64,000 nt of DNA from Ylistrum balloti (Eukaryota). Made by a program: the position numbers and the translations under genes. This document shows positions 1-64,000 of this stretch, piece after piece (position 1 is the first letter of the stretch; each line of letters opens with the position of its first letter). The stretch spans positions 62,001 to 126,000 of the forward strand of contig NW_026782404.1 in NCBI RefSeq assembly GCF_031769215.1, given 5' to 3'. The notes under the pieces are model-generated. The model was given only the letters and a program-made list of their open reading frames with translations, was not told where the DNA came from and did no database searches.

Positions 1-1547
1 TATAGCAAATGTAACCAGAGTGGGAAAAGATGTGTCTGTCCAATATCAAAGTGACACAGTTTCTTGTATCATCATGTCAGAAGAATCGATAAAGGGATAT
101 TCAGCACATCATCAAATGATGTTTTTATGAGAATTTTACAAACAATCTATTTTTTGTTCCTATAGATATTCCACACCTTAATTAACCATAAAAAACATGC
201 CAAATTTGATTTGTGGAAATTCCATATTGATCAAGCAGAGTGGATTTACAAGCAGTAGCTTGACCACAATCTAACCACAACAGGTTTGATTTTTATAAGC
301 CAAATAGTGTGAAATATTTGTGTACATTCAAAAATTGACAAGAAATAAGACGAACAAAGCAATGAAATTCCAATCCCAGCAAAAGTTATAAAGGAACAGT
401 GTATAGACCAGTTTACCCAATATGTCCCATTAAAGAGTTTTAAAAAGGGTTCCTTCAAAACAGTCAGAAATTTGCTAACTTCTTCAAGATACCCCTTTAA
501 GTCTAAGTCAAAATGCTGTTTGAGAAGCACACCAACATATCTTGATAAGAAACTGTATCAATGGATGCTGATGTAACAAGTGGTAGTAGATGGTGAGAAG
601 TAAAGACCAGCAGCTGTCATATTAGTGGTTCCCTAGGGTATAGTCATTGGACCTGTGCTATTCCTGAATTCCATCAGTGACCTCTGACCCAAAGTGTGAT
701 CCACTGATAGACTGTTCTCTGATGACTGCCTTCCCTGGCTTGGTCATCCAGATAATGGAGGATGCCAATCCTGCAAGATTACCTAAACCACCTCCAAAAT
801 TTGGAAAGACACCTGCTGATAAGTTATTACCTAGGGAAGTGAAAAGTGATACAGCTACCAACATCTAAGCACAAGATGGTGCAGAGTAGTTACAGGATGA
901 ATCCTTGTAAGGAATTGCCACCACAAAGGTAATGGAAATATCCTGGATTCAGACTGAGACTTGACTAAAAAACTGACAGGGGCTCCCCCCATATAGAGCA
1001 TACTGAAAGAGAACCCACACTGCAGCCTTTCTCTGAAGAAACAACTCTTCATGCCCATTGATCATCAAGAAAGGTTTTACAAGACACTGATGAGTTTGCA
1101 GTTTAAAATATGCATCCATAGATCGTTTGGGATTTTTTCCAAAAAACTTGCATCATTTCCATTGAGACAGTGCAGAGGAGTGGGGGCACAGTTCACTAAA
1201 GAGTACAGGGAAATTAAAAGCAACCAGAAGTGAAATCAATAACTGCTTAAAAAGTATTTGATATGTCAAGGTAAAATTAAAGCCTACCAAGATTCAAGGC
1301 TGAAACAGGAACATTTATGACAAAGTTGTTTAAGACAGGAAAATTCTGTCAACATATTGTTGCTGAATGTGTTTTTTTCCTCGCATGCTGGTCTCAAGAA
1401 TTTAAAATGACACCTTTAGGGTTGATGGTCATCTTGAAAGCCAGCTTTATTTCTGGCATGTCTGATGTTGGTGTTCATGCACATGTTGGTAATATGTGGG
1501 CCTAATGGCAATTTGATAGAAAATAGATTAAAAACATTCTTTTTTAC

Positions 1548-2613
1548 CATATGTGCATTTTGCCTTCCATATCTCCTGTGGCCAAATATCTCTCCTGTAG
1601 TTTGGAGGCTCCAAATGTGCCACATTTAAATCCCTTGGACTTTTCCACCTGAAGACATACATGATGTATTAAGTTTACTCAAAATGATACCCAAAATGTT
1701 ACATGTCATAAACTGATGACTAACAAACTAGTCAAACGTCTTGCATAGTTTATAAAGTACACATATTAAAAGACATATTAACCAAAAAATGAAAAATAAA
1801 TCTATGATAGTACAAAACTTTAAGATACCATGTGTAATTTGTAATTTACTAGATATAAGTCTTTATATCACAACAAGCGAGAAAATTATGAGTGTAACTT
1901 TAATGCCTACACTGTCAACGTCATCACACAAATGACCAGTATGGAGAGCATTTGCACTGAGGTATCACTTTACAAGATGATAATAAATGCATCTAATAAA
2001 TGCATGTAACCTTATGTGCACTATGGTGGAGAGTATTAACGGTTTAACAAGATAATGATAACATGATAATGAAATGCGTTCATACTAATGATCCAATGTC
2101 CCAATCCATAGTACCTGTAGTGGATAGGTAAAACAACATTTCCAAATGGCAAGTGTATGTAAGATTATGCTGTAACCGAAAAGTCCTGAGGATTGATTAC
2201 CATCTCGTATGCTGTATACCTTGGTGCATATACGCTTCATACTAGTTATTTGTTCGGTGAAGGTTATCGTTTAGCCATCGAATTTTTTATCGAACTGGTT
2301 GTAGTATCATGTATGAACTTCTGCTCAGTATATTGTTCCAAGAATTAAAATTCACTTCTTAACACATAAATATGAAAAAGGCAACTTTCTGTCAATATAT
2401 ATATACAATACAAAAATTACAAAACAACCATCACATCACCTCCTTAACGAGTCCAACATCTCCGTGAGAAACCTCATATATCTGGATGGCACCGGTTCCG
2501 CGTGCATGGTTACCGAGGACCACGAACTTAGCACTAGACGGTATCCATTTTGCGTCGAAAAGTGTGAAGTTGACCGACTTTTGGATATGCAGTATTATTT
2601 GCGGTTTATCCAT
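1548..2613 (-). CDS. WDR92: WD repeat protein 92 / dynein axonemal assembly factor 10, coding exons 1-2 (gene continues beyond the left window edge)
   Basis: Exon 1 2613-2440 ([58 protein letters not shown]) and exon 2 1648-1548 ([34 protein letters not shown]), with GT-AG sites in consistent phase. Closely resembles the WDR92 N-terminus as I recall it (KPQIIAHIQK...ARGTG...KCGTFGA...RYLATGD). No exon 3 found in 1-1547. Confidence 0.93.
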
Positions 2614-3010
2614 GGTTATATGTTTGTAAAATGATGTCAATTTGATTTGATAATAACCACACTCGACAAGACAGGCATAAACAAGAAAGCGAGATTCTTC
2701 TGGAAGTCGAACGGAAGTTCGAATATTTTTACCTCCAAACCAAAAGAGCGATGTAAATATTGTAGGAGAGTGCACATGCTAGATCACATTACAAACTGAT
2801 ATATATATATATAGATATATATATTTATGTTAGTTTACTAGGTAGGTTATACAAACTCAATTGCAATATATAATGATTACCCATATATGTTTCATTGCTG
2901 ATGTATTCGACTCAACAGAGGAAAATTTCTTATAAGCGTACATTATACAGGCTTCCGGTACACTGCTCCCAAAACACATCTACACGTGCACGAAGTGTCC
3001 CAGACCACAG
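2614..3010. promoter_or_regulatory. Putative bidirectional promoter WDR92/RRP36, with a candidate non-coding first exon of RRP36 ending at 3010
   Basis: ETS-like GGAAGT/CGGAAGT motifs at ~2702-2718 and CTTCCGG at 2952. CAG|GTACTA donor at 3011. The RRP36 ATG exon begins with an acceptor at 4660, which implies an upstream exon. Confidence 0.45.
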
Positions 3011-3180
3011 GTACTAGCCTCGTCTGTCAATACACTCATTATATTAATGTATAACAGTCGACACTAATATGTTGGCAGCATCGCACGTATTTGAAATTCT
3101 GAATGTAAATTGAGATCTAGCATAGGCATGTTTATCAGTTTATATATGTGAAAGACCGGGGGAAATACACTTATGTCGAG

Positions 3181-3250
3181 TGCCCCGACCAGGAATTTGA
3201 ACAGGGATCGGTTGCGTGATAATCAATCGGCTCTACCAACTGAGCCAAAG
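3181..3250 (-). mobile_element. tRNA-derived SINE head (degenerate)
   Basis: Reverse strand reads TTTGGCTCAGTTGGTAGAGC...GTTCAAATTCCTGGTCGGGGCA (A-box and B-box-like), but a full cloverleaf is not maintained. Confidence 0.6.
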
Positions 3251-3364
3251 CAGCATGCTGAATGATGAAAACCGTATTTAAAACTATGTACAGGCCACAT
3301 CAACCCGCTCCTATTACACTGCTCCCTCATTTTTCTTTAGATTTCCTAACCTCAACAGTAGACT

Positions 3365-3765
3365 TCAAATGACTCAACTCTTGGGATTTTGTTTAAACAT
3401 TACGGTCAAGTGCCCAGACCAGAAATCAAACCCAGATCTCTGGCAAACTGAGCCAAAGAAGCATACTCCATTAGCTGAGTGACTGAGACCATACTCAACT
3501 GTCAAATGACTCAACTCTTGGGATTTTGTTTAAACATTACGGTCAAGTTCCCAGACCAGAAATCAAACCCAGATCTCTGGCAAACTGAGCCAAAGAAGCA
3601 TACTCCATTAGCTGAGTGACTGAGACCATACTCAACTGTCAAATGACTCAACTCTTGGGATTTTGTTTAAACATCAAGTTCAGACCAGAAATCAAACCCA
3701 GATCTCTGGCAAACTGAGCCAAAGAAGCATACTCCATTAGCTGAGTGACTGAGACCATACTCAAC
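3365..3765. repeat. 137-bp tandem repeat, ~3 copies, built from SINE-like sequence
   Basis: CAAATGACTCAACTCTTGG recurs at 3366, 3503 and 3640. The unit contains CCAGACCAGAAATCAAACCC and CTGAGCCAAAGAAGCA, as in the SINE head at 3181 and the copy at ~21860. Confidence 0.9.
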
Positions 3766-3884
3766 ACTATATACAAGCCACACCAACTCCCTCTGATTAC
3801 ACATATATAAATTGATGATTAGTGTGGACCTCAGTTGTTTACATACCAGACACAAGTGCTTGTTGCAGACAGAATTTCAAACAT

Positions 3885-4215
3885 CTGTGACAGGAGTGGA
3901 AAAAATGTGCTGCCAGACCGAGGTTTAGACCTGGGACCTTCTGAAATCTAGACTCTACCTACTGAGCTCTATCCAGTTCCACTACATCCCTCCCTCCTTA
4001 TTTTTAGTCTTCCCCTCCAAAGACATCACATCAAACAACCTAAGTTCGGGTATCCCCTTGTTAAGCATTTACTGACTGCTTGAAACTAGATTTGGTTTCA
4101 TCACCAAATGTAACAGGAGTAGGAAAATGCACGGCCAGACAAGGGTTCGATCCTGGAACCTTCAAACTCCAAAAGGATGCTTTACCTACTGAGCTAACTG
4201 GTTCCTGAAGATTGA
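3885..4215 (-). mobile_element. Two further tRNA-derived SINE-like heads (~3885-3975 and ~4100-4210)
   Basis: Reverse strand gives GCTCAGTAGGTAGAG...GGTCTAAACC and TAGCTCAGTAGGTAAAGC...GGATCGAACCC, each followed by a similar TTTTCC(T)ACTCCTGT(T/C)ACA tail. A related tail lies at 5-30. Confidence 0.55.
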
Positions 4216-4673
4216 CCTCATCCAGTTCCGCTACACAGCAATGGTTGCATGAACCATCTAGTAGCTATATACATTCTACATTTTCTATTCTGTATACTAC
4301 AGTCTTACATATGATAGGCCTAAATTATGTTATCCCATTACGTTTGAAAATTTAAAGAATAAATTTTGATCCCATTGTAAATGATTGATTTAATGATGTT
4401 TTAGTAAAATATTTTATTATTCATGATAGATTCCTAGTAAAAATATGTCATTACAGATGTGATATCCTTGGTAATAATATTGATGTTAAAGTAATCAATT
4501 TCACTACAGTTGTGAATGGATAATATAGGTAAACTTATCTTTGACATTTAAATTAATGAAAATAAGCAAACATTGTAAACTTGTTATCCTATCCCACATG
4601 TGAAACGTGTGATATTGTTGAATATTGAATAAAAAAATACTGTTTATCTTTATATTGTAGAAATTCATGTGCT

Positions 4674-7600
4674 ATGGATCAAGATTTTGATGATGACAGT
4701 GAGGGTCAAGCCAGGGGTAGATTTAGAGACAGTGGTCAGATGACAAAATTAAAAACAGGAAAGAAAAAACATAAAGATTCAGCATCGTTGAAAATGTCTG
4801 ATAAAACTGCAGTGACAGTGATCCCTAAAAGTAGTGAAGGTGACTTCTACAGTAGTCAAAAGAAAAAAAAACTAAAACAATTTTCTGGTCTGGGCAATGA
4901 TGAAATGACTCCTGGAAACAGCAAGACAAGTAAAGAATATGAAATTGAAGAGGATGAATATCAGGCTTGTTCTGAAGATGAGGATATGGAGGAACAGTCT
5001 GAAATGGAGTCTACTGATGAAGATGTCAGTAAAGAAGAGTATGTAAGTGTACAAATTATTTTCACATCATGACTTCAGGCTTGATGTCATTATAATCAAG
5101 TGCTTAAATTGGAACAAAATCTTTATGGCAGCAAATATTTCTTCTTTAAAATTGAAATTACAGAATTAATTGTGTAAACATTAATTGTGATCAAATTTGA
5201 GGATATATTTATCTGGCAACAATCCCATGCCTGGTAATAAGCTTACCCACATTTATTGAAGTTTCAGTAGAAATGCCAACATATGCAGTTTATGAGTCAT
5301 TTGAAATAAGCTTATATATGGCTGCCTATCACTGTGTTATCGTCTGTGATGATAGCCAGAATGTTAAGTTTTTAATACTTCCCCATTAACTGCTATGTGG
5401 GCGACTATCATTTGCCATACCATGTTGTTTCTTGAAGTTTATTTGCATGTGTCATCATTGTTGAATTAATTGATTCTTTTCTGAACTTGTCTCCTTTTAT
5501 TCACAGGCAGCCATGCGTGAAGGTAAGATGTTTTCACAAAATTACAAATAATTCTGATGTTCACTGTACATATTTATAGTGAATTTTATTAGAAAGCTCT
5601 AAAAACCTGGCCTTTAAGTTCAAGTGTACATGTGTCTGTTACTTTATTGGTGTTTGGGATCACCTATACATATCAGTTCAATGTAAAGTTAATAAAAAGT
5701 TGTCTTTTATAAACATTCACTGCCAGCATGAATTACACATCCCTAGCTGAAGCAAGAATTAAATTTATTTAGTCAAAATTTCTTTAATTCAATTTGTGTC
5801 CTTGCCACATTTTCAGAAATTGCTAACATGCCATTTGAAGATTTGATAAAGCTAAAAGAAAGAATTGGAACAAAAGCGTAAGTATCCTTAAAACTTTTCT
5901 GATTGCTTGGAAATTCCTATGGTATGAATTTCAGATTGATGGAATGAACCTTAAGAATTCTCCATTACAGTGATCTTCTCAATCCTGAGTTGAGCTCAAA
6001 AGAAAAACAAATGTGACAAATTTTCATAGATCAAATGTGAAATGGAAACAAGTTAATGATCCCTTTTTTCCAAATATCAGAAAATGCTCTTTTTCAGTGT
6101 CAAACTTGAAGCCCTCATGGCTCTGTATATGTCTACGTCTCCATTTTGACATCACTATGTAGTGTGCAAATATGTGACATCATTTTATCTAGTCCCAATG
6201 TCATAGTAGATCATTACATGTGTTCATATGAATAAATATACGACTTGAATATATTCACAGAATAACATATCAGACATGTGGTGAAATGTTTTCAAAAGTC
6301 TACAATATCAACTATGCATAATTTAATTTTCATAAAACCATCTATAATTTAAAAAGTTGGAGATCATCTGTAAGTCATCTGATGTTGTCATACTGACTTT
6401 GTGCTGTTCAGCAACTTCCAACAGAATACTTTCTCTTGTTAAGCTTCTGCATTTTATTTCAGATACAAAAAGGCAATGCATGGTGATAAACACCTAGGTG
6501 TGAAGGGAAAGCGACAATTTAAAAGGAAAAACAAAAACAGGTGTGGAAGCTTATTACTTGATAATGTGAATGTCAGCAATTTGGGTTTTTTCTTCAGTAC
6601 GTCATATAACCTGACATTAACAAATTTCACAACAGAAAGTTAAAACCTGTCAGTATTGTCTTTTTTGCTTTAATGAACTGATTTAGCATAAATGATTGAC
6701 TTCACAGTGTGTGAGAAAATTACTATAATCAAAATGCATCAAGACAGTCTGAATTTTTTGTGTTGAATAAGGGCTTTTGAAAACTATTTCCAGACCAATG
6801 GAGATATCATCAAAGAGACGGGTACCTGCCGTAAGAGAGGTTATTCCTGTAAAGAAAAAGGTGACAACTTTAGTAAAGTAAAGGTTACAGAAAATATTAA
6901 ATGCTCGTAAACATCATCAAATATGACTTTCAGAATAAAAACATATAAGTGCCATATTGGTTTTGCTGTTCAGGTATAGAGAGAAAGAGTTTTCTTCATA
7001 CTGATAGTTATCATGCAATTCAAATTCAGTGGTACTGAAAATGTAAATAGTCTTTCACTCCAGGATTTGACATATATTCAAGTAACATCAAAGTTATCAT
7101 TGTGGAACTTGAACTCGGTCAACATAGCAATATCATTAATTTTTTGTTGTTTGTACACAAAATGCAGCGATTCATCTAGATCTAGATCCCTCCACTTGAT
7201 AATTTGTAATAAAATAATCCTTAATTAAATTATCATATTATAACCATGTTATTTTTGTGTTTGAAATTAATTAAAAGCTTTGATTATAATTTTTTTAGTT
7301 TCATGCTGGTATGAGAGAAAAACATTTTTTGCAAACTGAATGAATGCACGTAGCTTCAATGAAAGTTATGAGAGGCAAGTTTTTCAGACTGACTTTCGTT
7401 TCATACCACTTTTACAATATTGCATTGCATTTGAATTGTTAATTTTGTTCTGTAGAGGTTGAAGTCACTTCTAATTTCTGATGAAATAAAGGAATTATTC
7501 TACCTTTAGCATAAAATTTGTTTGGTTGTACATGTATGTTCCTATTTCAGATTAACCGTGACCCCAGATTTGATGACCTTTCTGGAGACTTCAGGGAAGA

Positions 7601-10600
7601 TCTCTTCAACAAATCTTACTCCTTCCTTAAGGACATAAAAATCAGGGAAAGGGAGGTAAGTTAAACTGATATACCAATGATTTGACGGTGCTTCCTTGAA
7701 TACTTATATTTTTTGAAATGCTTAATTCTTTTTTTTCTTAAAAAGATAAAAATGCATACCTAATAATCCTCCATATTTTGTGGAGGAAAAAACTTTGTCG
7801 TGTGTTTAAAATTGCATAGATACAGTGTAGGTATTGTTACAATATATTATGACAACTAGGTATAAGGTAGTGTTTTTTAGTTTTAGGGTATATTTTTTAA
7901 TCATCTTTACATTTACACAGAAAGTGCAAAGAGAACTCAAGAGAGTAAAGAATGCAGATAAGAAACAAGACCTTCACTATCTACTTAATCGTATGGTAAG
8001 TTATAAGTAGATGTTTAATTGTATGACACATTACTGATACACCAATAGTTAATTAATTGTTAGAAAGTTAATAGATACTCACTCTTATGATGAAATACCA
8101 AAGATATCAAAAGATACAGTAAGATCGAAAATCCATATTTAATAGTATTGTGCAATACTGATGGATATTGTAGGTAGATACTCCTTTATTTGGTGAGATA
8201 TTCATATATAGATACTCCTGTGTATGGTGAGATATTTATTTAGATACTCCTGTGTAAGGTGAGATATTCATATATAGATACTCCTGTGTATGTTGAGATA
8301 TTTATATAGATACTCCTTTGTATGTTGAGATATTTATATAGATACTCCTTTGTTTGCTGAGATAGATATATTTAGATACTCCTGTGTATGGTGAGATATT
8401 TATATAGATACTCCTGTGTATGGTGAGATATTTATATAGATACTCCTTTGTATTAGATATATAGATACTCCTGTGTATGGTGAGATATTTATATAGATAC
8501 TCCTGTGTATGGTGAGATATTTATATAGATACTCCTGTGTATGGTGAGATATTTATATAGATACTCCTTTGTATGTTGAGATATTTATATAGATACTCCT
8601 GTGTATGGTGAGATATTTATATAGATACTCCTGTGTATGGTGAGATATTTATATAGATATTTATATATATACTCCTTTGTTTGCTGAGATAGATATATAT
8701 ATATAGGTGATATGTGTAAGGTGAGATATTTATTATACTCCTGTGTATAGATACTCCTGTGTAAGGTGAGATATTTATATAGATACTCCTGTGTATGGTG
8801 AGATATTTATATATACTCCTGTGTATAGATACTCCTGTGTACTCCTGTGTGGTGAGATATTTATATAGATACTCCTGTGTATGGTGAGATATTTATATAG
8901 ATACTCCTTTGTAAGGTGAGATATTTATATAGATACTCCTTTGTTTGCTGAGATAGATATTTTGATACTCCTGTGTATGGTGAGATATTTATATAGATAC
9001 TCCTTTGTATGTTGAGATATTTATATAGATACTCCTTTGTATGTTGAGATATTTATATAGATACTCCTGTGTATGGTGAGATATTTATATAGATACTCCT
9101 GTGATATTTATATAGATATGTTGAGATATTTATATAGATACTCCTGTGTATGGTGAGATATTTATATAGATACTCCTGTGTATGTTGATATTTATATAGA
9201 TACTCCTTTGTTTGCGGAGATAGATATATTTAGATACTCCTGTGAGGTGAGATATATATAGATATATAGATACTCCTTTGTATGTATGGTGAGATATTTA
9301 TATAGATACTCCTTTGTATGTTGAGATATTTATATAGATACTCCTTTGTATGGTGAGATATTTATATAGATACTCCTTTGTTTGCTGAGATAGATATATA
9401 TATATTTATATAGATACTCCTGTGTATGTTGAGATATTTATATAGATACTCCTTTGTTTGTATAGATATATTTAGATACTCCTGTGTATGGTGAGATATT
9501 TATATAGATACTCCTAGATACTCCTGTGTATGGTGTATATAGTTGAGATATTTATATAGATACTCCTTTGTATGTTGAGATATTTATATAGATACTCCTT
9601 TAGATATATGATACTCCTGTGTAAGGTGAGATATTTATATAGATACTCCTGTGTAAGGTGAGATATTTATATAGATACTCCTGTGTATGGTGAGATATTT
9701 ATATAGATACTCCTGTGTAAGGTGAGATATTTATATAGATACTCCTTTGTTTGCTGAGATAGATATATATAGATACTCCTTTGTATGGTGAGATATTTAT
9801 ATAGATACTCCTGTGTATGGTGAGATATTTATATAGATACTCCTGTGTATGGTGAGATATTTATATAGATACTCCTGTGTAAGGTGAGATATTTATATAG
9901 ATACTCCTGTGTATTGAGATATATTTATATAGATACTACTGTGTCTTTTGAGATATTTATATAGATACTCCTTTGTATGTTTAGATATTTATATAGATAC
10001 TCCTGTGTATGGTGAGATATTTATATAGATACTCCTTTGTATGTTGAGATATTTATATAGATACTCCTTTGTTTGCTGAGATAGATATATTTAGATACTC
10101 CTGTGTAAGGTGAGATATTTATATAGATACTCCTGTGTATGGTGAGATATTTATATAGATACTCCTTTGTATGGTGAGATATTTATATAGATACTCCTGT
10201 GTATGTTGAGATATTTATATAGATACTCCTGTGTATGTTGAGATATTTATATAGATACTCCTTTGTATGTTGAGATATTTATATAGATACTCCTTTGTAT
10301 GTTGAGATATTTATATAGATACTCCTGTGTATGGTGAGATATTTATATAGATACTCCTTTGTATGTTGAGATATTTATATAGATACTCCTTTGTTTGCGG
10401 AGATAGATATATATAGATACTCCTGTGTATGGTGAGATATTTATATAGATACTTCTTTGTTTGCTGAGATAGATATATTTAGATACTCCTGTGTAAGGTG
10501 AGATATTTATATAGATACTCCTGTGTATGGTGAGATATTTATATAGATACTCATTTGTATGGTGAGATATTTATATAGATACTCCTGTGTATGGTGAGAT

Positions 10601-11890
10601 ATTTATATAGATACTGTGTATGGTGAGATATTTATATAGATACTCCTTTTTTTGCTGAGATAGATATATATAGATACTCCTTTGTATGGTGAGATATTTA
10701 TATAGATACTCCTGTGTATGGTGAGATATTTATATAGATACTCCTTTGTATGGTGAGATATTTATATAGATACTCCTGTGTATGGTGAGATATTCATATA
10801 GATACTCCTTTGTTTGCTGTGATAGATATATAGATACTCCTTTTGTTAAATTTAAATTCTGAAGGTGATGGAGATATGTTGAAGGCTAGCATGCTATTTA
10901 TTTTTCTGTATTTAACTGTTCTGAGTGGAATAACCGAAGTGATCATAGACATTTTGACTTTTGAGTTTTGTCATGTTTGTTTGTATGTCAGAATACATGG
11001 TCTCTCTAGAGGAAAATACCTTTAAAAGGATAGAGAATATAAAAATATAAAAGCATAAAGTGACTTTATATTTATTAACTCCAGAAACAACAAGAAATGG
11101 CTACAGATCAGAAACAAAAGAGACAAGACCTTGAAAAGAAGTGGAAGACAAAGGAGAAGGAAAGAGTGAAGGAAGGAAAGAATCCATTTTATCTCAAGAA
11201 AGGTAAAAGACACTTGTACATTGAAAACTTGTAAAAGTTTGTGTCTCACAGCAGCTAAAGTATTATAAAGAAATAACAATGCTATATTTATATAGCAACA
11301 TTACTTACAGACTTAAATCTTATTGACCAGGATTATTTATTGTCATATGCTGATGATGTAATAACTAGGGTATATCACCATTAAGCACATACATTCCCTC
11401 TGAAACATTTGTGATATACTGTATTATCACCATAATACACATACATTCACTAAGAAATGTTTGTAATATACTGTATCTTTAGGGGAAATAATATGAAGTT
11501 ATTATGTCTCAAAGACAAAAATGGAGGAATTTGTACATATTCTGATTTTTCTGGTATATCTTATTGACAATAATATCAGTAAAGAAAATTGAGATATGTT
11601 GCATTAATATAAATTGTATTCGATACGGTTTTATCAATGAAATGGTGCGTTTTTGTTAAATGGTTGTAACTAACGTAATGTTCAACTTTCATAGATATAC
11701 CATTGTGTTTAAATCTGTTGTGTTGTAATCTTTTTCAGGAGATTTAAGGAAACTAGAATTAGCAGAAAAGTATAGAGAGCTCAAGAAATCTGGAAAAGTT
11801 GACAATTACCTTAGTAAAAAGAGAAAGAAAACTGCTTCGAAAGAGAAAAAGAAGTTACCCTTACCAGCAAAGCAATTTGGATTCACATAA
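4674..11890 (+). CDS. RRP36: Ribosomal RNA processing protein 36 homolog, ~346 aa, 9 coding exons
   Basis: Exons 4674-5042, 5507-5522, 5817-5877, 6463-6540, 6794-6860, 7551-7655, 7921-7995, 11085-11202, 11739-11890 (sum 1041 nt, all GT-AG, phases consistent). Motifs MPFEDLIKLK, RPMEISSKRRVP, RDPRFDDLSG, PFYLKK and KYRELKKSGKVDNYLSKKRKK match the RRP36 family. Confidence 0.93.
8176..10843. repeat. 32-bp minisatellite (~80 copies, interspersed variants) in RRP36 intron 7
   Basis: Consensus AGATACTCCTGTGTATGGTGAGATATTTATAT with recurring variants (TTGTATGTTG, GTGTAAGGTG, TTGTTTGCTGAGATAGAT). Confidence 0.97.
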
Positions 11891-14526
11891 TTGGTTTTCA
11901 ATAAAATTTCATTTAAAAACAAGTTCTTGCTCACTTTATGTTACACATCCAGAGGTCTCAGAGGGATCTTGGCAGCCAACTTCACTGTTTTTCGTAAGAC
12001 TGATTATTTCTTTAATGTGGTAACATGTTAAGGTCTGTAATGACTTCAGATATGAAATTCAAAATGCTTGAATGTGGCAATCTTGAATATACAAGCAAGG
12101 CTGAAAATATTACATGAATGATTTGGTTTACTTTCTGAATGCGTCTATAAAATTTCATAGGTTTTAAAACTACAAATGTCAAAATCCAAAATGACAAGCC
12201 ATCTTTTAATATTTTGTATTCAAAATGTGTGACTAGAACAGATACTAGACTTGTCCTTGAAGAATATCCCTTCAGTTATTTTTTAGTGCTCTAACACTTT
12301 CTATGTCAAAATCATAAGTACAGTTGTAGCCACTGGCAGCTATCTCAAAATTGAAATCATACTCAAAATACGGTGTACTCAACTAGGAACCATACAGATT
12401 ATGTTGGTATTGAATTTTGCGATCCCTGCAGTATTTCTTAATCAACGACGACCACACACTTCAAATGACAAAATCAACAAGAGTGCCTCCCTTTGTATGA
12501 AAGGAGGTGTACAGTATTAGTACATGTACTGGTTCTTCTCACCTTTTTACTAGGTCATACTTTTGAATTGTAAGAGATACCATATATGATCTTTAAAGGG
12601 CGCATGCCCCTATAAGGGCACTTGTACCTTTTTTATCAGGAACATTTCTTGGCCAAGTGTCCACTTGCATTCAGAAACGATAAAATTTTTTACTACACCT
12701 ACCTTTATATTTAGAATATATAGATAGGCCTATTCTGAGGATTGCTATGACTGCACTGTGGACATTAAAAACAGACCTGATTTCAATGTCTAGGGCTAGT
12801 ACAGTCATAGTTATCATTCAGCATCGTCCTTATCACTGTCTGAGCTGCTAGCACTACTCATGGAAAGTACAATGTTCGCATTGTGCACATCTGCACTTGT
12901 ATAATCGAGAACAGTCTAAGCTACAACAACTTAACTTTTCATTGTTTTCGGTTGAATTGCTTTCAAAAACATTTTCACATGCCAATTTTCTGTATAGACT
13001 TGGTCTATAAATAACATCAAATGGTTTCGCTGGAATTTCTACTTACCCTCAGTTGAACTGGAAGCTGTCTGCTACATACACATCGCCTATAGTCTGTTTC
13101 ATAAAACTTGCCGGTTTTTAAGTCTTATTTAGGGCACCCTCACGTTCAATTACCTGCGACCTGCGTCCTTATTAGGTCATATACAGTATATCTTGAGGAA
13201 ACTTGAAATACAATTATTGCTTACAGGCAGTGTGTAGTGCACTGATAATTGGTCACTTTGACCATCACCTCAAGGTTAAAGGTTGAAAAGGAGCAAAATT
13301 TCCAGTCCAGTGCATTTCTGCTTGTCCATGCCAGGACTCTGATATTTTAGCATTTTTCTCCATCAGGTCAGATGAATATTTGAGGTGCATGGTTCAATAT
13401 CTACTCATGTTGGTTTGTAATTTTCAGAAAGCTGAAATATGGACTGGTCTGCGCTGTTGTGACCTTTGACAAGACACTTTACACTAATTGCTCTGTGTGA
13501 CATGTGATGGGCCTGCTGTATGTTGTTTAGTAAGGTAGCTACCAATTATTACAAAGAGACCCTGGTTGTTTGTAGGATGATGAACTTAGCAAACATTGTC
13601 CATGCCACAACATTTGAACTGTCAAAGATATCTTTATTAACTTGAAATATAACTACATCATCCACAAGTAGTGAGCGATCCAGTGAAATTAAATCATTGT
13701 AACCTTCATGTTAAGGTTAAAGGTCAAGTAAGTGAACTTTTTCCTATACATTCTTTTCCAATTGGCCATATCTTGATGAAACTTAAATTCTATATTCATC
13801 ACTCATAGGTGGTGTGGAAAGCACTGATATTAGGCCACTATGCCCTTCATATATGAAAAGTGATTATGATGGCAATTTTACATTGGCATTGCAGCTGTGC
13901 CAAAAGGAACTAAAACAAAAACAAAAGAACATGTACTAAACATATTTTACCTAACATCTGATGGAATGCATGGTAATCATTTCAGTAACTGCAGAAGATA
14001 AAACTACACAGGTAAAATCATGGGGCTTCTTTAAATGCATGTTTGGCACTAAATTTTTTCATGATACATATAGTCACTTTGTCAAGATGTGAATTTCCGA
14101 CCCAAACTAGGTTGTGAGGATATGTACTTCTTGCACCTCGAAAAGGGATATCGCATGTAATACCCCATCCTAGATTTTTCTCATCCGATCTGTTTATTAC
14201 CTTATCGGCGTTTTCGTGGAATTTTTTATGCATAGGTGTATTCATCCACATGTAGGCATAGGTGACACCTACATCCCTGCATTTCTACTAAAACATAGGT
14301 TATGATGTTGCTAAAATTTCAACAATTAATCATATTTAAAATGGAATAGAAAATTGGCATTGTAAAATGTGTTGTATTTTTTGTAAGTGCGACCTACATT
14401 GTTTATGTGGCACTATTCAAACATTGTTTAAATGTGAAGAGGCTGTTTGGGTAGTTTGAGGCTCCCATGGGATACACCAAACTCTGATGAAATATTGAAT
14501 ACTTTTCAGAGTATTAGGTGCAAGAA

Positions 14527-14678
14527 AAAATCTATTACCTGTAACTGAGCAAGATCGGGGAATCTCAGTATTGGGCTAAGATCCTGTAACATCCTCCCAA
14601 CTGAAGCGTTGGGTGTTTCAGGATCTTAACTTGAAACTGAGATACCCCGATTTCGCTTGGTTACAGATACCAGATTTT
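14527..14678. mobile_element. Fold-back palindrome / MITE-like element
   Basis: Left arm AAAATCTATTACCTGTAACTGAGCAAGATCGGGGAATCTCAG...AAGATCCTG matches the reverse complement of the right arm CAGGATCTT...CTGAGATACCCCGATTTCGCTTGGTTACAGATACCAGATTTT over ~68 bp with mismatches. Confidence 0.7.
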
Positions 14679-15693
14679 ATTGATGTATTCAATGGTAAAA
14701 AAGTCTAATAAGAATTCATTGTAACTTGTCCATAAACTGATCACTAACAACACACATTCAAATCTTCCATAGACTTTATTGTAATCAACATAAATACATA
14801 TGACTTCATGGCAATAGATATACAGTGTTCATCTTTGAAGTACATGTGATTGTGAATCTTTTTCTTTAACACAAAGAAAAATTACCTTTAGTAGCAAATT
14901 TTACATAGCCTAGAAATTTGAATTCTATTGCAGGTACCATATCATCACATTAATGCTAATAATGCAAACACTTATGACTGGGAGGTGTGGGATATTATTT
15001 TGGCATGTAGAATAACCTATTAATTTCATTTTCTGATACAATTTTAATTCATTCTATAATTCATAATTCAATTTATTTTATAGATAACTCCAAAGAAATT
15101 CATAGCACATGTGTGCCGTTAATTCATTTTTACATAGTTTCTATATCACAAATGTTATTTGATTTCCAACATAAATGTGAGTATGTTAAATATGAAATAT
15201 TTCACTAAGTCAATTACATGGTAATGTATAATGAATATCTTTTCACATGAATCCATAAACAAGTTTATCATGTCTTGTACGTGTACATCATGAATTCATG
15301 CTTAATAGCCTATTTATTGATAAAAAGTTGATTAGATGGTATTGTGTTTTATGAATAAATACATCAATGACAGCCTTGTAAGAAGGTGGTATGCTCAAGT
15401 GTTCCTATCAGAATCCATGAAAACGAAAAATCAAATAATCTAATGTATAGTTTCACCACTTAAATTCTGTCATCATCAAACAGATCCCTTACCTTTTACC
15501 CCATTTCTGAAATAATTAAGACAACTCCACTGATACTCATTAAGGAACACAGTATTAAACAGCAAGACAAGCTTTAAATTAAGTTGTTAACAAGTCAACA
15601 TTTCCAGATCCTTCCCAAAAGTGGCATTGTCTTCTTTCAACAACTCAGCCTCCACTGTCACAGGTCAAAGTTTTTATATTCTTGATTTATATG

Positions 15694-18600
15694 TTATGAT
15701 TTTGTGTCTTTTTCTTTCATCCTTAAAAACTTTGCCTCCAACTCTGCTTTTCGTTTCAATGCTTGTTCCTCTACTACCTTTTCTCTTTCTATAAGAAATT
15801 GTCTGTATTCCTCTGGATCAAGGTCTTTCACTACTTGTAATCCTAAAGAATGAGCACTGCCTATTATCATCTTACAGATATTTTGAAGGCTGAATCTGTC
15901 CAATGTTCCCTCAGACTGCTTAATCTTGGCGATTTCATAGACATGTTTCAGTGTTATCTTTCCTGATATTTCTTGACCTATAAAAAAAGTGAAGACTCAT
16001 AATATTGTTCAATTCATAATACATATCAAATGTTTTTTTACCTTTCCTACAGGATATTAAAGCAGATTTGTATAAAATTCTACCAAAAGGTAACAGATAC
16101 GGGTTAGCTTATTACCAGGCACAGGCTTACCGTTGCAGACAATATTTTAATACATCGGTAAAAGAATTAGATTTGCCTTTGACAAATGATTAAGTACAAC
16201 AACACAAAACATTTTCTTCCATAACTTATATACGATATAACAGCAGTAGTGGTATTAACAATTACAAAACTGGCAAAAACACTCCTCATTTCAGTTTCTC
16301 CAAATTTCAACAAAATTTCAGCTAAAATGAACTTGAGAAGAAGTTTAAAATGTGGTCTTCAAGATGGCAGCCATGGCAGTCAAATTGGATTTCGAACTGA
16401 CCCCCAAAATATCATCAGGATCATCTCAACATCAATTTAGGCAAGTTTCACCTGAATTCCATTAGTGGAACTTGAGAAGAATTTAAAACAGGTGTTGTTC
16501 GGAGAAACTATGATAAAGCAATCATGTTACAAAATGACCATAATGGCTGTCATTGGGAAACTTTAGACAGGGCCAATAAACATCAATACTTTGTTGGCTT
16601 CCTTTCCTTAACAGTCCCACCAATTATCATGTCTGTAGACCTATTAGTTCCTGAAAAGAAGTTGTTTAAATGTTTTAACAAATTTGACCCTAGTGATAAA
16701 TATTTATTAGTCATGGTCATTTCTTTTCTCAAACTTGGACGAGCTTCATCCTGGGAACTTACCAGCCAAATATCCTGCCTCTAGGCCTTTGAGTTCACAG
16801 GGAACAGTCATTTAAGGGTATTAACATATCTGACCCCTGTGACCTTTAATACAGGTCAAGGTCATTTCTTTTCGCAAACTCTGTCAGGCTTCATTTGAGG
16901 AACATACCAGCCAAATATCAAAACAATTGGTCCATTAGTTATTGAGGAGAAGTTGTTTAAAGGAAAAAGTTGATGGACACTGCACCGCAGCATAAGCTCA
17001 TTTGGTCCTTCAGACCAGGTAAACTAATAAAAAAACAAACCTGGAGATTGGGCTCCATTTTTTATTCCTGCAGCACTACAGAGAAAATATGATGTCGTTG
17101 GCATAGTATGCCTGATGTCAATACTGCGGTCCCCCTTGTGAAAAACAGAAAAATCACAAAGAGAAATCAGCAAGGTTATTGTGTATTTTTTTTCAAAATA
17201 ACAGTCAAAATATTATTTTGAGTTTAAAACTCATTTAACCCAACAGATCTTCCCTATAGTTCAAGGTCAATTATTTGAACAAATCTGTAGCCCTTCAACC
17301 ACTTATATTACAGAACTAATATCAACAGCCTAGACTTTTTTGTTATTAAAAAGAAGTATGAAGGTTTACACGCATTTGACTCGTGACCTTAAAAAAGAGA
17401 AAATGTTAATCACTTTAACAAAATAGGTAACCTTTCATTCCAGCATGTTACCAGCCAGTTATCAGTACTCTGGGCCTTTTGTTTATTGGAAAGAAGTCAT
17501 TTAAAATATTTACACATTTGTTCCCTGTGAACTTTCAATGGAAAGTTTACACACAGTACACAATGATGGATGAAAAGCATTGGCAATAGGTCATCCTGAC
17601 ATTTCATGTCAGATGACCAAAAAAGCAACAAATACAAAGCCGCAAAATGGAACCATTTAAGACTGTTGCCAAGACATTTTCCAGGGTGCAGAGAGCAAAA
17701 GTGATTGTAACCCCTCGAGTATCGAAGATGTAATTACTTTAGAGATTATCAATTCGACTTGAAAGTAAAACCTGAAGCTACCTAATGCCAACGTACACCA
17801 CTTTGCACCACCCATGCCACTCCATAGTACCTTGCACCACACAAGGCCATCTTATATCATCCACACCAGTGTTGCTATTCTACACAACCTTGTTTCCTCT
17901 TGCTTCACCTACACAACCTTGCAACCCTTTAAGCCACCATGCAACCCACCTCTGTTGGGTTACAATTAAGTAATGAAAACAGTCAAAAGCATGATTATGT
18001 AATCTCCTGGTCATTTTTAATTTATAAGATATAGGTACCATCAGGTGGCTTATCAAATTACCATATAATAACGAAGAAATATTTCCAGTTTTTCTGTAAT
18101 ATGAAGTCTCAAAACACATACATGTAGTTTTTATCATGGGATGTCATTAATGGAGAAATTTTCTAATATAAACACTTACTCTTAGTTTAATCCATGTTGG
18201 TAAAGGCAGTCCTTCCTTGATATTACTTGTCATGTCATTAAACTGCTTACAAAATTCTGAAATCTGTATTCCATGCTGTAATGAAAAACAGTAGAATAAA
18301 CTAAATAAAATTGAATTCAAATTGATATGTGCTACTTTAATGCAAATAATTGATATACATGTATGGAACACAAATCAAAAAGTACAATAATATGTGATTT
18401 CATAAACAGACCAACATTTATTAAGAATAAGAAATCAGCTTCTTTAAGTTTAAGTCTTATGAGGGCATTGAGGCATTTTCATCACTAAATCCCTGGGCAA
18501 TTTGGGTACCCATCATCTTATGATAAAAAATTGCAAGTTTGAGTTGTTAACATACTTACCTGTTGTGTAAACAATTTTGGTAATATGGTACCATGTTTAC

Positions 18601-19856
18601 CAAGCAATCCCAGATGGATCTTGGAACCCACGATTATATGATTTTTATTTGTTCTTAAAAGTTTTGGTTCTTTTTCCTTCTTTTCTATTACTTCTGTGTT
18701 TTACTCTTGCTTATATAAAATTTGCTAATTCCTCTAAGAAAGAGTGATGATAACGTCATCTATAAGTTTTGTAAAAATTTCAAGAAACACTTTCCAGGAC
18801 TTAGCGGATGAGTTACCTTCCAAGTATTGTGGACCAGTCTACTAAAGTCAATATCTTGTGGAATCTATTAATGTTGATAAAGAAAGGTGTCCCTGACACA
18901 ATACGAGAAAACAGGTTGATATGTGTGTTTCTGAGGCAGATGTCCACTTTGACCAATAAATTTCTGTTAAATTAAAATATCCAACAATTTAAGAGATGAC
19001 TGACATTTTTGGTTGATACTTCCATTATGAAATTTCCATTTTGACTGTGGTAATGTCTGTAATTAGCATATTGTGATGTTGTTATGTCACGCTTAACTTG
19101 ATGAATACATTTGTAATGTTAACTTACCATTTTTTTTTAAATACCTTGCATTCTCTAGCATTATTTCATTCTTTTATTCAATATCAAGGATACCGAGTGA
19201 TCATACTTTGGTCCCATCTTATCTACCTTGACGAAAATGAGTGGTGACTTTCATATTTTGTTTGTAGGATACTGTTTTAACATCTTGTTTTCATAAGGTC
19301 AGATATTACATCATTTAACATAATCTGGATGTTGACCCTTGCTTGGCATTACTAAAATTTTGCATTTTTACAAAGGGAAATCTGACTTTTGACCATGACT
19401 TACACTAAAACAAAATTATAAAAAGGCTGTAAAAACACTTCGGACGAGTAAGAATCAAGCGAAGTTAGCATGAATTATACCTGGCGTTTGACATCAAGGT
19501 GAAGGTCATGGTGAAAGGTCAAGTCTTACTGTTGATACATATTATAATTATAAATTCTCATTTTGAGTAACAAGATATTAAGTTTATAAAATGTGTTTTA
19601 AAGGCAAAAATAAAGTTCAGTTCTTACTCTACTATATTTTGGATGGATAAGATTAATAATCAGAAAAGTCTAAATGTTTTAACAAAAACTCATCAATTGT
19701 GGTTGACCTCACCTGTCCTAACATCGGCCCTAATGGTGGAGAAGGGGTAGCTTTACCCGCTTGTATTGTTGCTCTCAGTACTGAACCTGTTTCCACGTTC
19801 GCGATTTTTTTTAAGCTTTTCGCACCCTTCGCTATTGCTTTGCCTTTAGCACCCAT
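15694..19856 (-). CDS. MRPL11: 39S mitochondrial ribosomal protein L11 (uL11m), 205 aa, 4 exons
   Basis: Exons 19856-19713, 18275-18180, 17134-17041, 15977-15694 (618 nt, phases consistent). Motifs AGKATPSPPLGPMLGQ, FCKQFNDMT..IKEGLPLPT, PTTSYFL.SAAGIK.GA, TLKHVYEIAKIK and IIGSAHSLGLQVV. Confidence 0.95.
16290..17030 (+). mobile_element. Pearl/HINE-like non-autonomous element in MRPL11 intron 3
   Basis: ~145-bp internal repeat cores (GGTCATTTCTTTT at ~16715 and ~16860). 3' hairpin AGCTCATTTGGTC-CTTCA-GACCAGGTAAACT followed by an A-run. The left boundary is approximate. Confidence 0.5.
17200..17625 (+). mobile_element. Second Pearl/HINE-like element in MRPL11 intron 2
   Basis: Core similar to the 16290-17030 element (TCAAGGTCA...ACCAGCCA...GAAGTCATTT). 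3' hairpin GGTCATCCTGAC-ATTTCAT-GTCAGATGACC followed by AAAAAA. Confidence 0.5.
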
Positions 19857-20087
19857 GCCGCCGGTTTTTCAAATTAGAGTTATCAGCCTTAGCGGAACAG
19901 CCCTTAGTTTACCTTCGTTTCAAAAGCGTGATAGGTGATGTAATGAATTCAACACTAATTATAGTTTAGAGTATATCGACATTCAAAATGTGTTTTATTC
20001 AATAACAAACCATATTTTATTTTTGAATCAAAAAGGTTAGAAAATTAATTTGAACCTATTGAGATTGAGGTAATCATAATAATCAAG
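19857..20087. promoter_or_regulatory. Bidirectional promoter region MRPL11/SF3B2
   Basis: Divergent start codons only 231 bp apart. The SF3B2 ATG lies in AAGATGGCG (YY1-like core overlapping the start codon). Confidence 0.75.
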
Positions 20088-23000
20088 ATGGCGTCCGTTC
20101 CCACACCGGAGGAGCTGAAAAAGTTGAAAGTTGTCGAATTGAGGGAAAGACTTTCAAAATTAGAACTCCCAACTGCAGGTAGGTTGCTGCAATAAACTTA
20201 AATCCATACTGGATTCATTCCTTGACCTCACGTCTATTGTTATTCAGAATTTTATCATTTTCCACATTGAAAATCACGAAACGTTTGTCCGACGCCGCAC
20301 ATTATGCCACATGGAGTGCAGTCGGACAGTGATCGACTCCAAATAATACGTTTTTGTGTAAACGGATAAAGTGACTGGACCAGATCGTGACCGCGATTGG
20401 ACTGGAGAATATACGGCATGTGGAATTTTCATATTTGCTTCTTGCAAAAATCATTGTCGGTGCACAAAGACGCCTGGATCTATAACGTAAACAACTTAAG
20501 TGAAATCCAGGCAAATCAGCATCCTTCAAGAGATAGTAAACCATTTGGTTGGTTCGTTGGTTACAGTTTTCCGTCTCTCTGACTCGTCCCCTCTCTAGGC
20601 ATTTTCTCGCTGACTTCTTGCCTGTTCAAGATCATCGTAATGATGTCCGGAGCTTAAAAATAAACATTTGGATATATTTACACTGCCAACAGTAACAGGA
20701 GCATTGTCAAATCTGGATATATAGGCAGATTTGGCTATATACTCAAATCTGACTATAAATACATTGGGTAAATGTTAACAACTAAGCCATACCTCTTCAC
20801 TAAATCTGCTTATATAGCAGATTTGCCACTGCTCCAGTATCTGTTGAAAGACAACTTTATTACTGATGTTTGACTACCTTTGTTTAACAATAGGAACATT
20901 TGTCACATCAGGTTTTGTTGTGAAAGGTCACTCTTTCTTCACTTGGTTTTCTTATTTTGTTGATCCAGATGAAGACAGACCTACTGATAGCAAGGTGTGA
21001 TTTCTGCTACTTTAATAGTATATTTCATAGTATATTTTTTGATGACTTTTTATGCATGAAATGTAACTTGATAACTAGTTCTTTTGTTGACAGATTTTTT
21101 ATCTGATGTTACTATGACAACTGCCATAAGTTGGCCCACAGAAAGTGGACGTTCTCTCTCTCTATATATATGAAATATACATACATAAGTAGTAATTACA
21201 ATACATCGTATACTGCTAAAATAGCAGGACTCATATGCTCATGTATAATATAGGTCCGATCCTCTTTGTAACTTTATAATGTGGCATGTCCCAGTGGCTA
21301 CAGTTTTCAAGCTAAAGAAAAATTCTCCTAGCCAGGCAGTAAACTGCAGTTACCTGTTCCCATCTTAATATTTATCAGGGTTGCATTTTTTACTTATAAC
21401 ATGTCCAATAGATATAATCTAGACTGTAAGGTTATGACTTTATCTAGCCATGGTTGACATCAATTTCTCATCAAATCTGAACCTATTTTACTACCAATAA
21501 AGAGTAATTTCTCTTGTGAAGCATTCATCATTTGACATATATATAATGGCACAGTCATCAGCGTCATGATCATGAGATAGGGTCAATTAGATGATAGTAG
21601 GTATAGTGACCAAAAACAAAAACTAAAATCACATCATGGAAATATGTATTTAGAATCCTTGAGACTATCACGAAGTCAATAAAGATATTCTGAATTGGGT
21701 TATAATAAATGATGTTAATTATTCAATTACAAGTAATGTGTTAGCTTATATTCTGACTTGATTTGGGAGAAAGAATGTTTTCTTAATGAGATTGGTAAAA
21801 TAGATGAGAAACAGGAAATATTACTTTGCAAAAGAACAGGATAAAAAACATTTCCTTCAAGTATCCAGACAGGAATCAAACCAGTCCACATTGTAGTAAT
21901 TCATGACTCTACCACATAAGCCAAAGAAGCATTGCTCTATCAGTTGAGTTAAATTAGACTGTATTTAACAATCTTTTACAACTTCAGCCTATTTTACAGT
22001 ATGATTCTTCACATAACAGTGTGAATATCATCACACATTTTTTCACATCAGACACACACAACTAGCTGAGATTCTAATATAGCTATGCAGATGCACTTGC
22101 TACTAATCCCACTTCATCAGGTCTAAAAACAAATAAACATTGAAACATTTTAATTAATTTGTTACAGGTTTGAAAGCTGAGCTGATTGCACGCTTACATA
22201 ACCACTATGTCCAGGTAAAAAGAAAACTCATTTTGAGGAAAAATATATATGTACTCTTTGTTAATCAGTGCAGTGCTCTTTCTACAGTGTCAATGTGTCA
22301 TTTTATTTAAGTCAACATTGTATGTTTCCAATGTTCAGTGCCAAATTTATCCTGTATGCTGTGGCTCTTGATAATTAGGCTTATTACCAAACAGGCTTAT
22401 TGTTGGATAAATACAGTATATAGAATATTTCTTAACCTGTTTTTAAATTGAACAATAAATTCTTGAAAAGTTTTGTAAGTTTGAATATCTATATTTAAAT
22501 TCAGGAAAGTCTCAAGCAGGATGCAGTGGATTCGTCTCAATTGGAAGAAGGTAAAATAAATTAATTTTTGATCATGAAATATAGAATTGATAACAAGTAC
22601 TTCCGTAGATTGTCAATGGAAGATGAACTTGTAATAAGGAACATAGTGCTGTAATTGTGATCATTCTTGTTTTTTCATTCGGTTAAAAAATTTAGTATAT
22701 CAGACTTGACCAGATGGAAAATTGTTTCACTTTGTTATTTTGATATTAACTTTAACTATTGAAATATATTTTTGCCATAAATGTCTTATTGCTGATCAAG
22801 CCTCATGTTTTATCCCCAGACTCTCCAGATGAAGAAAAGGAGGTATGTTGCTGTCTGTCTGTCTGTATGCACAAAACTTTGATGACTTCTATCTTTTTAA
22901 TGTTAAATGATAAGGCTTTTATATTTAGCATGTTTTTTCCTGAGGACAGTACCTATAATTCCATACTAAATTTGATTAGCTTGACTGCTGATTATGACCT

Positions 23001-26000
23001 ACTTATTACTTTTATGCTTAATTATAGCTAGATTATTTTTTGGCAGATTTGGACCAAATTTGATATTGTCCATTCAGTAATAAGATCTCAGATTTGTTGG
23101 ATATTTCTTCAAAATCTATAAATATTTGCCAGAGTTATGTAACTTCTAAAATATGTGATAGTATTTACTTAGTGTCCATCAGATAACTTTAATTTAAACT
23201 GTAGGATTTGAACCAAATTGGGTATACAGTTTTACATCAAGAAGATCTCAGATGTGTGACATTGGTCAAAACTGCCAATATTTGCCTGAGCTACTGAACT
23301 TTAAAATAGATAATTTCTTTTTTTATGTCAATAACTTCAAGATTGGCTTCCAATTGAGGAATAGTGCTTCTCTAACATATCTTGTGTAACTTTGATTTTA
23401 GTGTAATGGTTAACCTTAATTTTGTTTTTTGATGAAATGGACAAATTAAATACTGGTATGAATCAAGTAAATTCTGTCTGCTTTCAAAATTTGATTTATG
23501 GTGGTTAAATTAGCATGTTATTGTGAAGGATATCACATCATAATTTCTATTATCAAGAACATTAACCGTCAGTGTACTATGTTGCTTTCAGTTTGCTACT
23601 TCCAGCGAAACAAGCTTGTTAAGTTCCAGGTTACGAAATGATTTTTTTTCAAAGTTATAAATCTATATCTATATACATTCCCGATTGCTCGTTGAGCTGT
23701 AAATGGAAAAAATGATATTTGACCATTTTTTTCTGGCGGTATAATTTTATTTTGGGTTTTTTGTAAACTTAAACTAACACTCTATAGAAGTTCTTATGTT
23801 CAAACCCTGGCACTATTAATCATAATGAAAAAGATACCCTTTCCTTAGCCTCATTATTACCCTTGTTATATTTACAGGAAGAGTTGCCTTTGCCACCTGT
23901 ACCAGTACCAGTACAAACACCAGAGGTAAGTTCTGGTTTCCTGGCCTACATTGATAACAAGGGGCCTATATTTTACTAAATGCCTTTTGCTTAGCCATTT
24001 ACATTACATGGATAGTTTACTATTGTGAAAAATAAACTATGAAATAATTCTCTGCATGGGGAATAACTCAATCAGTATGACTTCGTCTTGAAGGAAAGTA
24101 GGATACTCACAGTGGGTCTGCATTTCTAAACTGGATATAATGTAGTGGCACTAACTACAACAAGATCTTCGAAAGAATATTTTGCAAACTGTAGCATAAC
24201 CTTGCCTTTTCTGCTAGTTCACATTTATAAATCTTGAGGAACACAATATTAATATATGAAACTGTGACTAATTTTTTCATCCTTTATGATTATTTCCTTT
24301 AATTACTTTCAATGTTTGCATTCCAAATAATCAAACAGAAAATAGATAATGAGATATTTCAAGAAGTGTACCTGGTACATCAACTCTTGTCTTTGTTAGT
24401 AACGGAAATTAAATCTTTTTATTTTAATTAGTCTTTTGAGTGGACTGAATTTTACATTTTCATTTTTATTTAAATAACTGTATTACTATATAACCTCTAA
24501 TGGAAATGGGAAGATGTTCCATTGCTGTCTTGAAATGCATCAGTAATATCTGTAAAGGCTTTATGACCCTTTTCAGAGGTCTCACTTTGGTACAAATTGT
24601 TTCTAATGAAATTGATATGAAAATTACATGTACCATGGTATAAATGTTTTGTTCGGTCGAGTGTTGATACTTAGAAGTTGTTTGTATTTAGGTATTTTAA
24701 AAACTATTTTGTCATTTTCTGTCTGCGTTCAATTGGATATAAATGAATGTAGACAAAAGATGTTGATAATCTTTATTGTTTCTCAGGTCTCTGAAAGCTC
24801 TGGGCCATCACGATCTGTAGATGAAGATCTCCAGAGAAAAGTTGCTCTCCAGCAACAGATGTTGGTTGTAGAACACCAGCAAGAGCAGGAGAAGAAACTA
24901 TTGGAACAACAGAAGGAAGCTCTGGCATTGCATGCCCAGCAGCAGGCAGCAGCAGCAATGATGATTCAACAACCTCAGCATGTGGCTCCTCCTCCCCCTC
25001 CTGCACCTGTGTCTGTACCGCCCCCTCCTAACATAGATCTGATGGAGAAGGTCAGGCAGCAACAACAGATGCTTGAGGCAGAGAAACATAAACAGATGAT
25101 GGAACAACAGCAAAAGGTGACATGTTGTTTTCTTGATTGTAAAATAATTGAAATTTGAAATTAAACCACTGCAGAAATATTTTTGTGAAAGAAGAAAAAT
25201 TCAAAATTGCGATTAATTTCTGATTACATAGATAAAAATTGCGAAAGCTAGTTAAAGTTAATATGAAATATTGAGAATCAATCATCTCAACTATATCACA
25301 AAAGTCTGTATATATTGTAAATACACTTATTACAGATGATACAACAACAGCAGCAGCAACAGCAACAACAGCAGGCAATCAGTCAGGCAGAGGCTGAGCG
25401 GAGAATAAAGGAGGCAGAGATCTTCAGACAGCAGAAATTTGCTCTGATGGAAGCTCAGAGAGAGGAACAGCAAATGAGAATGCAGAAGGAGCAACAAAGA
25501 CCACCTAGTATGTATGGCATTATTTGGTAAATGCAATAAAGTATTTATGAATATTTAAATTGGTTAACATTACTTTTCACGACTCTAGCTGTCTCGTAAC
25601 TATAAGTTATTGTATTGTTGCAGCCCATCAGATGCCAGTGCCCCCTCCTGGCCTCCCTGTGATGTCTCATCCACAACCTCCATCCACCACTATACAACAG
25701 CAACCTCCACAGGCTCCCCCACCTGTTCAGATAACAACCACATTACCCCCACAGATGCCGCCCCAGATTAGTGGACCTCCTCCCCCAGTAGGCCCCCCTC
25801 AAGGACTTCCGCAGCCAGCTCCAGCCCCTCCAGGTATAGGGCCACCACCAGGTCGTTCAGGTCCACAAGAGCTTATGAGCTTGCCTCCACCCCCTCATGG
25901 AGTACCTCCCCCACAAAATATTGGAATGATGCCACCCCAAGGTTCTCCTATGCAGACTGGTGCTCCTCCACCTGGGATGCCTCCTCAACAACAGAATGAA

Positions 26001-29000
26001 ACTAGTATACAGCAGATGATACCACCTGCTCAGCCAATGATTCCACAACCACAGGCACCTCCTCCAGTATCAGAACCACATCATGAAGGACCACCTCCAC
26101 CGTTGCAACCAACATTGAGGCCACCTCCTCCACAACAGTCACAGATGAGTATGCCACCCCCAACAATGATACAACAGCCACCTGGACAACCATCCTCCAT
26201 AGTCCAAATGGGTGGTCCCCCCCAACAGCAGTCTGGACCACCACCACCACCACGACCTGCAGGCATGTTGTCCGGAACTCCAATGTCAGGGCCACCACCC
26301 CCAGGGGTAGCCCAGACACCACCAATGGAAAAACTTCCATCTCCACAAGTATGTAAACATTGTATTTCAGGAAAACCCTTTTGACTAATGTTTTGGTTTC
26401 CTGCCATGAGCTTTGACATTTGAGTCTTGACATGTCCGATCTATTTGATGTGTGCTTGAACCCTCAAAATTTGAAACTGCTATAAATTGAAAGTTAAATG
26501 TAAGACTTGTTTTGATAGGAATACTGTGAATTATGCTCATAGAAGAAATATTTTAGAACTGTGTATAAAAAGTTCTTTATGATAATTGCATCATAGCTCA
26601 ATATTTAGTAAATTCACTACAATATTGGCAAGAAGGAATGCTGACAGTTCGGGGCTTTGGCAAATATGGCAGTGTCTGTGAAATCATCTCTGGGGACTGC
26701 TAAACTTGTAACATTACACTTTATCAAATGCAGTAGGATAACTGAAGAAGTGATATTAATAGGTTTTGTTACTACAAGAGGGTATTGTTGACTTCATGTT
26801 TACAGTTGGATCCTCCCCAGCCTCAGCCCCCTAAAGAGATAAAGCTACCGCATGCTCTGGAGAAGATTCTAGCTTTCAAGAATGTCCGAGCTCAGGAAGT
26901 GGGGCTTACTCCAGAGGAAGTTGAGACTATGCACCAACCTGAAGGTAAACTTTCCATGTTCCAGCTGTGTTTATGTAAGATTAATCAAAGGAAAGGAAGT
27001 ACATTAGGATTAAAAATCTTTAACTATTGCCTAGGACTGTTTTTGTGTCACTGATTACAAGTATTTCTGAACTGTTTTTTCACACTGGTACATTAATTTT
27101 TATTTAAGCAACAGCTTAGTTATTTTATAATTACTTGTTATTTTGAATGACAAATCTTAACTATCATTAATGAGAAAATATTGTTCTTCAAACCATATTT
27201 CAACACAATTACGCAGCTTTTATTAAAATCATTTCCAATGTTTTACTATGATCTGAACTTGAGTTGTGTTGGCCGAGTGTGACATAGACAAGTTCAGTTA
27301 TAGAAACCTTAGGTTGAATAAGTAGTGTAGTCTGACAATAATATGAGAAGTTATGGTCTTTGTGTCGGTTTCCTATGATGACCTGTGTTTTGTGTTACAG
27401 AGAGAGAGGATGTGGAGGAAATGGAGGGCGAGGAAGATGAGGATGTTGGATATGGTACTTATGACATGGATGAAGATGCAGACAAGCCAGAGGAGGTTCC
27501 TGTAGAAAAAGAGGTGGGTAGCTGGGATTTTCCTATGGTGTGTTAGCAAACATTTGGTGCATGGAATACCATTGGATTTAGAAAAGATTGATTATATGAA
27601 TTAGATTGGTTTACATTGAATTTTAATGACAAGAAAAATGGTGAATATAAGATATTTTCAATATTGAAAGAACCTGATTAAGATGCCTAGGATAATTTTT
27701 AAAAGTAATTATCTGAAATTTTTGTATTACATTCAAATTTAATGTGCAATATGGGTCTGTAATGTAGATTACATTGCTGTCAAGTATAAGTTGAACATTG
27801 CTGTGTTGAAATGCATTGACATCATTTATTGTAAATCTTACATTAGATATTGTTCTTGTTTTCCACCAGTCCAAAAATAAGAGACGAAAGAAGAAGAAAA
27901 AGAAGGCAAAGAAGAATCGTCAGCAGCAACCGACTTCGTCAGAAACTACACGGAAGGACGACTCTGAGGAAGATGTACAGATTGAGTATGTTCTTTACTA
28001 GTGCTTACTCAAGGATATTTTTCTTCATTGTGTTCAAGTGTGTTTGACTAGATCTATGAGAATTACATGATTGGGAAAACAAGTAACTGAACCATTATGT
28101 CACAGAGCTAATGTATCGTAAAACAATAAAATGTCAACTCACACAAATTTTCTGTACTTTGGGCAAACATTTGCATAATCAGACTGTCCTGAAGAATCCC
28201 ATTGTACATGTAAAAGTAGAAGACAGGATTTATATTGAAACGAATCCTAACTGGTTATTCCTGATGAAAACATTGTATGTACTCAATAAAGAAGTTTTTT
28301 AGTCCCGTTTAATGTTATACACTTTTCTAATGTACACTGTGCTAATTTGTTTTAATTAAGGACAAGTATATAATTCTTTTCTATCTTTCCAGGTACATAC
28401 AGGAGCAGTTAGACCTGGAACCTTCAGATCCAAACTACTTCACATTTGCGAAGATATTTGAAGCATTTAAGGTATATAAGTGATATCTGTTCAAAATATT
28501 CTTAATTGATATTTTCATGGAACATAATTCCTTTTAGTTATTTTTCAATTTGTTTCATTTTCATTTGAGATAGATGGGTCTTGTCACAGTTTTGCTAAAA
28601 TGAAAAATTTCTGAGTATAGTTTTTACGAAAAGGAAACTCATGATTTGTTAAGTGCTTTTCTCTATAAATGTGATATAAGTCACATTAATCAATAACATG
28701 CTGTGTTGAGGTTGATCCTGAAATCTGAGTCTTGTCAAATTCAGCTTTCATATCTGAGCTACACAAATGATACTGTCTGCAAACTGTCGTCTTATCAAAA
28801 CCTGATATAGAACTCGTGTTTTTTTTAATGTGTGATATACAGATTTCTGAGACTGAAAGACAAAAAGAAAAGAAAGAAGAAAAAGTTGAAGAAAAGAAAA
28901 GAGAGGAAATTCCAGAACCAAAAGGCATATTTGATGAAGATGACAGTGATGAAGAAGGAGAGGTTTGTTTTTTATCAAAATGTATTTAACAAGGAAAAAC

Positions 29001-32000
29001 ATTTTGGGATATTTTAATCAATGTGTGATATCATGTTTTGGGTTAGATATTAATTTTCCAACAATTGAAAAACTTAAATGATTTTCAGCTTGTAGTTGTC
29101 TTTCAGATATGCATACCATGTTATAAAAATTGCCATATTTGACCTAACATGTTTACTGTGTATTCACCAAGAAAATGTTCGGAGTGAAATTTGTGTTTGA
29201 TAAAAGGAAGGATTGTTTTAGAAACATGATGGGAGTGTTTTGTCATCTTTTGAATAAAGTTGTTAATATTTCCGGTACGTCGCAGGAAAAGAAATTAGAT
29301 GAAGATGCTCCTAAGATGTCGAAGAAGAAGCTGAAGAAGATGACTAGACTGAGTGTGGCTCAGCTGAAGCAGTTAGTAAGTCGCCCAGATGTTGTAGAAA
29401 TGCATGATGTGACAGCCCAGGACCCACGTCTGTTAGTACAGCTGAAAGCCACTCGCAATACAGTGCCTGTCCCTCGGCACTGGTGCTTCAAACGTAAATA
29501 CCTACAGGGAAAGAGAGGAATCGAGAAACCTCCTTTTGAGCTACCAGAGTACATCAAGGCCACAGGCATCATGGAGATGAGAGAAGCTCTTGCTGAGAAG
29601 GTGTGTGAATTATTCAGGATACTAAGCTATAGCTCATTTTCTTAGAATATGAAATTTATGTTTACTGGATACTAAGTTTGATAATGATCTATGAAATTGA
29701 ATTGTAGGATTCAATACATTTTGGACTTACATGATAAGTGATAAGAGCTGTAAAGTTGAGTGAGTGAATGAATGATATTTTGGATAAGGATATGATTTTC
29801 CAAAAATGAAAACATTCAGTGAGCAACTAATATTTTATTAGTAATACCTTGTTTATTGGGCAGTAAACCTTACCATGTTTATTGATTTTCGGAAAGTAAA
29901 GATGTTGATAAATATTCTCTCATTAACCTGCAATAAGCTTAGTCAGATTTGATGTCTTGGTTCCCGTGGTTTACTGTTGTAACTCTTAGTTTTTGAGGCT
30001 ATTCTTGTTGATTTCAATAGCATTCAGTAATTATGCTTTTAATTCTTTATTTCAGGAAGACCAAAAAACATTGAAAGCAAAAATGAGAGAAAAAGTACGA
30101 CCAAAAATGGGGAAAATAGACATTGATTATCAAAAACTTCATGATGCATTCTTCAGATGGCAGACGAAACCTAAAATGACAATACATGGTGATTTATATT
30201 ATGAGGTATGTAAACCAGTACTCCAGATGCTATATTAAATGCATGTTTTTAAACACCATGTCATGTTTACTTTGATTCTAAATGTTTATAGGAATACTTA
30301 TTATGTGAAATGAATGAAATATTAACAGTGGAAACTGTGGTAGCTAGATAACTTCTGAAAGATTTCTTTTCCTCTTAAATAAAAAAAACCCAAATTTTTT
30401 ATTCCTGAATGTTGCAAATTTATATTATGCAATTATTTTCTCTGAAATCAGTTACTTTTGTTCTTAGTAACGAGAATTAGCTGTTCCTTAAAATTTTTAT
30501 TATAAGTATTCAATAAACCTTTTGCTCACTGATGAAATTTAAATGTGATAAAACATTTTGCTCACTATCGACATTTATTAAATGTGATGGTCCGTTTCTC
30601 ATAGCTTCAGAGCTGTGAAGTTATGGTTTTAGACCCTCACAGAGAAATCCATGCCCTCCACCGGTGAGGATGTGGAGTACATTGCTTCACCCAGGAAAAC
30701 TGAGGACACGGTTGTTCTTAATAGCTTTACTGGTTTTGCGGATGTATACACAATAAATTTACATATAGTGTATCCCATTTTCAGACTGATTCTAAAAACA
30801 GCATGGCCAACAGGCAGCGATATTTCATTTTGACAGTAATGCATATAAATCAAATTCCATTATTGGGAATAAAAATAACCAGACTATTGAAGTAAGTGGC
30901 AGTATGATATTAAAGATATGTTGATTCGTTCTCCTTATAACTGTGTGGCATTTTCAACAGGGTAAAGAATTTGAAACACGATTAAAAGAAAAGAAACCAG
31001 GAAATCTCTCTGATGAACTACGAACAGCTTTAGGCATGCCAGTGGGACCAGTAAGTATTTTGGATGAAATGATTAACTCTATTGACATAGTCTTTGAATT
31101 AGACTGTTAAAAGAACTTAAGTTCTTACATTCTTTTTAGTTTGTAGATGTGGATGTTAACCTCACATGTAGTTTCACTAACCTGTTATGTATAAGATAGT
31201 GGTACCTGATTTATATGTCAAAGAAATTTATACACACCTGTAATTCCAATCAGTTTACCAGTGTATTCTAGATATAAATTTATTATGGGCAAACAGTATT
31301 TCAAAAAATTAGATATTTGTATTGTGAGGAATAAAATAACTGATAGATCGTACTACAGTTTGGATGTGGAATAAATTGTGGATTATAATAGAACACTGAT
31401 GCTGTGTTAACAATAACTTCAGTGTGGACCAAATTTTGAAATATTCATTCAGAAAGATTAGATTATGTATGGTTTGACCAGGTATGTAAATCAGGATCAG
31501 GCCTTGCACTGAATTAACTACTATTGTTACATATATAAATGTTGGAATGTTGCATTAACAAAATGTAGTATATACGTTCAGTCTAATGATGTCATTTCAC
31601 TAAACTGTTAGATTAGGGAAAAAATCGTTTGTCAGTGAGGATTCCTGTTTACAAGTCAAAGTACATAAAATGTTTTAATAATTTACTTTTTTTTTTTACA
31701 GAATGCAGACAAGTTTCCTCCTCCATGGTTAATTGCTATGCAGCGATATGGTCCACCTCCTTCCTATCCTAATTTAAAAATTCCAGGACTTAATGCTCCA
31801 ATACCTGAAGTAAGTGTCTGTGAAAATTTGTCGAAGAAATTGTCTTTGTTAATGCTGTATGAGGATAAAATCTGAAATTGTCTATGAATTCACAATATGG
31901 GGTGTTTTGAGAATTTACAATATGGGGTGTTTTGAGAATTCACAATATGGGGTGTTTTGAGAATTCACAATATGGGGTGTTTTGAGAATTCACAATATGG

Positions 32001-34692
32001 GGTGTTTTGAGAATTTACAATATGGGGTGTTTTGAGAATTCACAATATGGGGTGTTTTGAGAATTCACAATATGGAGTGTTTTGAGAATTTACAATATGG
32101 GGTGTTTTGAGAATTTACAATATGGGGAGTTGTGAGAATTTAAATTATGGTGAGTTGTGAATGATTGTTTTTGTAATCTTTTGTGTACCTACCCGATCCT
32201 TTGTAAACAGTCTTGTGATAGTGAAATGATTTTGTTTGCAGGCGACCTCCTTTGGTTATCATGCAGGTGGCTGGGGGAAACCTCCAGTGGATGAGAATGG
32301 CAAACCTTTATATGGAGATGTTTTTGGCACACAAAGTGGTGACTTTCAGGCAAGTTCATTAGGTTGATAGAAAATCAGATTATTTACACTTTTACAGTAA
32401 TTAAAACACTTTAAGAGTGCAGTGTTTACCTTTGGATGTTAATACCTTGTGGTGTCAAGATATAAATTACAAGTAGTCAAATTATTTCCTGTTTAAAGTG
32501 GACTCAGAAATTGGGGGATGTGTGTAGAAATCATTGATATAGTATTCAAATAAAAAACAACCATGAGTTTTCTTACTTGTTATTTCATTTTACCAGATGA
32601 TAAGTATATGTACATCTATATTCAAGATGACTTAAGTTCATTTTCATCATTGTTGTCACGTTTTACCATGAAGTACATGTTATAAAGACACATGCATGTA
32701 ATATCAGTATCATTAAGTTACTGGGTATGTTACACAGTGGTGTTGGTGGAGAGGGCAACTTGAAAAAATCCGTCTTTCCTCATGTCCTATCAATACAGGG
32801 AAAGGGTTTGGAGGATTTTCACAATTTTCTCTCAAGTTATATGATTAGGCAAAATTTTTGTGTCAATTTGATAAGTCATTGTAAATTGAATTATAAATGT
32901 ATATCTGATGACCAGATCAGAGCTTATTATCTACTGGTATTCTGTAAATCAGGTCGTAGTTGAAGAGGAAGAAATAGATAAATCTCACTGGGGTGAGTTG
33001 GAGGAGGAATCATCAGAAGAAGAGGACTCAGATGAGGATGAGGAAGACGAGGAAGACATGACAGGTCTAGTCACTCCAGGAGGTGAAGGGTAAGTACTAA
33101 TGGATTTCCTGTACATATACAATGTACACTGCTCACTTACACTATTTTGTTAGGCTGATGCTTTATTTGAAAATAGTGGTTTTACTTTTCTGCCAACTGT
33201 AGGGTAAGCATTCTCTGTATAGATTTCAAATCAACTTCTTATAAAGGTGGACTCCTCAGATTGCTGTTATCCATCAATCTCTGCTTTCACTCTATCCAAG
33301 AAGTGGACAGATCTTTCTCCAGTTTCATCCATATTTAGGTTCCTCATGGTCCTTTGTTTCATTTTAGGTCTTTTAGATTTTAAAATTAGATGTTCACCAG
33401 GTAATTTTTCATTTCAACAGTTTATTGTTATGCTAAAAATAATGAGAAAATAACATGTCTGTAGTATCACATTTGTCCTTTATTAGTGTTAACTGGCAGT
33501 CAGCCGTCTTGATTTGGACAGTAAACTCTTATCTCTATTCAATTTTTAGACTAAAAGGAAAGAATAACTGTTAGGCAGCCAGTATTTGGTAGTTTACTAG
33601 AAATTTAATGATGTTGATGTGATATAAGGGCCTGGTGTGGTGCTTTGTTTTATCTAATTTTATCTAAATTTAAAGTGGCATCAGTTTTGAAAATTGATAT
33701 TCCCTCTGATATCTTTAATAACCTGTTGTGTTACATAGATTGGTAACCCCAAGTGGCATCACATCTGTACCAATGGGTGTAGAGACACCAGATATGATAG
33801 AACTGAGGAAGAAGAGGATAGAAGATGCTATGGACCAAGGGGGAGAAACTCCTGCTCTCTATACAATCTTACCAGAGAAAAAGTCAGCTGTGGGTGGGGC
33901 AATGATGGGCTCCTCACATATATACGACATGGCAGCCGTAAGTCTCGCATCTATTTAAATACTTCCCTGAACTTTTGTAATGCTGTTTAAAAAATGTTTA
34001 TAAATATGGAATGGTAAAGGGTTCTTTAAATATTGTTAATTAATTCTTTGATACAATTTTATTTGCATTTCTTTCTGTTGGTGTTTCTATTTTTTTTAAT
34101 ATTTTGGTTGAAATGTATATACTTGTTAATTTTATACCAATTTCTTTACAACAGGGTGTGCCTGGGAGTAAGAAGACAGATAAGACAGCACCAGAAGGGA
34201 TTGAAGTTGCCCTGAATCCAGAAGAATTGGATCTTGACAGTGCAGCAATGCAGGCCAAGTATGACCAGACGATGAGGGAACAACAGTCACAACTAGAGAA
34301 GGAAGATCTCAGTGATATGGTCGCTGAACATGCAGCCAAGCAGAAGGTCAGTTACAGACCACGTCATTTCTTTATCCTAGAATTATCCAAGGGGACCAAC
34401 ACATTACTTCTTTCTCAAGACAGATGGTGGGCATAATATAAGATGGTGAAATAAAAATTATTTTCTGTTGGTACTGAACAGAAAGGTATGTCAGTGGGCT
34501 TATCAGGCATGGTCATTTTGCCAGATAAATGTTATTATTGGTATTCATTTATCTACTTCAAATTGATATGTTGTACGACGTGTGGCCAACATTTTTTTAT
34601 ATTTACATTATCTTATTTGTTTTCAGAAACGAAAGAAACAACAACAGGACAGTGGGAAAGCTGCCAAAAAATACAAAGAATTCAAGTTTTAA
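20088..34692 (+). CDS. SF3B2: Splicing factor 3B subunit 2 (SAP145), ~1137 aa, 22 coding exons
   Basis: Exons 20088-20178, 22168-22214, 22505-22550, 22820-22842, 23878-23925, 24787-25116, 25336-25507, 25624-26348, 26806-26944, 27401-27513, 27870-27985, 28393-28471, 28843-28962, 29286-29600, 30056-30205, 30961-31050, 31702-31809, 32242-32349, 32953-33089, 33739-33937, 34155-34346, 34627-34692 (3414 nt). N-terminal SAP domain; core motifs RPDVVEMHDVTAQDP, VPVPRHWCFKRKYLQGKRGIEKPPF, KIDIDYQKLHDAFFRWQTKP, PPPWLIAMQRYGPPPSYPNLKIPGLN; C-terminal KKYKEFKF. AATAAA at 34957. Confidence 0.96.
20689..20844. mobile_element. MITE-like element with terminal inverted repeats in SF3B2 intron 1
   Basis: Left GGAGCATTGTCAAATCTGGATATATAGGCAGATTT vs reverse complement of right AAATCTGCTTATATAGCAGATTTGCCACTGCTCC. 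Confidence 0.6.
21860..21950 (-). mobile_element. tRNA-derived SINE fragment, same family as 3181-3765
   Basis: CCAGACAGGAATCAAACC...AGCCAAAGAAGCATTGCTC...TTGAG is shared with the 137-bp repeat unit. Confidence 0.55.
31886..32140. repeat. 25-bp minisatellite (~10 copies) in SF3B2 intron 17
   Basis: Unit GAATTCACAATATGGGGTGTTTTGA. Confidence 0.95.
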
Positions 34693-35539
34693 TGTCACAG
34701 TGTCTGTCTTTCTGTGGTAACATGTGATGCTATATGTGTTCATGGACAAAATATTTACTGAATTACAAATCATGTAATAGTGTGTTAGGTTTGGAAATAA
34801 TAGGACTTTACAGTTATGGTTGGTACTTATAACTACTGGAAAACCTGGTCATTGATGGTGTATGGAAATTAGATAAAGATTATGTTGAAGTGCTGACTAT
34901 ATCTTGTAAACTCTTCATTTCTACTGATTGAGAGATATTTGAAAGATAATGAAAGGAATAAAATTTTAAACATTCATTTTTTCTTGTTTTTATTTGAAAT
35001 ACAATCTGTATTTCCATATGTTTTCATTTAAATATTTGTTATCTTAAATATATACTTGCACATCATAATGGAGAACCTCACTTATGGATAACCGATAGTT
35101 TAAGGCTTTTGAGTAATCAGATGTCAGTTCTACTGTGGACAACCAATGTCTGTGAATGACATATTTCATACATTTCTTTATCATAAGGAAGACATTTACC
35201 AATTTACAGCTTTTATACAGGTACAAGATCTTAAGATTGATTGATAAGGTTGATTGAATGACAATACAATTTGTCATTTAGTTTTAAGAAAAACCAAAAG
35301 AAACAAGTTTCAATTTTTTTTTGTGTGGGGTGGGGGGCATTTTCTTCAGATTGGAAGTGTCAATTGTTCTTATAACACTACCAGCAGAAGATTAAAATGT
35401 GGCGTTTCAATCACTACACGGTCACCTTCATCAGACTAATGACCAGTGTGGAGCTACTAGCACTGATGTGCGTACTGACAACAAAACATAACAGAACAAC
35501 TCTACCCAAAAAGCGCCTGGTAGCTATCTTATCAAAAGT

Positions 35540-35768
35540 AACACAATAAAAATAAGAGAACACACGTAGAATGTACTGCAACATTTAGATGTGTGTGTGT
35601 TAGTGGATGTGAAGAATGATACATTGTGTATATAAATGTGTAATGTGTAGGTGTAGCGTCATCGCTCTCCCACACTACACACACCTGTATCCCACTGTAG
35701 AGAACACACGTAGAATGTACTGCAACCTGTATCGCATTGCTGAGAACACACCTAGAATGTATTGCACA
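35540..35768. repeat. Degenerate tandem repeats (GAGAACACACGTAGAATGTACTGCAAC and ACACACCTGTAT-type)
   Basis: GAGAACACAC(G/C)TAGAATGTA(C/T)TGCA occurs three times. CACTACACACACCTGTAT resembles the XPO5 23-mer. Confidence 0.65.
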
Positions 35769-37110
35769 CCCAAGATCCACAAAGAAGGTAATACATTACG
35801 ACCTACAGTGGACCACTATAATATCTCCAGGTCATTAGCAGACATTTGAGGACCCTTGGCGGGAAAATTTGAACATCGTGTCAAAATCTCGAAAGACCTT
35901 GCAGCACTTACCCAAAACGATCAGGAATTCATTTCACACAAAGTAATGTCTCTTTTCACCAACACAGCCACTGACAAGACACTTGGTATCGTTGGGAGCC
36001 ACCTAGAGTAAGACCGGTCATGGCGAAAGAACACCCATCTCTATATCAAAGACCTCATGGATTTATTTGAATCTGTGCTTACAACATACTTTGCCTTCCG
36101 AGATACCATCTCTCAGCAACGGTTTGGCACAGCTTTGGATAGCTCCGTGTCTCTGACTGTGGCCCACTTGATCACGAAATACACGTATGAAGAGGCTATA
36201 GCCACAGACCCCGTAGAATGCAAGATCAGTCTGTGGAAGTGGTTTGTTGATGACATTGAAAATAGTAAACAAAAAAAAGGGTCACAGAAAGATTTGACTG
36301 AGCATATCAATAGTGTAGATACCGCCAAATTCACACGTGAGGAAAAATTAATTGCGCTTTTTCATTCCTTGATACCCTCTAATAAAGAAAGATGACGCTA
36401 CTATCAAAGTATTGGTCTATAAGAAAAAGAAGCACACAGACCAATACCTCAGCAGAGGTGAAACGATTGTCACAGAAGAACAGGACAAGAAACAAAAACA
36501 AAATGACATCCATATCGCCATGAAAACATGTGAATACCTTGACTGGGCAATCCAGAAAGTTAACAATGACTTTCATGCAAGCAAAGAGACTAAGAGACAA
36601 AACACACAGGGAAAGAACAAAACGAAAAGACAAGTTGTCATCCCTTACATCAAATGCCTGTCAGATACCATTCAGAGGATTTACCATGGTCACGGCATTG
36701 CAGCGGCGATGAAACCTCACAAAACACTCCGAAATATCCTAGTCTTAAGGATAAACACCGAAAAAAATGTCGCAAAATGCGTATACAAAATCGGATGCAA
36801 GTACTGCGACGCATCATATATCGGAGAAACAGGCAGGAGATTCGGGATCCGACTCAATGAAAGTCAGGAAGACACGGAATCCCACGATGGCTAAAAATCG
36901 CTTGATCAGAGCAAAAATATTCACAGTCCCAGATCAATAAACCGGCACTTACAGATCATTCCACACAGCAAAATCATATCAATGACTGGGAAAATTCCAA
37001 AGTAAACTGGCGGTTGGTTAAGGAAGCCATCTGGACACATCGCAGCGTGCCAGTATTTAATAGGGACGAGGGGGCTACAGATTATCGCAAATCTGTGACC
37101 AAGTGTTAAA
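35769..37110 (+). mobile_element. Decayed Penelope-like retroelement (RT + GIY-YIG endonuclease), 5'-truncated
   Basis: Broken frames give PKIHKEGNTLRPTV, SLFTNT, QQRFGTALDSSVS, WKWFVDD, VVIPYIKCLS, CVYKIGCKYCDASYIGETGRRFGIRLNE and NRDEG. Stops, frameshifts and deletions are present. Confidence 0.88.
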
Positions 37111-37553
37111 CTTAATCTATTTTGATCATCAGATTGTTCCAGAGTTTTTTTTTTCTATAAATACAAATGCCTCATAAACCGTCCTCTTTGAAGTAAACTA
37201 CACCATTTTCGTTCCAGTCTAACATTATTATTATTTTAATTTAAATACACAATTCTTTGGTCATGGTTGTGTCGCGTTAAATTGAAAGATTCCACACAAT
37301 ACTCAGGAAATATTGTCGAGGCTTTTTCATCAATTTCCATCAGATCCAAACATATTTTCATAGCATAGTAACGATGAATTCCTCCAGATGGAATCTTGTC
37401 CGACAGGTCCGTTTTAGCGGGACGTTTTTTCTTCTTTGTCTAAGTGATTCCTTTCAGGATCTAATATTTTGATTACATTGTGTCCTAAACCACGAGTGAT
37501 AATTTTTTATCATGCACATTTCACAGACGAGCTGTAACGTAATGCTAAATTTA

Positions 37554-38060
37554 AACAAGAGATCCCGGAGGGATTTTGGCGCCCACCATTGTTTGATCTT
37601 TATTGGTCTTCTCTTCTCTTTTCTGTTTTTGCTCTTAATGATTGGACATTCCTTTGTAGAAATAGCGATGATAATCTTTTTTACCTGCCAAATCCAAAAT
37701 GGCCACCTGGAAGTCGTGTTGTTTCTTTTGATCAATCCTAAAATCAAACGGACAAAAGGAGAGGCCATTGGGAACATACGTATGAATTTTGAGAGATGTC
37801 TATATAGTTCTTCTTAAGAAATAGTCATAAACTTTCGAAATTAAAACACAAGATGACCGTCTGTCTACCATTTTGTTTTTCTGATCAGTCCAAAAATCAA
37901 ACTGACAAACTAGGGACCAAGGGGAACCTACATAGGCAATTTGAGAAAGATCAATCCATTACTTCTCAAGAAATAGCGGTAACAATAGCTGTTTACGGAC
38001 GGAAGGACGACGGACCACGGACACATGGCGATTTGAATAGCCCACCACCTGCAGGCTAAG
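37554..38060 (+). mobile_element. Pearl/HINE-like non-autonomous element
   Basis: Starts AACAAGAGATCCCGGAGGGAT (small hairpin). ACGG-type microsatellite (ACGGACGGAAGGACGACGGAC) near the 3' end, followed by AATAGCCC...GGCTAA. Confidence 0.55.
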
Positions 38061-38272
38061 TATAGACAAGTGCAAGGGTACTTATTTCCAGTAAATGATG
38101 AGTTGTTACTTTCGGAACTCATTGGCGGATATCATAGACACAATATGAAAACATGAAACCCCTCGATTTGACCTAAATTTCACTTGATACAAGACCACGC
38201 ATACAACTGAGTCAAGTAAAACGTGTATCATCTGTAGAGGCACGTGAACGACAGCAGACTGCATCAAGTAAC

Positions 38273-41200
38273 ATGGAAAAAGACGCTTCTTCTCTAGCGT
38301 TTGGTCTGGTCGCAGCTTCAGCGGCTAAATTTCTGTTGTCGGCATGGATACGGAATAAAAGACTGGAGATGTTCGAGCAGATTGGTACGGTGACCGATGT
38401 GATTTATTACCCTGTAAAGTCTTGCCAAGGGATACCATTGGAATCGGGCACTCTCTGTCCTCTCGGAATCTACGCAAACGGAATGGCGGACAGGTGACTC
38501 GCGTGTAGCACACGTTGTTTTACTTTCGCTTTCGGATTCTGTATTGTACAGTGTATGGGTTTAATAATATAGTCACTCTTTGATGTTTCCTTCATGACGT
38601 ACAATATTCATACTATCCAGCTAGAGAAATGGACATAGTTACCAATAAATTGTAATAATTTCTATGATAATGCTCACCTGTGATACTGTTATCCTGCACA
38701 GGGAATTTTTATAATAATAAGTAATAATAATAATATACTGGATGCAGGCTTATTAAGCCTATATATCCAAATCAGAGTTAAAAGAATTAGTATCCCGGAT
38801 ATGGATCAGTGTGTTATTGTCTAGTTAATGATTTTAAACACATTCAATTTGCCTCCAATGTTTATCCAATCGGGATTCGAAAGTTTTGATTGTTGGTGGC
38901 GTTACAAAGGCATTAGGAAGTGAATTCCAGTGGTTTACCACCCGTTCACAGAAAGAATACTTCCTCAGATTTAGTCTGCTCCTTCTTTTTAATAATGGAA
39001 AACTGTGCCCTCTTGTTATTGTTTTGTATCAGGAAATCCTCCACATATGTGTCATACTGTCTAGAATATACATAGACTTGACAGCGGTATAAGGGAATTA
39101 GAATTGATTTGACAATGACTTGAAGGACTTGACAATAACATGGAGGACTTCACACGTATAGGACAATGATGTGGAGGACTTGACCTGGACGTAACAATGA
39201 CATAAAGGATTAAACAGGGATTTGACAATGACAAGGAAGACTAGACAGGGATTTGACAATGACAAGGAAGGCTAGACAGGGATTTGACAAGGAAGACTAG
39301 ACAGGTGTTTGACAATGACAAGGAAGACATGACAGGCATTTGACAAGGACAAGGAAGACTTGACAGGGATTTGACAATGACAAGGAAGACTTGACAGGGA
39401 TTTTACAATGACACGGATGAATTGACAGGCATTTGACAATGACAAGGTAGACTAGACAGGGATTTGACAATGACAAGGAAGACTTGACAGGCATTTGACA
39501 ATGACACGGAGGACTTGACAGGCATTTGACAATGACATGGAAGACTAGACAGGCAATTGACAATGACAAGGAAGACTTGACAGGCATTTGACAATGATAC
39601 GGAGGACTTGACAGGCATTTGACAATGACAAGGTAGACTAGACAGGCATTTGACAATGACAAGGTAGACTAGACAGGGATTTGACAATGACAAGGAAGAC
39701 TTGACAGAGATTGGACAATGACAAGGAAGACTTGACAGAGATTGGACAATGACATGGAGGACTTGACAATGATGTGGTCACAATGAATTTGAAGACGAAA
39801 GTTTCTAGTGTAAACCTTACAATAAAGTCAGTTATTGTATGTTTAATACTCTTGTGGCTATCATAGTACAACATAAGATGTTAAATTATAGTCAGCCAGA
39901 GAAAATCAACCAAAATGCTTCAATATACAGGAAAAACATCATCTACAGTCACCAGACGAAAAAATGTTTATTTACATATATTACATTTGCTGTTTCAGAA
40001 GCTGGATGTTTACTCGTCCTGATGGTTCATTCCTAAGTCAGCGCCAGTGTCCTAGGATGGCACTCATCAAAGTCAGCAGTCATGATGACTTCATCCATCT
40101 TGATGCCCCCAAGATGCCAACTTTAAAGTTACCAAAGTATCCAAAGGTTGACATGTTTAGAGTTTTTGAATGCAGGTACAAATTTCACTGATGGAGAATG
40201 ATTATAGTTAAAAAGATAAAAGGGATTTCAACGATTCGTGAAAATGATTGATAATGATTAGATCAGTTGTTAAACTAACCATTCACAGTATAGAGGATCT
40301 TATAGTAGTGTCAATGTAATATGGAATTTGTAAAAAAAAGTTAAATAATTTGATTGGTTAGGAGCCTTTAAGAGAATGATGTATCAAAGTGTTCAATAAG
40401 GTATAGGAAATAGAGCCAACATTGTTGATATATACTAAGATAGGTCAAGGTTATTCTTCAGCTGTATATCCAAATGTACCTAGAGTAGATCAGTACAGGG
40501 TAAACAATCACAACAGCTTCTGAGTCGTAATCTATTCAGAACCTATCAATCCGTTTCACCCTTTAGCAGGCTTCATCAAGTTTATCAAATTTATTTAATT
40601 CCGTATTTTAGCAGTATGAATGTAAGATACTGTATAGATCCCAGGATAGAGCCAAATCCATTACTGTGACCAGGGTTAGGTTGGTTTCTAATATCCTGTA
40701 CTTAAATGTTACCCAGTATATAGAGTGATTGGAGAGTAGGGACTTAGTAAGAGCAGTAGAAATCAATTAAAACAAGTTTGGTATAAGTTCGTTCTTATTT
40801 GTTAAGAGACATCCACTGGATTTTGTCAGAAATAAAACTTTTTCAGGACCCTTACCTTAGCTTTGTAGGGTGTCACCTACAGTTGTGTGGTGAACAAACT
40901 TTGTTGTGTAGTGTGTCCTCCTGACCTTTGTTCTTATGGTCTGCCCCTAACCTGTGTTATGTAGGATGTCTTCCTGACCTTTAGTTGTATATGGTGTCCT
41001 CCAAACTTTTGTTGTGTAGAAGCCGCTTTCTCTACACTTCGATGTGTCTAGTAGAATGTAATACCTAATTTTATGTGATGAATTATGAACAATGACATTT
41101 GACCTTTGTCTTAGAGCCATTGACCTTACAACACCTGTTTTGTAGGGTATGGGGCCTGCCAATACCAGGGATGGATTGTGGTGAAGAGGCAAACAAGTGG

Positions 41201-44200
41201 GCTTGTGACTTCCTTGGACAAGAAAACTTGCATATAGTTTTCTCAGCCCCAAATATGAAGAAGAAAATTATTTCTGATGAATGTCTGAATCCATGGACAG
41301 ACCTTGTTCGTCCTGAAGATCAGGTGGGATATTCAGACACAAATCACATTTCCAGATCAAATGTCAGCTTGTCAGCTTGATAATTTCTGCTGAGCACATA
41401 CATATATGATTCTATCCTATGGATAAAGTACCGGCTTAATATTCTATCTCTTTTTGGGATGGAGATTTAAATAACTGTACAGAGTTGTGGATATGTGTCT
41501 CATATCCAGGGATGAGAATTTGTCTTTTGGTTTATAAGCACGACATCAACAATTCATTCTGTAATTCAGTCTCATTTGAAAAAAAATATGACTGTGATTG
41601 TAAAAATTCATATAAATTTACAAAGATGGGAGTTAATATAAAACCATCAGTGGGAAAATAAACAGTAACTTGTAGAATATACAAAAAACAGTATTTTTTC
41701 TTTTCAAACAGAGCGTCTTTTCAGACTTAACTTCTTACCTGGTTACCACAAATAAATCTCTTGATGCTGTCAACGAACGTTTAGAAAAGCCTGTCTCCAT
41801 CAGGAACTTCAGACCAAATATTGTGATAGATACCACTCAGAAGGCATTTGATGAGGTAAAACAATTAATTTACAGGACCATAGATAGTTCACTTACAGAA
41901 ATCATAGACAGTTAACTTTCAGGACCATACACAGTTAACTTACAGGGACTATATACAGTTAACTTACTGGTACCGTAGACAGTTAACTTACAGGTATCAT
42001 AAACAGTTAACTTACAGGTACCATAGACACTCAACTTACAGGTACCATAGACAGTTAGCTTACAGGTACCATTAACAGTTAAATAATAGGTATCATAGAC
42101 AGTTAACTTATAGGTACCAAAGACCGTTAAATTACAGGTACCGTAGATAGTTAGCTTACAGGTACTATAGACAGTTAACTTACAGGTACCATAGACAGTT
42201 AGCTTACAGGGACCATATACAGTTAACTTACAGGTACCATAGACAGTTAACTTACAGGGACCATATACAGTTAACTTACAGGTACCATAGACAGTTAGCT
42301 TACAGGTACCATAGACAGTTAACTTACAGGTACCATAGAGATAATTATTGAGGACTTAAATACTTGTTAATATATTGTTTTCAGTGTATCCATTTTTTCT
42401 GTCTGAATGAGATTTTATCGGATCTGTTTTTTACCTAAAAATAATGGTTTGTGTTATACTCTATCTGTAACAGGATTTGTGGGGTGAGCTGCGGTTTGGG
42501 GACAATGTATTCATGAGGTGTTTGCATCCATGTCCTAGGTAAGATGTTCATCATTTAGCATTAACAGAAGGCAGATACAAATCAAGTAAGATTGTTTTGA
42601 CATTTATTGAACATCAATTTTAAACAAATACTGTCAAATCACTGCAACTGGCAAGTTGGTATATACTCTACACAAGTATTGCAGAACATGTAGACAGAAG
42701 GGGAGGGAGGGTGGAGGAGAATGTGAAGTCAGTTAATGTTGTTGTCATACAAGTACTACTTTGTCTGTGGTGCACATTTTGAAAATGTAATTTCAGCGTA
42801 AATTCCATCTATTGAAAGAAGTATCACAATTTCTGGATGACGTAAAAGATTTCAAAGGATAAAGAAGTTTGTTGAAACTAAGCTGTTAAGAATAGAGTAT
42901 AGTTACAAAGTTTCGGTTTAAGGAATTTTAGATTTCAAAGTTACAGCATGACAGATTTAATATATATAATGAGATGAGGTTTAGTCAGTTGTCTCCTGTT
43001 CTACAGGTGTATTCTGCCAACAGTTGATCCTGACACTGGAAAGAAAGATCCCTCCTTGGAACCATACAAAACACTGGAGAAGTAAGTTACTGCTGTTGTT
43101 ACCATAAACAGAAAAAACAAATGTTAATTGCAGTTAGATTAAACAATATTAATCAATAAATTCTACAATAATATGCATACTTACATTGCATATGAGATGA
43201 AAAAAGAAGCTTAGAGATTCTATCAATTCTTCTAACTGCACTTTTGATAAAGGGGAGCTTATTAACAGGTATGAGAATTTTGACAGATATACTGTAAATG
43301 TACTAAATTTGATACAATCAAATTGGTAGATTAAAGCAATGATGAATTAGTGCATCCATTTGGATTACTATGTAAATGACATTCAGAAATTGTAATAAGT
43401 GCAATCATGTTTTAGCACAATGTTTTTAGTGCAAGAGGCACTCAAATTAGTTTACTGTTAAAATATGTACATTTACAGTATTTTAAACAAATGTTATATA
43501 TAAACTTTCTTTATTTTACAACAATTGCGAAACAAGCATATATTAATCACTCTTGTTGGCCTGAATGGTGAAGCATTAGGGGGTTGGGGTCTTACTGTGG
43601 AAGGAAATCGAGTACTCAGGGGATAAAAACCCACATGGTTGAGCAGGTGATCCCATACCTTCTCACTTCCGTTTCAGGAATCAAACCATGATGGCGAGGT
43701 GAAAGGCATATGTGTTATCACTTTGAAACTCTGCTACATATACAGAATTTTTTTATAATTGACACATATGGTGACTTTCAGTCCATTTGATATAGTGCTG
43801 ATAATTCATTAGTATTACCCCAGGACCAGGACTCCAGACCAAAACTTCTTGGCTTATAAACTGAATGATAGGTTGCACTCATTATTTTGCATCAACAGAT
43901 ATTATTAACTTTGGAGTCTTCATGACCTGAACAGAAAATGCCTTGTGAAGCCTCAGATGGACATGGGTGGTGTTAAACATCAGGATTAATTTGAGTTCGG
44001 TTTTGAGGACAAAGTTTTTACACCTAGCTGGGGACTATTTTGATGTGTTAATCAAGTCAGTATCTAACCATTACTGTTGTGTTGCAGATTCCGATGTAAA
44101 CCTGGTTGTGGCGAAGCTCCTTTCTTCGGGATCAACGCTGCTGTAGATTTTCCAGCTGATATTCATGTTGGAGATCCTGTGTATGCCAGGAACAGAACAA

Positions 44201-44205
44201 ACTAG
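38273..44205 (+). CDS. MTARC: Mitochondrial amidoxime-reducing component (mARC, MOSC_N + MOSC domains), 325 aa, 7 exons
   Basis: Exons 38273-38493, 39999-40175, 41146-41323, 41712-41855, 42474-42538, 43007-43081, 44088-44205 (978 nt, phases consistent). N-terminal hydrophobic anchor, YPVKSCQG, DRSWM, QRQCPRMALI, NFRPNIV, Moco-ligating motif PCPRCILPTVDPDTG, and PFFGIN. Paralog number cannot be assigned. Confidence 0.92.
38835..39100 (-). mobile_element. CR1-type LINE 3' end fragment in mARC intron 1
   Basis: Reverse strand translates as TRGHSFPLLKRRSRLNLRKYSFCERVVNHWNSLPNAFVTPPTIKTFESRLDKHW, the typical CR1/L2-group ORF2 C-terminus. Confidence 0.8.
39100..39775. repeat. 31-bp minisatellite (~20 copies) in mARC intron 1
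   Basis: Unit TGACAATGACAAGGAAGACTTGACAGGCATT. It produces the spurious ORFs 39297-39693. Confidence 0.93.
40400..40860 (-). mobile_element. Highly decayed LINE reverse transcriptase remnant
   Basis: Reverse-strand fragments GSILGSIQYLTFI (cf. QGSILGP.LF) and HLDIQLKNNLDLS*YIST (cf. YLG..LD..L.W..HI). Confidence 0.4.
41871..42338. repeat. 24-bp minisatellite (~19 copies) starting ~15 nt after the mARC exon 4 donor
   Basis: Unit ACTTACAGGTACCATAGACAGTTA. Confidence 0.95.
43545..43720 (-). mobile_element. Degenerate SINE with a V-domain-like core in mARC intron 6
   Basis: Reverse strand has a B-box-like GGTTTGATTCC, then GTGGGTTTTTATCCCCTGAGTACTCGATTTCCTTCCACAG, resembling the V-SINE core GTGGGTTTTCTCCGGGTACTCCGGTTTCCTCCCAC. 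Confidence 0.55.
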
Positions 44206-44557
44206 TTAATAATGTCGTAAACTTTACAAAATCCTTGGTGATTCAATATTTTAGAACATCATAGGCAAGTCTTTCCAATTTAACACCCAGCAATGACTTT
44301 AGGAGGAATGATGCTGGAGTTGTTTTGTTTATATGAGGATGTAGTCTAGTCCAGAGAACTTAAGTTTTCATTTTTTTCAAACTTAAGTGGCCTCTTTTAC
44401 AAAGTTTATTAAGCCTACTGCTTTGATATGAACTCCACAGATAGGATTTACATGCTACATGAAGTTGTACTTATTTTTAATGCAGGTATTAAATTGAAGT
44501 TATATCCCTTCGTTTAAATCCTCACTAAGTTATTGACTTATGATTTCATATCATTAT

Positions 44558-45440
44558 AAACGATATTTAGAGCCAACACCGTTGTGAAGTCAACTCCCGG
44601 AGGTCAGTACAGCTTTCGGGATTGAATGGGAGGAGTGTCATGACTAGTTTGGATTAGAACTGACTAAATTATTACAGAATTATTGGTCAGAACGTATTAC
44701 TGCATTAGCTACTGAAATTGCTACAGCTATGGGAACTAAAATGGCACCTAATTATGCTATAATTTTTATGGATTTTGTTGAACGCCGATTTCTATCCTCG
44801 CAAGGACTAATACCATTAGTATGGTGGAGGTACATCGATGATATTTTTTTCATCTGGCCACACTCCCGAGAGGCACTATCCTCATTCCGTGAGGCCATGA
44901 ACACGTTTCATAGAACTATTAAGTTTACTTTTGAAGTAAGTGAGTTTGAAGTGAATTTCTTGGATACTACTATCTATAAACTTCCTGACGGGAAGTTGGG
45001 GAGTAAATGGTTCAACAAACCAACTAAGGCAGAGTCTGTCTCGACTGTATGCCTTGATGAACATTAACTTTTTACACTTGAACTATTTCAATCATTAATT
45101 TTGTTAATTGATTATTTCATGTATTAGTTTCACTTATGGTTTTCATTTCATAGCTTAACCGTGAAGGACTACTTATGATTCAATGGACATTAATTATTAG
45201 TGAGTTATCGTACTTAGCACTGTTTACTGTATACAATCTATATTGAGGGTTATCGTTCTTTAAATATTACGTCACAGTTAAAATGTAAATTTGCCCGCCC
45301 TAGAAGTACTTTAGGTGTCAAAATTTGATGGTAAAATTGTCCTGATGAAGCCCGGCTTGTAGGGCGAAACCGGTAGACGAACTACCTTAATAAAAATTGA
45401 AGAACCCGCCTGGAGTCTGTTGGATTGATCCATATATACC
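44558..45440 (+). mobile_element. Internally deleted Penelope-like element (RT fragment + 3' pLTR-like region with hammerhead ribozyme)
   Basis: ORF 44729-45067: (TA)MGTKMAPNYAIIFM, WWRYIDDIFFIW, IKFTFE, VNFLDTTIY, KPT are PLE-type RT motifs. Hammerhead at 45337-45380 and AATAAA at 45389. Confidence 0.85.
45337..45380 (+). ncRNA. Minimal type I hammerhead ribozyme
   Basis: TTGTC-CTGATGA-A-GCCC-GGCTTGTA-GGGC-GAAA-CCG-GTA-GACGA. Stem I TTGTC/GACGA, core CUGAUGA and GAAA, stem II GCCC/GGGC, palindromic ACCGGT in place of stem III, GUA cleavage triplet. Confidence 0.85.
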
Positions 45441-45620
45441 TTCATATCATTATGTTGCAATCAATCAATATTAACGTGATAGCCCTTCGTTTAAATCCTC
45501 ACTAAGTTATTGACTTATGATTTCATATCATTATGTTGCAATCAATCAATATTAATGTGATAGCCCTTCGTTTAAATCTTCACTAAGTCATTGACTTATG
45601 ATTTCATATCATTATGTTGC
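45441..45620. repeat. 81-bp tandem duplication (~2.2 copies) with a partial copy at 44506-44557
   Basis: TTCATATCATTAT at 45441, 45522 and 45603. CCCTTCGTTTAAATCCTCACTAAG...TCATTAT also lies immediately left of the PLE. Confidence 0.88.
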
Positions 45621-46351
45621 AAACAATGCATTTTTAACATTGATCTGACTTTAATAAAACTTGCTACTATGTTTTATGGTAGAATGGAAGTTATTTTGTC
45701 TGATAATGTGTATTGTTCTAGCTTTATTTTTTATTTGTTGTTGCTTTATTTGAGATTGTGTTCAGTTGTCTATGAATGAACTAATCATATAGAAAGAAAG
45801 ACATTTCATCCACATGCTTTTACTTATGCAAGGATTTTGTTAATATTTGTGTTTGATTTCTCTTTGTTGTACTATTTAATTACATAGAGTTCAATAAGAA
45901 ATGTGTGTTATTGTTTAGGTACATGAAACAGTCACAGAAACGACATTGCACCTTAGATTGTGTAAAGAAATAATGGTTTTGTTTACTATTTCAAATTTTA
46001 AAAAATCTTTAAAAATTGTGGAGCAGTAATATACTGTATTCAAAGTATTGATATTATCATTGACCAATCAGGGATTGCCTGAATTTTACAGCAGGAAACT
46101 CTATATTTAAGGTGCTAATATTTTGTACATCTTTGTAAACTTGTCAAATATAGAAATAAGTGTATTTATGTCAATTTGCCAAAAAAAAAAAAAAAAAATT
46201 GTATGTATATATATAAAACTACACCATTTAGCTATGGTTCTAGTACACTCCGATTGGTTTAATCTATGGATTTTGTTTGGTCTACTTGTGACTGGTAAAG
46301 TGTTTTGGCTTTGATATATTGGTCATTAGTAAAATCTGTGGGCTCTGACAT

Positions 46352-46885
46352 TTCGGAGACTGGTAAGATCTATGGGCATTGTTTGATATATCGGAGACTG
46401 GTAAGATCTATGGGCATTGTTTGATATATCGGAGACTGGTAAGATCTATGGGCATTGTTTGATATATCGGAGACTGGTAAGATCTATGGGCATTGTTTGA
46501 TATATCGGAGACTGGTAAGATCAAAGGGCTTGTTTGATATATCGGAGACTGGTAAGATCAAAGGGCTTGTTTGATATATCGGAGACTGGTAAGATCTATG
46601 GGCATTGTTTGATATATCGGAGACTGGTAAGATCTATGGACTTGTTTGATATATCGGAGACTGGTAAGATCAAAGGGCTTGTTTGATATATGGAGACTGG
46701 CATTGTTTGATATATGGAGACTGGTAAGATCAAAGGGCTTGTTTGATATATCGGAGACTGGTAAGATCTATGGGCATTGTTTGATATATCGGAGACTGGT
46801 AAGATCAAAGGGCTTGTTTGATATATCGGAGACTGGTAAGATCAAAGGGCTTGTTTGATATATGGAGACTGGCATTGTTTGATAT
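46352..46885. repeat. 38-bp minisatellite (~14 copies), intergenic
   Basis: Unit TCGGAGACTGGTAAGATCTATGGGCATTGTTTGATATA with a TCAAAGGGCT variant. It explains ORFs 46596-46858. Confidence 0.95.
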
Positions 46886-49554
46886 GCATTATCTTTCAAA
46901 ATACAACTTGCAGTGTTGTTATAAAGAAAATATTTTTTAATTGGATAATCTTTAATATAAATGGATAATTATATTGTTGATACTGTATGATTTTTATCAC
47001 TGTAATGTTTTCATAAGTATTTCTAATCTTAACATTTACCATGCAGATATTTCAAATAAATATATTTAAAAAATTCGGCACATTAATTTCATTTTATCAT
47101 TTCATCATGCCAGATGTAGTCCTGGTATCTCTTAATCTTTCTTGGGTAAAGATCTGATTTGTCATTTGACCAGGAATAATTTTCATCAGAGGGGAACATT
47201 TTCATTTCAATGTTATGGGGAGATTCATTTCTCCACAGTGATCTTGGAACATACAAACTACATACATGTAGATTGTGTACAGGCACCATGGAAACACAGT
47301 TGCAATATGAACTTGAATTTTGTTCCATACCATGTTCTGATCAATATTGTATCAAACATAAATATCAGGACCACACCTATTAGGTTTCATTATGCCCTTT
47401 ATTCAGTGCATTAAATCTCAAGTCAATGACTAAGCTTAACACTTCTGAAACTAAACTGAAAGCTGCAGACCTCTGTACCAATAGCACAACATACAGAGGG
47501 CATTATGGACCGATACCACAAGTCTTGTTGTGGTAAGCATATTAAAATCATAATGAGAGAAGAGAAAATTTTAAGTAATTTCTTTTACTTATTAAAGAAT
47601 CAATCTTTAACTATTTCTGTTTTAGTTTTCAAAAAACGTTTGAACTTATGGATCATTAATTTGTTAAATTCAAAAGTATACATTGATTAATGCATAGTCA
47701 ACCATTAAATGAAGTTTTCAGTCATAACATATAATGATGAATAGAAAACATGCATACAATTTCTTGCTTTTAACCATCAAGTACAACAATCTCACTTTAT
47801 AACCATTCCATGATGGTTGTCATACATGGTTAAAAACTATGGTTTTCAGAAGCATATAATGAACCCTTCCTCTCAACAAAATCAACATTAACAAATATGA
47901 ATTATCTATCAGGTTCAACAAATTCAGTTTTTACTTACATCAATAACCACTTCTGTTCAATAAGGTAAACATGACCATGTTGCATTTCCCCAGTATGTGT
48001 GTTTAAAATGAAAGATAGATACCAGTTTCTGCAATATTTCCATTATAACAATGTCATTTTGGTATTTTATCTATTTTGTATTTGAAATCAATTCTTAACA
48101 TTTTTTATCAGCAGAATCACAATTAGGAACATAAGAGCTCAAATATATAATAAAATAGTAATAACAAATTTGCTATTTTTCAGTAATATCTTTCCTTTTC
48201 ATTTTTTTCTAATTTTGACAGATCAAAATCTGTTGGAAATTTTTATGAAGTCTATTTTGAGAAAACATAAGTATAAAATACTGGATGTTCATCAACTACA
48301 ATGCAATAATAAAGGAACAGAAAACACTGTGGTGTACACATTCAAGTTCACAAAATCAGTCATAAGGATTCATACAAAACAGAAGAAAAAAAAACATTGT
48401 CTCTGAACAATGACATTGGTCCTGGCAAGAACCATTCTGGTTTATATCAAAAGCTACACTGCCCCGTCATCCAATCGAAATGATAGCAACATTAAAGATA
48501 ATAATACAGTATACAGATAGTTACATGAATCATACATTCTAGAATCTATCTGGTCTTTACATTTCATAAACACAAGATCTCCCACCATCTAGCCATGATT
48601 ACTACCGAGAAACGCATCTATAACCATCTTCACAAATGATGTGCATGATCGTCATGGAGAGAAGTAGATATTTGTGACTTTGATCTTTCATACTGACTAT
48701 GCATTCAATTTTGGAATAATTTGCCAAGGTCTTTCCAACTTCTATGACCTTATCTACCATATCTTGAAGTGTTCATAAATGGAGCTTTAAGTTGCATATC
48801 TATCATCCTCAGAAACCTATTAAGGAAACTGAGACACCACCGACGTCTAAAGAAAAAATATAGCACAAGTTACAAATGTTGTGGTGGAGTATGAAGTAGA
48901 CACAATGGACGAAAAAAGAAGATACCTTTAAAGTATTTAATTTTATTTAGACAAGTTTAGTTACAACAACAGCAAAAGAGGTATAGAGGGCTAGTCCAGG
49001 TAGGAGGCTAGAACCTCTAATTTCTCAATCTCAAAGATACTCCAGATAAAATTTCATCAAAATCCCTATATCTCAACAGAAGAAAGATTTGTGAAAGATA
49101 TGCAAGTAGACAGCTCCTGCTATCAGGCCCTGCCCCAAGCTTCCAGGTGGTGTCAGACCACTGTTTTGACCAGACAGGCATTTCAGTTAGGTTTACAGAC
49201 AGACAGGATTCTATGGCATAAAACTCACAGGGTCTTTAGACCAGGTTTACATTTGGTCCTTTCAACACAACTTAAAAATGTCTATTTATCTCCCTGAGTT
49301 TACAAGAGGACTACTGTTTCTTTATACCAAAAGACCATCATACTTTCTTCTTTTGTAGCAACAATAAATAGCCATTTCATTTCACTTTGAACATTGCCAA
49401 AGGGGATGATGAAAAAACAGAGTGAAATGGGACATCTAATTTCTATTAATGTCTGTACAACAGAACCAGATTATAGCCACATATTAATTTATCAAAACCA
49501 GGAAACAAAAAGTCAAATCAGGACTATCTACATATGTTCTTCTGATCCAATGAA

Positions 49555-49937
49555 TTAAACACTTGATAAATCAACAGATGTCATTACTACAACAGGACCA
49601 ACAGTTGTCTCCATTGTTACCGTACCAACAGATGTCACTGATACAACTGAGCCAACAGTTGTGTCCATTGTTACTGTATCAACAAATGTCACTACTACTA
49701 CGGGACCAACAGCTGTCTTAGCTGTTACTGTAACAACAGATGTCACTGCTGGAACAGGACCAACAGTTGTACGAGTTGATACTGTACCAACAAATGTCAC
49801 TACTAAAACAGGGCCAACAGTTGTCTCCATTGTTACTCTATGGACAGATGTCACTGACACAACTGGACCAACAGTTGTTTGTGTTTTAACTCTACCAACA
49901 AATGTCTTCTCATTTTTCCTTTTAAAAGAAGTGATGT
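49555..49937 (-). CDS. Candidate exon encoding an 18-aa Val/Thr-rich tandem repeat (54-bp unit, ~6 copies)
   Basis: Open frame ITSFKRKNEKTFVGRVKTQTTVGPVVS(VTSVGTVTMETTVGPVVV)n...DLSSV*. Poly-T + AAG/CAG acceptor at 49941/49938. Variation keeps the 54-bp period without stops. Its link to the upstream ZnF exon is inferred only. Confidence 0.4.
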
Positions 49938-50439
49938 CTGCTTTGTAAAAAAAAAACCTTTTCTCGTATATACAAATGTACCATTATCTTTATCTATTGT
50001 ATTCGGCTTTAGTTAACAGTGTACTGTTTGTATCTGAAATAAAAGATCAAAGGCCTGACGACAAACATACCAATTCTGACTTCATTTTAAGAGGCTGGTT
50101 TATTGTAGGACAATGAAAATGCATTAGTATTGTTTTTATATATGAATACTTAAAACAATACAAGAAGCTAGGTTCCTTAATTCTATTTTTTTAATTGCTG
50201 AATGTTTTTGTCATATAGACTTCAAACTGAATCTCTTCATTTACATATCTATAGCCATTATAGGTTAACTTAGTTCCAGGCATGGCTTTTGCCAGATAAA
50301 TATGGTACTGAATGCGGACTCTGAATTTGTTATAACTACACCATATCTCCATCAGTTTATTTGGAATTGAAATTTAAAAAGTCTAGATATCTGAAGTGAA
50401 GACTGTTTTCATATATCTAGGTTTCTCTAAAACACACAC

Positions 50440-51954
50440 TTATATATTGTTACAGCGTCTCTGAAATGCTTTGTAGGTTTGCTCTGCTTGTGAATTTTCC
50501 CTTGACCATGGGTATTTTAGTTGACATCTGCTCTCTTCTGCTTGAATCTTTTTACGTGCTCTTTTCGTACGTCCATACACTTTGGCATGCCTCTTCATAT
50601 TTCCCAAGACAGTAATTTCTAAATGTGCCTGAGCCTCAGCAGGCCTTGGCTGTATGGGCAGCAGTTCCAGCTCCTCAGTTGTTCGGTTGACAAATACCAC
50701 TTTTACAGAAGCATCTTTTTGAGTACCAGATTTATGTTTATGCATGATGTGAACTCTGCAGCTTGGGAAGCTGTAACTGAGCAGGTTACAATAGGGACAG
50801 AAATACAATGCCACTTGACTCTTTGAACTTGGTAAATAGCCTTTTAGATGCTGTGTTTTTTTCCAATGTTTATGTATTTCTGAAGCACGACTAAATGACA
50901 TATCACATGTTCTACATGTGTTAACAACTGGGAATGGGATTGTTTTAAGGGAAGCAACATTTGCCAAACTGTAACGGGTAGAAATATTATTATTATGATA
51001 CAACTGGTAGTGTTTTGCACATGACCATATTGATTCGTGTATTTGGTTACAAGATTTCCATGGACACATTGGCACGATATTGTTAACAAGAGCAACATGC
51101 TTGTCTGTAGATGTCATTAGAATGCTCTCCTTGAGAATAGATATTGCCTTACCAGTGTTCTCATCTGACATTTGAATTTTAGCTAAACTTGCTGCATTAT
51201 GTTTTTTGTCTTTGAAATGACATTTCATCAAATCTGCAGCCTCTTCATTATGATGATGTAGCTTGTGTGGCACCACAAAACCACAATAATCACACACCAG
51301 ACCTTGACTGAACTGAACACGTGGTCTCTTGGATGGTCCACTGCCTTCTGTATTGCTGCTTGAGTATTTCCTTTTAACTTGTTTGTTCTTTGATTTTCTT
51401 GTGTTTGATTCCTCCCTAACTTCAACTTCATCGCTGTCATATGTCAGGTCTACCTGTTGCTCAGAGTCAGATACAACTATATAATCATTTAACTCTTTGT
51501 CGTAATTTCTTGTCATGTATATTTCATTGTCTTCTCTGGAGCCTCTTATTGAATCTGTAAAATCTAAATAGCCAGGTTCTGAAGATCCTAAAGCATCTTC
51601 ATACCATAAATTGTTATGAAGAACTGGTTTTGTTTGAGACATATCATTGAAGGACTGTGAGGAAGAATTTCTGAAATTGTTTGAGTTGCTGTCCCCATGG
51701 TGTTCATTGTATCCATCAGACCATGGAAAGGTATATCTGTACTTCAAAGCATCTTCATGCCATAAATTGTTGTGGGGCTGTGGAGTTGGTATATAGCGAG
51801 AGCGGAATTGGTTCCCTCTATGGAAATTTGAATTCAATCCACATTTAAACAAGACTTGTTGTATATGACGGTTGTTTGAATTCCTAATGCTGTATGCTAG
51901 AGTGTCTTGGGCTCGCTGTATCATGCGATGCGAATAAAAACCGTGGTAATCCAT
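50440..51954 (-). CDS. C2H2 zinc-finger protein with tandem SIM-like motifs (ZNF451-like, tentative)
   Basis: Long open exon (acceptor TTCCAG at 52019; first in-frame ATG 51954). Four C2H2-type fingers (CDYC..HFKDKKH, CPWKSC..HYQLYH, CRTC..HWKKTQH, CPYC..HIMHKH), SIM-like YIVVSDSE and VDLTYDSDE, basic NLS-like PSKRPR. Candidate 5' UTR exons at 52255-52201 and ending at 53653. The 3' end is uncertain (stop at 50440 or donor at 50453). Confidence 0.75.
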   Translation of the reverse strand: MDYHGFYSHRMIQRAQDTLAYSIRNSNNRHIQQVLFKCGLNSNFHRGNQFRSRYIPTPQPHNNLWHEDALKYRYTFPWSDGYNEHHGDSNSNNFRNSSSQSFNDMSQTKPVLHNNLWYEDALGSSEPGYLDFTDSIRGSREDNEIYMTRNYDKELNDYIVVSDSEQQVDLTYDSDEVEVREESNTRKSKNKQVKRKYSSSNTEGSGPSKRPRVQFSQGLVCDYCGFVVPHKLHHHNEEAADLMKCHFKDKKHNAASLAKIQMSDENTGKAISILKESILMTSTDKHVALVNNIVPMCPWKSCNQIHESIWSCAKHYQLYHNNNISTRYSLANVASLKTIPFPVVNTCRTCDMSFSRASEIHKHWKKTQHLKGYLPSSKSQVALYFCPYCNLLSYSFPSCRVHIMHKHKSGTQKDASVKVVFVNRTTEELELLPIQPRPAEAQAHLEITVLGNMKRHAKVYGRTKRARKKIQAEESRCQLKYPWSRENSQAEQTYKAFQRRCNNI

Positions 51955-53229
51955 TCTGTCACAAGTATCAACAGCTTCCTTTATGTGATTACAGTGACTG
52001 ACCTCATCAGTGATGTTTCTGGAAAATATACAACACCAGTAATTATTGCAGAATTTCTTTGAGTGAGTCCAGAACACCATTTCCAAAATTGTAAACACAA
52101 TTTACTTTTTAAGAAACATGTCAGAAAAATGGTTAAACTTGTACTAGTAAAAATACTTGTAAATTTCAATAAGTGCCATAAAAAGCTGGAGATTACTTAC
52201 CAGGTTGTAAGTATTGTACAATTTTACTCACACAAATACACTGATACACTTGCATCTACAAAACCTTTGACTTGTTTTTGTTTGCTTGTTTGTTTTGTGT
52301 TTAGTAACAAATAAATTTACCTCAATTTTGGCAAGATATTTTTAAAAGCATACTTTCATGTACAGTATGATTACATACATGCTAAGGCATGTTTTTCAAG
52401 GAGATTTTTTCAGCAATTTGATTACTTGTTCTAGCCATTAACAAATCTGGATAATGTTGAAGGCACTATATATTTCTCTGGACCCAAGTTACCTGTGGAC
52501 TTTCCTTTTTTCAGATTGAACACACCTGTATATGCATAATGATCCTGCAGAAAGATAGATACTGCTTTGTGTTACAAATTTGTTACACAAATGGGGGATA
52601 ATTTAAGATAGAAACACATGAAATTAATTTACACCGTTGCGACAAGAAATGGCATAATTTTTTTGGCATGGCCTTATAACCAATATGAAACTGTAAAATT
52701 TGCATAAGAAATATTCATTTCTGTTAACCAATTCTGTGTTAAAATGATAATTTTAATAACCATTTTTTCACCTATGAGTACAGTTTTCCTTTGGGAACAT
52801 TAGAGCAAATGTCATGGGTGAGCATGAATGACATGTGTTCTACTTTTAGTTACATTATAAAATATCAGCAAAGGAAATGAAAAGTTTGTGATTTCAACTG
52901 AATCATTCATTTTTGTGTACAATTGTGCAATGTTTATTTGACCATCGAAAAAATATGGATCCCTTTTTCGTTGCAAATGCTTAAAGAAAAAAGAACTTTT
53001 TGTGTTTCTATTTAAAATTATCCTGCATTTGAGTAATACATTTACCACTGAAATCAGTCTACCTGTCACTGATCAAATGCCGGATAATTACGTATCATAA
53101 CAGTGCACTTTGTCATAAGCTTTAAGACAAGTTTTTTCCGGTTCGGGACTTATTAAAGTCCTCTATACCAGACTAAAAAAAAGTAATACAAAATATTGAC
53201 ACATTGAAAATATTTGTTATTTTACAGCT

Positions 53230-53360
53230 TTATCGTGACAGCTGGACACAATAGAGAAGTATTTCATAAGCGATCTATAGATATCATCAGGAAAATATCT
53301 TTCGGTAAGGACAGTGTGTATTTGGAATGAACTGCCAGAAAATGCTCAACAACGTTAAAT
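53230..53360 (+). mobile_element. CR1-type LINE 3' fragment
   Basis: TAGHN...IRK..SVRTVCIWNELP, in broken frames, matches the TRGH...RK..FS.RVV..WN.LP motif. Confidence 0.55.
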
Positions 53361-53652
53361 GTTCTATCCATTCAAAATAAGGTAGATGATCAATGACAAG
53401 AACTCTTCTTTGATTACAAAAGCAACAACTAAATACTAGACATCAATGTATATACACACCGGAAAGAAGTATTTGTAAAATGTGTTTATTTGTTTATTGC
53501 GAGCCTGGTATGAAGGACTCTGTTAGTCCTGAGCCAGAAAAGTTATAAGGCACGTTTTTATCTGTCTATGACAAACAAAAGTATATTTAACATCTTTGAT
53601 TACATAAATAATGAAAGATGACGTTGGAAATATACACATATATATAACTTAC

Positions 53653-53885
53653 AGTTTGGGTCGCTGCCTCGTGAAAACGCGAAAACCCTGAAAGCACGAG
53701 GAAAAGGAAGTTGCAAAATTGCTGCAGAAGGGGAATAACTCTAAACGAATTTCCGTTTATTTGCGATCAGTTGTATGTTCCAGGGAACGCGTGCTTCTCC
53801 ATATAGGCTACTCTACACTTTCTGTATGCATGTTACCACTGATTCGATGAAACAGAAGTTGTGATATTTACAATTCAAAGCTAAA
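53653..53885. promoter_or_regulatory. Bidirectional promoter region ZnF gene / XPO5
   Basis: Minus-strand donor (ACT|GTAAGT) at 53652, CpG-richer sequence, GGAAGT at ~53706, XPO5 ATG at 53886. Confidence 0.55.
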
Positions 53886-56800
53886 ATGGAGTTATCACAA
53901 GTAATTCCTACACTTACCGCAGCTGTTGAGACAATAATGAATCCTGCTGCGAGTGCTGTTGATAGAATGACAGCACACAAGGTAAAAAAATAAATAACTA
54001 TTTGGTAATTGATCACACAATATAAATATGTAAATATTATATATTTAACAGTGTAAAGGAGAATGAAAGCACATGTAAAAAACATATGATTTATAACCAG
54101 TTGTAATTCGCATCAGCCATTTTCTCTCGCTAACATTAGATAACTAGAAAGTGCATTTTAATTAGTGTTTCAATGCTGTATATCCTCAATTTATTGTTTA
54201 TACACAGATCTGCGAGGAGTTCAAGGAGACATCCCCTTTATGCATTGAATGCGGACTAGCACTTTCCCAGAGACAAAACTCTTCAATTGTCAGGCATTTT
54301 GGACTTCAACTGCTAGAACATGCCATCAAGTAAGATGTACCAGTGTAGATACACATCATTATTTGTTTTACTTAATGATCTCATTTCTATAGGCACAATT
54401 ATTATGTATGACATTATTTAGTTGTCCTCTTGATTGATAAAATAATCAAATAAAAACAGATTGTTTACTTTTAGTACCTGTTCCAAAAAATCCACAGTTT
54501 ATTAATCAGTTACATCTACAACCAACAACTCATTGTACTCTTTTTATAAAGTGACCACTGTCATGTATCCCCAATGTATGGTCACCTACGTATAGTGACC
54601 ACCATCATGTATCACTGTAGTCTGAAGAGCTCTAACTGTCTATCCGCACTTTTATTTTGTCTTGGTCGTGGACTAACAGTCAGAATTCCATCTTATATAT
54701 AAACACTGAATACTCATGCAGTATTTTATGTAGTTTACAACAGTATGATGGTTATAAATTATGCATCAATGGAAAAGATTAAACATTTTCCCACAAACTT
54801 GCAAGTGTGTTAAAGCAATTAAATGTTGTAAACCAAGTATTTCTATAAATTTTCCTTGATAAGTTTACTTTCCAACATATTCACAATAGTGGCACTATGC
54901 AGAATCTCTCTAGACTTGCAGTTGTAAATCTACCCTTCCTGCCAATGTCATGAGAATTTACTCTTTTGTTATTTACATTCTATAAATGATAAAAGTAAAA
55001 ACATGCTGTATAAACTTTAATAATTTTCCATCTGATAAGAATGAATTCATAATATTTTGAATGTAGGTATTTATAATTTTTGTTTTGTTTTTTTGTTTTT
55101 TTTTTTTTTTTGCTAACAGATTTAGATGGCAGGTATTATCTCTGAGTGAGAAGGAAGTGCTGAAGAGAAGTGCACTGGATTTCATTGCAAAGGTAATGTA
55201 TCCTGGCCTTCTAACACAACATATTGATCACAGCAAAGTTATTTCCATCTTGTATTTGGCTTTCTCTGATGTGTTTCTTTATTAAGGTACAACCATGTTT
55301 ACATTGATCTAAACTTAATTATTCTTTCTTGTGTATTAATTAAGACAGTTATATTTTCACAAATCTGGACATTTTATACATTTTTTAAGTAATGTATATG
55401 GAGCTATTTTGTATTTTTTTAAAGATAGTTATAAATATGTTTTTCAGTGATGTAAATTGAGCTATTTCATATTTATGGGACATGTATATATTTTTCAGTG
55501 ATTCAGATGGAGCTATTTTTTTTATTTATGGGACAGATTTCTATTTTTTTTTCAGTGATGTAGATGGAGCTTTTTCAGTGATGTAGATTAAGATATTTTG
55601 TGTTTAGGAAAAAGAAACACTTTCAGTGATGACGAGGATATTTTGTATTTAGGGAACACCTACACTTTCAGTGATGTATATGAGGATATTTTTTATTTAG
55701 GGAACAGCTAAATTTTCAGTGATGAAGATGAGGATATTGTGTATTTAGGGAGCATCTAAATTTTTCAGTGATGTAGATGAGGACATTTTGTATTTAGGGA
55801 ACAGCTAACATCTTGGAGGAAGAATATCACATTAAGGATGGTGTATCTCGGATCACAGTTGAACTCATCAAACGAGAGTGGCCACAAAACTGGCCGTTAC
55901 TCCTCAAAGACCTGTATGACCTGTGTTTGATGGGGGTAAGTACATATACTATTTCATAATGAATTTTTTCTTTTTGGAATGTTTCAAATGATTATGATAT
56001 TTACAAAGATAACTCTTCCTTTTGTATTCAGTTTCTGTGAAACCTGTTACTGTTTATCACCAACAGGTGTACATGTGTACTACACCCTGTAGTATATCAA
56101 AACACAAAAATTAGTTATTACCCTTTTATGGACCCATCAGTTTTGAATTGCCGTTATACAGAGACAGCTATCTTAAGGATCTATGTGGCATTTTCTATGA
56201 TATGTTTAATAACCATACATATTTTTGTAAAGCCGACCCAGACAGAACTGGTCCTGAAGACCTATCTACGATTGGCAGAGGATGTGGTGGTGTTTCAGAC
56301 CATCCCTGCAGTACGACGACGAAGTGTGATGCAGTGCTTGACAGCAAATATGGGGGACCTGTTTCAATTGTTCATCACCCTCTTGCAACAACATACAGTA
56401 AAGGTAGACTCAATCGCACAATATTAGTGTCTACCAATGTTATAAGACTTCAAATTGAAAAGTGGAATAACAATCTTTCATACTTTAATATGGACAATCC
56501 AGAAAATACATTCAGTTTAACAAAATTTATATGAAGAAAAATTTACTTTTAAAATAAGTTGCTAAAATTTGCATTTATAACAATCCAACCATATAGTTTG
56601 AACTCTATTATTTACTGTGAGAAAAATGAATGGAGATAGGTATCATTTGGCAAGATATTTGACAATAACTTCAGATGGCTGTTGTAGGTAAATGAGGACA
56701 CTCCTGATGCACGAGTGGTCAGTCAATCCAACTGTAGAGTCAGTCAAGCTCTACTGACCACCCTTGCCGGCTACCTTGACTGGATCAACATGGACCATAT

Positions 56801-59800
56801 ATTTTCTCAGAATGCCTTGCTGCTACAGATTCTTTGTTTGTTACTAAGTGACAGCAATCTCCAACTTTACGCAGCAGAGTGTTTGCTGATTATTGTCAGT
56901 AGAAAGGTTGGTGGTATTTTATACATCAACACAGGTAAAGATGTATCATTTTCATCTAAATGTTACTTTAGTGATTTGGTACAATCCTAAATTTTTATAG
57001 CAATTTTACTTACTTGCACTGATTTGAAGACAGTTTAAAAAGAGAAGAATAGAGTTATTAGAATGTGAATATATCAGTGCTGTTTTCTTTGTTTAAGGGC
57101 AAGGTTGAAGATAGAAAACCCCTCCTGGTACTGTTTAGTGAGGATGCGATGTCAATCATCTGGACAACCACTCTGTAAGTACTGTACACGTTTGTATAAT
57201 TAACTCATTCACACTGTAATTACACTGTACATGTCTGTAGTACACATCAGGTCCACCACTCTGTAAGTACTGTACATGTTTGTATAATTAACTCATTCAC
57301 ACTGTACTTACACTGTACATGTCTGTAGTACACATCAGGTCCACCACTCTGTAAGTACTGTACATGTTTGTATAATTAACTCATTCACACTGTACTTACA
57401 CTGTACATGTCTGTAGTACACATCAGGTCCACCACTCTGTACACACCTGTATCTATTTACTGTACAAACCTGTATATCTAAACTCTACACACCTGTATCA
57501 CTACACTATACACACCTGTATCACTACACTGTACACACCTGTATCACTACACTGTACACACCTGTATCATTATACTGTACACACCTGTATATCTAAACTA
57601 TACACACCTGTATCACTACACTGTACACACCTGTATCACTACACTGTACACACCTGTATCACTACACTATACACACCTGTATCACTACACTGTACATACC
57701 TGTATCACTACACTGTACATACCTGTATCACTACACTGTATATACCTGTATCACTACACTGTACACACCTGTATCACTACACTGTACACACCTGTATCAC
57801 TACACTACACTGTACACACCTGTATCACTACACTGTACACACCTGTATCACTACACTGTACACACCTGTATCACTACACTGTACATACCTGTATCACTAC
57901 ACTGTACACACCTGTATCACTACACTGTACACACCTGTATCAATACACTGTATATACCTGTATCAATACACTGTACATACCTGTATCACTATACTGTACA
58001 TACCTGTATCACTACACTGTACACACCTGTATCACTACACTGTACATACCTGTATCACTACACTGTACATACCTGTATCATTACACTGTACACACCTGTA
58101 TCACTACACTGTACATACCTGTATCACTACACTGTACACACCTGTATCACTACACTGTACATACCTGTATCACTACACTGTACATACCTGTATCATTACA
58201 CTGTACACACCTGTATCACTACACTGTACACACCTGTATCACTACACTGTACACACCTGTATCACTACACTGTACACACCTGTATCACTTCACTGTACAT
58301 ACCTGTATCACTATACTGTACACACCTGTATCACTGGGATGTACACACCTATATCTCTGCACTGTATATACCTGTATCATTACACTGTACACACCTGTAT
58401 CACTACACTGTACACACCTGTATCACTACACTATACACACCTGTATCACTACACTGTACATACCTGTATCACTACACTGTACATACCTGTATTACTACAC
58501 TGTATATACCTGTATCACTACACTGTACACACCTGTATCACTACACTGTACACACCTGTATCAATACACTGTACATACCTGTATCACTACACTGTATATC
58601 AGGCATGTGAAATTTCCGCCAATTGGCGGATTTCCGATTTTTTAACAAAAAAATCCGATTTTTAGAAATATTTTTCCGATTTTTTTCGTCGGTAAAAAAA
58701 TCCGGATTTGTGGTGTCCGTTTTCGTTTTGCAGTTTATACTTGCCTGAAGTAGATCGTAGAAACGCTTGGATCAACGTAGGTAGTCAAAGCATCAAGTAC
58801 ACACTGATTTAAAGTGCCCGTATGTTACATATCGACCTTGACATGATAATGTTATGTTTTAAAAGGACTTAAGGCAATATGAGTCACCGGAAAGATATAA
58901 TAGAACGAGGTAGTGTGAAGGACGTTGATGTCGGCGTGCGAAACGCATGGAAATGGAGTTGGCTAGAAAAAGAAGTTGAAGGCAGTTTGTTGTCAGCGTG
59001 CATCTACAAAATTGAAGAAGCTGGGAAAGCATATTGTCGGCTTTGCTCGAAGGAGATAAACTATGCCAGTAGGGGTTACAAGACCATAGAGGCCCATGTT
59101 AAATCAGAGAAACATCGAAAACACAAGGAAGCAAAAAAGAGCAGTTATTCTTTGGCCGGTAAGTTGTGTTGCAGTTTATTGTTTTCATTCGAAAAAACGA
59201 AAAAAAAGCAAATAAAAAATTTAATCCCAAATAAAAATTAAAGACGATAATGATAAGATTTGGTATAAAACGGCTAAAAAATATAAATATTTGATATCAA
59301 TAAAAACAGCTAAGCAAGATGATATAAATAACTGTACATGTATTTAATAAATATAAATAAATAAAATTAAAACGTATTCTAATAAATAATACAAAAATTA
59401 AAAGGCTCAGTGTTATTTTCCCGTATTCCCTATTAAGATTTTATTTATAGAAATATTTTATAATTCTTAAAAGTTTATAATTAAATCAATGCAAACTTGG
59501 GCCTAAATTAAAACATATTCTAATAAATAATACAAAAATAAAAAGGCTCAGTGTTATTTTCCCGTATTCCCTATTAAGATTTTATTTATAGAAACATTTT
59601 ATAATTCTTAAAAGTTTATAATTAAATCAATGCAAACTTGGCCCAAGTATACAGGCATCAGCTCAGTATTTGTTCTTTTATATTTTACAGGATTATTTTC
59701 ATCTGGTGCCAGATCTAATGACACACATGAACCTTATGGACTACACCCATCGCTGAACGGAAAATTGTCAGGCTCAGTCACCAGTCAGTCCAGTGACATC

Positions 59801-62800
59801 AAAGATGCACCCAAGTTGTTAGTGCCAGTCAACGACAGACTTATAAATATGGAAGCGACTATCCTTGGTTTTCTTACTGAAAATAATCTCCCATTCAGCT
59901 TGACAACAGATTTGATTGATCTGACAAAAAAACTATCAAAAGATACCAAGGCTCTTAGTGAACTACAGATGAACAGAACAACAGCTTCATATAAAATGAC
60001 CTTTGGATTAGGAAAGACATTAATGATGAACTTGACGGAAATTTTAAGAATTTCAAAGTTTTCACTAAACATCGATGAGGCCACTAGTGATAACTTTCAC
60101 AGGGTGTTGGCTGTTCTAGTTTCTTATTTCTGTCCAACAAAGAAAGAAATTGTTGTTAATCATTTAGCATCCTTAAGTGTAATAAAAGTTGACAGTGCCA
60201 CTCTTTATAATGAACTGGTAAATGTTATTGAAAGTAACAACATACCATGGACAAACCTTATGTCAATATTAATGGATTCATGTAATGTGATGAGGGGATC
60301 AAAGTCTGGCCTAGAAGTTCGTATTCGAAGGGAAAAGGCACCACACTTGTTGGATATAGATGGGGACTCATGTCATCATGTCCATAACGCTACAAAGGCA
60401 TTTTGTAAACCATTTGGCTATGTTGTAGAGTCACTGTTTAATGATCTACATAATGATTTAAAGTGGTCTGCAGATTTGAGAGACTTTATGCAAGAAATCT
60501 GTGTCATTTTAGGTGTTAAATACACAGCTCCCCTCAGGTTTGTAAACCACAGATGGCTTTCAGTGTACACTGTAGCAGTTGACACATTACGTCTGATGGA
60601 TGTTTATAGTGTTTTCTATGCTGGCTTTATCACACCAGACAAAAAGCCAAAAGTGTTTCCTATTGTACAAGAGATCTATAGAAGGATAGGCGTAAGTGAT
60701 GCAGCAAAGGAAAGAGTAAGAGAAATCCACTTATCTCTGTCCAAAAAATCGTTGACAAAGGATGGACGAGATAGAAAAGACAGAATCTTAGGCAAAATTT
60801 TTGATGAGAGAATGCTGATCAAACTTGTCTTGAATTTGTACAGTAGTGTTCTGCCTCTGTTGAAAAACTTCACTCTTCTGTTTGAGATGAAAGAACCTCT
60901 AGTGCATATACTACATGATAAGCAACTTGAACTTATCAGGGAGTTCTTGGATTGTTTTATTAAACCAGAAAAATTACAGAATATTACAGCCAGTCGCCTT
61001 GCAAAACTTGATCTACACAGTAAAGATATGCATCTGAAACCAGTTCACATGTTCATGGGTGTTAATGCGTTGCGCACTGTAAAGGAAAATATCAAATCTT
61101 ATATAGTAAGAAGCTTCCTTGAGAACCTTGAATCTGCTTATGTTGCCAGTGGTCATGTATTAAAAACAAAACTGCCTATTGGAAACTCACTGCTACAGAG
61201 CCTTTCAGCTATAGACCCTTGTGCAAGGGGCCACTCCCTTACATTGCAGTACCTTCAGAACCTTGCGCTGAAAGTTGATAATGTATTATCTGAAGAAGAG
61301 AAGAATCAGTATGAAAGAGAATTAAGAAGGTACCAACGAGATGAAAAGTTGCCAGAATTTGAGAACATGAGAATAGACACTTGGTGGGCAGATGTTCAAA
61401 TGAAAGGACAGTATCCTGTCTTAAGCAAGATGGTATTGTCCTTGTTGACCTGTTTCCATGGTCCACAGGTGGAAGGCTCATTCAGCATGATGGGGGACAT
61501 CATGGATCCTAAATCTTCAAGAATGAAGATTGAAACCTATTCAGCAATTCAAACTGTGAAGTCCACATTACAAGCACAGAAGAAAACTGCTGTGGAATAT
61601 TTTTCACCTCATGACTTCCAAAATAATGCACCACAGAGGAGACTTCTTAATAACATGAGGAGTGCATATAAGTCATACAAGTGTGAAAAAGAGAAAGCCA
61701 AAGAACAGGAGGAACAGAGAAAGAGAGAATTAGAAGTGAGAAAAGCAAATGTTGAAACAAAACGAAAGGCTTCAGAACAGTCAGAAAGAGCTTCCAAAAT
61801 TGCACGTTTGGCTCACAAACAACTGATGATGAAATCTTCAAAAAAAACCAGAAAAAAGTCTAAAAAAGGGACATAATTTGAGTGAAGTTCGTGCTACATT
61901 TTACTGTTACAGTGTAAATATATTACAATCTAAATATATTACAATATTAATGTGAAAGTGTACATATATAGTCTCTAGCTATATTGTGAAAAGTAATTTG
62001 TGAACTGACAAAACAATTTAGATTTAAACTACAGTTGGACATATGTGGAACATGTATTTACTTTTTACAATTTAACAAAACACATTTAACAAACTTAAAC
62101 ATTTTTCTTGCAATTGGATTACACTCAAGTATCTCATTCTGTGGAACATTAGTTGTGAACTGGCCATGGTAAGTGTATAAATTGTCATGTTGATGAAAAT
62201 TTCAAACAGTTTTGTTGAGTTTTTTTATTGGTATTACACTTTATTATGGCAAGAAATGCATGCCAAAATATCTGATGGTATACCCCTTAAGTGGCTAGAA
62301 ATGCATCCCTGGCAGTCTAAATTTTCAAAAATTTTCCGGGGGAGGCCCCCCGTATTACTTTTCAGACTTTTTCAAAAAATACCACTCACATGCCTGGTAT
62401 ATACCTGTATCATTACACTGTACATACCTGTATCACTACACTGTACACACCTGTATCACTACACTGTACATACCTGTATCACTACACTGTATATACCTGT
62501 ATCATTACACTGTACACACCTGTATCACTACACTGTACATACCTGTATCACTACACTGTATATACCTGTATCATTACACTGTACACACCTGTATCACTAC
62601 ACTGTATATACCTGTATCACTACACTATACACACCTGTATCACTACACTGTACACTGTACACTGTACACACCTGTATCACTACACTGTACACACCTGTAT
62701 CACTACACTATACACACCTGTATCACTACACTGTACATACCTGTATCACTACACTGTACATACCTGTATTACTACACTGTATATACCTGTATCACTACAC

Positions 62801-63938
62801 TGTACACACCTGTATCAATACACTGTATATACCTGTATCATTACACTGTACATACCTGTATCACTACACTGTACACACCTGTATCACTACACTGTACACA
62901 CCTGTATCACTACACTGTACACACCTGTATCACTACACTGTATATACCTGTATCACTACACTGTACACACCTGTATCACTACACTGTACACACCTGTATC
63001 ACTACACTGTACATACCTGTATCACTACACTGTACACACCTGTATCACTACACTGTACACACCTGTATCACTGGGATGTACACACCTGTATCAATACACT
63101 GTATATACCTGTATCACTACACTGTACACACCTGTATCACTGTGATGTACACTCTTGTATTGCTATATTATCCATGTCCAAAAGTCATCATCTTGTTCAA
63201 TTTTGAGTCTGAGTTGGCAAAAAGAGGCCAATAGACAAGCCATCTTTGATTTTGATAATTGAAAACTTTTTTTTTTTTGGTATGTCAATATTCTATTTCC
63301 TCCATTTTTCATTTTTACATGAAAAGAAAGACTGTCATCTCTAGGTTTTTCTTTGTGCATGTTTTAATTTTGAGACTGATTGAAAAATAACAAAATTTGA
63401 AACATGTAGTCCTCATTGAAACCTTAGAACCTAAAAAAAAGGAAAACAATAAAAATTGCATAGATTCAATACAGATCATAAAGTCGTGACATCAAAATCC
63501 CTCTGGTATCTCTTGGTTTTTTAAAAATATTTCAGTTTCAACACATCATCAACGTATATAAGGAGACATTAACTCATTTATTTCTTTTTCTCTTATCAAC
63601 AGAGCTGCAGAGCAAGCCTCTCACAATGATTACTTTTATTTGTTCCTGAAGAGACTATGTCAAGTTTTAACAGAACTGGGTAAACAATTGTGTGCTATGT
63701 GGGTGAGTATACTAATGCTGTTTGTAATCAGTGTTAAGTAAAGTTGTTTACTTGTGTAAATATACTAATGATCATCCTAAACAATGAAGGCGAAAAATAT
63801 TTTTATGTGATGTATGGGCTCTATGACATTGTTGATGAATTATTTTGGTTTTAGGGTCACTTACCTGATGTAAAACAACCAGCCACCTTTGAGAAATATC
63901 TAGAGGCTCTTCTAGTGCTAACAAAATTCCCCAGTCAG
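53886..63938 (+). CDS. XPO5: Exportin-5, coding exons 1-9 (continues beyond the right edge)
   Basis: Exons 53886-53981, 54208-54329, 55120-55192, 55798-55935, 56233-56403, 56688-56906, 57098-57174, 63603-63702, 63855-63938, phases consistent. Motifs IVRHFGLQLLEH, LEEEYHIKD, KREWPQNWP, TQTELVL..YLRLAEDVV, LAGYLDW, AAECLLIIVSRKGKVEDRKPL and FLKRLCQVL match XPO5. Confidence 0.95.
55385..55810. repeat. ~48-bp tandem repeat whose unit includes the XPO5 exon 4 splice acceptor
   Basis: TTTCAGTGATGTAGATGAGGATATTTTGTATTTAG|GGAACAGCTA repeated ~8 times, degrading leftwards. The last copy is the real acceptor (55797). Confidence 0.88.
57167..57440. repeat. 88-bp tandem repeat (3 copies) containing the XPO5 exon 7 splice donor
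   Basis: ACCACTCT|GTAAGTACTGTACA at 57175, 57263 and 57351; a fourth ACCACTCT|GTACAC at 57439. Confidence 0.93.
58879..61876 (+). CDS. hAT transposase, 821 aa, 2 exons (BED-type ZnF + RNase H-like DDE + C-terminal dimerisation region)
   Basis: Exons 58879-59158 (GCC G|GTAAGT) and 59691-61876 (TTTTACAG|GA) join in phase. CRLC..HVKSEKH finger, FSLNIDEATS (D), ILMDSCNVM (D), SCHHVH, HRWLS, WWA, QVEGSFS (E). Confidence 0.92.
59365..59642. repeat. 141-bp tandem duplication within the transposase intron
   Basis: AATTAAAAC(G/A)TATTCTAATAAATAATAC...AATGCAAACTTGG at 59365 and 59506, nearly identical. Confidence 0.9.
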
Positions 63939-64000
63939 GTAGGTTGTGTTGCTATAGTCGTACATCAGGTAAGTCTTGCACTTAAATACTCCACTGTCGT

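Follow-up and report, generated by a model that had tools for sequence, protein, structure and literature searches.

The window, a 64,000-nucleotide stretch of the Ylistrum balloti contig NW_026782404.1, contains a 3,797-bp element (58600-62396) with an open transposase gene between terminal inverted repeats (TIRs). It is inserted in a 23-bp tandem array, downstream of host exons with an Xpo1 domain and on the same strand as these. The features of the locus are as follows.

55813..56990, + strand: host exons with Xpo1 (exportin) domain, upstream of the element (Pfam Xpo1 in three successive ORF pieces)
57430..58593, no strand: 23-bp satellite-like tandem array, left part of the target (TRF: period 23, 50.5 copies)
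58594..58599, no strand: left 6-bp target-site duplication (TSD), GTATAT (read directly; length validated at other loci)
58600..58610, + strand: 5' TIR, CAGGCATGTGA (read directly; same in all copies)
58611..58720, + strand: left subterminal region, rich in TCCG (of the seven such motifs in the 3.8-kb element, six fall at 58615-58716)
58879..59158, + strand: transposase exon 1, 93 codons plus 1 nt, CCHH BED-like finger (ORF; about 29 homologue N-termini align to residues 2-93)
59159..59690, + strand: transposase intron, GT...AG (homologue alignments colinear over the junction)
59691..61876, + strand: transposase exon 2, 727 codons plus stop, with catalytic core, all-alpha insertion domain and hAT dimerisation domain
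62331..62352, + strand: point at which the window copy alone has lost about 60 bp, within a hypervariable, G/C-rich segment of the 3' subterminal region (from an alignment of every copy's right end)
62386..62396, - strand: 3' TIR, + strand letters TCACATGCCTG (exact reverse complement of CAGGCATGTGA)
62397..62402, no strand: right 6-bp TSD, GTATAT (read directly)
62403..63141, no strand: 23-bp tandem array, right part of the target (TRF)

The three pieces of the host gene matched Pfam Xpo1 at profile positions 2-36, 38-97 and 96-147, and the Atlas neighbours of these exons were Xpo1-domain clusters. Judged by this domain the host gene is an exportin. The first-pass annotation had named it XPO5, placed the element in its intron 7 and suggested that XPO5 transcripts could be trapped; this placement is a tentative one and the trapping hypothetical. 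The contig ends about 2.1 kb past the window, so that no host exon comes into view downstream.

Elements of the hAT superfamily have short TIRs of about 10-25 bp that begin YARNG. The TIRs of the window element open with CAGGC, of which positions 1-4 fit this consensus and position 5 is C, not G; they were assigned a length of 11 bp because of a mismatch at position 12. The element splits the 23-bp array into segments at 57430-58596 and 62397-63141, and related arrays, with about 70-75% identity, occur at many genomic loci. Excision of the element together with one GTATAT in silico produced an in-phase repeat unit, CACTACACTGTATATACCTGTAT, that is present five times elsewhere in the array, and the 8-bp flanks were unequal (CTGTATAT versus GTATATAC). 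The first-pass annotation had reported perfect 11-bp TIRs, GTATAT on both sides, non-matching 8-bp flanks and a repeat unit restored on removal, and all of these could be read in the sequence. Because the GTATAT pair lies inside a tandem array (the motif recurs 11 times among about 83 units) it is weak evidence by itself, and the length of the TSD therefore rests on other loci.

The element ends were found to bound six further genomic places at 97-100% identity, which argues against their being set by chance. These copies, on contigs C6, C1091, C521/C1229, C719 and C696, together with the window copy fall into four full-length loci that differ by 0.13-0.5% and two loci of a single short deletion derivative, which retains the first 331 bp and has a common internal breakpoint and differing flanks. 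The TIR ends were the same in all copies. Diverged end-like matches on C384, C258, C340, C1346 and C180 had no partner end within 1.5 kb and added no TSDs, and no other family of the same clade was found in the 648-Mb genome except for one 39%-identical fragment.

Tabulation of the TSDs of genomic copies, which had been proposed as a check, gave five loci that fit 6 bp, one of 7 bp, one that was irregular and none of 8 bp. Two of the five were controlled by an empty site. The element on C1091 is bordered by CATTTT twice, whereas contig C896, which is 99% identical, has CATTTT once with contiguous flanks; the two are allelic contigs, filled and empty, of a heterozygous insertion. For the second control, the left flank of a filled site in public run X5 ends ...ATGTTTACTC and the right flank in run X1 starts TTACTCTGTG, and the empty site predicted from them, 35 nt long with a single TTACTC, was present exactly once in the assembly, with 0 mismatches, at G000:C559:218976-219010. 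The remaining 6-bp-compatible loci have GTATAT (window), ATATAT (C521) and ATACAG/ATACTG (C696), so that the 8-bp TSD usual for hAT elements was replaced by 6 bp at two empty-site-controlled and three other loci. The repeat at C719 is 7 bp (ATAGTTG). The C6 junction has no repeat as it stands; comparison with a paralogous C1164 site points to CTCCAA as the target, with one mismatch and three additional left-junction bases (ATG). Matching 8-bp flanks were seen at no locus among the copies tabulated, and for the window locus, C6, C719 and C696 the assembly contained neither an empty allele nor a second haplotig. The contigs of the public runs did not show the junction of the window copy itself, which lies in satellite sequence.

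The transposase gene had been described as an uninterrupted two-exon frame encoding 821 amino acids, and this model was upheld. Exon 1 (280 nt) is followed by a GT donor at 59159, an AG acceptor lies at 59689-59690, and the two exons are phase-compatible, giving 821 codons plus stop with zero internal stops. The splice donor and acceptor are unchanged across all copies, and the intron holds a 141-bp tandem duplication (two copies, 59364-59641). The sea-urchin homologue P0018 (815 amino acids) is colinear with the model, exon-1 residues 2-93 aligning to 3-96 and exon-2 residues 3-712 to 99-796; in homologue P0026, the two exons align to 4-96 and 97-798. None of the RNA runs searched contained the element, and no transcription or splicing reads were obtained from them.

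For assignment of the protein, Pfam searches and AF2 folding were carried out with the exons handled separately, the fold model being that of exon 2. Exon 2 matched PF05699 (Dimer_Tnp_hAT) with 30.5 bits (E = 3.1e-7; gathering cut-off, 21.4 bits) over profile positions 1-82 of 84, a profile also matched by 23 of the 32 homologues. The AF2 model (pLDDT 81.2, pTM 0.70) retrieved Hermes chains only at Foldseek ranks 1-10, with a probability of 1.0 and E values of 1e-7 to 9.5e-6. PDB sequences queried with the single protein, or with a profile of 32 sequences, yielded no transposase, and Hermes was retrieved by the fold search only. The hAT identity given in the first-pass annotation was thus borne out by both the dimerisation domain and the Hermes-like fold. 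Exon 1 matched zf-BED at E = 0.012 and 16 bits, under the cut-off of 20.6, and reads CxxC...Hx5H (C53, C56, H73 and H79) in a region conserved in about 29 homologues.

Conserved blocks of the protein include NIDEATS, LMDSCNVMRG, DGDSCHHVHN, HRWLS and GPQVEGSFS. In exon-2 numbering, D128 lies on a strand (E123-131) and is invariant among the 32 homologues; D195, which follows strand E189-193, and E594, at a helix start where pLDDT is <50, are each at least 90% conserved among them. W288 and the C227-H228/H231-N232 block are likewise invariant. From this conservation and the predicted secondary structure we infer a putative catalytic triad of D222, D289 and E688 in the full-length protein, the presumed counterparts of D180, D248 and E572 in Hermes.

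With copies 0.13-0.5% divergent, the family is very young, as had been anticipated. Its recent mobility, which had been put forward as possible activity, is supported by the heterozygous insertion, by insertions that public runs show in other individuals and that are missing from this assembly, and by the presence of the short derivative at two loci; the transposon is probably still mobile today. Of all copies, that in the window has changed least: its sole private coding change is synonymous, its splice signals are intact and its frame is open, as is that of C6. The frames of C1091, C521 and C1229 are disrupted or carry a changed invariant residue (R212Q), and certain single-base indels among copies could be assembly errors. 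The private deletion of the window copy lies 45-65 bp from its right end and removes ACTCGCGCCTTCGGCG, which every other copy retains; contigs from run X1 have 67 additional letters at this site. The window copy may be impaired in cis through this loss.

Several other accounts of these data were weighed. A canonical 8-bp hAT, the GTATAT pair having arisen incidentally from insertion into the 23-bp array or from mis-set ends, would suit the window copy, since GTATAT is frequent in the repeat units on either side of it. Both empty-site comparisons (C1091/C896 and C559) fall in unique sequence, however, and give exactly 6 bp, and ends that are the same in all copies and never flanked by matching 8-bp repeats speak against it as well; it was rejected on the empty-site comparisons and we consider it very improbable. 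A looser form of the 6-bp reading, in which staggered cuts vary between 6 and 7 bp or imprecise end cleavage leaves 1-3 donor-flank bases, draws on the 7-bp repeat at C719 and on the two to three additional bases (..ATG) at the left junction of C6, which are the same as the left-flank bases at C1091 (AAAATG). Hermes-type excision leaves one flanking nucleotide on 5' ends. This account is unlikely, if still to be reckoned with: just two junctions are irregular, whereas five loci fit exactly 6 bp, and the C6 reconstruction uses a diverged paralogous site and no true empty allele.

That the sequence is instead a domesticated, immobile hAT-derived host gene of the ZBED-like kind might be supposed from its long, intron-containing reading frame, which is open, and from the adjoining host gene. 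Such a gene would occupy a single fixed, syntenic locus; the sequence is bounded by TIRs and TSDs and recurs nearly unchanged at multiple unrelated loci, alleles with and without it exist, and deletion derivatives of it have been mobilised. Since several copies have frameshifts or stops, the individual loci are not maintained by purifying selection. Domestication was rejected on these grounds, and its probability is negligible. Somewhat more room is left for the view that all copies are inactive relics of a burst and that the window copy is immobile through its 3' subterminal deletion, as the disrupted frames or R212Q of C1091, C521 and C1229, the deletion itself and the lack of the element from every RNA run searched would lead one to expect. 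The open frames of the window and C6 copies, insertions that vary between individuals and a divergence of at most 0.5% count against this view, and we think it rather doubtful. We regard the window element as, with high probability, an autonomous class II hAT transposon of the minority type with a 6-bp TSD (Repbase hAT6, matched by TSD length).

By analogy with Hermes, the spliced 821-amino acid protein would use the BED-like finger at its N-terminus to bind the 11-bp TIRs and the subterminal repeats rich in TCCG, the TCCG motifs on the left being likely candidates for transposase binding sites, and would multimerise by its C-terminal hAT domain. Excision would be carried out by the RNase-H-like DDE site (D222, D289 and E688), after which the 3' ends would be joined to target phosphates 6 bp apart, and gap repair would produce the 6-bp duplication. 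The window copy landed in the satellite-like 23-bp array with its reading frame unaltered, and the internally deleted derivative moved to at least two sites.

As to its origin, the family could be a recent horizontal arrival, not an old resident, a reading that we put forward tentatively and hold to be unlikely on balance. It is prompted by the lack of older relatives in the genome other than the 39% fragment, by nearest transposases that are at most 50% identical and taxonomically scattered, and by matching pieces, near-identical or 96-99% identical, in sequencing runs whose labels name three other organisms. Those nearest transposases, sought among about 5.8 billion proteins, carry no family name and are spread over echinoderms, bivalves, pycnogonids and fishes. 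No pair of TIR and TSD was found in the 32 metagenome contigs encoding homologues, probably because these contigs end inside elements.

For the host genome this is an ordinary though notably young transposon, whose insertion polymorphisms could be used as markers; one copy, that of the window, apparently lies within an exportin gene. To our knowledge, no hAT element with a 6-bp TSD has been shown to be active or studied biochemically. The present family combines defined ends with a transposase gene whose frame is open, a mini-element that was mobilised in nature and 6-bp integration verified by empty sites, and is a practical starting point for asking what sets a 6-bp versus an 8-bp stagger in Hermes-like transpososomes. 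It may also serve as a starting point for testing a new hAT vector, a use in gene transfer that is speculative. Were the clade to prove distinct from Repbase hAT6 as well, the 6-bp stagger would have arisen independently, and an intact copy would be at hand to test what sets the duplication length of hAT transpososomes.

Among known systems, the one whose structure came closest to the exon-2 model was Hermes of Musca domestica (PDB 2BW3, 4D1Q and 8EDG; TM 0.53 on Hermes length). In both, an all-alpha insertion domain divides the RNase-H-like core and a hAT domain lies at the C-terminus; at the N-terminus Hermes has a BED finger and the element a BED-like one, under the Pfam cut-off. In contrast, sequence identity is 13-15%, undetected by HMM against PDB sequences, and the TSD of Hermes is 8 bp. 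Likeness to TcBuster/Buster is by motifs, not by tree: NIDEATS resembles what we take to be the acidic 'DE-T/S' first-aspartate block of these elements, and RWLS is common to both. Their TIRs likewise start with CAG, and weak DUF4371 matches were seen in 4 of the 32 homologues. Buster elements have 8-bp TSDs with the consensus nnnTAnnn (PMC3499496, in which the catalytic residues of TcBuster are not given).

Departures from the 8-bp rule are known within the superfamily. The hAT5 and hAT7 groups share this departure with the present element and differ from it in duplication length, hAT5 having a 5-bp TSD and hAT7, of rust fungi, a 7-bp TSD (PMC12730594). According to the same source, hAT7 groups with fungal and plant Ac-like elements, not animal ones, while hAT5 and hAT6 sit in an animal hAT lineage that includes Blackjack. 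A literature search returned nothing specific on hAT6 in scallops. The lineages with 5- and 6-bp TSDs that the first-pass annotation had mentioned do exist as hAT5 and hAT6 (Kapitonov and Jurka 2007, Repbase Reports 7:1192-1204, as cited in PMC12730594). The hAT6 group resembles the window element in its hAT-type transposase, 6-bp TSD and animal host, and may or may not share descent with it. On this comparison, the window element represents a new family of an already known 6-bp hAT kind, hAT6, described in 2007.

The ends and flanks of the hAT element were read directly in the sequence from 58400 to 62600. The left terminal inverted repeat (TIR), CAGGCATGTGA, occupies 58600–58610 and its exact reverse complement 62386–62396, with the match between the two ends covering 11 bp and no further. 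GTATAT lies directly outside both ends (58594–58599 and 62397–62402), and the 8-bp flanks are unlike each other, all as the first-pass annotation had described. The insertion lies within a 23-bp tandem array, dividing it into two parts (57430–58596 and 62397–63141 by TRF), and taking the element out together with one GTATAT gives an in-phase 23-bp unit seen five times elsewhere in the array, so the proposed restoration of a normal repeat unit also holds. GTATAT recurs among the unit variants of the array (11 of ~83 units), so this locus alone is insufficient to fix the length of the target-site duplication (TSD). The array is a dispersed satellite-like repeat, with arrays ~66–75% identical at dozens of other loci.

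For a census of copies, the complete 648-Mb assembly was searched at the DNA level, end-pattern searches and parsing of the matches were added, and TSDs were tabulated in element orientation.

Copies of the element in the assembly and their flanking duplications
C547 (contig of the window), full-length: TSD GTATAT, within the tandem array
C6:21791–25611, full-length: flanks without a match as they stand
C1091:19482–23309, full-length: TSD AAAATG, with an empty-site control
C521:8541–12416, full-length: TSD ATATAT, within a TA run
C1229:1–2976, truncated: left flank the same as that of C521
C719:366116–366655, short element of 540 bp: flanking repeat ATAGTTG, 7 bp
C696, short element of 550 bp: TSD ATACAG/ATACTG, one mismatch

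Pairwise divergence among the full-length copies is 0.13–0.50%, and the truncated copy is the other allele or haplotig of C521. The two short elements have one internal deletion in common (the first 331 bp joined to approximately the last 210 bp) and sit in different flanks; the derivative they represent is non-autonomous and has undergone transposition of its own. Searching the genome at the protein level turned up no second family of the clade; the sole further match was a 39%-identical fragment on C962. The terminal 21 nt of the element, right or left, have solo or diverged matches at C384:1543025–1543045 and on C258, C340, C1346, and C180, none with a partner end within 1.5 kb. The C384 match has ~75 bp of the right end and an internal 24-mer in common with the element, and such matches may represent remnants or else belong to a non-autonomous family related to it.

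Evidence on TSD length came from empty sites. The sequences on either side of the C1091 copy align at 99% to contig C896, where they adjoin without interruption; CATTTT occurs once on C896 (71292–71297) and flanks the element on both sides on C1091. A filled site facing an empty one means either that the sequenced material is heterozygous or that the locus exists in two near-identical copies, just one of which has the insertion. In assembled contigs from two coded public sequencing runs, a left flank of the element ends ...ATGTTTACTC (run X5) and a right flank starts TTACTCTGTG (run X1), and these match the flanks of no copy in this assembly. Before insertion, the site is predicted to have read as 35 nt containing TTACTC once, and the assembly has exactly one such sequence, free of mismatches, at C559:218976–219010. 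This comparison is a second exact 6-bp duplication (TTACTC), and it shows an insertion carried by other individuals and missing from this assembly. The two independent empty-site controls (C1091/C896 and X1 plus X5/C559) settle the TSD at 6 bp, in agreement with the first-pass reading. Other unfamiliar left flanks in X1 and X5 contigs point to further non-reference insertions.

Across the genomic copies, 6 bp fits the flanks at C547, C1091, C521, and C696 (there with one mismatch), whereas C719 has 7 bp and C6 is unmatched. For C6, a diverged paralogous site (C1164:22722–22795) was compared as a stand-in target, which tentatively gives CTCCAA with one mismatch, and with 2–3 extra bases (ATG) separating the left TIR from the duplication. 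The left flank of the C1091 copy ends ...AAATG, and the extra bases at C6, being identical to those flanking the C1091 left end, may be carry-over from a donor flank. The C719 repeat reflects a stagger of 7 bp or else a duplication of 6 bp with one base retained at the 5' end. Taken together, the C719 and C6 junctions may stem from occasional 7-bp staggers or from donor-flank carry-over.

The condition of the copies was then compared. The window copy has an open frame, its sole private coding difference being synonymous (CCT for CCG at 61219), and the C6 frame is likewise open, Y172D (exon-2 numbering) being its one private substitution. C1091 has a frameshifting 2-bp deletion as well as a stop 12 codons short of the end; C521 shares this late stop and has four substitutions, including R212Q at a family-invariant residue, and C1229 has a 1-bp insertion. 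At 59543, 59199, and 61219, the X1 and X5 contigs show the majority state. The left 400 bp is near-identical across all copies, and six of the seven TCCG motifs of the element lie at 58615–58716, making them plausible candidate transposase binding sites. A G/C-homopolymer-rich, partly palindromic segment ~45–110 bp from the right end has indels that differ from copy to copy. When window 62331–62352 was compared with the same region of the C6, C1091, C521, C719, and C696 copies, the window copy was found to be without ~60 bp, including a block kept by all the others, a loss that may impair this copy in cis; X1 contigs have 67 extra letters at 62351/62352. These indels may be real hypervariability or assembly error, and some homopolymer differences may be assembly noise.

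The transposase gene was modeled in two exons.

58879–59158: exon 1, with a GT donor at 59159
59691–61876: exon 2, with an AG acceptor at 59689–59690

The exons are phase-compatible and give 821 codons with zero internal stops; the intron holds a 141-bp duplication (×2). In P0018, a sea-urchin homologue of 815 amino acids, exon-1 residues 2–93 align to 3–96 and exon-2 residues 3–712 to 99–796, and in a second homologue, P0026, the exons align to 4–96 and 97–798. Such colinearity supports the predicted two-exon model, and the uninterrupted 821-aa transposase of the first-pass annotation stands.

Exons 1 and 2 were searched and folded separately. Exon 2 matched Pfam Dimer_Tnp_hAT at 30.5 bits (gathering score 21.4); exon 1 matched zf-BED below threshold (E 0.012) and shows a CxxC...Hx5H pattern (C53, C56, H73, H79). 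Against PDB sequences, neither the single sequence nor a 32-member profile retrieved anything relevant. For exon 2, an AlphaFold model based on alignment A1 had pLDDT 81.2 and pTM 0.70, and its ten best Foldseek matches were Hermes transposase chains (probability 1.0, E 1e-7 to 9.5e-6; TM 0.53 on Hermes length). The domain match and the Hermes hits together support hAT identity. Conserved positions among 32 homologues were as follows (numbered within exon 2; full-protein positions are 94 higher).

D128: on a beta strand, invariant
D195: immediately past a strand, ≥90% conserved
E594: where a helix begins beyond the all-alpha insertion domain, ≥90% conserved
W288: in HRWLS, invariant
C227, H228, H231, N232: a single block, each invariant or ≥90% conserved

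From pattern and topology, D222, D289, and E688 of the full protein are the candidate DDE triad, with model pLDDT below 50 around E594.

A word-based protein search returned 198 relatives at 37–50% identity, none of them close. Those named come from sea urchins, clams, mussels, pycnogonids, a brachiopod, spiders, a nemertean, and fishes, mostly annotated as "uncharacterized" or "HAT C-terminal dimerisation domain" proteins. No TIR and TSD pairs were found in metagenome contigs encoding homologues. Approximately 95% of the words of the element are present in public runs under two organism labels; no RNA runs were among the runs holding element sequence. In runs X7/X8, a third label has a 700-bp piece of exon 2 at 99.3% identity and a fourth several pieces at ~96–98% (exon 1, intron edge, and parts of exon 2), for which vertical descent and horizontal transfer cannot be told apart with coded run names.

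The neighboring gene was identified from open reading frames.

55813–56990, + strand: three exportin ORF pieces matching successive parts of Pfam Xpo1
50440–52098, − strand: open frame of 552 aa, lying upstream of the exportin gene and containing several C2H2-like Cys/His motifs
57167–57441: 88-bp tandem repeat (×3.1, 98% matches); where the last visible exportin exon ends, it has GTAAGT-like donor motifs

Atlas neighbors of the exportin pieces are Xpo1 clusters, which with the Pfam matches identifies the gene as an exportin in the same orientation as the element, bearing out the annotated sense orientation. Contig C547 ends ~2.1 kb past the window, a point ~3.7 kb beyond the element, and this stretch shows no downstream exportin exon; the remainder of the gene must be on another contig. 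Lying downstream of Xpo1-domain exons of a presumably far longer gene, the element is likely intronic.

The observation in the first-pass annotation is thus confirmed, and its main interpretation, a young hAT of 6-bp type, is supported: the element represents a family that is new, very young, and probably still mobile, within a minority type of hAT already known. hAT elements usually give 8-bp TSDs; families with 5- and 6-bp TSDs have been named hAT5 and hAT6 (Kapitonov & Jurka 2007, as cited in PMC12730594) and placed within an animal lineage including Blackjack, with hAT7 added since (PMC12730594), so the 5- and 6-bp lineages cited in the first-pass annotation do exist. With a hAT transposase and a 6-bp TSD, the element falls under the operational definition of hAT6, an assignment by transposase type and TSD length. 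The family is useful, yet no surprise for a specialist. Compared with Hermes, and likewise with Buster-type hATs, the fold and domain order are alike, but the stagger of target cleavage is different.
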